In this document: piece by piece, positions 1 to 64,000 of the stretch
Position numbering within the stretch: the stretch's first letter is position 1
How the letters are laid out: the number at the start of each line of letters is the position of its first letter
Assembly (NCBI GenBank): GCA_000002445.1
Contig: CP000071.1
Location: 1,760,001 to 1,824,000, forward strand
DNA: 64,000 nt
Source of the DNA: Trypanosoma brucei
Lineage: Eukaryota
Direction: 5' to 3'
The notes under the pieces: generated by a model
The model's input: only the letters and a program-made list of their open reading frames with translations
Databases searched by the model: none
Told to the model about the DNA's origin: nothing
Translations under genes and position numbers: made by a program

Positions 1-256
1 TTGGTATTTTATTGTCTCCTCTTCTGTTTCACCTGTAACCAACTCCGGCACTGTCGTCGTTTTTTTTCTCCATCTCTGTATATGTGAGAGTGCCCACTGC
101 ATTTCACTCCTCGATTTTTTCTTTTTTGTTTTATTTCCCTCCATTTGCATTTTCCTCGTTCCGGACTGTTGTTGTTCACTCTCCGACAATTTGTTGAAAT
201 ACAACGTGAGGGGGTTCTCATTGCCGTCACCCCTATTGTATGCTACTACGAGCTTC

Positions 257-1366
257 ATGGGTATGGGTCTCACCGGGATATGCCTCGCACTATTGGTTGC
301 AGTTTTCTCCTACACGGTGAACTGGGCACACTTCGACTTTAGTCTCGAGAGTAAGAGCCCGCATAACAGCGGCTGTTTGGAAAAGCCGCTTTGTGATGGC
401 CAGGTTAGTTTTATGGGGAGAGTTAAATGCCAGCTCTTCACCTACCCCGTCGATGTGGATAGACACGACTACAAGCGTGACGTGATGGGGAGGTTGGCAA
501 GGCTCTTGCAAAAGGGTCTTAAAGGACAACCGCATGTGGTTGAGGGTGTAAAGGGAGATATCGCGGTCAAACTAGCAAATCCGGGGAGGCCTTTAGTGTT
601 ACACTTCGCGGGTGACAATGGGGTGGGGAAAACGACGCTTGCGCAACTCATATCCCTTGCTCTCGCCTTTCGCTGCCGTGACATGTCGTGCCTGGTGGGT
701 GATACCTCCCTTGTGCTTTCCGGAGTAAGCTACGACGGTTACTCAGTGACAGACTTCCGCAGCGATGTGGTGCAGAAAATTGTGGAACACGCCAAGCGGT
801 ATCCACGAAACGGTGTTGTTATAGTCAACGACTTGAATGGCTTGCATCCGGATCTGGTGCGCGTTCTCCTTCCGCTATTCGGTAGGGCAACGACATTCCC
901 CGAGGCCTCTGACGCGCCACTCAACTACTTGACGGTGATAATAACAACAGACTTTGGTCGCCAAGGGCGAACACGGGGGAAGAGCTTATCAGATATGCGA
1001 CGTATCGTAGAAAGTGATTTTAAGAGTCTCTACTCGCAACTTTCTTCGTCTATGATACAAACCTATCCTTTCCTACCAGCGTCGTTGTCGACTGCGAGGG
1101 AAATAGTCCGAGCAACCGTCGATGGGTACCGCTGTGATAGTCGGCACGGGATTGGCAAACTGGATGTTGATGATGAGGTAGTTGAGTGGTTTATTGATTT
1201 GGTGAAGGACGATTTACCAGCGGAAAATGGACGTTGTGTTTCCAAAGCCGTGGTTGGAGTCGTTGGGCCCGCCGTGTTGCAACATCTCTCCAGCAGGTTA
1301 CCGAGTCTTGCCTCGCTGCGTGTGGTGCTTGATAGCGACGGCTCAGTTGCCGTGCGCGAGAACTAA
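257..1366 (+). CDS. Torsin-like AAA+ family protein. It has an N-terminal signal peptide or anchor, an intact Walker A (GDNGVGKTT) and a degenerate Walker B.
   Basis: The ORF track starts this ORF at a TTG (191); the first ATG is at 257. The N-terminus MGMGLTGICLALLVAVFSYTV is hydrophobic. The block NPGRPLVLHFAGDNGVGKTTLAQLI matches torsin NPKKPLTLSLHGWAGTGKN. VVIVNDLNGLHPDLVRVLLPLF aligns to torsin [22 protein letters not shown]. Length is 369 aa, torsin-like. Confidence 0.5.
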   Translation: MGMGLTGICLALLVAVFSYTVNWAHFDFSLESKSPHNSGCLEKPLCDGQVSFMGRVKCQLFTYPVDVDRHDYKRDVMGRLARLLQKGLKGQPHVVEGVKGDIAVKLANPGRPLVLHFAGDNGVGKTTLAQLISLALAFRCRDMSCLVGDTSLVLSGVSYDGYSVTDFRSDVVQKIVEHAKRYPRNGVVIVNDLNGLHPDLVRVLLPLFGRATTFPEASDAPLNYLTVIITTDFGRQGRTRGKSLSDMRRIVESDFKSLYSQLSSSMIQTYPFLPASLSTAREIVRATVDGYRCDSRHGIGKLDVDDEVVEWFIDLVKDDLPAENGRCVSKAVVGVVGPAVLQHLSSRLPSLASLRVVLDSDGSVAVREN

Positions 1367-1510
1367 TGGTCACACTATTTGGGGGCCTGGTCCCCGTTCG
1401 CCATCTCTCACGCAAGTATACTTGAGTCGTTTAGTGTGTGCCCGTTTTTTCACAGACTGGGGAAATGCACACTTCCATGGAGAGAACGTACACACGTGTG
1501 CACATTCGTC

Positions 1511-1645
1511 CGTTCTTATCCTACCATTCTTGTGGAGCGTTTTTGTTTTCTTTCCAGTGTTTCATCTTTCGCTGCATTTTCGTGTTCTCTTGGTCTACCA
1601 GCGCATCCAGTTCTCAACTCTATTCTATTTGAATTGTTGTTTTAG
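1511..1645 (+). promoter_or_regulatory. Polypyrimidine tract with AG dinucleotides; putative trans-splice acceptor region for RPL12
   Basis: Long C/T-rich run (ttttgttttctttccagtgtttcatctttcgctgcattttcgtgttctct...) ending in tttag, 20 nt upstream of the ATG. Confidence 0.45.
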
Positions 1646-1664
1646 AAAGGAGCCACAGCGAACC

Positions 1665-2159
1665 ATGCCTCCAAAGTTTGACCCCAATCAGGAGATCACA
1701 GTCGTCGTCCGTGCTGTGGGTGGTGAGGTGCCTGCAACGGCGTCACTCGCCCCCAAGGTTGGTCCACTCGGTTTGAATGCGAAAAAGATCGGTGAGGACA
1801 TCGCCAAATCCACGAAGGACTGGAAGGGTCTCAAGGTTACGTGTCAGCTGCGCGTAAAGAACCGTGTGGCTACCGTCGTCGTCACGCCATCTGTCGCCTC
1901 AAGGCTGATCCGTGCGCTGAAGGAGCCACCGCGCGATCGCAAGAAGGTGAAGAACATTAAGCATGACGGTAACATCGCCTTCTCTGAGATTCTGAAGATT
2001 GCGAAGGAGTCCGCGCCGAACTCTATGGGCGCCAGCATGAAATCTGTGGTGATGGAGGTACTTGGCACTGCCGTTTCCATCGGATGTACCATCGACGGTG
2101 AGCACCCGCGCGCGATTCAGGAGAAGGTTCAGGAAGGTAAGCTGAAGGTCCCCAACTAA
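1665..2159 (+). CDS. RPL12: 60S ribosomal protein L12 (uL11)
   Basis: MPPKFDPNQEITVVVRAVGGEVPATASLAPKVGPLGLNAKKIGEDIAK...; canonical L12/L11 sequence, 164 aa. The internal ATG lies inside a longer ORF-track ORF. Confidence 0.95.
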   Translation: MPPKFDPNQEITVVVRAVGGEVPATASLAPKVGPLGLNAKKIGEDIAKSTKDWKGLKVTCQLRVKNRVATVVVTPSVASRLIRALKEPPRDRKKVKNIKHDGNIAFSEILKIAKESAPNSMGASMKSVVMEVLGTAVSIGCTIDGEHPRAIQEKVQEGKLKVPN

Positions 2160-2456
2160 ACTTTGGTGGGTTCCTTTTTTTTCCTTTTGTTATTTATTTA
2201 GTTTTGTTTTTAACCATCCAATTGTTAATATCTAAAAGGAAAGGGGGGTGGCCGGCCCTCCCACAAGCCACCCATGCGGGTATCAGCTCTCTTTCTCAAG
2301 TGCATAACTGATGCGTCTCTTTTTGCAACCCTCTCCGTTCGCCTGCTCATTTTTTCTTTTACCTTTTCTTTATCCTCACATCGCTGAATCGCGTGCTGAA
2401 CAACACTACCAAATACATTAGAACACACAATGGGGACCATCAGCCGCCCTGGAGGG

Positions 2457-2534
2457 ATGCGGCCTAAGTGGCACAAGAAGCGCATAAAGCGCTTAAAGCG
2501 CCGACGACGACGCATGCGCCAGCGCTCCAAGTAA
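2457..2534 (+). CDS. RPL41: 60S ribosomal protein L41 (eL41), copy 1, 25 aa MRPKWHKKRIKRLKRRRRRMRQRSK
   Basis: Exact L41-type Arg/Lys-rich 25-mer. An in-frame upstream ATG at 2430 would add MGTISRPGG. Confidence 0.85.
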   Translation: MRPKWHKKRIKRLKRRRRRMRQRSK

Positions 2535-3003
2535 GCGCCCTGATGCATCGGTGAACATTCCTCGTGGTGCCGTTCAGTGCTCCTTTTTTGCGAGTTTCGC
2601 ACGCCGAACTCCCGATCAACGAAACGCATGCACATGTGCGTGCAACCTATTTATGGGTACGGAAACAAAGCATTTGATGTCTTCCCCCCTTTTTTCGTCG
2701 TCTAGTTACCTTTCCATTTTTCTACTTCTAGAGTGGAAACAAGTGTCAATGTTTTCTTCCCCTTTGGAGGTATGCCTGTGCTATAATGTTCCTTTCTTAT
2801 ATTATTGTCTTGGCCCTCACTCCTTTCTAACTGCTGTGGGCGACAGTCATACGCGCCCGGTGTTTGACTGCCGTCTGCTCACTTCAACCAACCTCCTGTT
2901 AACGCTTTCTCTTTTTTTTCTTTTGCGCTGCCTTTGTTTGTAACGTCTAAAACTACCAAATACATTAGAACACACAATGGGGACCATCAGCCGCCCTGGA
3001 GGG

Positions 3004-3081
3004 ATGCGGCCCAAGTGGCACAAGAAGCGCATAAAGCGCTTAAAGCGACGACGACGACGCATGCGCCAGCGCTCCAAGTAA
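3004..3081 (+). CDS. RPL41: 60S ribosomal protein L41, copy 2
   Basis: Identical peptide; upstream in-frame ATG at 2977. Confidence 0.85.
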   Translation: MRPKWHKKRIKRLKRRRRRMRQRSK

Positions 3082-3519
3082 GTGGACAGTCGAACCGCTG
3101 AACGATCCCGCGGTCGCGCGAATCAGTGTCGCTCACTTGTCTTGTCGCGCATGGATTCGTGGCAGGGGAACAACCCAAGTGTGTATTCACCCTTATGATT
3201 TGTTCCTTTTTTTTTTCTTCTGTTTTTGATACGCCGAGGAGCGGCCCTTTTTTCCCGTGTGGTTTGTTCTTTTGTTAGCGCTCTCCTTCAATACTGCGTG
3301 GTGTTCTGTTCACCGTACGGCAGTAAACCATCTCGGGGGCGGGGGGGGGGGTTCCCTTTTCCAAGGCTCACCTCACCAGAAGCCCGTGACAGTTTTTCTT
3401 ACTCTCTGCATCTTTCTTATCGACGGACGGCTCCCCATTGCTTTTTCTTTGCTTCCTTGCTTTCTTTATTTACTCTAGTCAGAAGGTGAAGGATGGGGAC
3501 CATCAGCCGCCCTGGAGGG

Positions 3520-3597
3520 ATGCGGCCCAAGTGGCACAAGAAGCGCATAAAGCGCTTAAAGCGCCGACGACGACGCATGCGCCAGCGCTCCAAGTAA
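3520..3597 (+). CDS. RPL41: 60S ribosomal protein L41, copy 3
   Basis: Identical peptide; upstream in-frame ATG at 3493. Confidence 0.85.
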   Translation: MRPKWHKKRIKRLKRRRRRMRQRSK

Positions 3598-4175
3598 GCG
3601 CCCTGATGCATCGAAAAGAGGTGCAATAAAGCGCGCTGGCGGCCGCCTCGGCGCCCCGTTTTGTCCGATACCTGGTTCGTACTGAGCCATCTCGCGCCTT
3701 AATATTTTTCTTTTGTTCTGGGAAGGCGTCTTAGGAGGGCATCCGATTGTACCGTTTCAGTGTTTTTGGCTGCTGCTTCTCCTCTACTACTATGTTTTGT
3801 CTCCTTCAGTTTTTTCCCTCTCATTCTTTGCCTCCCTTTTTGCAGGCTCCTGCAATTGGAATGGCTACGAGGTTTTGGAAGAAGGTCAACTGCCAGAGGA
3901 TGGGGGAAGAAGTCTAAAAGTAATCAGGGGAAAAGACAGCAGCAAAAAAAACATAACGGAATGTCTGGGTGAGTTGAGGCCCCTCTCGGGTGCCCGCCAA
4001 CGTCACTCTCTGGCTGTCTGCTTTTTTTTTTGTTTCGATTCCTCGCCTACAATGTGGACGGTAAGGGCCGCGTGCTTTCTTATTTTTCTACACAACTCAT
4101 CTGTGCACCTTCACCACCATTTCTCTTTCTTCTGCTTTCCCCTGTAATGATCTCGCTTCTGAAAGGCCGTAACTA

Positions 4176-4895
4176 ATGCACCCGCGATTGTCGGGGCAGG
4201 GCGTGTTTCCTCGCTATGGTGGCGGGTGGATGCATCAGTTCGGTCACGTGTACGCCCTTCAGCAGGAGCTGCTCAACGCTGAAGCAAACAACTGGTTCCG
4301 TGCGATGGAGTTGTGGCACACCGCTCGACACGAAGGGGTGGCAATGAATGTCTCCCACTACACAAACATCCTTCGCCAGTGTGTGCCTCCGACTGCATGG
4401 GAGGCCTCATTGATGGTATTGAAGCAAATGAGGCGGGAGAACATCCGACCAGATGTCGTTGGTGTCGGTTGCGCTCTTGCAGCCTGTGCTGACGCCAACC
4501 GCAGTGAGGAAGTGGAGAAAGTGTTTAGTTGCTTTAGCGGCAAGCTAAAGTTGGATAGTATTTGTTACCTTGCGCTCATTAAAGCCAAGATGTCCCGTGG
4601 AGGGTACGCTGAGGCTCTGGCTGTTGGAAGAGAACAAGACGCTGATGGGGTGCCTTTTCTTCCACACACGTATACGCACTTACTCGAAGCGGCGGAGGTG
4701 GCTGACGATGGTGAGATGGCATTGGAATTGGCGAGGCGGATGAGCAGCGAGCAGTGGCCGGTGTCCGATCGGGGACGGGAGGCACTCAAAAAATTGAGCA
4801 CCAGACACCATTGGGAGGAAGTGGCGGAGTACAAACAGTTTGTGGCAGTTGAGGATCATAAGTTATCGCTGCCCCCCACTTTACCTCGTGGTTGA
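4176..4895 (+). CDS. Small pentatricopeptide-repeat (PPR)-like protein, probably mitochondrial
   Basis: Tandem ~35-aa helical repeats with a PPR-like pattern (NVSHYTNILRQCVPPTAWEASLMVLKQMRRENIRPD; VVGVGCALAACADANRSEEVEKVFSCFSGKLKLD; SICYLALIKAKMSRGGYAEALAV). Confidence 0.5.
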   Translation: MHPRLSGQGVFPRYGGGWMHQFGHVYALQQELLNAEANNWFRAMELWHTARHEGVAMNVSHYTNILRQCVPPTAWEASLMVLKQMRRENIRPDVVGVGCALAACADANRSEEVEKVFSCFSGKLKLDSICYLALIKAKMSRGGYAEALAVGREQDADGVPFLPHTYTHLLEAAEVADDGEMALELARRMSSEQWPVSDRGREALKKLSTRHHWEEVAEYKQFVAVEDHKLSLPPTLPRG

Positions 4896-5191
4896 CATTT
4901 CGATGGGCAGCGAGGGATGGAGGAGGGGGGAACAGCAGCGAAATATGCTCTCAGCGCTGTTGTTCGTGTTCGAATGGAAAAATTTAGTCAGCATCATGGG
5001 GCAGCGGTCCTTTTGTTTGCTCTTCACTGGCGCGAGCATTGTCCTAGGTTTACGTCCATGATATTTTTAAATGTCCCTTCACTTTACTTCATGTAATTGC
5101 CTTTGTTTTTGTTTTTGTACGCAAACGAATATGCCAAAAGGAAATAGAGATAGGGTGGAGGGACTGAAGGAACGCGGCATCCCCCAATAAT

Positions 5192-5953
5192 ATGCCTCCT
5201 AAGAGACCACCCCGCGCGCGTCGCACAAAAGAGAGTGCGAAGGCCGTAATATCACCCCAAGAAAAGCCACTGACGTCGTCATCTTCTGGCGAAGCGTTGG
5301 GTGGTAGTGGTAATGAAGTAAAAAGAACAAATGAGACACCGGTTGCTAGAGTCGCGCGCCCACTGAACAGTCCGTCCGTTCGTGCAGTGAGTGAAAAAGC
5401 GCCGAGCCCAACGGGCTTCGGACCGTGCCATGTAATTGGTGTCCTTTTAGCTGTTGTACTCACGTGTGTTTGGTCCATTTTCCCCCCGTGGGATGCGACC
5501 GATGCTCCTCCTTGCCACTGTTTCCCAGCGGGAGGTGAAGTACAACAGGCCATTGCGAGCAGGATGTTTGGTGTCACTGGCATTCATCTTCGGGGTGCCG
5601 GCCACTCCGCCGTAGAGGAGAGTTTAAGGGGGCTATCATCGTGCGGGAAGCTGTACACACTAGAAAACCAGTTTGACGGCGTTGGTTCGTTTATGCAACG
5701 TTTGCAGCATGATGCCAAAGGGACGCGTTGTGTTGTTTGGTTGGTTAAGGATCTCTCAGTTGTAAAGCATGTTGACAACGCGTTGAAGGAGCTTCTAGAG
5801 GATAATACACTTCGCGGGAATCGTATTCTCCCCGATGGGGCGCGTGGCCTGTTTATCGTGTTGTCCAATCAGAGCCGAGAGGAAATAAAAGGGTTGCTGC
5901 CTCACCGTGTTGTTCACCAGTTCCGCACAATCAACCTTCCGGCGAAGAAATGA
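5192..5953 (+). CDS. Hypothetical type-II membrane protein with a degenerate torsin/AAA+-like luminal domain (LAP1/LULL1-like architecture)
   Basis: Basic Ser/Pro-rich N-terminal 80 aa, then a TM helix (HVIGVLLAVVLTCVWSIF). The next domain has degenerate P-loop (IHLRGAGHSAVEES), Walker-B-like (CVVWLVKDLSVVKHVDNALKELLED) and sensor-1-like (GLFIVLSNQSR) blocks. FMQRLQHDAKG matches torsin YQDQLQKWIRG. Confidence 0.45.
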   Translation: MPPKRPPRARRTKESAKAVISPQEKPLTSSSSGEALGGSGNEVKRTNETPVARVARPLNSPSVRAVSEKAPSPTGFGPCHVIGVLLAVVLTCVWSIFPPWDATDAPPCHCFPAGGEVQQAIASRMFGVTGIHLRGAGHSAVEESLRGLSSCGKLYTLENQFDGVGSFMQRLQHDAKGTRCVVWLVKDLSVVKHVDNALKELLEDNTLRGNRILPDGARGLFIVLSNQSREEIKGLLPHRVVHQFRTINLPAKK

Positions 5954-6397
5954 GACATTATTTCTTTTATTTGATCTCGTCAATTCTTTTTCCTTCTTGG
6001 CTGGACCACTTGGTTACGGTGTGGCCGGGGACGTTTTGACGCGTTTCGTTGCGGGTTGTTCGCTCAACACACGCTTGTGCTCTGCCGCCACGCAAGATTT
6101 CGTGCTGAATGAATCTCATCCATTGTTTTTTATTTATCTCTGCAACTGCTGTGGCTGCTGCTACCACTACTACTAATCATCTGTTCATTTGTCTATACCA
6201 CATACACCATAAACCCCCCTCCAAACTCTGGATATGACTGTCATTATATTCAAGGATGGGATTTTGACAAACGTGCTCAAAAGCTTTACTTTCCTTTAGG
6301 GGGTTTTAAACAGAACATCGGTGACAGTAAGAAATACAGACGTCAAAGCTTTCCGGAATAGGGAGTCTTCGTAAGGGTTAGGTTGTCGCTGGCTTTG

Positions 6398-6445
6398 GTA
6401 CTACCTACTTTCCTTGTGCCAAGTTAATTTTTCTCTGTGTGACAT
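6398..6445 (+). promoter_or_regulatory. Polypyrimidine tract/AG upstream of KBL (putative trans-splice acceptor region)
   Basis: ctacctactttccttgtgccaagttaatttttctctgtgtgac immediately 5' of the ATG. Confidence 0.4.
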
Positions 6446-7660
6446 ATGTTCCGCACTGTTCCTCGTTATGTTAGTTCAATGCTGCGGGAAGCGGCGGCTG
6501 CACAACTCGCAGCAATCAAGGAGGCTGGTACATACAAGGTGGAGCGAGTTATTACATCCAAGCAAAGCTCCACCATCAATGTCTCGACCGCTGCTACTCC
6601 GGTTTTGAACTTCTGTGCGAATAATTATCTTGGCCTTGCGGACCATCCGGAGGTAATCCAGGCAGCGAAGGATGCGTTGGATTCGCACGGATACGGTTTG
6701 GCGTCGGTGCGCTTCATCTGCGGTACCACAGATATCCACAAAAAGTTGGAGCAGACGATGACTGAGTTTTTGGGGATGGAAGACACCATTCTTTACCCAA
6801 GCTGTTTCGATGCAAATGCCGGTGTGTTTGAGGCACTTCTTACTTCAGAAGATGCGATCATCTCAGATGCACTGAACCACGCGAGCATCATTGACGGCGT
6901 ACGACTTTGCAAGGCGGAGCGCCACCGCTATGCGCACCTGGATATGAAGGAACTTGAAACTGCGCTACAAAAGACTCAGCATAATCGCATTCGCCTCATT
7001 GTCACAGATGGTGTCTTCTCGATGGACGGTGACGTTGCGCCGCTTGACAAAATTGTTCAGCTTGCCGAAAAATACAACGCAAACGTAATGGTTGATGATT
7101 CTCATGCCAGTGGCTTCATGGGTCCGGGAGGTCGCGGCACCCCGGCCCTGTTTGGTGTTATCGACAAGGTAGACATCCTGAACACGACACTTGGCAAAGC
7201 CCTTGGTGGTGCCAGTGGTGGTCTTTCATCAGGTTGCAAAGAAATCGTCGATCTTCAGCGTCAAAAGGGTCGGCCATATCTCTTCTCCAACACCATCGCT
7301 CCTGCAGCTGTGGGTGGTACGCTCAAGGTGATGGAGCTGTTGCAAACCACCTCGAGTGCGCGGAAGCAGCTGCAAGATAACACACATCTGTTTCGTACTG
7401 AAATGAAGAAAGCCGGCTTCACACTCAGCGGGCACGAGGAATGTCCCATTGCTCCAGTTATGCTATACGAAGCACGTATTGCTGCTGAATTCGCTGCTAA
7501 GATGATGGCTGAAGGAATTTATGTAACAGCGTTCAGCTACCCTGTAGTGCCCAAGGGACAGGCTCGTATTCGAGTGCAACTCTCTGCTGCTCACACTACA
7601 GAAGACGTGAAGCTTGCCGTTGATGCTTTTACAAAAATCAAGAAAGAACTTAACGTATAG
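6446..7660 (+). CDS. KBL: 2-amino-3-ketobutyrate CoA ligase (glycine C-acetyltransferase), PLP-dependent, mitochondrial-type N-terminus
   Basis: NFCANNYLGLADHPEVIQAAKDALDSHGYGLASVRFICGTTDIHKKLE...; class-II aminotransferase/KBL family. The Schiff-base Lys falls in the expected FSMDGD..(K) region. 404 aa. Confidence 0.93.
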   Translation: MFRTVPRYVSSMLREAAAAQLAAIKEAGTYKVERVITSKQSSTINVSTAATPVLNFCANNYLGLADHPEVIQAAKDALDSHGYGLASVRFICGTTDIHKKLEQTMTEFLGMEDTILYPSCFDANAGVFEALLTSEDAIISDALNHASIIDGVRLCKAERHRYAHLDMKELETALQKTQHNRIRLIVTDGVFSMDGDVAPLDKIVQLAEKYNANVMVDDSHASGFMGPGGRGTPALFGVIDKVDILNTTLGKALGGASGGLSSGCKEIVDLQRQKGRPYLFSNTIAPAAVGGTLKVMELLQTTSSARKQLQDNTHLFRTEMKKAGFTLSGHEECPIAPVMLYEARIAAEFAAKMMAEGIYVTAFSYPVVPKGQARIRVQLSAAHTTEDVKLAVDAFTKIKKELNV

Positions 7661-8568
7661 GGTCCGGTGATGGTAAATCGTGGAATAGAAAACGGTGTTC
7701 GGCATCATTAGCATCAGTTTTCAACAGAACCAAAGGCACAAGATGCCCTTTGAATAGTCATTCGAATTATTATAAAGAAGCATTTGAGAAAGGGATAATT
7801 GCGTGCCACCCCTACTTCTCTTTTTTTTTTTCATGAGCGTGTCTCTTTCCTTTCTTGTTTTTTATTTAGTTTGTATTCTTGCAACGTTCCGTCGACATTC
7901 TGCGAATGCACAATGTGTTTAGAGAAAAATGACCATACAAGGTATATTTTATCTCCCTTTTCTGCCCCGGGGGGGTGCGATATAACACGGCAAAGAAAGA
8001 ATATAGTCGGATGTGTGTGAGTGTGATAACTTGTCAATTTCTTTTTTTTTTTAACTACGGCAAAAGAAAGAATTTAGCGACTGAAGTGAGCCCAAAGAAA
8101 GCCGGAGGTGGCAAAAAGAAAAAAAAATTAAATCTCGTAAAATACCAAGTGGGAAAGGGTGCGATAATTCACGTTGACACGAATAATAAGAGAGGAGTTC
8201 GTCTCTTTTTTTTTTCTTTTTGGTGAGTCTGCTTTTCAGGTGTTTTGCAAAACGGTTTGTTAGCGGTTGGGTGTATTAGCTTTGTGCTTGTGTGTCGAAG
8301 AAGATGATGATAAGGAGAGAAACAAAACCACCAAGGCGGCGAGAAGTGAATAAGCGGCAGAATTGAGGTTTCAGTTTCTGTGCCTGCACTATCTTATTTT
8401 ATTTTTTCCGACTTTCAGTCCCTGTCACACATGCGTGTAACCTACGGGCGTTTGCATATTCCTTTCCACTTGTCTCTTCATTATGTTACGTTGTGTTTCT
8501 TCTTTCTTTTCCCTCCCTTTTGATGTGTTGATATGTGTTCGTTCAGGATCGTGCCCTCCTCTAGGCGG

Positions 8569-8586
8569 CACACACACACACACACA
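8569..8586. repeat. (CA)9 microsatellite
   Basis: cacacacacacacacaca. Confidence 0.9.
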
Positions 8587-8761
8587 AAAGAAGGAAAAAA
8601 AAAAGGACACCACACCGCGTCGTTACCTGTAGGTTTTGATTTGTTGATTTTTTCCCCCTGATCTGTAGTTTTGTTTATTAACTGTGAGCCCGCCGCGTCG
8701 CCGTGAAGGGCTCCCTCTCCGTGGACTGGCGTGAACCTCTTCCCTTCCGTTTGTAAACGGT

Positions 8762-18900: not shown

Positions 18901-21129
18901 ACGTATGTGTTTGTGTGTTCGTTTTGTCATCTTTCATTGTGTACTCTATTGTTCTCACTCACCCACTTGGTTTCCGCGCAAGTTTCCCTCTCCGTATGTT
19001 TGTGTGTGCGTGTGTTCTGACCGTTTCAGTGTTTGTTGGTTTGTTTGTTTTTACTGTTTGAGGTTGATTTTTACTTTTTATTTTGGTTGTTTGACTATTC
19101 GGCTTGCCCCCTTCCCTACCTCTTCCACATTGACTTCTTCAAATGTGCGGTTTTCGACCGTACCTCAAAGTTAACTTTTTTGTTTTTGTTTTTGTTTTTT
19201 CTTCCTTCTTTTCTTCTTTTTCTCCATCCTTCCATTGTTATTATTATTATTAATTTCCACTGTCGTTCGGAGTTTATGAGTTAGCCTTGCTTATGCTCGC
19301 GAGTAAATGCATTGGACTTTCCTTTTCTCCTCAACTGGATGTTACAACATCCGCATGTACAACATCAGCTGGATAAAATAGACAAATGGAGCTGGACTAA
19401 AAAGAATGAGTAAACGAAGAGGAAAGTAAGAGACAAAATTTTGTATTTACAAGAATGCAAAAGAGAATAATAAAAAAAAAAGTAGGAAGAAAGGAGAAAA
19501 GGGCATTCACACAGGTAGGCAAGTTTACACAATCATATATTCGTATATGTTTTCTTTGTATGGGCTTGCATCTGTATGCTTCTATACAGCTCTGCGTCTA
19601 TCTGTCTGTGTGTGTGTGTCTGTGTTTGTATTGTTTTTTTTAAAAAAATAAAAAAATTATTCTTTGTACCCGTGTAATTGGTTCTTTGTTTTAGCTTCAT
19701 CGCCAATTTTATTGATGATCTGCAAAGAAAAAAAAATCCAAAGGAAAGGTGAACGTGAAGGAGGAGGCAGGGGATGAGGAATGAACAAAAAAAAAACAAT
19801 GGAAAGAAAAGAAAGGGAGAAAAAGATGGGGAAAAAAGACAACGAAGCTGATTGATGTTTGGATGGGAGGAGAGGAGGAAAAGGAACCCAGTGATGAATA
19901 ATTCGGCGGGACGGAAGGGAACAAACTGTAGAAAAAACAAGAGACGAAACCATGAATTTGTGCTTAAGGAAATAAGGTAGAAAAAAAAAAGAAGAAGAGT
20001 AGGTGAAAATGCACTGTTGTTACCCGCCATTTTATTACCTCTCGGTTTCTGTGATGTGCGGTTTCCAGTGTCACTTCAGTTTTCTTTTTTCTTTTTTCTT
20101 TTTTACTTCACTGTCTTTTGTTCCGCTACGCTTTCTTTTTCCTCCATTGATGATTGCCGTCCGTCATCCGCCTTTGTCTTACCCTACATCTTCTTCTTCG
20201 GCGCGTGCCATTTTGTTATGTATTTTTTTTTCTTCCTCACTCCCTTCTGTTTGTATGATTGTTGATTGTATTGGCCAATACGCATCACTTTGTGTGTCTG
20301 TGCGGAAGGAAGGAAGGAAGGAAGTTGCCGAGGCTTGAGGAGGGCACTATGTGTTCCCCTTTAAGTGTTCACATCTTCTAGTCGGTGTTTGCTGTTTTTT
20401 TTGAAATTTTTTTTCTTTCCTCTGCGCACATGGTTATATATATATATTTACGTATTTTCATGCAAGTGTGTAGAAGGCGAGGAGTTCGCGAGCTATATTT
20501 CTCTGTTTTTAGAGAAAGGGAAGATGTGTTGTGTTTGATTAGCTGAATCCTCACCTGTCCCTTCCCTTTGCGTTTTCTTTTGTTTTTTCTCGTGTTGTTG
20601 TTTGGTTTTGCGCTTTTCTTGTGGATTCGCCTCTGTACTCCCTTATGTCTGCGCAACGCCGCAATTTTTTTTTATTCTAATTTTCCTTTTGTTCATTACC
20701 TAACTCTATTTACTTCTTTACTTTCACTCTTTTCTGCCTGTCATCACTTCCTCAATCTCTTTTCCCCTTCTTTATTTTATCACTTTATATTATAACAAGT
20801 GAAGCAATTTCCTTAGCTATTTGTTTCGGTACGGTTAATCAGATCAACCCACTTACATCTTCCCCCCTTTTGCCTTTTATTTCGCTTTGTTTAGTGCCTC
20901 ATTTGTTTATTTTTATTTTTTTAGTGTGTTCCGTTTTCCTTTTGTGGTGCGTGGTATTTTTTTATTGTTTTCCCACGGCAAGTATTGTCAGCTCGGTGTC
21001 CCCGCACATATCTTCCCTTAGCAGAGGAAAAGAGGGAAAAAGAAACGTAGAAGTGGCAAACAAAATCGGCAAAAGGAAAAAAAAGAAAAGAGGGTGAAAA
21101 CTTGATTGTGGTGCATACATTCCATTCAA

Positions 21130-24100
21130 ATGGAAAAGCTCCAACTGGAGCGAAATGAACTTCTCTTATACGTCCTACAGAACCCACCACCGTATGTGAC
21201 AATTGTTTTGCCTGAGGGTGTCCGCTCTGCAGCAGAACTTGATCTCACGCATACCCAGTCCCCACTCGCTGTGTATGCCGCTGCCACTGCTTCTAACCCC
21301 ATTGAAGTACGGGTGAGCGCCCCGCCTACGTTGTTGGGAGATAGTGCAGAGAAGAAAAAGAAAAAATGTGGATTAGGAACGACGGGGTCAGGGATTAATA
21401 GCCCAAGCAAAGGTAAAAGGCCCCGTTTTCGCTGGAAAGATCTGTCCAACTACTTCATGAGCCATCTTCGCGGCGACAGTCAAACGATGTGTAGCCCAGA
21501 GAAAACACCACCTGCCACACCCTCACGGTTGGATGCTGCGATGTCCAACCCTGAAAGGAAGCACTCACTACACGCCTATGTGACGGAGCCCAGCAAAAGT
21601 GAGGGTGGTCACGTTATTCAACTGTCGAAGTGCACTTCCGCCCGCCGTGAGCCGTTACCACTTGAGGGCAAGCAAGGGTATTCATTGGCGGAGTATGTGA
21701 CTCCATTTCTATCACAAACACAAGTTTCCGTGCAAAATCCATTGGAACGCCCCGTTCTGCCAGTGATTGAACTTTGTCCAGTACTGAATAGTGCCATGCT
21801 TCCTGAGTTTGATGAAGATGAGCGGCAGTTGCTGTTTTACGAGCACGTGGTGCTCGCGGCAAGTATTTTGCTTCCTGCACGTGGTGCCTGGTTTGACAGC
21901 AAGGTTGGGAGTAGGTATCGGAAAGCCATGGGTATCAGCAACGAGCAACATGTGCGCGTTCTCAGTAACATTTCCCCCGCAATAAAAGAGGGACAAGACA
22001 CATTGAATATGCCCATCAACCTCCAAACTATTGAGCGGCTTGTGGAAACTAGCTCTGACGGTGACTTTACCCAGCGAATGAATAAAATACTGTGTATGTG
22101 TTCCCAGTATCCGGAGGACCCGCAGCAGCGAAGGTATCCACTTTGCCTTCGCGCATTTATCTATGCTGGTGCACTTTCGCCTCTGTATGGAAGTAACAGC
22201 AGCGCGGATACTGTTCTTTTTGAAGAAGAGGTCCGCGATGTCATCACCGCGGTCCGAAACAGATTGGAAATACCGAAAAGTATCGAGCCCTTCTGCCGCG
22301 TCCATGCGCGGCTCCTTTCAATTGATGATGATGATGACGTCGAGAGGCGAACTGCCTTCCTGATGGGTGTGGCATCCGCATTACATGAATTGTCGAAAAG
22401 CACGGGTTCTCTCAGTAGAGAACCACTAACACCAGAGGTAAAATATATGTTGTACTTGTTGCAGGAAACGTTTGAAATGTCAACTGCACCCATTTCACTG
22501 CTGGGAGTCGTACGCTCTGATTATGCCTTCCTCTGCGTGTTCGATTTGTTTCTGGAGTCGTGCTTGTCACTTCCGACAGAATTCCTTTCAGTGTACGTTC
22601 AGGTGAATGGACGTGACTTATTGCCGCCGATGAGGCCCGTAAAAGACTTCCTTCTAAGCTTACTTTTGGTGTTCATCACGTGCGGGGTGCTACGAAGCTT
22701 TTGCAACTTAAAACTTGAAATCAATCCTCGTAATGCGCCACGGGATCTCCTTGCGAGTGTTCGCCATCTGGGCAGGAGCACACGTGAGTATTGCGACCTC
22801 CTTTCCCGCAGTGTTCAGCATGCGCCCGCCCTCATGTTACCTGGTGTGACAACTGTGGCTTCTCATCTCTTAGCTACGCATTGGGCTGATACGTTGAGTT
22901 GCGAGCGATTGCCGTCTGACTTCTCGGAAGGACTCCGCACGATGTTGTCCCTTTTACTTACGTACTCTTCGCCTGGCATGGAGAACGACGAGGACGTGAG
23001 CCACACGATCCTTGCCTGTGCGGGAAACCTTTCCTGGGTAGTTCCCGTCATGGAGAGGCACAACTGCGCTGCTAAGGGAAGAGTTCTGGCGAGGCTCCAA
23101 GCTGCGAAGGCAGTTGCAAAAGCCGGGGTTCCAGTGCAGAGACTTATGTTGAACCGCATCGAGGAGCTTATGGAAGAACTAGAGTCGTTCATATCCCCTC
23201 CTCCACTTGTTCCAGCGGCGGCTAATGTGGTGCGTCAACGGTTGTCGCTTGTCGTAGACACACTTAGTGACATATTTGCTGATATGAAGGCCCCTTACAC
23301 CCGTCTTAGCTCGCGCAGCGGTTCCCTAGCGACGAAGGCTGGAGGTTACTTTGAGGAGTACAAGGCGCAATTGGAACTTCAAGAAAAGGTGTTTTCTTTG
23401 TCCCTATCAACAGAGGACGCTGTAGCGCGACTGAAATGCTTATCTGTAATCGATGAGAGACTAAGGAAAATTGCAATACAATCCCAAAGAGACTACCAGT
23501 TGGTGCGCCAAGTAACTGGTGCACCGGCCGCCGGATTTGAAGACCTGCTCGGCACCCTTACGAACCCGCTGAGCGAAAGCATCAACATGTTTCGCGATGT
23601 TGTAGCAGCGACTATCGTTCGTGTTGAGCTTGCTGGGCTGCTCTTCGACAAGTTCATGAAGACAGACATGCGATTGTACAAAGTTCTGAAGTCCGATAAG
23701 GCGGCTGTCCCGGACCGGCGACACATTCAGCTTGAGTTTCCCGAAGTGACGATGGTTTCTGTGCTTAAGCGATTGGAATCTGTCATCGTTTCTGTTTCTG
23801 CTGTTATTAACGACCCTTTTGTGGATGCTGAGGTGTGGTCGATGACCATGTTGCACTTCGTTTCTGCGCTCTACTATGTGTATTTTGAAGAGTCAGATTG
23901 TCGGTTCTTTTGTCCAGAAGACTGGAAATGCATTTTGCAGGACCTCCGGATCGTTGACATGTTCATGAAGGAATCTTTTCCGTACCCTCCACGTGGTGAG
24001 CCAGCTAGAGGCGTTACCGAAAGGGCCGTGGAGCTGCTGCGTTGGCTTCAGCAAATTGTTCTCCATTGCTTTCCCTACTCTTCCACTGCACTTGTTAACG

Positions 24101-24261
24101 GGGCTGATGGAGCTCCTCCATTTGCTCAGTTACCACCGTCTTCCGATACCACGCCTTGGAGCAAACATGTGGTGCGCCGGGTGTTAAGGCGCCGGAAGGA
24201 TAAGGTGGCGAAGTCTGCTTCAGGCTTGGGTGGTTTCTTTCGTTGGGATACTTCGCAGTGA
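21130..24261 (+). CDS. Large hypothetical protein (1043 aa), no recognisable catalytic motif
   Basis: 3.1 kb uninterrupted ORF. The ORF-track start at 21106 is TTG; the first ATG (MEKLQLERNELLLYVLQN...) is at 21130. Mixed-composition globular sequence. Confidence 0.7.
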   Translation: MEKLQLERNELLLYVLQNPPPYVTIVLPEGVRSAAELDLTHTQSPLAVYAAATASNPIEVRVSAPPTLLGDSAEKKKKKCGLGTTGSGINSPSKGKRPRFRWKDLSNYFMSHLRGDSQTMCSPEKTPPATPSRLDAAMSNPERKHSLHAYVTEPSKSEGGHVIQLSKCTSARREPLPLEGKQGYSLAEYVTPFLSQTQVSVQNPLERPVLPVIELCPVLNSAMLPEFDEDERQLLFYEHVVLAASILLPARGAWFDSKVGSRYRKAMGISNEQHVRVLSNISPAIKEGQDTLNMPINLQTIERLVETSSDGDFTQRMNKILCMCSQYPEDPQQRRYPLCLRAFIYAGALSPLYGSNSSADTVLFEEEVRDVITAVRNRLEIPKSIEPFCRVHARLLSIDDDDDVERRTAFLMGVASALHELSKSTGSLSREPLTPEVKYMLYLLQETFEMSTAPISLLGVVRSDYAFLCVFDLFLESCLSLPTEFLSVYVQVNGRDLLPPMRPVKDFLLSLLLVFITCGVLRSFCNLKLEINPRNAPRDLLASVRHLGRSTREYCDLLSRSVQHAPALMLPGVTTVASHLLATHWADTLSCERLPSDFSEGLRTMLSLLLTYSSPGMENDEDVSHTILACAGNLSWVVPVMERHNCAAKGRVLARLQAAKAVAKAGVPVQRLMLNRIEELMEELESFISPPPLVPAAANVVRQRLSLVVDTLSDIFADMKAPYTRLSSRSGSLATKAGGYFEEYKAQLELQEKVFSLSLSTEDAVARLKCLSVIDERLRKIAIQSQRDYQLVRQVTGAPAAGFEDLLGTLTNPLSESINMFRDVVAATIVRVELAGLLFDKFMKTDMRLYKVLKSDKAAVPDRRHIQLEFPEVTMVSVLKRLESVIVSVSAVINDPFVDAEVWSMTMLHFVSALYYVYFEESDCRFFCPEDWKCILQDLRIVDMFMKESFPYPPRGEPARGVTERAVELLRWLQQIVLHCFPYSSTALVNGADGAPPFAQLPPSSDTTPWSKHVVRRVLRRRKDKVAKSASGLGGFFRWDTSQ

Positions 24262-25228
24262 CGAGAAAAAAAGAAAAGGAAGGAAGAGAAAGCATTGTTA
24301 AAAAGGAGGAAGCAAAACATATCAGGTGGTTGGGCCGCTGCCGCCGACATTTTAGGTTGAAGGCGAAGCTCGCAAAAGCCGGATGGGGTGTTTGGATGTC
24401 AACGTGTGTGTATGTGTGTATGGGAAGGATAAAAACTCGAGTGAGCATGGAATTAAGCGTGAGGAAAATGATTGTTTCAGTCAATTGAGGAAAGGAAGTA
24501 GAAATAAGCGGTTGCGGACGTACCACAAGAAGGGTTCTCCCTTTTACCGCGCAAAAGTACGGGCGCCTCCAATTGCATGTACACACGGGTATGGACGTAA
24601 GAATGTTAACTCCCCTGTACTGTCCTTGCCGCAAAAGCAAGTGTCGGTTATTCCTGGTGAAAGCTGTACTACTGCGTCAGTTAAACGGCTATTCTGCTTT
24701 GTTGTTTGTTGTATAAGTTGTTTTATTTTATTCTTTTTTTTTCGCTCCTTTTTTGTGTCATCTTTTCGTTTGTTTGCATTCTCGTTCGGCTCTTCTCCTG
24801 TGCGTGAAGGTAGGCAAGGGGAAGTCGGTAAGTAGGGAGCACGGAGGACAGGATAGCAGGACGTATGGTGTGTATAAATATTATATATACATACGTACTT
24901 GTGTCTGGGTCACTGAATAGCAAAAAAAAAAATTAAGAAAATTTAAAAATTCTCTCTGTGTTGACCCTGCGCCTTCACCATTCCCCCCCCCCTTGTCATT
25001 CACTCTGCCGTATTTTCTACAGCGTTTTTTTTAATTTTTTGACTAATTCTTTTTCCTTGTTACATCCTCCACTGGTTCGTACGTTGTCCCGTGCACTGGA
25101 TTTGTGTTCGTGTGAGAAACCCAAGTGATGAAAGGAAACCGAGTGTGGCGAATCGCCTGCTGGCTTGGAAATAGCTGTTGCGCGCGTTTCCGCCAATTAA
25201 AAAAAAAAGTGTGTGCCTATAAGCATGT

Positions 25229-25267
25229 GTCTTTTCTTTTTTCTTTCCTGTCCTCCCCCAATGAAAG
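25229..25267 (+). promoter_or_regulatory. Polypyrimidine tract/AG upstream of the HMG-CoA synthase ATG
   Basis: tcttttcttttttctttcctgtcctcccccaatgaaag, about 50 nt 5' of ATG 25314. Confidence 0.4.
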
Positions 25268-25313
25268 AGGAATACATAAGAAAAAAAATACAAGTAAGCA
25301 AAACGCCATTAAA

Positions 25314-26813
25314 ATGCGCCGAACTGTGCGTTCCCTCGCTGGTATCAGTGGCATGAGTGTGTACACCCCACCGTGCCGCGTCGCCCTAAAGGAATGGTGC
25401 AACTGGACCGGGAATGATTGGAAAAAGGTATCCAATGTTGTTGGTGATTCATTCCGCGTTCCTTCCAATAACGAAAACGCTTACACGATGGCCGCGTCAG
25501 CGGTATTGCGGCTGATTCTGAACTACGAAGTGGATCCCTCTCGCGTTGGTTTCCTTGGGTTCGGAACGGAAAGCAGCTCCGACAACTCCGCTGGTGCAGT
25601 TATTGTGCGAGGGATGGTCGATAAGGCGCTTAAAGAACTTGGGATGCCCGCACTCTCCCGTCATTGTGAAGTGCCGGAGTTTAAACATGCGTGTCTTGGC
25701 GGTGTGTACGCACTGAAGGGTGCCGCACGGTATGCGGAGGTGGATGGAGGAGATGACAAATTGGCCATTGTTGTTGCATCAGATATTGCCGAGTACGCAC
25801 TGGGGTCGACGGGGGAACAGACACAGGGCGCTGGTTCCGTTGCGATGCTTGTACAAAAAACTCCACGGCTCTTGGAACTGAACACGAAGGCTGCTGGTTC
25901 CGCGTCGGACTACCGCGGACCCGACTTCCGCAAACCGTACAGACGACATTTTATTAAGGAATATGGCAGCACCGCAGAAAATGGTAAGATCCCCGATTTC
26001 CCCGTATTTTCTGGTCCGTACAGCACATTAGTCTACCTTGATGAGGTGACTGCGGCTGTCGAAAATATGTTGTCAAGACTAAACCAGGAGCCGGCGGACT
26101 ACTATGACTCCGTGTCTGCTTTGTTTTTCCATCGCCCGTATCACATGATGCCTGTTCAGGCTATGTCATTTCTCTACACACGTGGTCTTGCAAGGTCAAC
26201 AGCCGAAACTCACAAAACATTCTTTGAAGAGCTCTGTGGTAAGGCGAAGGTTGATTCCAGCGCTGTGCGAGCGGAACTTGACAAGGTGCCTAACTATTTC
26301 GAAGTAATTGATGAGGGGAAGGAACCCAAGGATGCATTTACAATGACGAATAAAGTTGCCAAGGTCCTCCGTTCAGAGAAGGTGTTTGCCGACTTTCTCG
26401 GCTCCAAGATGAGCCTTGGTAGTACCACCATGGCAAACTTTGGAAACCTCTACACAGCTTCCCTCCCATGCTGGTTGGCTGCTGGTTGCGAGGACGCATA
26501 CAGTAGGAAGATCGACATCACCGGCAAACCCATGGTAATGATTGGTTACGGCTCCGGAGACGCCAGCGAGGCCATTCCAATAACCCCAGTGAAGGGGTGG
26601 GAGGAGGCCGCGGCGAAAATTAACCTCAGTGAGGCCTTGGGGAACTCTATAAACTTGACGGAGGAACAATATAAGGGCCTCCACACGGGGTCCCTCAAGG
26701 ATGATTTTGCCGCAGATAAACGTCAGAAGGAGTTTGTCGTGGACCGCATCGGTACTCGAAATGAGGCAGCGTTTCAGGATATTGGTATCGAATATTACCG
26801 GTTCGTGAAGTAG
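25314..26813 (+). CDS. HMGS: Hydroxymethylglutaryl-CoA synthase, bacterial mvaS-like type, with a short N-terminal presequence
   Basis: GFGTESSSDNSAGAV carries the catalytic Glu motif; ACLGGVYALKGAARYA carries the catalytic Cys; the overall mvaS-like layout is present. The ORF-track start 25125 is GTG; MRRTVRSLAGISGMSVYTPP at 25314 follows the poly-Y tract. Confidence 0.88.
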   Translation: MRRTVRSLAGISGMSVYTPPCRVALKEWCNWTGNDWKKVSNVVGDSFRVPSNNENAYTMAASAVLRLILNYEVDPSRVGFLGFGTESSSDNSAGAVIVRGMVDKALKELGMPALSRHCEVPEFKHACLGGVYALKGAARYAEVDGGDDKLAIVVASDIAEYALGSTGEQTQGAGSVAMLVQKTPRLLELNTKAAGSASDYRGPDFRKPYRRHFIKEYGSTAENGKIPDFPVFSGPYSTLVYLDEVTAAVENMLSRLNQEPADYYDSVSALFFHRPYHMMPVQAMSFLYTRGLARSTAETHKTFFEELCGKAKVDSSAVRAELDKVPNYFEVIDEGKEPKDAFTMTNKVAKVLRSEKVFADFLGSKMSLGSTTMANFGNLYTASLPCWLAAGCEDAYSRKIDITGKPMVMIGYGSGDASEAIPITPVKGWEEAAAKINLSEALGNSINLTEEQYKGLHTGSLKDDFAADKRQKEFVVDRIGTRNEAAFQDIGIEYYRFVK

Positions 26814-28118
26814 TGTGTTGGAGCGACTTTGCGAAATCAAATGCAAGTGGCACCATACATTGGTGGTGCATGCGTGAGAAGAGGGAGGAAGGGGGAGGGG
26901 TGAAATTACCAACACGGGATTAGGGTTGCTGCTCTCTCTCTCTTTTTCTGCTTATTTTTCCTGCGATATATAGGCATACAGTTATTTAATTGTTAGTACG
27001 CGTGAGCGTGTGGGTCCGCTGTTTTGCTGACGGAGGGATATTAAATGGAAAGAGACTACGAAGCTTGCTGCTTCGGTGTTTTTATTTTTTTTACCCCTAT
27101 ACATAGGATGGAGATGGGTAAATAAAGGGCCCATTAAATGATAATCGTCCATGAGCGAGCAGTGAATGAGACTACAACCAAACTTATCAAGCATTTTGGT
27201 GAGTTAAAGGGGGAAAAAAGAAGACTTGGAACTTCAGTTCTGAGTGTAAGAGACTTGAATGGGCCGAAAGAACACAGTGACACGTTTCTGTCGAAGTATC
27301 ATCAACCTTTTGTTGTGAATCTTTCCTACGGTGAAGGCTTGCTAAGGGGGAGAGGGGAACGGATATACATATTTTTTTAAAAAATGAAAAAAGAGGAAAG
27401 GAATACGTGTAAACTACTGAAGGGTGGTTTAATTGAGCTCATAACAATACGAAGAATAGGGGTAGGAAGGTAGTTTAAGTACATCAAATGAGTAATTAAA
27501 GAGGGACTGATGAAGGCCACGAGTGCCATGTGCTATAGCACGTTTTTACCCACGAGGGGTACTCAAACTTGGTCTAAGCGAAAAAATGACGGGTATACCA
27601 CATTCAGTACACAAAGGTGCATATCGTCTATAGTCGTCGTCTTCCTCTTCCTCCTTTTCGACATTCACCGTTGTTTTGTTTTTCCTCCTTTTACCTACTC
27701 CCATTTATTATTATTATTACTGTTGTTGTTGTTTTTGTTTTCCCGAAGGTTTTATTTTAATTTTTGTAGGAACATTACCACCTCACATAATTGGAGTTGG
27801 CTCGGCTAATGCGGTGCACACTGTTTTGTAATTTTTCTTTTTATATGTATGCACCTTTGTTCTTTTTTTTCTTTTTTTGAGCTTTACGGGGTTATTCCAC
27901 ATATGCAAGTTTTAAACCTTTACTCTTATCTTTACCCTTCCCCTCCCGTCTCCCATGTTGTACAACGGATTTTGCTTTTGCAACCTCTTATTTGTGTATG
28001 AAAGGGGATTGTTCCCGGTGTGTGCTTAGGGTTGTCGCATCTCCTGAAGGACGGTATCACATTTCGAGCCAAACATAGTGGAAAAGTCGGACCGAAGTGG
28101 TGAACAACAGTGGCTGAG

Positions 28119-29045
28119 ATGTCGTGGTTCGGTTGGGACCGAAAATCTGGGGACGAAAAGGCAGAACGAGAAGAGACTGAGAAAACTATAGCGGCTATAT
28201 TTTCCCCTTCGCACGCCACGGTGAGGGACGCTCCCGACAGCAAAGACTCCATCCTCCGCGAATCAACTGTGCGTCTCTTCAAGAAGGGTGAGGAGCCGGT
28301 ACCTTACACTGCCGTAGGCGGGACTTTTCAAACCAAACACACCGTTGAAACAATGCGAGAGGACCGCATGTCCGGTGGGGAGAAACCGGTACCGCTGGAC
28401 CTTCTACCACCATGTCCGATAGCCGGTTACGAACTTCGCTCAGATGGGCTTGTGGATAACATTGAAAAACCGCCGCGTACGCTGACCGCTCAAGAGTTAC
28501 GATCGCTTGTGGCTGGGCTTTCTTCCATCGAGCAGCGCGCAAGGTACGAAGTGGACACGCAACTCCCACAACAGGTGCACAATAGGGGTCGACGTGGTTT
28601 GGAGGTGGTGGTTAACCCATGCTTGCACATGTGTGGCTTGTACTTAATGTTGTGGAAGGCTCCACGCCTGTACTTTAACGCATCACCGCGGGGGAGTGCC
28701 TTCTTCACACGAGTTATGACATTGCTGCGTTGGAATATGCCCGAGATCGAGAAGGAAAAACTTGCGCGGAAGCACCGACGTCTGCTACAGGCAACGAATG
28801 CCCGAGTAACTTTGGCCTTTCTTACCGGAGTTTTTCTTACGGCCGTTGCCGTCATCACACGTCCGCCTGTTGATGTTCTTGACGTGGGGCCCGACGTGGA
28901 AGTTGGCAAGCGGTCCGTTGGTTTTCAGCAGCATTCTGAGGCAGCGCTGCGCTGGTTGTGGCTTGTGTACTACCACCATCCAGCGTACAAACCGCTTGCG
29001 CAGGGGACGCGACCGCCGATCCTGTTAGAAAGCAGCAGCCGCTGA
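28119..29045 (+). CDS. Hypothetical protein with one predicted TM helix
   Basis: ORF-track start 28110 is GTG; first ATG is at 28119. Hydrophobic segment VTLAFLTGVFLTAVAVI. No recognisable domain. Confidence 0.55.
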   Translation: MSWFGWDRKSGDEKAEREETEKTIAAIFSPSHATVRDAPDSKDSILRESTVRLFKKGEEPVPYTAVGGTFQTKHTVETMREDRMSGGEKPVPLDLLPPCPIAGYELRSDGLVDNIEKPPRTLTAQELRSLVAGLSSIEQRARYEVDTQLPQQVHNRGRRGLEVVVNPCLHMCGLYLMLWKAPRLYFNASPRGSAFFTRVMTLLRWNMPEIEKEKLARKHRRLLQATNARVTLAFLTGVFLTAVAVITRPPVDVLDVGPDVEVGKRSVGFQQHSEAALRWLWLVYYHHPAYKPLAQGTRPPILLESSSR

Positions 29046-29527
29046 CAGTTCGCCAAGGAATCGAACAATGAGCGCCGCGTTGGTGCATTTTCGCTGGGGT
29101 GTGTTGAGTTGGTTGCGAGTGGAAGCTGCGATGCCGTTATTTCGGCCTTGCTCCAGTCCTCCTTTTTCACACTTTTGTACTGTACACCTTATACCAAGAG
29201 AAATGAACCCATATTGTTGTGTGGAGGTGTTTATGCCTGCCTTTCATGGGCTGGTGAGCAACCATGCGCCCAGTCCGTTGTTTTACTTATTTTCATTCAC
29301 TGCTGCATTCGTTTCATGTTATTATGCTCTCGCGCGTCTTTGCCTCCTTTTTATGTGTATGCGCTTCCCTGCACCAGTGGCACTTTAGAAGCGGTAGTGA
29401 AGGGGAAAGGTGGGGGAGTTAGGACGGCACGGGGTCGAGTGGGACGAGGGGAGTAGCGGCGAGCTGCATTCTTGTTTGTGTTTGCGCGTATACACAAGTG
29501 AGGAGGGGGGGGCGTGCTAAAGTAGGC

Positions 29528-30418
29528 ATGGACACAACTACCTCGTCTGACTTCACGGAGGAACTATTTTCCGTACTGTTAGAATCCTGTACACCGTCCC
29601 GCTCTCGTGTTGAGACACTAACACAAATAGCTCTTCGCAACTTACCGTGTGCCACGGCCACCTGGTCAGCGTTACGAAGGGCTTTCGTGCGTCAACAAGA
29701 GCTGGAATCAGACGAGAACAAGGCTTTGTGGTATGTTTTAGACTCCCTCATGAAGCACGCCCCGCACGTATTCATTCCCCTTGTGGCGCCGCGGTTATTT
29801 GACTTCGTCGTGCAGCAGCTTCCGTGGCACCTCGCGGGTGTCGTTTCAACGTATGGCAGTGGGGCGCTGTGGTGTGATTCAATGATACGCACGTGGGAAG
29901 GGCTTCTGCCTCCCCTACTTTTCCGCACGGTTAACTCTTTTGTTGTGCAGTTGCGCGGCGGGAAGGAGCTCTCACAGGCGATGAATCCCAATGATGCAGA
30001 CGAAGAGATACAGACAATCGACTTTCCAGCCACGCGGGAGGAAATGCAGCAACTGCAAGAGGCGTGGGACGTTTTCCGCACTTTTGCAGCGGAGGGTGCC
30101 GTGAATAGGGCAGGAGCCACGCCAACAACACCGGGAGATGTCGTTAAGACGGAGCAAACAACAACGGCGGTAGTTGCTACTGCAGAAGTTTGTGTGAAGC
30201 AGGAGCCGAGTCTCACAACGGCTGGTGTTGTGAAGTCCGAGTACGGCGCACATGCCGGAGTGAATACCGATGACGAAGACGATTCGGATGTGGAGTACAT
30301 CCCCGTTTTTGTTCGAGGGGCCCAACGGCGCGAATTACCGCCTCTCACAAACGAAAATGGGACCGCACCGCGCCCCCGCCGGGCCGCCAGGCGCCGTCCA
30401 CGGGATGATGGTGAGTGA
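29528..30418 (+). CDS. Hypothetical protein with an N-terminal CID/RPR-like (CTD-interacting domain) helical region and an acidic/basic C-terminus
   Basis: ENKALWYVLDSLMKHAPHVFIPLVAPRLFDFVVQQL resembles the conserved CID block (K-L-x-L-L-Y-L-x-N-D-V-x-Q). The ORF-track start is GTG; ATG (MDTTTSSDF) is at 29528. Confidence 0.45.
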   Translation: MDTTTSSDFTEELFSVLLESCTPSRSRVETLTQIALRNLPCATATWSALRRAFVRQQELESDENKALWYVLDSLMKHAPHVFIPLVAPRLFDFVVQQLPWHLAGVVSTYGSGALWCDSMIRTWEGLLPPLLFRTVNSFVVQLRGGKELSQAMNPNDADEEIQTIDFPATREEMQQLQEAWDVFRTFAAEGAVNRAGATPTTPGDVVKTEQTTTAVVATAEVCVKQEPSLTTAGVVKSEYGAHAGVNTDDEDDSDVEYIPVFVRGAQRRELPPLTNENGTAPRPRRAARRRPRDDGE

Positions 30419-30542
30419 TTGTGTTGTTAGACGACTGCGGGTGGTGGACAGGTAGTGATGCTGTGGTTTACAACGAATCTGCCCTTCCACTTCTTTTGTT
30501 TTGACATTTTACCATTTTTCCCTTCTCCCTCGACTCTCTTCC

Positions 30543-30565
30543 TATATATATATATATATATATAT
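30543..30565. repeat. (TA)n microsatellite
   Basis: tatatatatatatatatatatat. Confidence 0.9.
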
Positions 30566-31562
30566 TTGTTGCGTGTACGTGTGCTCTTCAGACGGTGGGC
30601 CGTGTTAGGTCTTAATGGAGGTACTTGCATTATACACTCTCTGTTGTTTCATTAGTTCATTGTTCCCTTACCTATTCATACACACACACACATATATATA
30701 TATGCATGCCTTTTCCCCATCGTTTTTTTTGCTGCGCAGCAATAACTGAACTGGTAGAAAACCACTGAAGTAGGGGTTGACCTCCATCACAGAAGGGAGG
30801 GCACTTTTAATTTTTTTTGTTTAGGAACATCAAGCACACAAAAAAAAAAAGAAAAAAGAGAGGGAAAGAAAAGGGAGTAGGGAAGAAGTAAGCACGCCAT
30901 ATAGAGAAGCAGAAAGGGGGGGGGAAAATTTGTTTCTGTTCGGTTGTTCGGCTTCTCATTTGCTGTCGTTGGAGGTTTTTCCCACCACCAGCGGTATACT
31001 TTGTTACTCAGTTTGCCACTCGGAGGTATTCACCTTGTTCGCTGGTGTTTGCTCTGGTGTTTGGAACTTGGTTGTGGTGTCTCCCTTTTTGTGTGGGAGA
31101 GCTCGAACCATAGCGGAGAGGAAGAGGTATTAGTCAATACGCTTCTACTCTGCTCATCACACCACAAGATCGAACACTTTTGTTTTATATATACATCTAT
31201 ATATTTTAGCATATTTTTCCTTGACTTTGGTCCCTTTCTCACCATTGAGAAAGAAGGAGGAGTGGATTATCAGAAGGAAGAAAATATACAGAAACAAACA
31301 CACGGACACACAGAGGTTGGCAACAGAGGAACGAAAGAGTTAGAAAGAGCGAGTGAACGGTTTCATCCAATCTCTCTGAGAGAGGTCCGAGTAGAAAAAG
31401 AGGGAGAAAATATTTTCTAGGAGAACGGTAATACCAGCAGCAGCAGCAGCAACGATAAAGGAGACAATTGAGCGCGGAAGAGTGGAAAAGAAGGGCAAAA
31501 CTAAAAAAAAGTAGTAGGTCTTGAGAAAAAAACGGCATCTGGGACGAGGCAAAGAAGGGGAA

Positions 31563-32741
31563 ATGGCTCTATGTAACAGTCCTTCACGATGGCGTACTGT
31601 GTATTGCACTGGCGATAAACCGCCGGGGCGCATAGGGCATACACTCTGTGCGAATGCTGAAGAAACAAAAGTTTTCCTGTATGGAGGCGTTAATGACAAA
31701 TTTGAAAGCACTTCCAATTACCTCAACGACTATTATTCGTTTGACGTAACCACGAAGCGGTGGACGCATATCGAAATGAGTGGGGACACGCAAAGTGCCA
31801 GAGCGTTTCACTCAGCTGTTTTTTATGGTGGCTCCATTTACATCTTTGGTGGCTGCAATGGTAGGGGCCGGTTCAATAAGTTGTTCTCCATAACAGAAAA
31901 CGGTGTTTGCAAGCTGATAAGCTCTCAATCGGCTCCCGCTACACGGTATTGCCATAGTGCTGCGTCATTTGAAAACTGCATGTATATATTTGCCGGTAAG
32001 TGCGGCGGTAGAAATAGCAACAGGCGCCTCAGTGACCTTTTTTGCTTCAATTTCTCCACGGAGCAATGGTTCGAGTGCCCACAGCTCGGCACGAGACCAA
32101 CTGCCCGCTCCGCCCACGCTGCTTTTACGTGTGGACGGAATATGATTGTATTTGGTGGTCGTAATGCCGATGGCGAGTGCTGTGAGGATATGTACTCGTA
32201 CAATTATGACACGTTTATGTGGCGAAAGATTGAAGTGCCCAACGGTGGAGCATTTTTGGGGCGGGCACGTAACAGCGTTGTAGTGCATCACGGCAGGGTA
32301 GTGGTCTTCGGCGGGTGGAATGGCCGCAAGAAGCTCAATGATCTCTTTACTTATTTGGTAGACGCTAACATGGTGGAATTGTCACGTGATATGGAGGAGA
32401 ATTGCCCCTCACGACGGGAGTGCCACGTGGCAGTGGTTTGCAAGAATACGATGATAGTGTTCGGTGGGCGGTTCCGTGGAGACTTCATGTCTGACACAGC
32501 AGAGCTTGATTTGGGGCCTAAGTCACTGAAACAAATGTGCAGAGATTGGATTCTCGACGGCACCCTGTGCGATGATGACGATTCCACGGGCCTCAAACCC
32601 TTGACGCAAGGGCTTCGGCGGTTCGTTATAAGGTGGAAGGAACTGACAACGAAAACAGATCCCAATTATAAGAAACCGCAGTCGACGTATGGCCTTCATA
32701 CTGAAGCACTCTCATCTGACAGCAACTCTCAGCATGAATGA
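31563..32741 (+). CDS. Kelch-repeat (beta-propeller) protein
   Basis: Repeated Kelch signatures (GHTLCA...FLYGG; AFHSAVFYGGSIYIFGGCNG; YCHSAASFENCMYIFAGK; SAHAAFTCGRNMIVFGGRN; NSVVVHHGRVVVFGGWNG; HVAVVCKNTMIVFGGR). The ORF-track start is TTG; ATG is at 31563. Confidence 0.8.
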   Translation: MALCNSPSRWRTVYCTGDKPPGRIGHTLCANAEETKVFLYGGVNDKFESTSNYLNDYYSFDVTTKRWTHIEMSGDTQSARAFHSAVFYGGSIYIFGGCNGRGRFNKLFSITENGVCKLISSQSAPATRYCHSAASFENCMYIFAGKCGGRNSNRRLSDLFCFNFSTEQWFECPQLGTRPTARSAHAAFTCGRNMIVFGGRNADGECCEDMYSYNYDTFMWRKIEVPNGGAFLGRARNSVVVHHGRVVVFGGWNGRKKLNDLFTYLVDANMVELSRDMEENCPSRRECHVAVVCKNTMIVFGGRFRGDFMSDTAELDLGPKSLKQMCRDWILDGTLCDDDDSTGLKPLTQGLRRFVIRWKELTTKTDPNYKKPQSTYGLHTEALSSDSNSQHE

Positions 32742-33584
32742 GTTGTATGAAAGGTATAAGTAATACACAGGCGCATACGATCCAAGCACAGGTATGTGTG
32801 GATGGCATATGAGAGAGGTGAAAAGCGTGAGGGAGAGTACGCCAGCATTTGAAAATAACGGCTGTTTGCTTTCATGGTCCTCTTTTCCTCCCTTGTTATT
32901 ACCATCTCCCTTCAACCATTCCTTCTTCACAGCAGTTACATGCCCCGTGCACATTACTTTTAGCTTTTTGTGTGTGCGCAGTAGAGTGAATGGGTGCATG
33001 GGAAGGTGAGGAGGGGGAGTGGGAAAATGCTGCGAGCAGGATCGGAAGCCACATCGCTGGATTGCGCCTTTCTTGTTTTTTGTTTTGTTTTTTTGTAAAA
33101 AAAAAAAAAAGAAGAAGGGGAGGAGGGAGAAAAACAAAAAAGGCAAAGGAAGGGAGGGCGCACACAATGTTGTTTCAGCGCTCGGCCCACGTTAATAAGT
33201 CACATGTCCGACTGTGCGTAGATGTGCGTATGCCGACGGCATTAGCAGAGTTGGTGGAATCGTTTTTATGTCATGGTAGAATGTCGACGAAGTATATATA
33301 CTATTGGATTGCGCATATTTTATTTCCTTACATATTCCAGATCTATCTCTTTATACATTTTCTTTCTTTCAATTGTAAAAAAAGGGGGGAGGGAGAAGAA
33401 GAAAAGAAAAGAAAAGAAAAGGAGGCGGAATGTAAATTTACGCAATTATGGGGGAAAAGAGAGGGATAAACAAGCAAACAGGAGAAAGGAATGGTTGGTG
33501 AGGTGAAGGGAACTGCAAAACGAAAAGAAAAAAAAGGAAAAATTGTGTAGAATGTGAAATGAGGGAAATTTGTGTATACGTATG

Positions 33585-33621
33585 TATATATATATATATA
33601 TACATTTATTTATTTATTTAT
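33585..33621. repeat. (TA)n followed by (TTTA)n
   Basis: tatatatatatatatatacatttatttatttattta. Confidence 0.85.
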
Positions 33622-34674
33622 GGGAGGGGGGGTGGTACAGCCACTATCATGAGTTTGTTCTTATGGAAAGAAGGGCAAGTCAGGTGAAAGGAGTTTTTGT
33701 TTTTGTTTTTGTTTTGTTTCTAATGTGTGCGCCAAAAGGTGTACGGGTGCTGGTGGGCGCGGGAAGAGGAAAAAGGGAAAAGGGAAAGTGGTGGATTCCC
33801 ATTCATTGAAAGAAGAGGAGAAGGAGAGCCAAACACGGCTCCCACGTTTTGCGTTTCTGTTGTGATGTGAAGATACACATGTTATTATACCCTAGTCTTG
33901 TACTTCTTTTTTGTTTCCGTATCATTTACCTTGAAAAGGTGAAGAAAAAGAAAAGGGAATTAACAATATAAGAATGTGGCATACTCTTTGCGTCTCCCTC
34001 TCTTCCCCATTGTTTCCTAACCTACTCGCCCACCTGATTTGCCTTCCCCCTCCCTTCGGACTTTGAGTCTGACGTTTTCAGTTCGATCCTCTTATGTTGC
34101 ATTCTTCTCATTTTTTTTTCTTTCCTGAGGGCGGGGAATAGCGGGGTGAAAATGTTTCGTACATGTGAGGCACGTGACGAATTAACTGCAGGAGAAAATA
34201 GTGGTAAGATGACAAAGGAGAAAATCCTAGTGAATTAGTGGACCCTGATCCAGGGGTCTTAGTGTTGTCATTCTTTTTTTTGTTTTTTTTTGATCTCTCC
34301 TCATCGTCATTTTGTTTCATGTTCGTATCTTGTCCGCGTTGAAACTTGCAACGCCGCAAACCCCCACAAGCCCCCACACACATACGTTGGTAATGTAATG
34401 TTGTGTTGCACATCTTTCGGTTCTGCATGCGGAGCTCTCTCTCTCTCTTTCTTTTTTCTTTTATTCTGTGCCCCTTTGGTTATTTTTAATTTCGTCTTTC
34501 TTCTTTTTGGAGCGTTTGCCGCGCGCTTCTCTCCCTCCCGTCTCCCCCTCATCTTTTGGTTCGGTTTACTTTCCCCTCTCTTTATGCGCAAAAATCCCTA
34601 AATTTTTTCCTTTTCCTCTTCGGGCGCAGCCGGGAGGATTGTCACACGTGGGCGCAAAGACTTACCCTTTTACT

Positions 34675-34695
34675 CATATATATATATATATATAT
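34675..34695. repeat. (TA)n microsatellite
   Basis: catatatatatatatatatat. Confidence 0.9.
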
Positions 34696-35600
34696 GTGCT
34701 TTAACTCTGTTTTGTACGTGTGCCTCTTTTTTGTGTTCCCATCGCTGCACTTCCCTAATCCCTCTTGTGCGCGTTTTGGGGATGATATGGGAGGTTTCGT
34801 GTCATCGAGTAGGTGAAAGGAATACGGGATGTGACTCGCCCGATTCACTTCTATCCCTTTCGCTTTCAGGTGGTCACATTCTTGACGGCATGTCGGCGCA
34901 AAAAAGAAAAAAGAAAAAAAAAAGAGCGCACACACATGTACACGCATCACATCGCCACTGGGGGAAGATCGATTGGTGATGTTATGTGCCGGACGGAAGG
35001 GAAAGAAGGGGAAGCTAAAATAAAAGTATGACTTTAAAGCGATGAAAACACGTGTTAGTCTTCGAGTGGGTGGTGTTCAGGTGGAAAGCTATGCGACTGT
35101 TTGCTGATTATTTCGGTTTCTTCCTCTGTCGTTACTACTACTGCTGTTATCGACGTTGTTGTTGCTGTTGTCGCCTCCACTTCTTCTGCTTTAACTTGGT
35201 GCCCACTTCCCTTTTTCTCCCTTTCCTTTTTGCCCTACTGTCATAAGTCTAAACAGGAACAACTATCACCACCACCATTGCTACTCGAGGTGTAGCTTGA
35301 TCTGTCAACCACCATGGAACGCTCGAAGCACGTAACATCAAATTAGCAAAAAAAATTAACTTGGAAATGGTGTTCCCCCCCTTATCTAAGAGCAAATATT
35401 ATTGACAAGGTTGTTGTGTTACTTGAAGGCGGCTAATAGTTGCGATGGCTGCTATTCCTATACTTGATATGTTACTGCTTTATGCAAACTCTGCTCTTCT
35501 TGACTTATAACTTGTTTCGATTTCTTTATTTATAATAATCTCCATTCTTTTTTTTTTCGTGACTAACACAATTGCAACAAGAGTAGGAGAGACCGAAACC

Positions 35601-36263
35601 ATGGGAATCGTTCGTAGCCGTCTGCACAAGCGGAAGATCACCGGTGGAAAGACCAAGATCCACCGGAAGCGCATGAAGGCTGAGCTTGGCCGTCTTCCCG
35701 CTAACACGAAGCTCGGTCCTCGCCGCGTCAGTCCCGTGCGTGCCCGCGGTGGTAACTTTAAGCTCCGCGGCTTGCGTCTCGACACCGGCAACTTCGCGTG
35801 GGGAACTGAAGCTTCTGCCCAGCGTGCTCGTATTCTTGACGTTGTATACAACGCTACATCTAATGAGCTTGTGCGTACGAAGACGCTCGTTAAGAACTGC
35901 ATTGTGGTTGTGGATGCAGCGCCCTTCAGGCTTTGGTATGCCAAACACTACGGTATCGACCTTGGCGCTTCCAAGTCGAAGAAAGCTACGCAGAAATCGA
36001 CAGAAAAGAAGTCCAAGAAGAGTGCTCACGCCGCTGTTGAAAAGTATGACGTGAAGAAGGCGTCCAGCAAGCTGAAGCGCAAGTGGGAATACCGGAGGAA
36101 GCACCACAAGATTGAGAAGGCATTGGCTGATCAGTTGCGTGAGGGTCGTCTTCTCGCCCGCATCACGAGCCGCCCAGGTCAAACTGGCCGTGCGGACGGT
36201 GCGCTTCTGGAGGGCGCTGAGTTGCAGTTCTACCTGAAGAAGCTCGACAAGAAGAAGCGTTAG
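35601..36263 (+). CDS. RPS8: 40S ribosomal protein S8 (eS8), copy 1
   Basis: MGIVRSRLHKRKITGGKTKIHRKRMKAELGRLPANTKLGPRRVSPVRARGGNFKLRGLRLDTGNFAWGTEA... is the canonical eS8. 220 aa. Confidence 0.95.
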   Translation: MGIVRSRLHKRKITGGKTKIHRKRMKAELGRLPANTKLGPRRVSPVRARGGNFKLRGLRLDTGNFAWGTEASAQRARILDVVYNATSNELVRTKTLVKNCIVVVDAAPFRLWYAKHYGIDLGASKSKKATQKSTEKKSKKSAHAAVEKYDVKKASSKLKRKWEYRRKHHKIEKALADQLREGRLLARITSRPGQTGRADGALLEGAELQFYLKKLDKKKR

Positions 36264-36602
36264 GAGGCGTTATGAAACCATGGTATCTTGTTTGGGCGCT
36301 CACCCGCTCGTATTTTTGTTTTTTTCTCTTTTCGTAAATCATTTACGTCGGTACTTTTTATCTTTATCACTAATGACTGTTTTAAACGTAACAGACATAT
36401 GATAAGATAATTTCGGTGCTTTGTGTGGATGGGCCGGCCTCTAAAGGCGGCTTATCATCGGAAGATACTAACATGTTATAGTGGCATTCTTGCCGGGTTA
36501 CATACGCATTGTCCCCTTTCTTTTCTACATTTTTTTCCTTCGTCACTGCACCCACTACTTGGTAATTAAAACCTTTAAAACAAATAATTGACAAAAGAAA
36601 CC

Positions 36603-37265
36603 ATGGGAATCGTTCGTAGCCGTCTGCACAAGCGGAAGATCACCGGTGGAAAGACCAAGATCCACCGGAAGCGCATGAAGGCTGAGCTTGGCCGTCTTCC
36701 CGCTAACACGAAGCTCGGTCCTCGCCGCGTCAGTCCCGTGCGTGCCCGCGGTGGTAACTTTAAGCTTCGCGGCTTGCGTCTCGACACCGGAAACTTCGCG
36801 TGGGGAACTGAAGCTTCTGCCCAGCGTGCTCGTATTCTTGACGTTGTATACAACGCTACATCTAATGAGCTTGTGCGTACGAAGACGCTCGTTAAGAACT
36901 GCATTGTGGTTGTGGATGCAGCGCCCTTCAGGCTTTGGTATGCCAAACACTACGGTATCGACCTTGGCGCTTCCAAGTCGAAGAAAGCTACGCAGAAATC
37001 GACAGAAAAGAAGTCCAAGAAGAGTGCTCACGCCGCTGTTGAAAAGTATGACGTGAAGAAGGCGTCCAGCAAGCTGAAGCGCAAGTGGGAATACCGGAGG
37101 AAGCACCACAAGATTGAGAAGGCATTGGCTGATCAGTTGCGTGAGGGTCGTCTTCTCGCCCGCATCACGAGCCGCCCAGGTCAAACTGGCCGTGCGGACG
37201 GTGCGCTTCTGGAGGGCGCTGAGTTGCAGTTCTACCTGAAGAAGCTCGACAAGAAGAAGCGTTAG
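36603..37265 (+). CDS. RPS8: 40S ribosomal protein S8 (eS8), copy 2
   Basis: Identical protein to copy 1. Confidence 0.95.
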   Translation: MGIVRSRLHKRKITGGKTKIHRKRMKAELGRLPANTKLGPRRVSPVRARGGNFKLRGLRLDTGNFAWGTEASAQRARILDVVYNATSNELVRTKTLVKNCIVVVDAAPFRLWYAKHYGIDLGASKSKKATQKSTEKKSKKSAHAAVEKYDVKKASSKLKRKWEYRRKHHKIEKALADQLREGRLLARITSRPGQTGRADGALLEGAELQFYLKKLDKKKR

Positions 37266-37300
37266 GAGGCGTTATGAAACCATGGTATCTTGTTTGGGCA

Positions 37301-37420
37301 GTCATTTTGTTTGTTGTTCTTTTTTTTTCTCTCCACTGAAACAATCTGATGCGCCATTTCTTTTTCTCTCATACTTTCAAACAACTTTTGTGACCTCACC
37401 GTTCCTTCGCCCTCCCACAG
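37301..37420 (+). promoter_or_regulatory. Polypyrimidine tract ending in cacag; putative trans-splice acceptor region for transketolase
   Basis: gtttgttgttctttttttttctctccact...ttctttttctctcatactttc...ccttcgccctcccacag. Confidence 0.45.
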
Positions 37421-37667
37421 GGGGAGCAAAGTCTTTTCAACGTTCCGAGGGCATCTATGAACGAAAGGAGTGCAAAAAAATCAGCTGGCTGTTTTCCCCC
37501 TTTTTCCTTTTTCATTCTGTTGATCGTGAACGCGTGTGTGGCGTTGTGAAAATTGCAAAAATAAGGACAGACACGAGCATATACACCAACACACCCGGAA
37601 AAAAAACCTTGTACTTAAAAGGAATATCACGTACTGAACACAGAGCATTGACCAAAGACGATTATTT

Positions 37668-39677
37668 ATGTCGTTTAATGATAACCTGGCCACCAACAGC
37701 ATTCGCTGTCTCGCCGCTGACGGCGTCCAGCAGGCAAAAAGTGGGCACCCGGGTGCGCCTATGGGAATGGCACCTATCGCATATGTTCTGTGGTCTGAAG
37801 TAATGAAGTTTGACAGCAAAGACCCGGAGTGGATCGACCGTGACCGCTTTGTCCTTTCTAACGGGCATGCGTCCATGCTTCAGTATGTCATGCTGCACTT
37901 GAGCGGTTATGATCTTTCCATGGATGATCTCAAAAAGTTCCGTCAGTTGAACTCTCGCACGCCTGGTCATCCCGAACGCGGTGTGACGCCTGGAGTTGAG
38001 GTTACCACCGGTCCACTTGGACAGGGCATTGCTCAAGGCGTTGGACTTGCCATTGCAGAGGCCCAACTGGCGGCAACGTACAACCGTCCAGGCTACAACA
38101 TCATAGATCACTGGACGTATGTGTTCTGTGGTGACGGTTGCCTCATGGAGGGCATCGGGCAAGAGGCTCTTTCTCTTGCGGGTCACCTCGGTCTTGAAAA
38201 ACTGGTCGTTGTGTATGACTCGAACCGTATCAGCATCGATGGAAGCACTGATATTGCCTTCACCGAAGATGCAGCCAAAAAGTACGAGGCACTCGGCTTC
38301 CACGTTATTCCGGTGAGTAATGGGGATTCAGACTTCACTGCACTGCGCGCGGCATTTGCTGAATGCAAGCAAATCAAAGGACGCCCTAAGTTGGTGATAG
38401 TTAACACAACCATCGGGTACGGTTGCCGGTTGGCGGGGTCTGAGAAGGCACATGGTGCACCTCTTGGTGATGACGAAGTGGCACGTGTGAAAGAACAGTT
38501 TGGTCTTGATCCCACCAAGAAATTCCATGTGCAACCGGAGGTTTACGGGATATTCGGTAAGAACGCTGAGAGGGGTGCCTCCCGTCATGAAGAGTGGCGT
38601 GTGCGAATGAGGAAATACACCGAGGAATTTCCACAGGAGGCGGATGCTCTGCAGAACCAACTTGATTTCAAACTGCCCCCCGACTGGAAGTCGAAATTGC
38701 CACTCAATGACAAGTCCATTGCCACGCGGAAGGCTAGTGAGAATGCCCTTGGAGCCCTTTTAACTCTGACCCCAGCTTTGGTAGGTGGTTCCGCAGACCT
38801 ATCTCCCAGCAACCTCACACGCCCGGGTTCAGCCCAGATGGTTGACTTCCAAAAGGACACTCCGCATGGGCGCTACATCCGGTACGGTGTACGTGAGCAT
38901 GCGATGTGCGCTGTCATGAACGGCATGCACGCTCACGGAGGCTTTGTTCCATATGGCGGCACCTTTCTGAATTTCATTGGCTATGCCCTGGGTGCTGTGC
39001 GCCTTGCCTCACTGGCTCACCATCATGTTGTGTACGTGGCTACTCATGATAGTATTGGTGTCGGGGAGGACGGCCCGACTCATCAACCGGTGGAACTGTT
39101 GGCACTGTTGCGTGCCACACCCAACTTATTGGTATTCCGCCCAAGTGACCAGACGGAGACAAGTGCAGCGTGGGCCCTGGCTCTGGAGAACACAAGGGGC
39201 CCGTCCATTCTCTGCTTGAGCAGGCAAAATACCGTGCCGCAGCCGACCTCTAAGCTGGAGGGTGTGGCGAAGGGAGCTTACATCCTGATCCCGGCAGAGA
39301 AGCCGCAGCTCATCATTGTTTCAAGCGGTTCGGAGGTTTCAATTGCAGTTGATGCCGCGAAGGCCCTCAGTTCGGAAGTGCGCACCACCGTTGTGTCGAT
39401 GCCTTGCCAGGAGTTATTTGAGCTGCAGCCAGTTGGATATCAGCAAAAAGTATTCCCTGAAGGCGTGCCTGTTATCTCCATTGAGCCGTTTGTTAGCACG
39501 GGTTGGGAAAGATATTCGCACTACCACATTGGTATGGAGGGCTTCGGTGCCTCTGCGCCAGCCGATCAACTGTACGAGTACTTCAACATCACCGTTAATC
39601 ATGCCGTTGAGGTTGGCCGAAAGCTCGCCAAGAAGTACGTAGGGGGTACAGCGCCAGCGAAGCGGTCCCATTTGTGA
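37668..39677 (+). CDS. TKT: Transketolase with C-terminal PTS1 tripeptide SHL (glycosomal/peroxisomal targeting)
   Basis: Thiamine diphosphate motifs (GHPGAPMGMAPIAYVLW; GDGCLMEGIGQEALSLAGHLGL); 669 aa; terminal ...PAKRSHL*. Confidence 0.97.
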   Translation: MSFNDNLATNSIRCLAADGVQQAKSGHPGAPMGMAPIAYVLWSEVMKFDSKDPEWIDRDRFVLSNGHASMLQYVMLHLSGYDLSMDDLKKFRQLNSRTPGHPERGVTPGVEVTTGPLGQGIAQGVGLAIAEAQLAATYNRPGYNIIDHWTYVFCGDGCLMEGIGQEALSLAGHLGLEKLVVVYDSNRISIDGSTDIAFTEDAAKKYEALGFHVIPVSNGDSDFTALRAAFAECKQIKGRPKLVIVNTTIGYGCRLAGSEKAHGAPLGDDEVARVKEQFGLDPTKKFHVQPEVYGIFGKNAERGASRHEEWRVRMRKYTEEFPQEADALQNQLDFKLPPDWKSKLPLNDKSIATRKASENALGALLTLTPALVGGSADLSPSNLTRPGSAQMVDFQKDTPHGRYIRYGVREHAMCAVMNGMHAHGGFVPYGGTFLNFIGYALGAVRLASLAHHHVVYVATHDSIGVGEDGPTHQPVELLALLRATPNLLVFRPSDQTETSAAWALALENTRGPSILCLSRQNTVPQPTSKLEGVAKGAYILIPAEKPQLIIVSSGSEVSIAVDAAKALSSEVRTTVVSMPCQELFELQPVGYQQKVFPEGVPVISIEPFVSTGWERYSHYHIGMEGFGASAPADQLYEYFNITVNHAVEVGRKLAKKYVGGTAPAKRSHL

Positions 39678-40752
39678 GGTGGAGTGTTTGCCTTGTGAAC
39701 GTGCCATGCACGCACGCCCATCGAAGTTCAATCTTGTTTTATGTCGTCATACGTACGTATAAGTTGTTTTATTTATTTTTTAAAAATCCTAACGTCTACA
39801 CGTTTTCCTTGCTTAATGGTTTGCTTTTGCCATGTTTTATCGACAATTATCTTCACCACCACCATCATTCCAGGGCTGGAAGGCTCTGTGTATGCGCACC
39901 CGGTTGCCACCCATTGGAGGGAACATATCTGTGGAATATGGGCGGCAAGACGCAAAACCAAGAAAACAGGAGAAGGGGAAAGATTATGATTCATGTGCTT
40001 GCTGTTACAACCAATATAATTACGATGGAAGCATCATTAAAGGGTGTAACTGGAAGAAACTGAGGAAGTGAACGAACTCAATTAAGAAAGGGGTAAACAA
40101 TGTAGACATGGGCGGGGAAAGGGAGAGGAGCGAGGTTGTGTGCAATACATTTCGTTCGTTAGGCACACAAAACGATTCAGTTTATGTATTTTTTTTCTTC
40201 TTTTGATTTTGTTGATTTATTATCGAAGTACACCTTTGTTGCTTTCGCTTTTGACTATTATGCTAGCGCTGAGGAGTTAACTGAGCGTCACGAGTTTAGC
40301 GCCTATTAAACTGTCTATTTTTTCTGTTTAATTATATTTTTCATTTCTACTCTCCTTTCCTTCAGCCCCTGCACACACTCCTTTGGGGAGCAGTAGGGAC
40401 GGAAAGGATTAGCGATGCGTTTTTTTTTTCCTTTTTTGATTCTCCAGGAAAACGGAGGAAACCGACTTCCATGTGTTCAAATGAATACATGAGGTTTGTG
40501 TAAGCCAGAAGGAGGCACGTCCAGGTTTGCGGTTGCCTCTTACATCAATCTGTTCCACCACGGAATGCTGCTGCAGCCATCGCAGTAGTTAACTTTGCAT
40601 GTTGTAATTGGCTGCAACCTCTTGTCGTATTTTCTCCCTTCCTCCCTTCCCTCTTTCTTTTTTCTTTTTTGTCTTTCCCTTTCGCCTCTTAACTTTATGC
40701 ATCTGGCAATCGGTATTATCATCTTCCTTTAGCGCCGCACAATCAACCATAT

Positions 40753-41184
40753 ATGGTCGGCATTAAGTGTAGGAACCGCCGAAAGGCCCGTCGCGCACAC
40801 TTCCAAGCGCCCAGTCATGTCCGCCGCATCCTCATGAGTGCCCCACTCTCTAAGGAGCTACGCGCCAAGTACAACGTGCGCTCGATGCCTGTGCGTAAAG
40901 ACGACGAGGTGCGTGTTAAGCGTGGGAAATTCAAGGGCCGTGAGGGCAGAGTCACCGCATGCTACCGCCTCAAGTGGGTTATTCACATTGACAAGGTGAG
41001 TTGCGAGAAGGCGAATGGCACCACTGTTCCCGTCGGTGTACACACCTCCAACGTGGAGATCACGAAACTGAAGCTCAACACCAGGCGGAAGGCAATCCTC
41101 GAGCGCAAGGACCGCAGCACAAAGGCCGACAAATCGAAGGGTAAAGTTACCGCCGCTGAGAAGGCCATGCAGCAAATGGACTAA
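40753..41184 (+). CDS. RPL26: 60S ribosomal protein L26 (uL24)
   Basis: [59 protein letters not shown]...[24 protein letters not shown] collinear with eukaryotic L26. Confidence 0.95.
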
Positions 41185-41628
41185 GCGAATCAAAGGAAAA
41201 CCAGAGGCCCTACCAGCAGTGCCAAATTGGAAATCAATAACCCGAAGGGTGGGGAAGCGGCGAACTTTGGAAGACTGTAAACCAAGATTGGTTGCGTAGT
41301 GTGCTGCGTTTGCTTTTTTTTTCTTTCGTTTTTATTTCTTAAATAATGTCGTTTTTTCATTTTCATGAAAGCTGACAAATTATTTTAAACAAAAAATAAA
41401 GGGAAAGGGGGAAATGAGTTTCCTTCATATCCAATGCATGTTATGGGATACCGCCATTTCTTACGGCACGCAGCAGTTGTTGCTCAATCACTGTGAAATC
41501 TTCTTTCTTTTTTTTTTCCACCTGCCTTCACGCTACAACACATAAATCATTTCGCTATGGCGTATATTTTGTCCATGTGCGTGGCAGAGAAGCAAAAGGA
41601 AGAAGGATAGGCCCAACCACTTCCGGCA

Positions 41629-41892
41629 ATGTTTCGCATGACTCGGCTGCGCATGGCCATTACTGCAGCTGATATTGAGGCGAAACTAAGAAACAGCGAG
41701 AAACTCAAACCCGTGCATGGCGTAAAAGTAGTGGACGTGAGCGGTGGTTGCGGGAGTTTCTTCAACATCACGGTAACATCTGCAGCATTCCGTGACCGGT
41801 CGTTGGTGCAGCAACATCGTCTGGTAAATGAAGTGCTGAAGGGAGAAATTCCCCTGATTCATGGTTTTTCACTCACGACTAAGGTGGAATGA
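41629..41892 (+). CDS. BolA-like protein
   Basis: VKVVDVSGGCGSFFNITVTSAAFRDRSLVQQHRLVNEVLKGEIPLIHGFSLTT matches the BolA fold signature (D.SGGCG..F...V.S..F.G.S.V.RHR.V...L...IHA). 87 aa with a basic N-terminus. Confidence 0.7.
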   Translation: MFRMTRLRMAITAADIEAKLRNSEKLKPVHGVKVVDVSGGCGSFFNITVTSAAFRDRSLVQQHRLVNEVLKGEIPLIHGFSLTTKVE

Positions 41893-42820
41893 GAATGGAG
41901 GCGGAGGATGGCAAAATAAATAGAGAAAGAACACATGGAAAAGCAGAGCAGTGCCTTGTTTGTGCACGTATCGCTGTGTGTTTGGAAATTTTTGTCCGTA
42001 GTTGAGAGAATTCAGCCCCTCCTTTTCCTCTCACCTGTGCTTCGACTTCAATTCACAATGCCATTTTCTACCTTCGGTTAATGGCATGTGCGGAAGTTGC
42101 CTTTGGGATGCTGCCGCTTCTAATCATCATTATCATCACTGTTTATCGTTATCTATTGATGCATTTTAAACGGTACGCAATGGCTTATATGTTCCACAAA
42201 GCAGTGGGATCGAAGAGGAATAGGCACGTCATTACATGAGTTATGGACTGAATTTGCGCTTGTTTGTGCTGCCATTCGCTGACTTTTTTGTGCGTGTTTG
42301 TGAGAGAGTTTGTCGGCACGAAAGATGAATGAGTGGTGGCCTTCAGGCGTTAACATCATCAACCATCAGCGTTGTTATCATCATTATTGCTATCGTTGTA
42401 TAATTGGTTTTTTGTTCTTGTTTTTGTTTTCGTTGTTGTTTTGATTCACGACCTGTCGGGTGACACACATTGGCAACAAAATGCAGCGTTCGATGATATG
42501 AAGAGACGGGCTGCAAAACCTTTCCTTTGGAAAGAGATTCTGTACTTTGTGAAAAGTGCGATTAGGGCACTGTTGTAACCAACACCTCGGCCAAGCACTG
42601 AAGATTGGTGAATTAAAGTGACGAAAGAAAAGAAGTAACAAAGTTAAATGAACTGACCTTCTTCACGTCGAACACCTACCGTTTCCTTTTTTTTTTGCGT
42701 TTACTGTCCGCTTTTGTTACGGCGTTCCGCAGTCCTATTTCGTCTGTTTCAAGTTGTATTTCCCATCACCTAGTTCCCCAAACATACACACATACAAAAA
42801 AAAGTGGGGAAAGTAACGAA

Positions 42821-42853
42821 TTAAATAAATAAATAAATATATATATATATATA
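42821..42853. repeat. (AAAT)n-(TA)n microsatellite immediately upstream of the TBCD start
   Basis: ttaaataaataaataaatatatatatatatatat. Confidence 0.85.
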
Positions 42854-42874
42854 GGTTTTACCCGCCACTTAGCG

Positions 42875-45800
42875 ATGGATGGTGAACAATTAGAAACAGA
42901 TCCCCTCACGGCACCATTGGGTGGAAGGAATGAAGATGAGGACATACCGGTGGAAGGAACCGACAAGGAGGGCGATAACGACTGCGGCCCGGCATTTTTT
43001 GAGGAAGAGGAAGAGTGTGCACAGCTTCTCGCGCGCGTACACGAAGCATGGAGGAATGAATCCAAACTCGAGGCACCACCGCATGCGGATGAAGGGGGAA
43101 AGACGTGGAATAAAACACTTCCCACCGCTGCTGAGGATCCGCAGGGTGTTGCAGTTGCATTGGAACGTTTTGAACGCATCATATCTGTATATCAAGAATC
43201 CCCACATTTGCTGCACAGCTACCTCGAGGAACTTCTTGGGCCACTTATGGTACTGTTGCAAGATTTGCTTACTGGGGCAGCAACCATCTGGCGCGCAGAG
43301 CAGAGGACGGAAGTTTGTACTGGTCCTCAGGCGGTAGGTGGTGAAGTGGTTTCACATGGTTTGGGTAGAAACTATGATGAATACGACGCGGATGCACCAA
43401 AGAGCTTCATACATCATGTTTGTCGTGCCATCTACGTAGTGGTTAAAACGGCTGGGGAGAAGTGTTGCACATCTTATTTTTCCAATGATGTGAGATTGTA
43501 TGAAGATGTCTTTTACGCACTGCGATGGTGGCAAGAGAGCGGTGAGGCACAACGGGAGTGGGAGGTACGCTACTGTTTGCTTCTCTGGCTATCTAACCTT
43601 GTACTTGTGCCCTTTTCCCTTACCATAATCGACTCTTCCACCAGTGGCAGTGGCTCCCTTTCCGATACGGTGCTGCAAACTGCTGTGGCGTTCCTGAGGG
43701 ACACATCGAAGTGTCGGGAGGGGGCTGCACTTCTCGTGGCGCGTTTATTGACCCGACCGGATAGTGAAGATCACCGTGTTTATTTTTTTGCTTACGCACA
43801 AAAGGTTGTAGCGGATCCCGCTAGTACCAACCTCCTCGTACACGGTGTTTTACTGGCACTAGCGAAGACCATGAAACTTGGGCAGCGAGGTGAGTTGGCT
43901 CCACATGCACCACAGCTTATTCCTAGCGTGACAGCTGTTTTCTCTAGAAGTGGGAGTGACACACTGCTGTGCAAGGCGGCGGTAAAGGTTGTGCAGAGGC
44001 TCGCGCTTTCCTTGCTTAGGAGTCGATCTGCACCGTGGAAATATTACAGGCATGTGGCTTCCCTATATCAAAACCTGAGCGGCTCAGACGGCCATGAGGC
44101 GACCGGTGGTAACAAGAATGATGAGGTGAATAATAATAATATGATTCATAGCAATGAGGAGGAAGGCGGGGAGGGATGTGAAGAGGACGATTACTTGCCT
44201 GAGGATTGTGGTTTGGAGGAAGCAATAGGATTGCTGCTGGATGCAGTGGGCCATAAGGACACGGTGGTGCGCTGGAGCGCTGCGAAGGGCATTGCGCGTG
44301 TTTGTGGGCGGCTCCCTCGTGCGATGGCGGGGGATGTCGTTGACGCACTCCTCGATGTGTTTAGCAACGAAAATTCGGATAGTGGTTGGCACGGAGGACT
44401 GCTGGCTTTGGCGGAACTCTGCCGCCGGAGCCTTCTTCCTGTCCAGAGGCTCGCAATGGTAGTTCAGTTTGCAACGAGAGGATTAGCGTTTGACTTGAGC
44501 AAAGGGACGTATAGCGTAGGGTCACACGTACGGGATGCCGCGTGCTACGTCTGCTGGTCAATTGCCCGCGCGTACAATGCGGTTGATATCGAGGAGCATG
44601 TACACAAACTGAGCACCTGCCTTGTTGTCACCTCCCTCTTTGACAGGGAAGTTCATGTGCGGCGTGCGGCGGCGGCGGCTTTTCAGGAATCTGTTGGCAG
44701 GTTAGGTAACTTCCCTGATGGTATTCGTCTGGTCACGACAATGGACTTCTTTTCCCTCGCCTCATTGCAGAATGCCTACCTTCATGTTGCACCGATCGTT
44801 GCGGAAAACGCGTCATATAGAGGCCGGATGCTCGAGGAGCTGGTGGCCGTTAAGCTTTTGCACTGGGACCGACGTGTACGGTGTTTTGCCTCACAGGCAC
44901 TCGGCCAGATTGGCGTCTTGGAGAGCCGAACAACTCTGGACGAGGTAACGCTGCAACTTCTGGGCCGGGTTACAAACGACACGGTGGCCATTCGGCACGG
45001 TGCTATCCTCGGCATAGCGGAACTCGTCAACCACTTGGATGTGCATTCATGGTCAAAGGAACTTATTTGTCAAATTGCGGGAATCATACCGCGGCTGGAT
45101 GCAGCGCGTTTGTTTCGTTCTCGTGGAGGTGAATATGTTCGACAAGCGTGCTGTCACCTGCTTGCGGCCGCTTCTCGTCGACATATGCCGCTGCCCGAAA
45201 CCGTTGAGGTGCAGAAGATGGGTGGAATGGTTGGACGTGCTAATACTTTGGCAAAAATGCAAGAGTTCTTTGAGGACACGTGGAAACAAATACTAGAATG
45301 GCTACAGTTTGATGCCGTGAATGCGTATGAAGAGTTTGCAGCAGCGTACTACACTGTGTTTGCCAACCCTTTCCATCATCAGGTACTGCACAAAATGTTG
45401 AGCGGATGTGAAGAAGGCCGCAACCCGATGGAGCGCCGTGGTAACATCCTTGCCACCGGAGCATTGCCATGGTCGGTGATATCTAAACACTCGAACCAAC
45501 CAAAGGGGGATGATGATGGCGTAGACGAAAGTGAAAAGGCTTATTTTATGATGATACTGAAAACAGCTATGGGTGCTACCAAGTTAGAAAAGTGCAAGGA
45601 GATGCAAGATGCTGAATCCCGAAGGAATGCTGTTCGTTCCCTGCGCACAACTTTGACGCGCATCCCTGAGGGAACCCCTCAGATGACCGTAGGTCTTTAC
45701 GAGTCTGTTGTGCAGCATATCGTTGCCACACTGGATGATTATGCGGCGGATCGGCGTGGTGACGTGGGGTCGTTTGTGCGACAGGAGGCTATTGGATCTC

Positions 45801-46906
45801 TTCCTGCTGTTGTGGAGTATGGGTTGAAAGTGAAGTGTTGCTCCAGTGCGTTGGTGGTGCGTGTAATACAGGCACTGCTAAAGCAGGCTATGGAGAAGTT
45901 GGATCGGTTGCGTGGGCGGGCTGTTGAGGCATTACAACAAATTGTATTTCTTCCAGGTGCGCTACCAAGCGAGGGCGGCAACAACACGGGGCTTACGCAT
46001 ATGGACAAGCAGGGCACATTTATTAGCGAAGAAGCGAACAGCGCTATGAGGAACAGTGAAATGATTTTAGCTGAAGAGGGGGAAAATTTACTTAACGACA
46101 CTAGCGTATTGGCCAAAGTGGTAACAATGGATCCCGCAGCAGACAAGTGCTCACCACAAAACGTTTTTACGGCTGTGGGACGCCCGTTACTTCTTACACG
46201 ACTGTTTGCATCATGTGTGGTCGAGGGTCTGGTTGTTTCCGCTGGATCCCTCTCTGTGCACATTATGCAACCAGCTGTTGACGCACTTCTGCATGCCTTC
46301 AGGGCATCGACAGAGGAAAGTGTCTATCTTTCATGGGTGTTAATTACGGTTGCTGCAAAACATGCGCACAACGAACGTGTTGTTGTGCCGCTTTGCGTTA
46401 CCGTGAGCCGCCTCATCAACGCATGTGTCTTCGATGAAGATCGTCATATAGATGTGGTGGAGATACTAAGGAGTGAATTGAAGTTTTTCGCCACGAACAT
46501 CCACGCACTGCTCCCACTTATTGGTGTGCTTGGGGACCTCTGTCGTAGTCCTGTTACTGCCGCGCGGCACGCCGCCTGGGGGCTAAGTCTTGTGATGCTC
46601 GCTAGCCGTTACCCGAAGGTCCGCGCTCGTATGGGGACTGACATGTACACTTCTCTCCTCGTACTTTCTGCAGCGGATACGACCCTCAATCTTGATAGGG
46701 CCATACAGCAGCTCACTGCGACACCGTGGGATGGAAACGATGCCACCAAAGTGCGTAGTGCAAGGGATGAACTGTACGGTGCACTCGGTATCGAAAAACC
46801 CTCAAAAGATGCTGCGACAGGCGATGCGGTGGAACATGAAAAGAAAAAAACAGCTCGAATGGTAGCCAGTTCATACCTTCATCTCGTACATGAGGCAGGG
46901 TACTGA
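42875..46906 (+). CDS. TBCD: Tubulin-folding cofactor D (TBCD), HEAT/ARM-repeat protein
   Basis: Block KDTVVRWSAAKGIARVCGRLPRAMAGDVVDALLDVFSNENSDSGWHGGLLALAELCRRSLL is collinear with the conserved TBCD core (VRWSAAKGIGR...LPRAL..DVV...WHGGCLALAEL). 1343 aa. Confidence 0.8.
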   Translation: MDGEQLETDPLTAPLGGRNEDEDIPVEGTDKEGDNDCGPAFFEEEEECAQLLARVHEAWRNESKLEAPPHADEGGKTWNKTLPTAAEDPQGVAVALERFERIISVYQESPHLLHSYLEELLGPLMVLLQDLLTGAATIWRAEQRTEVCTGPQAVGGEVVSHGLGRNYDEYDADAPKSFIHHVCRAIYVVVKTAGEKCCTSYFSNDVRLYEDVFYALRWWQESGEAQREWEVRYCLLLWLSNLVLVPFSLTIIDSSTSGSGSLSDTVLQTAVAFLRDTSKCREGAALLVARLLTRPDSEDHRVYFFAYAQKVVADPASTNLLVHGVLLALAKTMKLGQRGELAPHAPQLIPSVTAVFSRSGSDTLLCKAAVKVVQRLALSLLRSRSAPWKYYRHVASLYQNLSGSDGHEATGGNKNDEVNNNNMIHSNEEEGGEGCEEDDYLPEDCGLEEAIGLLLDAVGHKDTVVRWSAAKGIARVCGRLPRAMAGDVVDALLDVFSNENSDSGWHGGLLALAELCRRSLLPVQRLAMVVQFATRGLAFDLSKGTYSVGSHVRDAACYVCWSIARAYNAVDIEEHVHKLSTCLVVTSLFDREVHVRRAAAAAFQESVGRLGNFPDGIRLVTTMDFFSLASLQNAYLHVAPIVAENASYRGRMLEELVAVKLLHWDRRVRCFASQALGQIGVLESRTTLDEVTLQLLGRVTNDTVAIRHGAILGIAELVNHLDVHSWSKELICQIAGIIPRLDAARLFRSRGGEYVRQACCHLLAAASRRHMPLPETVEVQKMGGMVGRANTLAKMQEFFEDTWKQILEWLQFDAVNAYEEFAAAYYTVFANPFHHQVLHKMLSGCEEGRNPMERRGNILATGALPWSVISKHSNQPKGDDDGVDESEKAYFMMILKTAMGATKLEKCKEMQDAESRRNAVRSLRTTLTRIPEGTPQMTVGLYESVVQHIVATLDDYAADRRGDVGSFVRQEAIGSLPAVVEYGLKVKCCSSALVVRVIQALLKQAMEKLDRLRGRAVEALQQIVFLPGALPSEGGNNTGLTHMDKQGTFISEEANSAMRNSEMILAEEGENLLNDTSVLAKVVTMDPAADKCSPQNVFTAVGRPLLLTRLFASCVVEGLVVSAGSLSVHIMQPAVDALLHAFRASTEESVYLSWVLITVAAKHAHNERVVVPLCVTVSRLINACVFDEDRHIDVVEILRSELKFFATNIHALLPLIGVLGDLCRSPVTAARHAAWGLSLVMLASRYPKVRARMGTDMYTSLLVLSAADTTLNLDRAIQQLTATPWDGNDATKVRSARDELYGALGIEKPSKDAATGDAVEHEKKKTARMVASSYLHLVHEAGY

Positions 46907-47011
46907 AGGGGAGAGGATCCCATGCACATCCTATAGTGGAGCTATATTTTTTAAAGGGGAAAGAGATAAAACAGGTAAATAAAACAGTTAAGCCTATTTG
47001 TTCTTCTTTCC

Positions 47012-47035
47012 ATATATATATATATATATATATAT
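47012..47035. repeat. (TA)n microsatellite
   Basis: atatatatatatatatatatatat. Confidence 0.9.
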
Positions 47036-47385
47036 GGTGTCGTTTCCTTATCGAATTCTTAATTTGTTGTTGCTCATTCCCCCTTTTCCTTGTTATCAGC
47101 GCTGGATTCACGTTGGTGGGCCTTTAAGTAATGGACGAAAGGGGACATGGTCAAAAATAACGAAGCAACTATCATAAACAATGAAAGACAGAGAGGAAAC
47201 TGTGGAACAGTCCCATCTGTCGAAAAGACACTTCGCCGCTCCGACGAGTAACGTTGCCAATCGCAAAGGTGAGCTCTTGTGTGTAAAGGTGGGTTTGCAT
47301 TACACTGTCCAAACGCGTTTCATAAATCATAATTCTTTTCTTATGAGTGCCTCGCGCATATAGTGCACTGACACCACCTTCGCAT

Positions 47386-47450
47386 GCTCCGTTTGTTTCC
47401 CTTTTTGCTGTTTTATACTTCCCTTTTTTTTTTTGCTTTCTAAATGCCAG
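47386..47450 (+). promoter_or_regulatory. Polypyrimidine tract ending in gccag; putative trans-splice acceptor region for Vps34
   Basis: gctccgtttgtttccctttttgctgttttatacttcccttttttttttttgctttctaaatgccag. Confidence 0.4.
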
Positions 47451-47589
47451 TGCTTTTGCACGTCTGGCGGGGTAGCGTACTGCCGGGCCAACACTGTACA
47501 CAACCCTTAGCGGTCCGCCGGCGTTTCCCCCTTTTTTTCTAGTAGCATTTGTCCTTGTTAGGGACGGAACTCTTTGCGACTCAGCTAAC

Positions 47590-50439
47590 ATGGCCACGAA
47601 CGAGGACACCGTTGCTTACACACTGAAAGAGGAAAACTGCGGCACGCTTCGTGGGGCGCCACCCAGCAATGAGTTTTTGCTTGCGAACGACATGGAAGAA
47701 CCGTTTATGGTTCACCTTTGCGCAGTTGATGGGTACGCAAGATGGTGTCGCAGAAGAAATGAAGAGACCAGACGACGGTGTAACGGTAACGGTGGTGAGG
47801 GCGAGGGGAGGAATAATTCCTCTTTCAATAGTGCTTTTACCCCCTATGGGCAGCTTGTTGGGTCTATGTCATCTTTGCCGCTGCGTGGCGAGGCGCACTA
47901 TCCGAGTTACAGTGAAGATGATACACTGTGTGTCACTCTCCAGATGTTCCACATGGGGATGCCCATCACACCGATCCTGCAGTCGTCCCACACATATGGT
48001 TGTCACCAAAGGTTGGAAGAGTGGATTATCTTTCCCATAGCCATACAAGATATCCCACTTGACGCTTTGGTTCACTGTCATGTGTATGCACCCCACGGCC
48101 TGGTAGGGCGCACATCTTTTCACCCATTCACGGCTTGCGGTGAGTTAAAGACAGGTAGGCGGCGCTACGAACTTCAGGCGGGTACTGCTGCTGGTACCGA
48201 ACGTGCTGACCACGACGATTCCGATAGTGTCAATGGTAATAAGCGCGCGCCAAGTCGCATGGGGATGAACCCACAAGAGCTGATGCTACGCGATCTTCGG
48301 CGCGGCCTCGTCCCTCAAATACCGTGGATGGACAAGATGATTAAGCGGCAGGTGGGAGAGCTGCAGACAAAAAACGACGAGACCACAGGGTCACAGTCAA
48401 TAGCGCTTTCAGTGTTGTTTCCATCAACAAATGGTGATCAACGGGTGTTTCTTCTCTCAGCACCGCGGGATAAACTTCCGGCTAGCATTGTTTCACTTAT
48501 CCCTCCCCCGGATAGAGTGGTAACAAGTCGGACTTCCCCGTTCGCCGCACTTGCAGCTACACCTAAACAACCTTACGTTGATTTGTGTGTCGACGACGAG
48601 AATCTTTGTGAGGCTAAGGTGGCCGCTCTGTCCAATCCGAGGCTTTTTCTTTCCAGTGCGAACACACAGCCTGGGCCTGTTGAGCGGGCTCAACTGAAAG
48701 AAATTGCTCAAAAACCACTGATTCACCTTGAGGAACTGAAGTTAGGCGAAAGGACTCTTCTTTGTCGGTTCCGACATTTCCTCACACGAGATCCAGCTTA
48801 TTTTGTGCCTTTTATGCGGTCGGTGAATTGGGATGATAAAATTGAGAAGCGAGAGGCCTTGAAGGTTATGCAGCAGTGGAAACCTATCGGTTTCACTCAG
48901 GCGTTGATTTGTTTGTCCTTTTACTTTCGCAAGGTGGTGGACGTCCGTATTTACGCAATTAATGTGCTAGACAAAAGTTCGGATGACCGTCTGTTTCGAT
49001 TCTTGATCCAACTTGTGCAAGGTGTGAGGTACGATGTTAATGGCGAACTGGAAACGTTTTTGCTTCGGCGGGCCGCGAATTGTTGGGAAATTTGCTCCAA
49101 TCTATTCTGGTATGTGCTGACAGAGGCCTCATTGGGTAGCGGAAACTCCCAAGGAGATGGGCAGCGCTATGGAGATGGGCAGGAGGAACGGTACACTACC
49201 TTCCTTCAGAATATCAAGGCTACGCTGCAGCGGACAAAACCGTGCTTCCTTCAGCGGATTCATCAACAGGTGAAGCTTATGGGTACGCTGCGCACGTTAA
49301 ACAAGTCACTATTGAAGGCCAGTGACCGGGTCAAACGAATGGAACTTGCCACGTCACTCATTGACAGCAAAGAATGCGGTATTCGGGAGCTATTCTTCCC
49401 ATCTCCCATCTCCTCCCTCTCCGAGGACCCGAGAGAGACGGCAGCAGTGCAGGGACGCATTGTCACCCTGCCAACGCACCCCAGTGCAGTAGTGGAGGAT
49501 ATCATCTCAGAGGGGTTTTATATGTTCAAGAGCGCCATGATGCCCATCAAGGTCCCTTTTGTCCTCCACCCAGAACCCCTAGGCAGCAACACTTGTCACC
49601 GCAGTCCAGTAGTGGAAGATGGAACAAACACGGGACCAAGCACTGTCCCAGTAACAGTTTCTAGGCCCGAAGGTGGGTTGCTGTTCAAAGTGGGTGATGA
49701 TGTGCGACAGGATCAACTCGTCGTTCAACTCGTGCAGCTCATTGACATGATACTGCGACAGGATGGGCTTGACCTCTGCCTTTGCCCGTACCGCGTTATT
49801 GCCACAGGCCCAACAGAAGGTTTGGTAGAGTTAATCCCTAACGTTGTTACTCTCCAAAGCGTGCAGCGTGATATCACAGGGTTCATTCGTTCGCGCAATC
49901 AGAGTCAGGAGGGATACACAGCGGCTATGTCACGTTTCACCAAAAGCTGCGCTGGTTATTGTGTTCTAACGTTTATATTAGGTATCGGCGATCGGCACCT
50001 TGAGAACATCCTGCTAACACACGATGGTCGCCTACTGCACATCGACTTCGGCTACATCCTTGGAAACGACCCCAAGCCGTTCCCGCCTCCAATGAAAATC
50101 AATAAGGAAATGGTGGAGGCACTCGGTGGCCCGCAGAGTACCGGCTATATGGAGTTCAAGTCGTACTGCTGTAGTTCGTATAACATAATTCGAGAGCATG
50201 CACAGGTTATTTTGAGCATGCTCTTGCTCATGGTAGATGCCTCTATTCCGCATATATCAGGCGATGGTAAGGTGGATCCGCGTGTCAACCTGTTGAAGGT
50301 GCAGGAGAAACTAAGGTTGGATCTCTCCAATGCAGAAGCATCGCAGTACATCCAAAATGTCATAGCTGATAGTGTGGGGTCTATTTTCACTAACCTCTGG
50401 GATGTTTTACATGCCGCCGCTCAGGCGCGGCGGGCCTAA
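47590..50439 (+). CDS. VPS34: Class III phosphatidylinositol 3-kinase (Vps34)
   Basis: PI3K/PI4K catalytic signatures GDRHLENILLTHDGRLLHIDFGYILG and KPFPPPMKINKEMVEALGG; an upstream helical/accessory domain; 949 aa. Confidence 0.93.
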   Translation: MATNEDTVAYTLKEENCGTLRGAPPSNEFLLANDMEEPFMVHLCAVDGYARWCRRRNEETRRRCNGNGGEGEGRNNSSFNSAFTPYGQLVGSMSSLPLRGEAHYPSYSEDDTLCVTLQMFHMGMPITPILQSSHTYGCHQRLEEWIIFPIAIQDIPLDALVHCHVYAPHGLVGRTSFHPFTACGELKTGRRRYELQAGTAAGTERADHDDSDSVNGNKRAPSRMGMNPQELMLRDLRRGLVPQIPWMDKMIKRQVGELQTKNDETTGSQSIALSVLFPSTNGDQRVFLLSAPRDKLPASIVSLIPPPDRVVTSRTSPFAALAATPKQPYVDLCVDDENLCEAKVAALSNPRLFLSSANTQPGPVERAQLKEIAQKPLIHLEELKLGERTLLCRFRHFLTRDPAYFVPFMRSVNWDDKIEKREALKVMQQWKPIGFTQALICLSFYFRKVVDVRIYAINVLDKSSDDRLFRFLIQLVQGVRYDVNGELETFLLRRAANCWEICSNLFWYVLTEASLGSGNSQGDGQRYGDGQEERYTTFLQNIKATLQRTKPCFLQRIHQQVKLMGTLRTLNKSLLKASDRVKRMELATSLIDSKECGIRELFFPSPISSLSEDPRETAAVQGRIVTLPTHPSAVVEDIISEGFYMFKSAMMPIKVPFVLHPEPLGSNTCHRSPVVEDGTNTGPSTVPVTVSRPEGGLLFKVGDDVRQDQLVVQLVQLIDMILRQDGLDLCLCPYRVIATGPTEGLVELIPNVVTLQSVQRDITGFIRSRNQSQEGYTAAMSRFTKSCAGYCVLTFILGIGDRHLENILLTHDGRLLHIDFGYILGNDPKPFPPPMKINKEMVEALGGPQSTGYMEFKSYCCSSYNIIREHAQVILSMLLLMVDASIPHISGDGKVDPRVNLLKVQEKLRLDLSNAEASQYIQNVIADSVGSIFTNLWDVLHAAAQARRA

Positions 50440-50912
50440 AGGCTCACACTTGGTGGACGATCTTTAACCGGTGACGGGTTGAGAAAAGAATGAGGCTGAA
50501 CAGGTCGTGTGCACACGTGGAAGTGTGCGGCTCGCTACATATGTTATTTCTTTCAGTGCAGTTTTGAGGAGTGTTGTTACGGGGAATGGTGTCTGGAAGA
50601 CTGAGTGTTGGCACCGAATGTGCCACCCTGTGCTCAGAAACTTGTGTGAAATCGCTTGTCTCTTTTGCTAACATTGCCACATCCGACGTACGCATTTTCA
50701 TGCCTACGGAGTTGTCAACATGGAAACGGAAAAGGGTGCGTTTGTCTTCCTAAGTGCTACTTCACCCGGCATACATCGCTTTGCATAGTCAGCAGGTGTT
50801 GTCAAATGTGTCTCTCTTTGCTCGCGTCACCTCTCTGCCTATGTTCCTTTCGTCATGTTGTTGATTGCTCATCCATATTTGGGTAAATGATAAAGGTTTC
50901 TGTCAATTCTTT

Positions 50913-52631
50913 ATGAAACGGGGTAGTGATGGATGTGGTCCGGATGCTTCCCACCCCAGTTTGTGTTTTCATCGCGAAGTACTGACTTGTCTACAGTGGT
51001 CTGTCATCCGCCGTGACTTTCTGGAGAAATTACGATTTACTCCACTGCTTCGGTTCGCTGAACCAAATAAGCTGTGGCGCCACAGTAATGAGGCGCTCGG
51101 AAAGTGGATCCTCTCACAGGTGGCACGGGACACATCCAATGGGATGACATCAAACGATATTATTGCATCCACTTCAAGCAGTTGCATCACACCCTCACTC
51201 AGTTGTGCGATGTCGTCTTTCTTTCCTTCCGATGATGCGTTATCACGTGGAACTTATGATGAGCAACTCATTCGTGACCTCTCGATGAAGTGTACAACCC
51301 CCAGCAACCAAGAAACCATTAAGTGCATCACACAGCTAGTGAAGGAGTTCAACCTTGCGGAGCGTTGCAAGAGAGCCACATCAGAGGTCCAGAGACAAAT
51401 GGCGAATGTAACCCTTTCATCGGTCTGCGTTCCAGTCATCCGCACCATAGCAGCAAACGATGAGAAGAACCGCACGGCTGTGCAGAGGCGTATACAAGGT
51501 GCGATTGCCACTATTGACGTGGTGTGGTCCAGGAACATTCCAAGGGATGCTCGATCGGGTTGTCCCCAGGTTTCTATCCCACTTGCCGCGTACAAAAAGC
51601 TTGACATGAGTTATCGCCAATTCGGTGGCAAGAGCGATGAGGAAAAGTATCCACGACTCAGTTATGAAAAGTGTTTTACTTTGCGAGCAGCAACATTGGC
51701 GCTTCGGTATGAGTGTTGCTTGGCAACGGGATCTCTGCAGCTGTGTGCAGACCTGCGATTGAAACAACACCTTCACGCTAACGGTTACCGAGTCATAGAT
51801 TTATGTGCTTCGCCCATCAACGCGTATATGGGGGAACCCAAGGAGGGTTCCTATCTTGTAGGCGAGAGTCGCGCTGAAGAGAAATCATCCAGTGAGGTCA
51901 ATGACTCCTTTATTGGGTGTGAAAACACCCCAAATCACTTCTGTAGTGCATTTCCCGATACGGACTGCTACTTTGGAAGTCTGGGGAGTGTGCTCAAATT
52001 TGACGTTGTACAGGCGTATAATACGCCCCAAATTAACCCGGATAAACGTCCGCTCCTTCTTACCCTTGATGTTCCGTACGACGAGGATCTCTGTGAAAGA
52101 ATCTTTCTAAAGTTGGTCAGTGATATGAAGCGCGTCGAGACCGAATTGGCAACGATGGAAGGAAGTGTTAACACCGACTTGGTTGTTGCAGATTATGTGT
52201 TGGTGTTGCCTCTTTGGTGGGAAGTTCCACTAGAGATCAAGAAGCGGCTCTTTTCGTGTCCAAATGGTAGCGGGGAAGAGGCCTCGGCAACCGGTAACAT
52301 TGAGGGTAAGGAAGATGAGGAAGAGGTACTTAAGAGAGTTATTAGGGAACGCAGTGCGTTGTTGAAGGAGGGTCATGTGCTTCCTTATGAATGGCCGGTG
52401 AAGTTGGCGGCAGCGGCTGGTGAGAAGTGGCCGTGTTTTGACGGTGTTTTCGTGGGAGGTAGTTATGAGTACTTTTGCACCATCACAAACAAGCGCCTCT
52501 CCGGTGTGACGGCTACGGAGGTGATTGGGTTGGAGCAACCGCGGAGTGTTCGTGGCGGTAACTCGTTGCCTTCGTTGCGTACCTCACTTGACAGCTTCTA
52601 CGGACGGCAGGTGACGGCGGCCGGACGGTGA
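50913..52631 (+). CDS. Hypothetical protein (start uncertain)
   Basis: 1.7 kb ORF. The ORF-track start 50865 is TTG; the first in-frame ATG is at 50913 (MKRGSDG...). No recognisable motif. Confidence 0.6.
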   Translation: MKRGSDGCGPDASHPSLCFHREVLTCLQWSVIRRDFLEKLRFTPLLRFAEPNKLWRHSNEALGKWILSQVARDTSNGMTSNDIIASTSSSCITPSLSCAMSSFFPSDDALSRGTYDEQLIRDLSMKCTTPSNQETIKCITQLVKEFNLAERCKRATSEVQRQMANVTLSSVCVPVIRTIAANDEKNRTAVQRRIQGAIATIDVVWSRNIPRDARSGCPQVSIPLAAYKKLDMSYRQFGGKSDEEKYPRLSYEKCFTLRAATLALRYECCLATGSLQLCADLRLKQHLHANGYRVIDLCASPINAYMGEPKEGSYLVGESRAEEKSSSEVNDSFIGCENTPNHFCSAFPDTDCYFGSLGSVLKFDVVQAYNTPQINPDKRPLLLTLDVPYDEDLCERIFLKLVSDMKRVETELATMEGSVNTDLVVADYVLVLPLWWEVPLEIKKRLFSCPNGSGEEASATGNIEGKEDEEEVLKRVIRERSALLKEGHVLPYEWPVKLAAAAGEKWPCFDGVFVGGSYEYFCTITNKRLSGVTATEVIGLEQPRSVRGGNSLPSLRTSLDSFYGRQVTAAGR

Positions 52632-52958
52632 GTAATGTGAAAGCGAAGACTGAGAGGGGTCGTGTCACCTCACCGAACGTAGGTGTTGTGTGCACATACA
52701 TGGGGAGGGCTATTTGATGGTGGTGTGATTTTCTCTCTGTTTGTTAACCCCTCCAGTATATAAGCCACGAGAGAGGTATGACGAGAACAACGTTTGGTCA
52801 TTCCCTTCCTCCTCCTTCAACTTTTTTTCCGTTATTTTCTTTTAGGTGTTTAATCGTTGCTAGTCGTTGCGCCTAGGGCCTCAAAAGGAAGTGAAATTGG
52901 TGAAAGTCACTGCTGAAAGGGTCCTTCTTTTTGTCGTCGCAGTTAAGCAAAGGCACAC

Positions 52959-53948
52959 ATGGTCCGCTGGGGTGGTCCACGCTTCGAGTTCTACTTCACC
53001 CGCGACTTCTTGAACCACGAGTACCTTATAAAAAAGGAGGAAGCGCAGCGCGCGGCATTCATCCATAGTAAGCGGGAACATGAAAGGGCAAAAGAGGACG
53101 CTCGGTTTGCTGAAGCTGAACAGAAGAAGGCTCAACTCCAGGAAGAGGCCCAGCGACTAATGTCTGCAGAGGTGGAGGAGGCCGCCCGCCGCGCTGCTGC
53201 GGAAGCCGCAGCTCAAAACACTGCACATGCACGGCGACTCCGACGCCTGAAGGAATTGGCGGTTCCTGTCATTCGCGGGAGCTCTGCTCATTCCGCTGGA
53301 AGCCACGGTTGCGTGATGTACCCAACTCCGAAAGGTGTGCCTCTTCCTATGGGTCGCGACAGGGCTCCCTACACTCCAGGGGTTGATCGTCACCGTATTG
53401 TGCCACCCCCACCGGAACCTGGCGCCCATAAACCATGGCAAGGCAGTGGAACGGCATGGATGACGGATAAGAACAATGACTGGCAGAAACAGTACTACTT
53501 CACCAAGTCCAAGCGACCCGCGGAAACTCTGAGGGAGCGGAGGGCGTGCATTGATAAGATGGAGCGGTGTCACACCAATGAAGGTGCAGCAAAGAAGCCA
53601 CCAGTGAACCAAGACGAAAGTCCCGCAAATGACCAACGTGAAATTCCCACATTTGGGACAGAGAGGCAGCATGATGAGATGGGATCGGAAAGTGAATCAG
53701 AGCGCCCACTTTCAATCTTCTCCCACGGAAGTTCCAATGCTCCCATTAGGGCGTTAGGTACGCAGCACATGGGGGATATTTCCACGAAGGAGGAGGTACG
53801 AGAGTTCCTAAGGCGGTACCCAACAGGTGTGGTGCCGCCCAGGGACCGGAGGGCAGCTCCACCTAATTTCAATGGCATGAATCTCACGGAGCTCACATCT
53901 TCCCTAATCAAAATGCAGAAGTGTAATTTGTGCGGTGGACATCCGTAG
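52959..53948 (+). CDS. Hypothetical protein with an N-terminal charged helical/coiled-coil segment
   Basis: 329-aa ORF; E/A/R-rich region (EEAQRLMSAEVEEAARRAAAEAAAQ) then a Pro-rich tail. Confidence 0.55.
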   Translation: MVRWGGPRFEFYFTRDFLNHEYLIKKEEAQRAAFIHSKREHERAKEDARFAEAEQKKAQLQEEAQRLMSAEVEEAARRAAAEAAAQNTAHARRLRRLKELAVPVIRGSSAHSAGSHGCVMYPTPKGVPLPMGRDRAPYTPGVDRHRIVPPPPEPGAHKPWQGSGTAWMTDKNNDWQKQYYFTKSKRPAETLRERRACIDKMERCHTNEGAAKKPPVNQDESPANDQREIPTFGTERQHDEMGSESESERPLSIFSHGSSNAPIRALGTQHMGDISTKEEVREFLRRYPTGVVPPRDRRAAPPNFNGMNLTELTSSLIKMQKCNLCGGHP

Positions 53949-54347
53949 TAGAGATATTTGTACCCTTTCACCCCCTCTTCATGTATTATACTCAACGACA
54001 GTGGTAGAAGAAAAACTGTTTCTCTCGACACCTACGCTGACAAAGTAGGGGATGTGGTGTGCCTTTGGAATCATCCATGAAGAAAAGGTAGCGATACCGA
54101 AGTTAGGTAGAAGAGTTTCGGATATATATTTTTTATTGTTGGTGGTGGTTCACTCTTTGTTCATCCCGTTTGTTCTCTTTCTCTACGCTTCACTTCTGTA
54201 CGATAGAGGATAAGCAGCTAGATAGCGCCAATCAGTGACATCGACACGTCACATACGGCACACGCGTAATCCTTGAAAAAAGTAAAAAAAAAAGTTCGCT
54301 AGAAGGATACAAGAGACAAACACCCATACAATTACAAAACCAAAAAA

Positions 54348-55148
54348 ATGACAACATTGCACACTATTTCCAGCCTTGACTACGGTGATGGGCGGACATG
54401 TGTTTGCCGTATCTGTGTCTGCGGCAAACACAGGTGTACTGACCCAAAGTTGCCCTTCTTCGGGGAAACCACCTACAGAGATGAGTACGTCCCAAAGAGC
54501 ACCGTGCGTGATATTGGCCGCGCAAGGCCCTCCACTGTATTTCCCATGAAAGCGGACCCGGGCCACTTCAAAACCACCAAGCAGGAGGCGTGGGAGCCAC
54601 TTGAGGGCAAAATAGTGCGCCCCGCGGAATCCTTCAAACCGCGCACGGTGCTTGGGGAGCCTCTTCCCTTTAATGCCACCACCACACACCGCAATGACTT
54701 TCCGGGGCACCTCCCCGATCACCACCGAGCCCGCTACAAGCAGGAACCGTTGCCTAAACTGAAGGGGACCTATGAGACAACCAACCAGGCAATGCAGGAG
54801 CCCCTGAACAAGCACCTCGAGGCGGGAGAAATGCCGAAACCACCACAACCGTTCCGTGGCGATGCTACTTTGTTGCGCTCCCTGCCGTTTGACGCTATGG
54901 CAACGTACACTGTTGACTACCCACCAAAGGAGGCTCTGCAACAGCCGCGTCCGCCGCAGAAACAACCGTTTGAATCGATGCCCGACGTTCGTGACTTTGG
55001 TACAACACACTCTGAATCGTACAAGGTGCCGCCTCACCGCGTACGCCGCGTTTGTCCTGCGTCGCAATTGGCACCGCGTCCGCCGTCGGTAGATGGGCAC
55101 TACAAGCTCTCCGTGTACGCTATCCCCTCAGGAGAAATTGCGGATTAG
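54348..55148 (+). CDS. SAXO: SAXO/MAP6-related protein (stabiliser of axonemal microtubules) with Cys-rich N-terminus and repeated Mn modules
   Basis: N-terminal CVCRICVCGKHRC followed by six recurring Mn-type motifs (TTYRDEYVPK, TTKQEAWEPL, TTTHRNDFPGH, YETTNQAMQEPL, ATYTVDYPPK, TTHSESYKVPPH). 266 aa. Confidence 0.72.
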   Translation: MTTLHTISSLDYGDGRTCVCRICVCGKHRCTDPKLPFFGETTYRDEYVPKSTVRDIGRARPSTVFPMKADPGHFKTTKQEAWEPLEGKIVRPAESFKPRTVLGEPLPFNATTTHRNDFPGHLPDHHRARYKQEPLPKLKGTYETTNQAMQEPLNKHLEAGEMPKPPQPFRGDATLLRSLPFDAMATYTVDYPPKEALQQPRPPQKQPFESMPDVRDFGTTHSESYKVPPHRVRRVCPASQLAPRPPSVDGHYKLSVYAIPSGEIAD

Positions 55149-55561
55149 AGTCCGTAGTGTTTATGATTGCGACTGTCTACGTTGTTTCGGGGATATTCTC
55201 CTATCCTTTCCATTTCATCTTTCTCCACCGTTCACTCGTTCTGTCGTTCTGTTTTGTTTTGTTTTTTCGTCTCTTTCCAGTGCTGTGAAAACGCTGCATG
55301 TACGTATACGCGGCTGTCCTAGCCGCCTCACCTTCTGCATTCGACTTATTATGGTAACTACACCGAAAGAAGAAACAGAGAAAAGAGGCGAAAACGGGAA
55401 TGGGACGGCGGAAATAAACATCGTTTTCAAACTGGATTTAGGAGCGACTAGGTGGAAGAGTGTCCGTGTGTAAGGGGAAATAAGCGAAGGGAAAGTGAGG
55501 AAAAATATCCTGTTTTTGCATGTATGTCCAGAGACGACTGAACGACAAAGATTCACTTGTA

Positions 55562-55583
55562 TGTGTGTGTGTGTGTGTGTGTG
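55562..55583. repeat. (GT)11 microsatellite
   Basis: tgtgtgtgtgtgtgtgtgtgtg. Confidence 0.9.
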
Positions 55584-56216
55584 CTTGTGTGCGTGTTTTT
55601 TTTATTGTTTTTTTTTTCCTTCTTCACGCGTTCCCGTCCCTTTCTTCTCCCTTTCCCTTCGTGTTGTTTACTGTAACCTGTTGCCACTCCTTCACGCACT
55701 TGAGTTTAGATAGTACCTGTGGTTATTGTCCAACAACTCCATTCTTACGAGCAGCATTCACTGCAGGCCCCCGGGGTACTTTTCTTTCTGATTTCGACCC
55801 GGATTTCCCTTTAATGTTTAATGTTTGGAAGTTGGCCAATTTATTATTATTATTTTTTTTACATTGTTGCTATCATCCTCAGCTTCCGTGGTGCATTCCA
55901 TCTCCTCCCTATTGCTTCCCCTTCCCGCCCATGAGAACCCTTTCTTTTTTTTCTTTTTAAGAAAATGATTCTCATCACAGTCCCTTATTAAACATATTTA
56001 TCATCTCGTGTTCGGGCACTTCCCGCCAACCTCGTTTTCTGGGAATGCTGAAATGTGGTGGAAAGGGGAAGTTTGTGGTTTGTGGGAGATTTAAAAAAAA
56101 AGGGAGTGGAGTAAAGCAGTAGAGAAATATTAAACACTCATATAAAGAGGAAAGAAAGCAGCAGAAATATTCAATGGGATTACAGTCAACAATTTGCTAT
56201 GTCAAGGTGGAGTTGA

Positions 56217-56273
56217 AGAGAGAGAGAGAAAGGGAAAGAAAGGTGTGTGTGCGGTAGAGAGAGAGAGAGAGAA
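56217..56273. repeat. Interrupted (GA)n microsatellite
   Basis: agagagagagaaagggaaagaaagg...agagagagagagagagaaaaaaa. Confidence 0.8.
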
Positions 56274-56924
56274 AAAAAGGGGGGTTGTAAGAACGCACAA
56301 CAGAGGAGAAAAACAAAAAATACTTTTCAAGAATGCTGCATGTTTTAGCGAGGGGATTGCGTAGAAAATCATCAAAAATGTATACTGAGAAGGATGTATG
56401 TTTACATAAAAGAAAAAAGGGTTGTAAATAAATGACCATTGACCAAACCAATCACGGAAAGGCAAAATAGAGGACAGAGGAAGTCAAAGTGTGAGGTGAT
56501 AGAAGGTATTATTGCAAGAAAGTAGAGGTGAGACGTTTATGTCATGCTTCTTTTTTTATTTTTCTTGTATGCCCTCTTTTTTTCTCTTTTTGATCACTCG
56601 TTTGTTTAAGTTGTGTAGTTGCTGCCCATTCATGGGGTTACTGCTACGCATCTCCTCCCTCTTAGTTCTGTTTTTCCTATTGCCATACATTATCATTCAC
56701 TTTTTTTTTTCGTTGCTATACTTAATTTTTACGGTTAGCTGAGAACACAGATTGAATTCGTCGTGAACCCACGCGAGCGTCTGCTGTGTACCTATTCGTC
56801 GGTGCTGAAGAGGCGACGAGACCTTCACGTTCGAAAAAGAAAAAAAAAGTAGCGAACTGAGCACAAGGCTGGAGAATATAAAATCAGCAGGAAGAAATTA
56901 CCATCCAGAGTAAAAGAAGCATCT

Positions 56925-59000
56925 ATGCGCTCCAATGGCGCAGTTCATATTTCTAATGACACCTTCGCGGCCAGTACACGAGATCATACCAATGGCGTGT
57001 TTCTTGTGACGAGTAAAATAGTTGAGGGACGTGTTTGTCACAGGCCACTGGAACGGCACGTTTGCTTTGGCCACTGCGGCGACAGAGAAGAAGGAAAACA
57101 AAAAGACAGTCAATATTCTTTCCATGCCTCCTCCGATGGAAGCCGCGTCGTGTCTATTAGCGCGAACGGTTCAAAACACTATTGTATTGGCGTAGAGGAT
57201 GGGCGTGTTTGTGAGTTCACCGTGCAACATCCTGTAGTAAGTGTTGGTTGGCATCCAGTCAGCAAGTCGTTGCTACTGCTGTTGCTTTCCGGGGGCAAAC
57301 TTCTTTTATTAGACACGGACAAGGTGACACTCGGTGTGGGATTCCAAGGGGACGAATGCGTGTGTCTGCATTCTCTTGTGGCGACCTGCAGGCAAGGCAG
57401 TGGTAAGAGGGATAGCCAAGAAACAGCAAAAGCGGGGACACTCGTGAAGGCGCCTTTTAACTTAAATAGATGTGGTTTGTCAACGCCCGATCCCACAAGT
57501 GAAGGAACAGTAAGTAAGAAATTACATGGAACGATAGAGGGGATGAGGTCTGGCTTAGGAGGGCAAGTCCAGGAGGTGGTAACAAAGAACAGAAGGGGAA
57601 AAAAAGGAATAATAAAGAGAGGGGAAAGTGCGAACGAAAGATATGCGTTAGCGCAGATTGATGCCACACAGTCCCCGCGCGTTGATGGTTGTAGTGACAT
57701 AGTCGGCATGTGTATCATTCCTCCTTCACGCAGCCTCCCTGTAATGTTGGTGTTGCTCTGTCGCAACGGTGATGTCTTCTCCGTGAAGCTCAACAAAGAC
57801 GGGATGCCAGCTTCACTGTCAAAAGAATATGACGGTAGTGTGGGAGCTGCGTTCGGTGAGGCACAGGACATGCAGATGGATTCTGTCTTACGCCCGTGTG
57901 TTCACTATTTGGTTCGTCGTGATTCTTCGTCATGTGGCCTCGCTGGAGTCCCCCTGGCGGTAGGCACCTCTCTGTTAGACGAAGACGTTGGACTACGCAT
58001 TATATATGTCATGTACAGCAGCGGAACGTTAGGCGGTTATCTCTTTGACGAACCCGACGTCCTCTGTCGTGATCCCATGCGGCAGCAGGCGGACGTGTCG
58101 GTCGTCCTGGGAGCTGCAGTCCCTTGTGATCACAGATTATTACATGACCATGTTAACGCGTGTCGTCTCGTTAGCATACATAGTTGCGGTAATGCAACCC
58201 TTATTAGGTACGGAGATGAGGTGTACTTGTGTGTGTGGCCCGTGTGGTCGCGTGCTGCCGCGGGTTGGGTGTATAGAACTGAAAACACGGAAGGTTTCCA
58301 ACGGTTACCGACCATTGCCCGTGATGCTAAAGTGCCGGAGCCTGTTGCCCTTCGCGTGCCCTATAGTACCCACGGTGCGAATATTGCGGTTGGTGTGAAC
58401 GACATTCTCATCTTCCCTGAGATGACAGAAACGGCAGCCATGTGTGATTTTGAGAAAAAAGTAACGATTGTTAAAATATTGAGTCTTGTTCTTATCGCGA
58501 TATATGCACGAAGTGAGAAGTTTGTGTTGGCACCCGACTCCACTGAGGATGCTGTTGACGAGGGAAACGACAACGAGGTTGATGGGAGCAGAAGTAAGGG
58601 CGGCAATGTGGTGCAGACCAGCCTCGAGGAGCTACTTGGGCTGATACCTACCTTATGTCGACAATGGCTGTGTGGATATCCCCGTGAGGTCGTCGATAGC
58701 AGCACCGCCGCGGTGGTGAAGGGGGTTCACAACATGCACATGAGGTTCCGCGAGCGGCAAACGAAACAGCTGGAACGGGAACAGCGGCTTTGGAAGCGGG
58801 TTGAGGCTCTCCAACAGAAGCGTGACGAAGTTGCCGATGCAGTCGCGGAGTCCACTGACACGCTTTGCGACGCCATAGTTCACCGCGGCGGGGTAAGTGA
58901 GCTCTACGCTGCGAATAAGAGAATGGGGAAAATTCATGAAATATTGAGTACTCTCAACTCGGAGGTGGAGCGGCGGCGAAAGGAAAAGAGTAAGGTGTGA
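56925..59000 (+). CDS. Hypothetical protein: predicted beta-rich N-terminal region plus C-terminal coiled coil
   Basis: 691-aa ORF. The N-terminal two-thirds are beta-strand-like (VSISANGSKHYCIGVEDGRVCEFTVQHPVVSVGWHPVSKSLLLL). The C-terminal ~110 aa are heptad-like (RERQTKQLEREQRLWKRVEALQQKRDEVADA). Confidence 0.65.
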   Translation: MRSNGAVHISNDTFAASTRDHTNGVFLVTSKIVEGRVCHRPLERHVCFGHCGDREEGKQKDSQYSFHASSDGSRVVSISANGSKHYCIGVEDGRVCEFTVQHPVVSVGWHPVSKSLLLLLLSGGKLLLLDTDKVTLGVGFQGDECVCLHSLVATCRQGSGKRDSQETAKAGTLVKAPFNLNRCGLSTPDPTSEGTVSKKLHGTIEGMRSGLGGQVQEVVTKNRRGKKGIIKRGESANERYALAQIDATQSPRVDGCSDIVGMCIIPPSRSLPVMLVLLCRNGDVFSVKLNKDGMPASLSKEYDGSVGAAFGEAQDMQMDSVLRPCVHYLVRRDSSSCGLAGVPLAVGTSLLDEDVGLRIIYVMYSSGTLGGYLFDEPDVLCRDPMRQQADVSVVLGAAVPCDHRLLHDHVNACRLVSIHSCGNATLIRYGDEVYLCVWPVWSRAAAGWVYRTENTEGFQRLPTIARDAKVPEPVALRVPYSTHGANIAVGVNDILIFPEMTETAAMCDFEKKVTIVKILSLVLIAIYARSEKFVLAPDSTEDAVDEGNDNEVDGSRSKGGNVVQTSLEELLGLIPTLCRQWLCGYPREVVDSSTAAVVKGVHNMHMRFRERQTKQLEREQRLWKRVEALQQKRDEVADAVAESTDTLCDAIVHRGGVSELYAANKRMGKIHEILSTLNSEVERRRKEKSKV

Positions 59001-59638
59001 GCAGAATGGCGAAAAGTCCCCGATGCCGTTTTTACAAAACTAAGTGGGGTACGCTTCCCTCCAGTGAACACCATTAAGAGGGGGTTGGTCAGACCGGGGG
59101 AAAATAAGAAATAAGGTTTTGAGGTAAGATGGGCAGTCTTCCACGTGGCAGGCATATGCACAGGTACCGTGGACCGGCAGCGATGTTGCAAAATATGTAC
59201 AAACATATATACGCAATAAGTGCTCGCACAAGGGTCGAAGGTGCGTAAACAAAAGAGCTATTAAAAAAAAAAACATGCGTAGCTGGTTGTGCTTTAGGTG
59301 CCAAGCAGTGTTGTTGAATTTTGTCGTCGATGCTCCAATTTCTCTTCCTTCCCTCCCTCCCCTCTTTCTGGGGTATTCGACCTTCTGTGAGGGAAATGGA
59401 AGAAATGTTAACTGTGTTACTACCCCATTCCTCCTGCTTTTCGATATTTTCCCCCTGAACTGTTCCGCTCCCTTTGGTTTTTTGTCCTTTTCCTTTTAAT
59501 CAAAGGTCTCGCCTTCAGTTCTCCTGTTGGTGTGGCGAGACTAAGCGCCAGCCCAATTTTTCCGTGTTGAGTTGTAAAAGCACATAGACGCACACAAGCA
59601 TATATACATATATTAGTAAAAGCAAAAAAAAGACAACC

Positions 59639-62482
59639 ATGATAGAAGTAGTGAAATCAACCACAAACGCCGATCGCAGCGTAGATAACCAAAAGGAAGT
59701 GATGTCAGTAGATGGTGCAAGTGAGGTAGAAAGAGAACGTGTTTCTCAACTACTCGAGGAAAACATGCGATTACGGGCGAAGCAATCACAACTGCAGGAC
59801 CAACTAGCGGACTTAAAACGACAGCTAATTTCTGAGAGGAGTGAGCGTCAGGGGTTGGATGTTGAGCTTGACGACGTTAAGAAAAGCCTGCGACTCACGA
59901 GGGACCAACTCGACCAACACAAGCGGGAGAAGAGCGAGCTCTCCTTGAAGTTGTGCACCATGACAGCAGAGAGGGATGAACTTGAGGAAAAGTTAAGCGA
60001 GGCGTGGAGTAACGTAGCAAATCTTCAAGAATCAGCGAATGCAAAGGAGGCAATCAATAAATCGTTGCAGGACACCATCCATCGCGAAAGAAGGGAACAA
60101 GACGCACAAAAGGTGCTGATGCAGGCGATGGTTTCGCAATTGTCAACTTTGGAGCAGCAAGTAATTACAGGCGCCTGCGCAGAGGAACAACAGCGCCAAA
60201 CAAGTGATGAAGTGTGGCGTGCCACCGAAGAGGAAGTCTTTCGCTTCTCCAGTATACTTGAGGAGTTGGCGGACAGTCTGACTTTTTCAGGTAGCTTCGG
60301 TCCCTCCGTGGATCGTTGTCGCGAGCTCCTGCAGTTACAACCACGTCCGGCTAATGGGGAGAGTATGGCTGCTGCGGACATTGTGTGTGACCAGGACGGG
60401 CTCAACATTTCTCATGGGGACGAGCCGAGCCAAAGGGTGAATGGCCGCCTGTTTGCCCCCGCTTACTATGCGCTGCGTTATCTGCATCAGAAGTTACAAG
60501 AACAGAGAAACGAATTCTTCGCCTCACAACAAGAGCAACGCGTGCTTGAGGCCCACGTTTCCTCGCTGAAGGAAGAAATTAATCAAGTGAGTAGGGATGG
60601 AGACGGAGTGAGGGAGCGGCTAATGAAAAGTGAAGCGCAGCGTGCTCGGGCGGAGGCACTGTTGCAAGACTCGCGCCAGACGCGTGACGAAGAGGTCGCC
60701 CAGGCCTTAGAAACGCGGCGACGTCTAGCTAAACTTCTAAAATGCATGGATGATTGGTTTATGATTGAACATTGTATCTCTGACAGCTTACAGGAAGTGA
60801 TACAGTTGCGTCAGGCAGTTGAGGAGAATAGGCGATTGCACGAGCAGTACGTGATGCGCAAAGAAGAGGAAATGGATTGCTTGATTGAAACTCACCAACG
60901 GGAAATGGACGAGCAAAGAGGACAGCTTGAACAAATCCGGCGTGAATGCGAACGACATAAGCGTGCAGCTGCATCCACTACCCCCAGTATGTTTGTCCCC
61001 TCCCCAATTCCCCTCTCCACGGGTTCTACAGGTGATGATTCCACCGTGATGGAGCTGGTGCGTGAGCGTGATGCTCTGAAGGTAAAATACGATGATCTTC
61101 AGCGTTATGTTGAGACGGAGTTAGAGCCACTCATGGCAGAGCAAGACAAAGCAATGCAAAGAGAAAAACAACGTGTGGAGGAACTTTGTCGCCTGAGTGC
61201 GGAGATGAAACTAGAAATGAAGCTTTTCCGGGGTGTGTGTAAGGTGTGCAGTCGTAATACAGACGGTGAAGCCGAGGAAAAGGTTATGTCCACATTTGAG
61301 GCCCTCGTGCTGACCCTCCGTGTGCTTTCGGGTGCACGAAAGGACGAGCAAGAGATGATGCAGCAACGCAAGGCTCTATTGCAGTATATATCAGAATATG
61401 AGAGGAGATTTGGAACGCTTAATAGTATCACTGAATCCACTCGACTGCGTCCACTTCGCTACTTTCGTAGGGCTGTTGTTGCAGTGATAGCCGTGAACCG
61501 ACTGGCTGCAACCTACAGAACGAGTTGGCAACATTCGTGCGGTAACAGTTTGAATATCCCCCTTGGTGACACTATTGTTCCCGTCACTGTGAGGTCAACA
61601 GGTCCACAGCGTCCCATGCGAATCCGACTACCCCGCGAGACACGCTGCATCGCGCATGGTGGCCTAATGCACATTCCTCTTCAAAATGTGATCAACACTG
61701 CAAGCGAAGAGGAAGTCACACAGCGCTTGGAATCCGAGTGTCAGGCCATATTTGTGACGGAACAGGAGTTGTGGCAAGTCATGCGCCCTCCTCATGTACC
61801 CCGCACTCTTGTAGGTGAGGTCGCTCTGCAGAGTTACAAACTACGGAGTTTAGTGGACTCCCTAATGTTGTTTATAACGGTTCCCACTGCACCGCAGCTG
61901 GTCCCGGATCCAATTCCTCTTTTGTGGCAAGGCCTCGAAAGGGGACTTAGCGCACTGCGAGCGACACCACGTGAATGTCCACCGTTGAAAGAGGAACAGC
62001 GACGGCTTTTTCACACGCCGCAACTTTCCGTTCGCAGAGGTGATGATAAATCACCACATTCTTGCAGTTGGTTGAACGATGATGCGGTCACACCAAATCA
62101 AATGACGTTTTCTTCGGAGGAGTGGCTATACGGCGGTAACCGTGACGGGCACGCACAGGCGAACATAGCAACGGTACCTGTCCTCTCTCCTTCGTACATT
62201 CTCGGGAACGGTGGTTTAGGGGGAGCACTCAGTGGAAACGGCCCTAGCGCTTATCCGGTTCCACAGATTAATGATGAGTGTACACATGACGATGAAACAT
62301 TGGAGGACGCCGTACGGCAGTCGCTGATGCGGGACGTATACGAATGCAACGGGTTACGGGAGGACCAATTAGGAGAGGGTTTTGCTGCGCATATACTGAA
62401 CGTCATTCAGGCACTCGATCAGCGGGTGATGGGCGCTTTAGAACGCCGATCAAAGATTGGTGAGCGCCGGCCATACCGCTGA
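59639..62482 (+). CDS. Coiled-coil protein (947 aa), hypothetical
   Basis: The N-terminal ~520 aa are E/Q/R/L-rich coiled coil; the C-terminal ~400 aa are globular. Uninterrupted ORF with a poly-Y tract upstream. Confidence 0.75.
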   Translation: MIEVVKSTTNADRSVDNQKEVMSVDGASEVERERVSQLLEENMRLRAKQSQLQDQLADLKRQLISERSERQGLDVELDDVKKSLRLTRDQLDQHKREKSELSLKLCTMTAERDELEEKLSEAWSNVANLQESANAKEAINKSLQDTIHRERREQDAQKVLMQAMVSQLSTLEQQVITGACAEEQQRQTSDEVWRATEEEVFRFSSILEELADSLTFSGSFGPSVDRCRELLQLQPRPANGESMAAADIVCDQDGLNISHGDEPSQRVNGRLFAPAYYALRYLHQKLQEQRNEFFASQQEQRVLEAHVSSLKEEINQVSRDGDGVRERLMKSEAQRARAEALLQDSRQTRDEEVAQALETRRRLAKLLKCMDDWFMIEHCISDSLQEVIQLRQAVEENRRLHEQYVMRKEEEMDCLIETHQREMDEQRGQLEQIRRECERHKRAAASTTPSMFVPSPIPLSTGSTGDDSTVMELVRERDALKVKYDDLQRYVETELEPLMAEQDKAMQREKQRVEELCRLSAEMKLEMKLFRGVCKVCSRNTDGEAEEKVMSTFEALVLTLRVLSGARKDEQEMMQQRKALLQYISEYERRFGTLNSITESTRLRPLRYFRRAVVAVIAVNRLAATYRTSWQHSCGNSLNIPLGDTIVPVTVRSTGPQRPMRIRLPRETRCIAHGGLMHIPLQNVINTASEEEVTQRLESECQAIFVTEQELWQVMRPPHVPRTLVGEVALQSYKLRSLVDSLMLFITVPTAPQLVPDPIPLLWQGLERGLSALRATPRECPPLKEEQRRLFHTPQLSVRRGDDKSPHSCSWLNDDAVTPNQMTFSSEEWLYGGNRDGHAQANIATVPVLSPSYILGNGGLGGALSGNGPSAYPVPQINDECTHDDETLEDAVRQSLMRDVYECNGLREDQLGEGFAAHILNVIQALDQRVMGALERRSKIGERRPYR

Positions 62483-63063
62483 CTGAGTGGTGCGGGGGGG
62501 AAGGGGGAGAACTGCCAATTGATCATCAACCAGTGGAGCAAAAACCGACGCGTTTGATCTCCCAGACGTTTTGTAACTGCTGTCAGATACGTACGTTACG
62601 GGCTTACGGTGATCCACATTTGTTGGAATGACTTTTTTGAATTCATAACTTTACTTCCTATTCTTTCTGTGTAAAGTCCCTAATCCATTTTTTTCTTTAG
62701 CCGACGCCCTTTAATGTCAATGCTGTGTGCCGGTTCGACCCTCATTGCGTAAGGGTGTTCTTATTTCCTTCTTTTCTGCACGATAGTATCGCTTCATTTT
62801 CATTTCTCTTTCCTTTTTTAAAAAAAAGAGGGAAAATAATACAATTATTTGGGTTGCTTCTCTACATGATTTAGTGTCGAATGCGGGGAATATCAGCTCT
62901 GTACTACGTGGCCTGTGAACGCGAAGGATGTTTGGCCAACTCACTCTTCGTTCATTTTTGCATAAACCTCGATTCCTCTGATGATTGCCCAAAAAATATC
63001 GACCTCTGTTCGAACTATTTAGGTGACGCGGGTTGTGCTGCAATCATTAGGACGGTAGCCGTT

Positions 63064-64000: not shown

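Follow-up and report, generated by a model that had tools for sequence, protein, structure and literature searches.

The main finding of this work is that Q57YK3, a T. brucei protein annotated as "hypothetical protein, conserved", consists of a single AAA+ module from the Clp/Hsp100-D2/torsin lineage in which asparagine occupies the position of the Walker B aspartate. Judging from its motifs, its most likely function is that of a switch or partner subunit in the ER and nuclear envelope that binds ATP but is impaired in hydrolysing it. The gene lies at positions 257..1366 on the + strand of the window, the 64-kb stretch of DNA analysed here, where the ORF list and translation reveal a complete CDS of 369 codons plus stop. 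Its 369-aa product is an exact sequence match to the Trypanozoon protein Q57YK3/AAZ13366.1 of T. brucei and, by orthologue alignment (A1), falls among the non-KDEL kinetoplastid torsin-like AAA+ proteins, here called K1. An ortholog survey, suggested in the preliminary description, recovered Q57YK3 orthologues throughout Kinetoplastida, at 57-69% identity elsewhere in the genus Trypanosoma and at about 40-49% for Leishmaniinae and Bodo; the K1 clade, Bodo included, received 91% bootstrap in an NJ tree. Because of the identity to AAZ13366.1 and of orthologues conserved at these levels, the torsin-like resemblance of Q57YK3 is not due to chance. A search for Q57YK3 returned no localisation, binding or ATPase data in the searchable literature.

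ERIKA is said to be an ER-implicated kinetoplastid ATPase with a C-terminal KDEL-equivalent -DL signal. The T. brucei ERIKA is a separate protein, P0339/Q382P2, ending in ...SMNDL; the ERIKA signature consists of a D-D Walker B and an ENGH sensor 2, whereas Q57YK3 has N-D and ENGR and falls in a different clade of the NJ tree. In 2024, a pair of kinetoplastid "torsin" paralogues was described: ERIKA and another, "more conventional" protein that has no KDEL-like tail (PMC10903960). Q57YK3 is the T. brucei orthologue of this second, non-KDEL group, with which it shares an N-terminal hydrophobic segment, a CxxxPxC motif and the GDNGVGKT P-loop. Since the family had already been reported, the value of the present finding lies in three smaller points: the published statement of an "intact catalytic site" is corrected for K1; Bodo A0A0S4KNW8 is moved from ERIKA to K1; and Q57YK3 and Q382P2 form a pair in a tractable organism, in which the roles of ATP-binding-only and of hydrolysing torsin-like proteins might be told apart. 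As for the second point, A0A0S4KNW8 was placed under ERIKA for its -SDL tail (PMC10903960), but its position in the tree (91% bootstrap) and its motifs indicate that it belongs to K1. The named ERIKA matches were all trypanosomatid in a word-filtered search whose first run missed known members, and ERIKA-like sequences that combine an NGH sensor 2 with xEL tails are found in non-trypanosomatid samples as well.

The AF2 model of Q57YK3 is a single AAA+ module (pLDDT 85.5), the top 50 Foldseek matches were all NBD2 of ClpB, ClpC, ClpA or Skd3, and the profile search against PDB retrieved ClpA/ClpB D2 at 9e-10. The preliminary description had named the product a torsin from collinear matches, and the strings that it quoted are present: SGCLEKPLCDGQ at residues 38-49 (nt 368-403), GDNGVGKTT at 119-127 (nt 611-637), NPGRPLVLHFAGDNGVGKT at 108-126, VVIVNDLNGLHPDLVRVLLPLF at 187-208 (nt 815-880) and LTVIITTDFG at 225-234. 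The torsin strings set against them occur verbatim in vertebrate torsin-1B, and BLASTP against rat torsin-1B upheld the collinearity, from Walker A to PFLP, with 24% identity over 200 residues (pairwise E = 1e-8). The torsin identity itself stands only in part: the protein is a single AAA+ module of the torsin/Clp-D2 lineage, but against Pfam Torsin (PF06309) it scores 18.1 bits (E = 0.003), below the 27-bit gathering threshold, and no match to TOR1A_C (PF21376) was found in it. Among the K1 orthologues, 11 of 23 match Pfam Torsin at E <= 0.01 (best 3.5e-6), with PF06309 matches precomputed for orthologues P0006, P0008 and P0010, and all 10 of the sampled protist intermediates pass the Pfam threshold.

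Taken singly, the Pfam matches of Q57YK3 are mixed, weak and all sub-threshold (AAA_21, APS_kinase, Torsin, AAA_2), as would be expected of an unrelated generic P-loop NTPase (kinase-like, ABC-like or STAND) that resembles torsin through the P-loop alone. Since single-sequence Pfam and PDB searches gave such mixed sub-threshold P-loop matches, family-level profiles were needed. In hhalign, K1 aligned with ERIKA at E = 3.2e-78, with a family of protist proteins carrying GDNGVGKT at 4.8e-43, with Clp D2 at 1.4e-24 and with vertebrate torsin at 3.7e-6, and the protist family aligned with torsin at 2e-26; the single torsinA sequence against A1 reached only 23.7% hhalign probability. Together with the Clp-type NBD2 matches in Foldseek, these family profiles effectively refute a generic P-loop kinase or ABC protein, a reading that we regard as very improbable. 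By profile and fold, K1 is nearer to Clp/Hsp100 D2 than to metazoan torsin, and the protist GDNGVGKT family is the link between Clp D2 and metazoan torsins in profile space. The torsin membership of Q57YK3 therefore holds only through this intermediate family, which lies above the Pfam threshold, and since Q57YK3 itself lies below it and K1 is closer to Clp D2, "torsin" is used here as a lineage label and not as strict membership. In the NJ tree, K1, ERIKA and Clp D2 form resolved clades, but the deep nodes have less than 25% bootstrap and so cannot place the protist family as the specific sister of metazoan torsins.

Torsins are mechanistically puzzling, with weak hydrolysis and partner-dependent activation, and are mostly discussed as metazoan proteins. 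To our knowledge, no torsin substrates are established. The protist family includes the euglenid Ploeotia, the Amoebozoa Pellita and Amoeba proteus, the foraminifer Nonionella and many metagenomic sequences. The view of torsins as a metazoan peculiarity, adopted in the preliminary description, is outdated, since kinetoplastid homologues, direct Q57YK3 orthologues included, as well as homologues from Dictyostelium, Acanthamoeba and Ectocarpus have been listed (PMC10903960); the last three, known here by that listing alone, may be members of the protist GDNGVGKT family. Q57YK3 and this family are alike in the P-loop, [ST][ST]DFG with a sensor-1 Asp, an N-G/Y-R sensor 2, PFLP, a Cys motif near the N-terminus and a size of about 350-420 aa. 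Most of the protist relatives retain a canonical Walker B, D-E or D-D (D in 82 and N in 14 of 99), and a KDEL-like tail, whereas T. brucei K1 has N-D and no such tail. All the features of the K1 subfamily (GDNGVGKT, TTDFG, ENGR, PFLP and CxxxPxC...C), which are invariant or nearly so, occur in Q57YK3.

The nucleotide-binding half of the active site is well preserved. The Walker A motif GDNGVGKT (611..634, + strand; K125, T126) is invariant in A1 and present in 36/36 K1 members, as are individually D120, N121 and K125, so that the P-loop is intact, as originally proposed. In the AF2 model it follows predicted strand beta1 (E113-119) and opens helix 125-136, and it carries the canonical Thr (GKT), not the torsin-type GxxGxGKN. 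The Walker B strand, VVIVN191-D192 (815..832, + strand; predicted strand E187-191), aligns with ClpB "VILFDE" and torsin "IFIFDE", with Asn at the Mg-site Asp and Asp at the catalytic Glu, encoded by AAC and GAC. The replacement of DE by ND noted earlier was thus upheld, and it is a property of the subfamily: the Asn is found in 35 of 36 K1 members and the residue after it is always acidic (D in 19, E in 17). Engineered Asp-to-Asn Walker B mutants keep NTP binding and universally lose catalysis (bioRxiv 10.1101/2022.06.23.497301), and the change in the K1 branch probably blocks ATP hydrolysis or slows it greatly. That ATP is bound and not hydrolysed, as the preliminary description had it, is therefore a reasonable extrapolation from these published mutants, in which Asp232 would leave room for residual activity.

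Sensor 1 was previously read as Thr, which is wrong. The residue is Asp232, the D of TTD, because the HMMER alignment to ClpB NBD2, the MAFFT columns and the point where predicted strand beta4 (E226-232; 932..952, + strand) terminates all place it there, with ClpB TSN aligned to TTD. This Asp is a family-wide feature, found in 36/36 K1, 22/22 ERIKA and 90/99 other single-AAA relatives, and in 148 of the 157 sequences that are neither Clp nor metazoan; Asn takes its place in all 7 Clp D2 sequences and in TOR1A. We consider it possible, although clearly less probable than impaired hydrolysis, that K1 is a rewired active ATPase, perhaps stimulated by a partner, in which Asp232, which caps the C-terminal end of the neighbouring strand, and Asp/Glu192 replace the lost acid. 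The invariance of Asp232 and the constant acidity of the residue after Asn191 are consistent with such an arrangement, and a natural polynucleotide kinase with Asn in Walker B relies on a relocated acid, a Glu of the adjacent strand that does the proton trapping (bioRxiv 10.1101/2022.06.23.497301). Besides, the catalytic site was judged intact in both kinetoplastid subfamilies from AlphaFold superposition on 5J1S (PMC10903960). However, Asp232 did not arise as a compensation, since it is common in the relatives and in ERIKA, which keep the Walker B Asp; and the uniform incompetence of the engineered mutants and the missing arginine at the Clp finger position also argue against a rewired enzyme. 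For K1, the "intact catalytic site" of PMC10903960 is corrected by the alignments, in which Asn stands at the Walker B Asp. The Walker B Asn of K1 goes unmentioned in PMC10903960, as do the sensor-1 Asp, the Clp-like sensor-2 Arg and the lack of the Clp finger arginine and of GYVG.

The arginine-finger position and the pore loop of Clp are likewise changed. The YPFLP motif (1064..1078, + strand), common to torsins (VPFLPL) in the BLASTP and hhalign alignments, marks the position of the Clp arginine finger five residues before it, which in Q57YK3 is Ser265; in this column S was found in 33/36 K1 members, R in 7/7 Clp D2 and L in TOR1A. By alignment only, Q57YK3 appears to lack an arginine finger at the Clp position, and R238 and R240 are possible trans-acting residues. 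Both belong to a conserved basic, glycine-rich loop after sensor 1, FGRQGRTRGKS (953..985, + strand), a candidate interface or trans-acting arginine loop, in which R238 is kept in 35/36 K1 members and which has no regular secondary structure and a lower pLDDT (about 73) in the AF2 model. The beta2-alpha2 pore-loop segment falls short of its Clp D2 counterpart by about 8 residues and contains no GYVG.

Other elements are of Clp type. The sensor-2 motif, E323-N-G-R326 (1223..1234, + strand), invariant in A1 and located at the N-terminus of helix 320-345, has a Clp-like arginine and not the torsin redox GCK: the residue is R in 36/36 K1, H in 21/22 ERIKA, R in 7/7 Clp D2 and K (GCK) in TOR1A. Within K1 the motif takes the form ENGR(C/A/S/T)V, with Cys327 in some Trypanosoma species only. 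Residues 277-369 (1085..1363, + strand) constitute a C-terminal small alpha/beta domain of Clp-D2 type, with the invariant C293, that ends in ...AVREN. A true unfoldase or disaggregase of Hsp100/Clp type, working in the ER lumen and threading substrates through a hexameric pore, could account for these features as well as for the best profile and fold matches, namely the NBD2/D2 of ClpB, ClpA, ClpC and human CLPB/Skd3, with which Q57YK3 shares in addition an "HPD" segment after Walker B. We nevertheless consider this reading improbable, since Q57YK3 differs from Clp/Hsp100 in the missing GYVG pore loop, Ser265 at the finger, the Walker B Asn-Asp and a single module devoid of N, D1 and M domains, and further in its sensor-1 Asp, putative secretory N-terminus and conserved cysteines. 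Because the GYVG pore loop is lacking, a nucleotide-dependent switch or assembly subunit is most likely, rather than a threading motor.

The hydrophobic ER-type N-terminus of the preliminary description was borne out: residues 1-21 (257..319, + strand) form a putative signal peptide or signal anchor by Kyte-Doolittle analysis, orthologue comparison and the AF2 helix over residues 5-31. The 19-residue Kyte-Doolittle mean peaks at 2.04 over residues 3-21, the sole strongly hydrophobic segment of Q57YK3, and all Trypanosoma orthologues have an uncharged hydrophobic run of 17-26 residues at the same end. The L. infantum orthologue A4I131 is signal-peptide positive in the S12 Table of PMC10903960 and is missing from its SignalP6 list S5. 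By a crude measure of h-region length, K1, its tail-bearing members and ERIKA were indistinguishable (medians 19-23), and these similar medians give no sign that a signal peptide has turned into a signal anchor. Ahead of the AAA+ core lies the cysteine motif C40-x3-P-x-C46 ... C58 (374..430, + strand), conserved in both kinetoplastid paralogues and many protist relatives, and a second pair, C140 and C145 (RCxDxxC; 674..691, + strand), stands in the loop after the P-loop helix and is conserved in K1 and ERIKA alike; with C293, these make six cysteines invariant in A1, which would form disulfides in the ER/nuclear-envelope lumen. Q57YK3 ends in ...SVAVREN, with no KDEL-like tail, and a sequence scan of T. 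brucei K1 found no N-glycosylation sequon. For this reason the ER residence of T. brucei K1 is deduced from its relatives: seven K1-clade members, Bodo saltans among them, carry tails, all xDL/xEL, such KDEL-like endings being found in the bodonid orthologues, and the torsin-like family has been placed in the ER (PMC10903960). In our view, Q57YK3 is probably a secretory-pathway protein exposed to the lumen of the ER and nuclear envelope, where it would be either soluble or held at the membrane by a signal anchor that is not cleaved. A mitochondrial Skd3-like protein was ruled out by the hydrophobic, non-amphipathic N-terminus, the conserved cysteines and the KDEL-like tails of relatives.

Taking these features together, the explanation that we favour, with somewhat better than even confidence, is that K1 is a torsin-like AAA+ protein of the ER/nuclear-envelope lumen that binds ATP, hydrolyses it very slowly or not at all, and acts as a switch or assembly subunit. 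ATP would be held by the invariant P-loop, the sensor-2 Arg326 and the sensor-1 Asp232, and intrinsic hydrolysis would be very slow or absent because Walker B has Asn, followed by Asp instead of Glu, and no arginine occupies the Clp finger position. NSF D2, an AAA+ ring that binds ATP with essentially no hydrolysis and has Asp where the catalytic Glu would stand, offers a precedent for a degenerate Walker B that serves stable ATP binding and oligomerisation, not turnover, which the D-D of ERIKA and the N-D of Q57YK3 may resemble; NSF D2, however, belongs to a different AAA+ clade, is cytosolic and keeps the Walker B Asp that Q57YK3 has lost.

K1 may act in complexes with ERIKA (Q382P2), which has the Walker B Asp and an ER-retrieval tail. 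A rival reading would make K1 a non-catalytic regulatory subunit of ERIKA, in mixed rings or dimers, by analogy with LAP1/LULL1 and torsins; the -DL tail of ERIKA would retain it in the ER and the GRxGRTRGK loop would perhaps donate a basic residue. LAP1 and LULL1 are not known to bind nucleotide. The perfect P-loop of K1 sets it apart from them, the apparent absence of ERIKA from Bodo rests on the word-filtered search, and the argument from timing is weakened by the ERIKA-like sequences of non-trypanosomatid samples, so that we hold a purely regulatory role to be rather unlikely. We know of no LAP1/LULL1-type activator in the kinetoplastid lineage. With similar reserve, we hypothesize from the sequence comparisons that K1 could be a Walker-B-defective torsin-like subunit, fixed through the history of Kinetoplastida, that partners ERIKA either as an ATP-bound regulator or as an enzyme with its acid at sensor 1. 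The regulator form would be a protist counterpart of torsin-LAP1/LULL1, built from two nucleotide-binding AAA+ paralogues. If true, the K1-ERIKA partnership or the sensor-1 acid would provide a genetically tractable pre-metazoan model of how the torsin system and its partner dependence evolved from Clp/Hsp100 D2.

The comparison with metazoan torsins (TorsinA/B; PDB 5J1S, 6OIF; PF06309, PF21376) shows differences in several motifs, with GKN in torsins and GKT in Q57YK3 at Walker A, D-E and N-D at Walker B, Asn and Asp at sensor 1, and the redox GCK and NGR at sensor 2; the small domain of Q57YK3 is also larger, of Clp type and with beta-strands. In torsins, the redox-sensing sensor II pairs GCK with another cysteine (Zhu et al., as cited in PMC7175109). 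Torsins lack the arginine finger and aromatic pore loops (PMC7175109), and in alignment Q57YK3 appears like them in having no arginine at the finger column and no aromatic-hydrophobic pore loop. Trypanosome K1 thus keeps the GKT P-loop, arginine sensor 2 and D2-type small domain of Clp, already without arginine finger and pore loop.

Concerning the surroundings of the gene, tRNA and tandem-repeat scans of the window gave nothing relevant. All the large ORFs of the window are on the + strand, an arrangement that matches a trypanosomatid polycistron, and RPL12 adjoins the Q57YK3 gene, which lies upstream of it on chromosome 8. Direct reading of the sequence 5' of the start codon (1..210, + strand) revealed pyrimidine-rich tracts followed by AG dinucleotides, a likely trans-splicing acceptor region.

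The gene at 257..1366 (+ strand; ORF call and translation) encodes a 369-residue product recorded exactly as Q57YK3_TRYB2 (AAZ13366.1). The protein is the same in T. b. gambiense and T. equiperdum, its annotation being "hypothetical protein, conserved" or "AAA+ ATPase domain-containing protein"; our literature search returned nothing on Q57YK3 itself. The preliminary description had taken it for a torsin-like ER AAA+ protein. That observation was confirmed and the feature is real: every string quoted was found in place in the ORF or protein, the torsin strings used for comparison are verbatim in vertebrate torsin-1B, and the proposed collinearity with torsin was borne out by BLASTP against rat torsin-1B, which extends over 200 residues between Walker A and the PFLP motif at 24% identity (pairwise E = 1e-8). 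Its interpretation was partly supported.

As a single sequence, Q57YK3 did not reach any Pfam threshold (Torsin 18.1 bits, threshold 27; AAA_2 17.7); of 23 orthologues, 11 matched Torsin at E <= 0.01. The profile of a 23-sequence alignment of the protein and its orthologues matched ClpA/ClpB D2 in the PDB at 9e-10, torsinA was not among its best 60 PDB matches, and the alignment gave an hhalign probability of 23.7% against the human torsinA sequence (verified against 6OIF). With this profile, a HMMER search of 1.84 billion representatives recovered 726 proteins (E <= 1e-3), the non-kinetoplastid part of which forms a continuum of about 350-420 residues with one AAA+ module, sharing a GDNGVGKT P-loop and a hydrophobic N-terminus and very frequently ending in an xDEL, xSEL or xDL tail. 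Among those with a named source are a euglenid (Ploeotia), amoebozoans (Pellita and Amoeba proteus) and a foraminifer (Nonionella), and all 10 sampled protist relatives passed the Pfam Torsin threshold (27.3-42.3 bits). Five sequence groups built in this analysis were compared profile to profile with hhalign. K1, the non-KDEL kinetoplastid subfamily that includes Q57YK3, matched the protist group of single-module relatives at E 4.8e-43, the second nucleotide-binding domain of Clp/Hsp100 proteins (Clp D2) at 1.4e-24 and vertebrate torsin-1A/B at 3.7e-6; the protist group matched torsin at 2e-26 and Clp D2 at 1.6e-32, and torsin matched Clp D2 at 1.9e-18. These values place Q57YK3 in a protist-wide ER-type family, which among the groups compared lies nearest to metazoan torsins and keeps more Clp character than they do. 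NJ bootstrap values for the K1 clade were 100% for Trypanosoma, 87% with Leishmaniinae and 91% with the Bodo group added, with 78% for the core clade of the paralogue ERIKA (ER-implicated kinetoplastid ATPase) and 98% for Clp D2; deep branches lacked resolution. Two further proteins from the representatives search, P0154 (979 aa) and P0167 (1525 aa), are multi-module, carry two or three GTSG[TV]GKT[YF] P-loops and lack a hydrophobic N-terminus; nothing else in the whole set scored as strongly against human torsinA in phmmer (4e-20 and 4e-22, small database), and they may represent tandem torsin/Clp-like modules.

Orthologues were recovered in every Trypanosoma species sampled, at 57-69% identity. 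Identity is about 45-49% in Leishmaniinae, Leptomonas, Novymonas and Porcisia and about 40% in Bodo saltans and related sequences. Across the 23 aligned sequences the P-loop H116-FAGDNGVGKT-126 is wholly invariant, as are N191, T230-T231-D232, G234, G237-R238-T239, G241, E323-N-G-R326 and six cysteines (C40, C46, C58, C140, C145, C293), which argue for an oxidising compartment. The only hydrophobic segment of Q57YK3 is N-terminal (residues 1-21), its position being conserved in all orthologues, and the sequence holds no N-glycosylation sequon; an h-region measure did not tell the groups apart. The orthologue A4I131 was signal peptide positive in the predictor of PMC10903960 itself (S12, score 0.9936) and is missing from the SignalP6 list of that paper. 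We strongly infer that the protein enters the secretory pathway and would carry a luminal AAA+ domain. C-termini vary in Trypanosoma K1 (VREN, REEG, FRVQ and others) and finish with a conserved cysteine in Leishmaniinae K1, and the seven tail-bearing members of the clade, including Bodo saltans, end in SDL, DEL, SEL, TSL or GDL. The last 30 residues of Leishmaniinae K1 (P0011-P0026) hold extra conserved cysteines, CPxxxC plus a Cys at or near the C-terminus (e.g. ...ALEMTC), a set absent from Trypanosoma K1 that suggests an additional disulfide in the Leishmaniinae lineage.

The AlphaFold2 model built on the same alignment was confident (mean pLDDT 85.5, pTM 0.81), predicting an N-terminal helix (5-31) and a poorly ordered linker ahead of the AAA+ alpha/beta domain, which is followed at the C-terminus by a small alpha/beta domain, with beta1 (113-119) running into the P-loop, beta3 (187-191) terminating at N191 and beta4 (226-232) at D232. 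The best 50 Foldseek matches in the PDB were all ClpB, ClpC, ClpA or Skd3 NBD2 (E about 1e-13), which places the protein in the Clp-D2/torsin group without choosing between the two.

Active-site columns were counted in a 165-sequence MAFFT alignment. In K1 (n=36) the Walker B Asp position is Asn in 35 and Asp in one, the next residue is Asp (19) or Glu (17), sensor 1 is Asp and sensor 2 Arg throughout, and the Clp Arg-finger position is Ser in 33. ERIKA (n=22) has Asp at Walker B, at the next position and at sensor 1 in every sequence, with His at sensor 2 in 21 and Ala at the finger position in 20. The other single-module relatives (n=99) have Asp (82) or Asn (14) at Walker B, then Glu (54) or Asp (43), with Asp at sensor 1 and Arg at sensor 2 in 90 each; Leu is commonest at the finger position (29) and Arg occurs in only 7. 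Over the same five positions Clp D2 (n=7) reads D, E, N, R, R and human torsinA (n=1) D, E, N, K (in GCK), L. The non-canonical Walker B had been described correctly and is a fixed trait of K1 (T. brucei codons AAC, GAC). The Thr assigned to sensor 1 was an error: the residue is Asp232, and Asp at this position is a hallmark of the whole protist family rather than a private degeneration. By the torsin criteria of absent arginine finger and aromatic pore loops (PMC7175109), Q57YK3 resembles metazoan torsins, having neither an arginine at the finger position nor an aromatic pore loop; GYVG is absent from its beta2-alpha2 segment, which is about 8 residues shorter than that of Clp D2. It differs from them in Walker A (GKT, against GKN) and sensor 2 (NGR, against the redox GCK), and shares GKT, NGR and a D2-type small domain with Clp D2.

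Selection on nucleotide binding is indicated by the invariance of the P-loop, the sensor-2 Arg and the sensor-1 Asp. Walker B Asp-to-Asn in diverse NTPases retards activated hydrolysis with NTP binding unaffected, a "universal catalytic incompetence" of these mutants (bioRxiv 10.1101/2022.06.23.497301), and in T. brucei the residue after N191 is Asp rather than Glu; together with the missing finger arginine, this favours impaired hydrolysis. The best-supported reading is that Q57YK3 would be a torsin-like protein that binds ATP and is impaired in its hydrolysis, and would act as a nucleotide-dependent switch or assembly subunit rather than a threading motor. A rewired active enzyme, with Asp232 as relocated catalytic acid, is possible, since the same study reports a naturally occurring kinase that has Asn in Walker B and a proton-trapping acid on the adjacent strand, exactly where Asp232 is placed, although Asp232 is older than the Asn change. 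P0059 (a Logan sequence, 371 aa) is the sole K1-clade member whose Walker B is canonical, reading D-E (GVIIIDEF); its sensor 2 is ENAR and it lacks a KDEL-like tail. It could represent a stage preceding the Asp-to-Asn replacement, or a reversion. Outside Kinetoplastida, the 14 family members with this Asn include P0127 and P0140 (Nonionella stella), and the substitution seems to have more than one origin or to be ancient within the family.

A kinetoplastid torsin-like ER AAA+ protein was already known from PMC10903960 (PLoS Comput Biol 2024), which reported "multiple torsin paralogues" in parasitic kinetoplastids. Of these, ERIKA (Q382P2_TRYB2, A4HU03_LEIIN) was described with a signal peptide and a -DL tail equivalent to KDEL, and a second, "more conventional" form as lacking such a tail; Q57YK3 is of the second form. 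Its supplementary alignment holds Q57YK3 orthologues (A0A422N6P1_TRYRA, A0A3R7NQX6, A4I131_LEIIN, Q4QAA8_LEIMA) and Dictyostelium, Acanthamoeba, Ectocarpus and Perkinsela homologues. The "intact catalytic site" given there is contradicted in the non-KDEL subfamily by the loss of the Walker B aspartate, and is not strictly true of ERIKA either, with its D-D and sensor-2 His. Bodo saltans A0A0S4KNW8 was placed under ERIKA given its -SDL end; this sequence (P0028, ending ...DDAMSDL) reads N-D at Walker B and ENGR at sensor 2, as is typical of K1, and falls in the clade of Q57YK3 at 91% NJ bootstrap, so by tree and motifs it belongs to K1. A KDEL-like tail is then probably ancestral to K1, with loss in trypanosomatids. 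The signatures of the paralogues are complementary (K1 N-D/E with sensor-2 Arg, ERIKA D-D with sensor-2 His), the named ERIKA matches of a word-filtered search are all trypanosomatid, and the retrieval tail is lost in named trypanosomatid K1 and kept in bodonid-branch K1. From this we speculate that K1 might work with ERIKA and be retained through it, but ERIKA-like sequences with xEL tails in further, non-trypanosomatid samples weaken the argument from timing. What remains of interest is the Asn conserved at Walker B, and the paralogues K1 and ERIKA as a tractable system for studying how torsin-like mechanisms evolved.

Downstream, the gene is adjoined by that of 60S ribosomal protein L12 (1665..2159, +; 164 aa, exact match to Q57YK4_TRYB2/AAZ13367.1). 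T. b. gambiense has another identical copy on record (CBH14798.1), and the literature gives a gene copy on chromosome 9, Tb927.9.14000. Every ORF of at least 300 aa in the window is on the + strand, and the start codon of the AAA+ gene is preceded by pyrimidine-rich tracts; both fit a trypanosomatid polycistron, and the window is consistent with a single such unit. Neither tRNA genes nor tandem repeats with a score of 100 or more were found in a scan of the 64-kb window. Positions 16001..20000 are poor in long ORFs and markedly AT-rich (GC 0.335-0.387, compared with about 0.45-0.53 in other parts), and a 1412-aa ORF at 8762..13000 (+) lies in a strongly purine-skewed region (AT skew 0.29 and GC skew 0.19 at 10-12 kb) and may encode a low-complexity or repetitive protein.

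Follow-up and report, generated by a model that had tools for sequence, protein, structure and literature searches.

From our sequence, profile and structure analyses of a 64,000-nucleotide window of Trypanosoma brucei chromosome 8, we consider that two genes lying within about 5 kb of each other (Table 1) probably encode anciently separate AAA+-fold proteins of the ER and nuclear-envelope lumen, and not a duplicated pair. Gene 1 is an ATPase related to the NBD2 of ClpB, and gene 2 encodes a predicted membrane protein with a nucleotide-free AAA+-like domain. A reading made from the sequence alone had ascribed complementary defects to two AAA+-type domains predicted to be ER-luminal. Our analyses support this, including TrypTag localisation for gene 1, and the complementarity appears to go deeper than first noted: alignment and structure modelling would place Ser or Ala in the finger column of the ATPases, against an invariant Arg in the gene 2 family. 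Our preferred overall reading, held tentatively and with less than even confidence, is that of a separate luminal ATPase and an arginine-donating membrane partner.

The positions of both genes were verified in the open reading frame listing of the window. The gene order also stands as first read, the intervening genes being RPL12, the RPL41 copies and a PPR gene; RPL12 is outside the proposed system. The PPR gene is mentioned in PMC6242908, the title of which concerns a 27 kDa PPR protein.

Table 1. Genes and protein features of the locus, with positions in the window
Feature	Position	Strand	Residues	Basis or remark
Gene 1, Tb927.8.6020	257-1366	+	369 aa	ORF; AAA+ ATPase with large and small subdomain
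Gene 1 N-terminal hydrophobic signal peptide or signal anchor	263-319	+	3-21	Kyte-Doolittle peak 2.04
Gene 1 Walker A, GDNGVGKT	611-634	+	119-126	Invariant in 25 orthologues
Gene 1 degenerate Walker B, VVIVND	815-832	+	187-192	Alignment; canonical form hhhhDE
Gene 1 Ser265, ClpB NBD2 arginine-finger column (R in FLNRLDEIVVF)	1049-1051	+	265	MAFFT alignment
Gene 1 Arg326, invariant ENGR motif, sensor-2 equivalent (ClpB GAR)	1232-1234	+	326	Alignment
RPL12 (uL11)	1665-2159	+		Sequence reading; syntenic genes with Ribosomal_L11 Pfam matches
RPL41 array, 3 copies	2430-2534, 2977-3081, 3493-3597	+		Sequence reading
PPR gene, PPR27, Tb927.8.6040	4176-4895	+		Pfam PPR_3 at 2.7e-10
Gene 2, presumably Tb927.8.6050	5192-5953	+	253 aa	ORF; predicted type II membrane protein
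Gene 2 basic disordered N-terminal tail	5192-5422	+	1-77	14 K/R against 6 D/E; pLDDT <50 at residues 9-76
Gene 2 TM helix	5423-5479	+	78-96	AF2 helix 78-96; hydropathy peak 2.37 at 79-97
Gene 2 predicted luminal AAA+-like alpha/beta domain	5510-5941	+	107-250	AF2 secondary structure, Foldseek, hhalign
Gene 2 Arg239, LPHRVVH motif, candidate arginine finger	5906-5908	+	239	Invariant; five residues before the last strand (244-248)

Family, active site and location of gene 1

Gene 1 is nearer to the NBD2 of ClpB, ClpA, ClpC and Skd3 than to torsinA. The best 50 Foldseek matches of its AF2 model (pLDDT 86.9) were all ClpB, Skd3, ClpC or ClpA (D2), with 1e-13 and TM scores of about 0.64 to 0.72, and torsinA was not among them. 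Against the PDB, the best match of the gene 1 family profile was ClpB NBD2 (1e-10), and the same profile scored 44.6 bits with ClpB NBD2 against 7.5 bits with human torsinA. The Pfam Torsin model (PF06309) gave 18.1 bits with the gene 1 protein, below its gathering threshold of 27; it matched 12 of 25 family members at E<=0.01 (best 3.5e-6), and the Torsin N-terminal model of Pfam was the commonest match across the family. The earlier description of the two proteins as torsin-family paralogues is only loosely applicable to gene 1, and does not apply to gene 2 at all.

The closest relatives by profile and structure, over both the large and the small subdomain, are the NBD2 modules of ClpB, Hsp104, Skd3, ClpA and ClpC (HCLR clade). 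Features that gene 1 has in common with this Clp/Hsp100 type include, besides profile and fold similarity, the large and small subdomains, a GKT Walker A, the pre-sensor-1 hairpin and the sensor-2 Arg. It differs in consisting of one module, which is directed to the secretory pathway, and in having a degenerate Walker B in place of the canonical DE and Asp at sensor-1; a trans-acting arginine finger and a GYVG pore loop are both missing. With metazoan torsins (TorsinA/TOR1A), gene 1 shares the single AAA+ module, an ER signal, an ER and nuclear-envelope location, kinship to ClpB NBD2, a finger position without arginine, a short pore-loop region that lacks the ClpB insertion, and PFLP as a motif following beta5. 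Torsins differ in having GKN where gene 1 has GKT, D-E where its Walker B has N-D, and a Cys-containing motif where it retains the sensor-2 Arg; its small domain is also bigger, ClpB-like and contains beta-strands.

The Walker A of gene 1 is of the canonical GKT form, and the torsin-type GxxxxGKN was not found in the alignment. Because this motif is invariant, gene 1 almost certainly binds ATP. Both acidic residues of Walker B are altered (D to N and E to D), so that the catalytic Glu is absent from Trypanosoma gene 1. The pair varies by group: Trypanosoma and Bodo have N-D, Leishmaniinae N-E, the paralogous ERIKA family D-D, and P0056, a relative of euglenozoan type, D-E. The arginine-finger column was set by MAFFT alignment with a validated T. 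thermophilus ClpB NBD2 sequence, whose Arg would, by residue counting, be the finger R747. In this column Ser265 is conserved in at least 90% of the gene 1 family and ERIKA has Ala; gene 1 would thus lack an arginine finger, as torsins do. At sensor-2, ERIKA has His (ENGH) where gene 1 has Arg326, which, like R238 in the GRTRGK motif, is an invariant arginine of gene 1. Its pore-loop region is as short as that of torsinA and lacks GYVG, yet the beta2-alpha2 loop contains an invariant Tyr159.

The hydrophobic N-terminus falls within a helix in the AF2 model (residues 5-31). Downstream of it, Cys40, Cys46 and Cys58 are invariant in the family alignment, which suggests luminal disulfides. Localisation-tagging data, which the sequence-only reading had named as a check, are available from TrypTag and place gene 1 at the ER, the nuclear envelope and the flagellar-pocket region; the tagging primers match window positions 178-256 and 1287-1363. 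We infer that gene 1 faces the ER lumen. The first description of gene 1, as a protein that keeps Walker A, lacks the Walker B Glu and carries a signal, was accurate, with the hydrophobic stretch being either a signal peptide or an anchor.

Fold and candidate arginine finger of gene 2

Gene 2 has no P-loop: at the beta1-alpha1 junction T. brucei has RGAGHS, a sequence that its orthologues do not conserve. The Walker B position is degenerate in the family (K-D, E-D or T-T). As had been proposed, the protein lacks Walker A and is TM-anchored, and this now holds at the level of the fold. Preceding the TM helix, the basic tail would, by the positive-inside rule, be cytoplasmic or nucleoplasmic. 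The domain of about 140 aa that follows is predicted to contain five strands and a pre-sensor-1 beta-hairpin at residues 206-211, with a pLDDT of about 90 over residues 130-250 (AF2, 7-sequence alignment as input). Since the protein ends right after beta5, it has no small domain.

All Foldseek matches of this domain were to AAA+ ATPases or to ASCE helicases related to them; the E-values were weak (best 2e-4), and the structural matches were AAA+ large subdomains throughout. By hhalign, the gene 2 family matched a mixed ClpB/torsin/kinetoplastid profile with a score of 40.9 (probability 74%) in register from beta3 to beta4; the maximum among block-shuffled controls was 23.2. No Pfam or PDB sequence match was obtained for gene 2. 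Matches to uL23 were marginal (E about 0.1 to 1). LRR-like N-termini occur in some relatives of gene 2.

An alignment of 30 diverse gene 2 family members leaves just two residues invariant, K199 and R239. The AF2 secondary structure and motif analogy would put Arg239 at the canonical AAA+ arginine-finger position, making it a candidate finger. Conserved cysteines (PCxC, C151 and C180) would fit a luminal location.

These features resemble those of LAP1 and LULL1 (TOR1AIP1/2). The AAA+ domain of LAP1 is TM-anchored and nucleotide-free; it has neither Walker A nor a C-terminal domain, and its strictly conserved Arg at the finger position activates the finger-less torsin (PMC4358337, PMC7175109). 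Torsins themselves have the non-canonical Walker A GxxxxGKN and no conserved aromatic pore loops (PMC7175109), and are missing the arginine finger (PMC7175109, PMC4358337). Like LAP1/LULL1, gene 2 is predicted to have type II topology with a TM helix just before a luminal, nucleotide-free AAA+-like domain; Walker A and the C-terminal small domain are likewise missing, Walker B is degenerate, cysteines are conserved, and close to the C-terminus an Arg is strictly conserved at what is predicted to be the finger position. At about 140 aa, the domain of gene 2 falls short of the roughly 230 aa of LAP1/LULL1, and it stops just past beta5. Gene 2 has no detectable sequence similarity to LAP1/LULL1, which were not within its best 60 structural neighbours, and the likeness could be convergent. 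By analogy, it is plausible, if short of probable, that gene 2 acts as an activator in the manner of LAP1/LULL1.

A possible two-component system and its alternatives

Kinetoplastid 'torsins' have been described before: PMC10903960 (2024) reported two subfamilies, the family of gene 1 and the paralogous ERIKA. The claim that such a system is undescribed in this group therefore fails for the ATPases; it stands for the gene 2 family and the two-component idea, neither of which was found in the literature open to search. PMC10903960 makes no mention of a membrane-anchored degenerate AAA+ partner. ERIKA corresponds to our longer paralogue family (P0033-P0052), in which almost every member ends in -DL; this ER-retention tail would make ERIKA a resident of the lumen, one that might need tethering to the membrane.

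Gene 1 and gene 2 may work like torsin and LAP1/LULL1, as a finger-less ATPase is encoded beside a membrane-anchored, nucleotide-free AAA+-like protein. In such a system, gene 1 would be the luminal ATPase, of ClpB-NBD2/torsin (HCLR) type and either soluble or held by an N-terminal anchor, with a Walker B weakened to N-D and no arginine at the trans-acting finger position. Gene 2 would span the membrane in type II orientation and expose to the lumen a stripped-down AAA+ large subdomain unable to bind nucleotide. The docking target of gene 2 would be a luminal ATPase that lacks the finger (gene 1, or else ERIKA, its paralogue); gene 2 would bind to the nucleotide face of that ATPase, and Arg239 would enter the active site. 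Docking would both tether the ATPase to the membrane and turn on hydrolysis, as LAP1/LULL1 do with animal torsins. Stated as a torsin/LAP1-like active-site complementation of kinetoplastids, in which the Tb927.8.6050 family donates Arg239 to Tb927.8.6020 and/or ERIKA, the proposal is possible but rather doubtful. Several observations count against this mechanism. The literature open to search yielded no report of interaction, co-purification or co-localisation of the two proteins, nor of a location for gene 2. R238 and R326 of gene 1 might serve in a homo-oligomer. Traits of ClpB that torsins lack are kept in gene 1: GKT, an Arg at sensor-2, the complete small domain and the invariant Tyr159. 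The ATPase site of ERIKA was judged intact in PMC10903960, whereas the Walker B, sensor-1 and finger columns are all non-canonical in our alignment.

The two genes may instead be functionally unrelated neighbours, gene 1 being a homo-oligomeric luminal ClpB-like unfoldase or chaperone that uses its own residues, and gene 2 a pseudo-ATPase serving, for example, as a scaffold or receptor, with plain synteny between them; we regard this as a serious possibility without considering it probable. It accords with the ClpB-type small domain, Arg326, Tyr159 and the invariant GRTRGK loop of gene 1, with a gene 2 profile that resembles generic ClpB-type AAA+ at least as well as it does gene 1 or ERIKA, and with the LRR-like N-termini of some gene 2 relatives, which hint at diversified roles. 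The gene order in Bodo saltans accords with it as well. The adjacency of gene 1 and gene 2 is conserved in trypanosomatids, and Trypanosoma, Leishmania and Bodo all carry both families; linkage is absent in Bodo saltans, which keeps the order gene 1-RPL12-RPL41x3-PPR-KBL without gene 2, its detected gene 2 homologues being on a different contig. The 5-kb spacing is ordinary conserved synteny of a trypanosomatid polycistron, with no regulatory meaning. Unrelated function leaves unexplained why the strongest conservation in a nucleotide-free domain is a finger-position arginine, and why both luminal ATPase families have no Arg in the finger column.

The Bodo saltans arrangement also speaks against the suggestion that the pair is a duplication remnant. 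Torsin-family paralogues arising by local duplication, followed by complementary motif loss, could account for two AAA+ folds with a pre-sensor-1 hairpin, for the weak in-register BLASTP match between gene 1 and gene 2 over the Walker B strand (E=8), and for the 74% hhalign match of gene 2 to the mixed HCLR profile. Mutual kinship was, however, not detectable: hhalign of the gene 2 family with gene 1 orthologues, alone or with ERIKA added, scored 17.8 to 22.7, which is noise relative to the shuffle maximum of 23.2, and default hhalign of the two families gave probabilities of 0.1 to 0.5%. Nor was torsinA a preferred structural neighbour of either protein in Foldseek. We consider local duplication the least probable of the readings weighed here, and highly improbable. 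The AAA+ assignment of gene 2 could itself be a modelling artefact, the domain having some other small alpha/beta fold and Arg239 an unrelated, structural role. The 7-sequence AF2 input, the weak Foldseek E-values, the lack of Pfam or PDB sequence matches and the marginal uL23 matches are in keeping with an artefact, but the high pLDDT across the domain core and the independent profile-profile signal, in the register that the model predicts, make it very unlikely.

It is also conceivable, but unlikely, that the system exists and the highlighted pair is wrong, gene 2 partnering only with ERIKA or another AAA+ protein and not with gene 1. ERIKA would suit this role in having Ala for the finger Arg, a D-D Walker B, a lost sensor-2 Arg and a -DL tail that might call for a membrane tether. 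Phytomonas EM1 has gene 2 (P0064) and ERIKA (P0051) with no gene 1 orthologue among the matches listed, which were clustered, so that this is a weak indication; against it, no T. brucei ERIKA-family match was among the matches listed, likewise clustered. Should our preferred reading of a luminal ATPase and an arginine-donating membrane partner be true, the design of an ATPase with a pseudo-ATPase activator, thought to be a metazoan speciality, would be far older or would have evolved twice.

Gene order at the locus and its conservation

The region belongs to chromosome 8 of the Trypanosoma brucei group. Both ORFs and the genes between them were found with the coordinates and in the order given by the sequence-only reading (see table). 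Gene 1, encoding an AAA+ ATPase, is Tb927.8.6020, because the TrypTag tagging primers for that gene match exactly at window positions 178-256 and 1287-1363. Since Tb927.8.6040 (a 27 kDa PPR protein) and Tb927.8.6060 are both named in papers, gene 2, encoding a membrane protein, is presumably Tb927.8.6050. Copies one and two of RPL41 are preceded by the same segment (…ACTACCAAATACATTAGAACACACA…, window 2401-2429 and 2948-2976), from which the 5' flank of the third copy differs, and the array thus consists of non-uniform repeat units.

Features of the gene 1-gene 2 locus, with positions in the window
Feature	Position	Strand	Remark
Gene 1	257-1366	+	369-aa ORF
RPL12	1665-2159	+	between genes 1 and 2
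RPL41, three copies	2430-2534, 2977-3081, 3493-3597	+	
PPR protein	4176-4895	+	
Gene 2	5192-5953	+	253-aa ORF
KBL (2-amino-3-ketobutyrate CoA ligase)	6446-7660	+	last in listed gene order

Comparison across kinetoplastids, which had been suggested as a check, showed that the order gene 1-RPL12-(RPL41)-PPR-gene 2-KBL is kept in T. vivax, T. cruzi and L. donovani, with KBL missing in L. donovani. In Bodo saltans the order is gene 1-RPL12-3xRPL41-PPR-KBL, with only 124 bp from PPR to KBL, and the gene 2 homologues detected lie on another contig. The adjacency of genes 1 and 2 is therefore trypanosomatid synteny and not evidence for common origin or co-regulation. Its interpretation as a duplication remnant is not supported, since the genes are not detectably paralogous and the adjacency is absent in Bodo saltans.

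Three further observations concern the comparison loci. In the L. donovani region L002:15398-18728 the gene 2 orthologue is followed by the next large gene with no KBL in between. The T. cruzi region L004:13290-20063 carries the block PPR-gene 2 orthologue (246 aa)-KBL twice in tandem, through either genuine segmental duplication or an error in the assembly. At L005:7057-8432, Bodo saltans has two neighbouring genes of the gene 2 family (188 and 258 aa). Their contig has no relation to the gene 1 locus, and both fall in a divergent 'HRTVHVM' subgroup, which makes strict orthology to Tb927.8.6050 uncertain.

Gene 1, a ClpB-NBD2-like protein with torsin-like traits

Two kinetoplastid "torsin" subfamilies were already described in 2024, one without a KDEL-like tail and one, ERIKA, with C-terminal -DL (PMC10903960); the claim that such a system had not been described for this group was therefore half right. 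Orthologues of gene 1 occur throughout the kinetoplastids, Bodo saltans included, alongside a longer paralogous family. Because nearly all members of the latter end in -DL, we identify it as ERIKA and place gene 1 in the other subfamily. Localisation-tagging data, also proposed as a check, exist in TrypTag, where N-terminally tagged gene 1 product is found in the ER, nuclear envelope and flagellar-pocket region. Gene 1 is a known, briefly described AAA+ protein of the ER and nuclear envelope, presumably luminal.

The Pfam Torsin model matched gene 1 weakly (18 bits, cutoff 27) and was the most frequent match in its family (12 of 25 members, best E 3.5e-6). A PDB search with the family profile matched ClpB/ClpA/ClpC NBD2 at E ~1e-10 and returned no torsin at E<=0.01, and human torsinA (sequence checked as identical to 6OIF, residues 51-332) scored only 7.5 bits against this profile. 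The best 50 Foldseek matches of the AlphaFold model (pLDDT 86.9) were all ClpB, Skd3, ClpC and ClpA D2. We conclude that the protein is best named ClpB-NBD2-like with some torsin-like traits, namely its compartment, the missing arginine finger, a short pore-loop region and a PFLP motif.

In a 25-sequence alignment of the gene 1 family, the Walker A motif GDNGVGKT, several Cys directly after the hydrophobic N-terminus and an ENGR motif near the C-terminus are invariant. At the Walker B position, Trypanosoma and Bodo have N-D, Leishmaniinae N-E, ERIKA D-D and one distant relative D-E; gene 1 indeed lacks the catalytic Walker-B Glu, as had been noted. The finger column was located by MAFFT alignment of gene 1 with the validated T. 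thermophilus ClpB NBD2 sequence. We take the ClpB Arg of FLNRLDEIVVF to be the NBD2 arginine finger, in part because of its distance from the sensor-2 GAR motif; its counterpart is Ser265 in gene 1 and its family (conservation at least 90%) and Ala in ERIKA. The torsinA Arg of IDRNL falls on the same column; as a finger it was set aside and the match taken as alignment ambiguity, because torsins are described as lacking one (PMC4358337, PMC7175109). Directly after the sensor-1 strand lies a TDFGxxGRTxGK loop (residues 231-243, window 947-985) that is invariant in the gene 1 and ERIKA families, has no ClpB counterpart and partially resembles torsinA RSGKQREDIK; it may serve as an alternative element acting in trans.

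Gene 2, a membrane-anchored family with an AAA+-like domain

A word-indexed protein search with gene 2 found only six relatives, five from Trypanosoma species and one Logan sequence. An exhaustive profile search brought the family to ~40 representatives, with members by name from Trypanosoma, Phytomonas and Bodo saltans. Gene 2 had no Pfam or PDB sequence match, and a further word-indexed search, for which the family profile was used, yielded nothing new and no LAP1-like proteins. A common layout of a variable N-terminal region (usually basic and of low complexity), a single hydrophobic helix and a C-terminal domain with LPHRVVH at its end is present in 36 of the 39 matches aligned or read, the remainder being short fragments. 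The L. donovani orthologue is a syntenic ORF (L002:17027-17926) that probably begins at an internal Met, that of MAPKTRSG. The gene caller fused its product with that of the PPR gene; the public call there is a single odd 404-aa product, and the orthologue may thus be mis-annotated. In two members, P0084 and P0093, a longer leucine-rich-repeat-like region replaces the basic tail, which suggests diversification of the family on its cytoplasmic side.

The predicted structure comprises a disordered segment (residues 9-76), a helix (78-96) and a five-strand alpha/beta domain (115-250, pLDDT ~90) in which a small hairpin (206-211) precedes strand four, and the protein ends directly after strand five. 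Foldseek agrees with an AAA+-like assignment, with weak E-values. The expected site of a P-loop, the beta1-alpha1 junction, is not conserved, and members have K-D, E-D or T-T at the Walker B position. Lys199 and Arg239 are the only invariant residues among 30 diverse members; in the model Arg239 precedes the last strand by five residues, which would place it where AAA+ arginine fingers lie. R229 (SRE) was rejected as the finger, being K or L in several members. The KELLEDNTLRG segment (residues 191-213, window 5762-5830) repeatedly gave marginal uL23 matches (E 0.1 to 1), which we judge to be due to chance.

Viterbi hhalign of the gene 2 family against a mixed profile of gene 1, ERIKA, relatives, torsinA and ClpB scored 40.9 (probability 74%, E 2.9e-5), in the register predicted by the model, spanning the Walker-B strand, the hairpin and the sensor-1 strand. 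Shuffling in 8-column blocks gave 17.1 +/- 2.5 (n=60, maximum 23.2); this null was relied on because full column shuffling was erratic (SD 22, one value 135). This signal cannot be assigned to gene 1 or ERIKA in particular, as scores were at noise level when either the gene 1 orthologues or ERIKA served as the only target. Direct comparison of the gene 1 and gene 2 families by hhalign gave a probability of 0.1% (0.5% with 35 gene 2 sequences), and BLASTP of one protein against the other gave E=8. Since none of these comparisons showed direct similarity, we reject the view of the two genes as a pair of paralogues, and the torsin-paralogue interpretation is not supported.

A possible ATPase-activator pair

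The anatomy of the two proteins resembles that of torsins and their TM-anchored activators LAP1 and LULL1 (PMC4358337, PMC7175109). Gene 1 encodes an ATPase, predicted to be luminal, that lacks an arginine finger; gene 2 encodes a TM-anchored, nucleotide-free AAA+ domain lacking Walker A and the small domain, with a strictly conserved Arg at the putative finger position. By analogy, gene 2 would complete the active site of the finger-less ATPase. We tentatively regard this as the most likely single mechanism, and the functional idea of the sequence-only reading is partly supported. Every interaction step is one that we infer. The main rival, that the genes are functionally unrelated, is a possibility of nearly equal weight: gene 1 retains ClpB-like features and other invariant arginines, and LAP1 and LULL1 are neither sequence matches nor close structural matches of gene 2. 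A search for interaction or localisation data on gene 2 likewise gave nothing to set against this rival: in the supplement text searched, no TrypTag or other entry for Tb927.8.6050 turned up, and papers on nuclear-envelope budding had torsin in reference lists only, or nothing on kinetoplastid torsins.

According to PMC7175109, no AAA+ ATPases other than torsins reside in the lumen of the ER and nuclear envelope, and every metazoan has torsin cofactors. Even if the pairing is not real, gene 1 is nearer to ClpB NBD2 than to torsin, which puts a qualification on the 'kinetoplastid torsin' name used in the literature, and gene 2 represents a conserved, uncharacterised kinetoplastid family of membrane-anchored pseudo-AAA+ proteins. 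If the pairing is true, trypanosomes would offer a genetically tractable, distant system for the function of such nuclear-envelope machines, and it would bear directly on whether the ATPase/activator design originated in early eukaryotes or arose by convergence.

Follow-up and report, generated by a model that had tools for sequence, protein, structure and literature searches.

Torsins are, to our knowledge, the only AAA+ ATPases of the endoplasmic reticulum (ER) lumen and nuclear envelope. What sets them apart is that they hydrolyse ATP with the help of an AAA+-like partner that is itself catalytically dead and bound to the membrane. Metazoan torsins are known to associate with these activators in the ATP state only. 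A comparable arrangement is found in the bacterial clamp loader, where the δ′ subunit has lost nucleotide binding and provides a trans-acting arginine that completes the active site of its neighbour. In the torsin partners LAP1 and LULL1 the nucleotide motifs have been lost in cis while a trans-acting arginine has been retained (R563 in LAP1, R449 in LULL1), and a conserved disulfide, C424-C582 in LAP1 and C310-C468 in LULL1, connects the C terminus to helix α1 (PMC4358337, PMC4999309). A published survey places Tor1aip2 among the nuclear-envelope genes that are restricted to Metazoa (PMC7889174). Torsin homologues have been noted just recently in kinetoplastids, without any cofactor, and form two paralogous families, of which one (“ERIKA”) carries a KDEL-like signal and the other does not (PMC10903960). 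No description of Tb927.8.6050, the subject of this analysis, or of any non-metazoan torsin activator was found in the searchable literature.

Tb927.8.6050 lies in a 64,000-nucleotide stretch of Trypanosoma brucei DNA that is called the window here (Table 1). Its open reading frame is complete from ATG to TGA and encodes the 253 aa that the original prediction gave it, followed by a stop. The frame is flanked by KRIPP11/Tb927.8.6040 and AKCT/Tb927.8.6060, and because it sits between these identified neighbour genes it can be assigned to Tb927.8.6050; the computed mass of its product, 27.343 kDa, equals the value in a published table for Tb927.8.6050/Q57YK6. A protein of T. b. equiperdum is 98% identical to it. 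Two to three peptides have been detected by mass spectrometry in published proteomes of organelle-enriched fractions of procyclic cells, so the protein is expressed. Among the rows listed, it has no entry in TrypTag, hyperLOPIT or the tables of two nuclear-envelope papers.

Table 1. Tb927.8.6050, its sequence elements and neighbouring genes, with positions in the window
Feature	Residues	Position	Strand	Remarks
Tb927.8.6020, candidate partner		257..1366	+	369 aa, 40.3 kDa; TrypTag tagging primer matches 1325-1363 exactly
KRIPP11, Tb927.8.6040, 27-kDa PPR protein		4176-4895		Calculated mass 26.898 kDa, equal to published value
Tb927.8.6050		5192..5953	+	UniProt Q57YK6, annotated “hypothetical protein, conserved”; T. 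brucei chromosome 8
Basic Ser/Pro/Thr-rich tail	1-78	5192..5425	+	Predicted cytoplasmic or nucleoplasmic
Single TM helix CHVIGVLLAVVLTCVWSIFPP	79-99	5426..5488	+	Predicted type-II signal anchor
PCHC, juxtamembrane CxC motif	107-110	5510..5521	+	From alignments of the family
AAA+-like α/β domain without nucleotide motifs	112-250	5525..5941	+	
LRGAGHS, β1-α1 loop at Walker-A position	133-139	5588..5608	+	No GK[ST]; short, variable across the family
CVVWLVKD, β3, Walker-B-position strand	180-187	5729..5752	+	Acidic pair not conserved
NALKELLEDNTLRGNR, end of α3 and β-hairpin before β4	196-211	5777..5824	+	Most conserved block; K199 invariant
RGLFIVLSNQ, β4, sensor-1-position strand	218-227	5843..5872	+	N226 not conserved in the family
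LPHRVVH with invariant R239	236-242	5897..5917 (R239 codon 5906-5908)	+	Candidate trans-acting arginine finger
TBBC, Tb927.8.6070		8762-13000		Published primer matches at 10414-10433

The original prediction described a basic, Ser/Pro-rich tail and a single transmembrane (TM) helix followed by about 150 residues, and this layout is confirmed. The tail holds 14 K/R against 6 D/E residues, together with 28 S/P/T residues, has a pI of 11.3 and is modelled with low confidence (pLDDT 48-69). The sole strongly hydrophobic segment of the protein is a 19-mer at residues 79-97 (Kyte-Doolittle 2.37), in a region that is modelled as a helix (residues 78-96), and the flank on its C-terminal side is acidic and includes the PCHC motif. 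Conserved cysteines, namely C108, C110, the invariant C151 and C180 (34/39), are all on the predicted luminal side. The conservation counts given here rest on an alignment of 39 family members; in nearly all of these the tail is net basic, often starting with MPPK(R/K) or MAPK, and in 34 of the 39 relatives the domain is immediately preceded by a hydrophobic 19-mer with a Kyte-Doolittle value of 1.6 or more. From its single TM segment, which has basic residues on the N-terminal side and, on the other, an acidic flank followed by the conserved cysteines, Tb927.8.6050 is predicted to be a type-II membrane protein, a layout common to those 34 relatives.

The AAA+-like fold that had been supposed for residues ~110-253 is confidently predicted by AlphaFold2 for residues ~112-250, the model built with the 39-sequence alignment having a pLDDT of 90-98 over residues ~110-250. 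Its elements follow in the order α0, β1, α1, β2, α2, β3, α3, β-hairpin, β4, α4, short helix and β5. The motifs singled out in the original prediction were all found in place, and when they are mapped onto this model they fall on the β1-α1 loop, α2, β3 and β4: IHLRGAGHSAVEES is the β1-loop-α1 region, where the P-loop would be, and FMQRLQHDAKG forms α2. The hairpin, at residues 206-211 in the secondary-structure string of the model, lies between α3 and β4; a β-hairpin before the sensor-1 strand is a feature of the HCLR clade, torsin included (PMC4999309). No C-terminal small domain was found in any family member, either in the 39 sequences or in the model, and the chain ends 14 residues past R239 in Tb927.8.6050 and 8-38 residues past it in all 39 members. 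In a structure search with the model, CLPB and TorsinA score no better than NSF-D2, dynein, NorQ and ORC, and the matches of the modelled domain favour no single AAA+ clade. LULL1 (5j1s_B) was present in the searched library and absent from the top 60 matches. Taken with the predicted topology, Tb927.8.6050 is very probably a degenerate AAA+ domain carried on a type-II anchor.

Searches against family and structure databases gave little. Pfam returned no family at E<=1 for Tb927.8.6050 or any of the 39 relatives, an NCBIfam search of Tb927.8.6050 found nothing relevant, and BLASTP against Tb927.8.6020 gave no significant match. Neither phmmer nor the family profile recovered a LAP1 or LULL1 chain from the PDB at E<=10, and the family profile matched nothing there at that threshold. 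The alignment of the domain to the torsin core, as claimed in the original prediction, was recovered by profile-profile comparison with hhalign, where the similarity to the torsin/Clp-D2 group is weak but consistent. The luminal-domain profile aligned with Thermus thermophilus ClpB-D2 (E 0.0017), with the kinetoplastid torsin-like family of Tb927.8.6020 (E 0.006) and with human TorsinA (E 0.011; query sequence 100% identical to 6OIF_A), and all three comparisons gave one register, the same as that first proposed, through the Walker-B strand, α3, the hairpin and the sensor-1 strand. CVVWLVKD is paired with SIFIFDEMD in TorsinA, SVILFDEIE in ClpB-D2 and GVVIVNDLN in Tb927.8.6020, and in all three comparisons ALKELLEDNTLRG is paired with ILLQILDDGRLTD and AIKPFLDYYDLVDG, and GLFIVLSN with the sensor-1 strand; NALKELLEDNTLRGNR of Tb927.8.6050 is the counterpart of ILLQILDDGRLTD in ClpB-D2 and AIKPFLDYYDLVDG in TorsinA. 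When each of the three comparisons was repeated with 60 column shuffles, no shuffle attained the observed score, and reversed templates also scored lower. Given this result and the consistent register, the motif matches therefore hold together in profile alignment. Against the ERIKA paralogue family hhalign produced just an irrelevant 16-column match.

For the luminal domain, the three torsin/Clp-D2 comparisons alone gave significant profile alignments, and together with their consistent β3-β4 register, the modelled β-hairpin before β4 and the predicted location of the domain in the ER lumen they liken it to torsin and the D2 domains of Clp/Hsp100 proteins. Unlike these, it lacks the P-loop, the Walker-B acidic pair, a conserved sensor-1, sensor-2 and the small domain, as well as their long insertion between sensor-1 and the finger helix. 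By these computations, what follows the TM helix is an AAA+ large domain reduced to a minimum, without catalytic activity and with its relatives in the Clp-D2/torsin group.

In an exhaustive profile search the family profile matched 43 clusters at 50% identity, and a word-indexed search returned relatives from Trypanosoma only. The named members come from Trypanosoma species and Leptomonas pyrrhocoris. Those of the more distant ones that could be traced are on contigs whose genes follow one another closely on one strand, the arrangement known from kinetoplastid polycistrons. So far as these searches show, the family is restricted to kinetoplastids. Read from the alignment, its conservation is inverted with respect to that of an enzyme: the positions of the nucleotide motifs vary, whereas C151, K199 and R239 are invariant (39/39). 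A further set of residues, C180, L198, E200, E203, L207, P237, H238, V241 and H242, is kept in 33-34 of the 39 members, with P237, H238 and H242 each found in 34 and V241 in 33. The loss of the P-loop that had been noted in T. brucei extends to the family, there being no GK[ST] and no constraint on the Walker-A position in the 39 sequences, and conservation is likewise missing at the acidic positions of Walker B and at sensor-1. The description of sensor-1 as well preserved did not survive the comparison, as N226 occurs in a few Trypanosoma sequences and is a feature of T. brucei and not of the family. With Walker A, Walker B and sensor-1 lost and their positions free to vary, the domain is predicted to be unable to bind nucleotide.

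Classical AAA+ proteins carry arginine fingers at the position corresponding to R239. In the model this residue stands in a short helix between the sensor-1 position, 13 residues earlier, and β5, 5 residues further on; the context of the arginine finger in Clp-D2 proteins, for comparison, is FLNRLD-EIVVF. By its place in the model R239 is predicted to occupy the position from which AAA+ subunits reach the ATP site of a neighbour. The original prediction had drawn attention to two arginines after sensor-1; the one in LPHR is R239, invariant in 39/39, and the one in SNQSR, R229, is less conserved, which leaves R239 as the only credible finger candidate.

The proposed partner, Tb927.8.6020, is encoded 4 kb upstream of Tb927.8.6050. 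In addition to a hydrophobic segment at its N-terminal end and conserved cysteines on the luminal side, it possesses a complete AAA+ module of the Clp-D2/torsin type, with both large and small domains. Its family profile matches ClpB-D2 at E 1e-18, and its AlphaFold2 model (pLDDT 89, pTM 0.85) is closest to ClpA-D2 (21.6), CLPB (21.5), ClpB-NBD2 (20.9) and TorsinA (19.9), TorsinA having the lowest rmsd among these four; LULL1 is at rank 12 among the structure matches. [quoted passage not shown] The N-terminally tagged protein has been localised to the endoplasmic reticulum, the nuclear envelope and the flagellar-pocket region (TrypTag). Where ClpB-D2 has the finger motif NRLD, Tb927.8.6020 has Ser-Ser-Ser (LSSSMIQTYPF), in an alignment that is uncertain by a few residues, and no Arg is conserved at the canonical finger position in its Trypanosoma orthologues. 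Most non-Trypanosoma members of both torsin-like families have an Arg three residues past the canonical finger, inside the predicted β5, and may therefore not need a finger in trans. From these alignments, a torsin-like ATPase without an arginine finger of its own is probable for Trypanosoma and not secure for the family.

We tentatively propose that Tb927.8.6050 serves the torsin-like ATPases of kinetoplastids as a tether or as a cofactor that donates an arginine finger, an assignment that we put just short of an even chance. According to this proposal, Tb927.8.6050 would be a type-II protein of the ER/nuclear-envelope membrane that is specific to kinetoplastids, and its domain would dock where a torsin-like ATPase of the lumen (Tb927.8.6020 and/or the ERIKA paralogue) exposes its nucleotide face. 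R239 would be inserted to complete the active site of the ATPase, as LAP1 and LULL1 do for metazoan torsins, and Tb927.8.6050 would also tether the ATPase to the membrane. The basic, disordered tail would face the cytoplasm or nucleoplasm, and chromatin or the inner nuclear membrane may be where it targets the protein.

The same fold and topology would fit a degenerate AAA+-fold membrane protein of the ER/nuclear envelope whose job is unrelated to torsin-like ATPases, a reading that we consider possible, if on the unlikely side, the torsin link being itself a prediction. The luminal domain might then be an oligomerisation or scaffold module and the tail a tether for chromatin or ribonucleoprotein, with R239 and K199 serving in folding or in the binding of another ligand. 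Such a role is consistent with the spread of structural neighbours over many AAA+ clades. Against it stand the combination of an invariant Arg at the finger position with the complete loss of the cis nucleotide motifs, which is the signature of trans-activating dead subunits, and the co-occurrence of the family with torsin-like ATPases that probably lack a canonical finger. The most conserved block of the domain, LKELLEDNxLRG, recurs as a structural element that active Clp-D2 proteins conserve, and therefore need not mark an interface.

When Tb927.8.6050 is set beside LAP1 and LULL1, the resemblance is one of architecture. Like them, it is predicted to be a type-II protein in which a basic, disordered N-terminal region is followed by one TM helix and a luminal AAA+-like domain, it lacks Walker A, Walker B and the C-terminal small domain, and it has a strictly conserved Arg near the C terminus at the AAA+ finger position. 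The same genome encodes torsin-type luminal ATPases, which probably lack a canonical finger. The LAP1/LULL1-like architecture claimed in the original prediction stands for predicted topology, fold, motif loss and the invariant Arg; a sequence link, the disulfide and LAP1/LULL1 as closest structural neighbours were not found. The overall architecture and the logic of the conserved Arg would suit a true, highly diverged orthologue of LAP1/LULL1, with the activator pair already present in the last eukaryotic common ancestor; we nonetheless judge this improbable. Tb927.8.6050 has no detectable sequence similarity to LAP1/LULL1, as the empty Pfam results for the 39 members and the empty PDB profile search attest, and LULL1 is no top structural match. 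The luminal domain has ~140 aa, whereas those of LAP1 and LULL1 measure 228-235 aa (235 aa in LULL1), a difference of about 95 residues. Its conserved cysteines are placed differently: PCxC lies next to the membrane and the others stand where α1 ends and where β3 begins, and since there is no Cys after C180 the defining disulfide between α1 and the C terminus is absent. In lineage, too, they differ: LAP1 and LULL1 belong to Metazoa, the survey cited above listing Tor1aip2 as restricted to that group, whereas the present family is one of Kinetoplastea, recovered only on kinetoplastid-type contigs with densely packed genes on the same strand.

Because sequence, size, disulfide, structural neighbours and lineage all differ, we do not file Tb927.8.6050 in the LAP1/LULL1 family. 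It is better seen as a kinetoplastid pseudo-AAA+ membrane protein that may well act like LAP1/LULL1, and in place of an orthologue it is most likely an analogue specific to this lineage, for which a kinetoplastid torsin-like gene was perhaps the source. A kinetoplastid “split active site” torsin system, in which Tb927.8.6050 would give both the finger and a membrane or nuclear-envelope address and would have arisen by independent degeneration of a Clp-D2/torsin-type gene, is plausible though somewhat doubtful. The principle proposed for Tb927.8.6050, finger donation without nucleotide binding, is the same as for δ′. ATPase-dead finger donors such as δ′ are soluble proteins of a different AAA+ clade, which retain the small (lid) domain and do unrelated work in the cell.

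A mitochondrial Tb927.8.6050, anchored in the inner membrane with its domain in the intermembrane space or matrix, is very improbable: the Leptomonas relative P0110 is annotated as a “putative mitochondrial hypothetical protein”, the N terminus is basic, the conserved cysteines would suit the intermembrane space and the protein was detected in organelle-enriched fractions, but it is in the non-mitochondrial reference set of a T. brucei importome study, its abundance is unchanged on ERV1 knockdown (fold change 0.90, p 0.80), and its Pro- and charge-rich start, MPPKRPPRARR, would probably make a poor amphipathic presequence.

If Tb927.8.6050 does donate a finger to torsin-like ATPases, activator-dependent torsins would either be ancient or have arisen twice, and the activator principle would be older or more easily evolved than thought. 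Trypanosomes would then offer a genetically tractable system, with a very small activator, for the role of torsins at the nuclear envelope; the nuclear-envelope field in trypanosomes would gain a new candidate inner-membrane protein, and mechanistic work a smaller activator domain. Should the torsin link fail, the family remains a defined and conserved group of pseudo-AAA+ membrane proteins that is currently without annotation.

The torsin-like sequences that we recovered fall into the same two groups as the published families, with and without the KDEL-like signal. The idea that loss of this signal in trypanosomatid orthologues of Tb927.8.6020 tracks the gain of a membrane partner was rejected, because the partner family also accompanies an orthologue ending in HEL. 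In the polycistronic genomes of trypanosomatids, gene order is no evidence of shared function. The torsin-like and Tb927.8.6050 families co-occur in an old synteny: the order of torsin-like gene, RPL12, three RPL41 copies, PPR gene and Tb927.8.6050 family member is the same in Leptomonas pyrrhocoris, and one distant assembly, SRR7467761, contains both families in their usual local gene order, the Tb927.8.6050 relative being preceded by a PPR gene and the torsin-like gene by Cob_adeno_trans.

The predicted catalytic core of the torsin-like protein Tb927.8.6020 (window 257-1366; residues ~186-196 and 226-242) is, judging by its motifs, non-canonical in trypanosomatids. The Walker B of the trypanosomatid proteins of this type reads hhhhN[D/E] (VVIVNDL), and the acidic pair at this motif is DD or DE in the ERIKA paralogues, a kinetoplastid torsin-like family, and in some outgroup orthologues of Tb927.8.6020. 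In these trypanosomatid proteins the sensor-1 position is occupied by Asp, not Asn (TTDFG), and sensor-1 is followed by a near-invariant basic loop, GR(Q/E)GRT(R/Q)GK.

Among the C termini of the Tb927.8.6020 orthologues (window 1352-1366; proteins P0008-P0062), those from trypanosomatids lack a KDEL-like ending (…VREN, …EMTC). Orthologues at a greater distance finish with xDL or xEL (SDL, DEL, SEL, HEL, KEL), and the ERIKA-type paralogues all terminate with xDL or DDF-like signals. This distribution suggests that one lineage of the Tb927.8.6020 orthologues has lost its ER-retention signal. A few peptides of Tb927.8.6020 (40.3 kDa) are listed in the supplementary mass-spectrometry table of a study of the trypanosome nuclear envelope (LAP; PMC11018031), where its row stands among obvious background proteins; these peptides are compatible with an ER and nuclear-envelope location and are uninformative by themselves.

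Many members of the family of Tb927.8.6050, the candidate torsin partner, begin with MPPK(R/K), MAPK or a similar sequence (window 5192-5230; family alignment A2). Further K/R clusters follow this start, and the remainder of the tail is unconserved in the same alignment. The start could be a motif for nuclear localisation, inner-nuclear-membrane sorting or DNA binding.

Two gene pairs, PPR followed by the Tb927.8.6050 homologue and Cob_adeno_trans followed by the torsin-like gene, are common to T. brucei, Leptomonas and the distant kinetoplastid-like assembly SRR7467761, and this micro-synteny is therefore very old.

Coordinates of the conserved gene pairs and of the ribosomal protein L41 array
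Feature	Sequence	Position	Remark
Conserved gene pair, distant kinetoplastid-like assembly	L008 (SRR7467761_4950)	97-1801	
Conserved gene pair, distant kinetoplastid-like assembly	L007 (SRR7467761_9026)	1-2164	
160-nt unit, 3 tandem copies	window	2402-3624	one ribosomal protein L41 ORF per copy (MGTISRPGGMRPKWHKKRIKRLKRRRRRMRQRSK)
Ribosomal protein L41 ORFs	window	2430-2534, 2977-3081, 3493-3597	

Elsewhere in the window, no ORF of at least 150 aa was present on either strand across ~3 kb at 15400-18350, and no tandem repeats were detected there. The G+C content reaches its minimum for the window at 16-20 kb (0.335-0.387 versus ~0.45-0.53 elsewhere). Possible readings of the 15400-18350 stretch are a long UTR or intergenic region and a strand-switch-like feature.

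Opposite the L41 ORFs, the minus strand holds long Arg-rich ORFs (e.g. 2225-2635), which are mirror-image artefacts of the L41 Lys/Arg codons. The triple L41 arrangement is also found in Leptomonas (locus L001).
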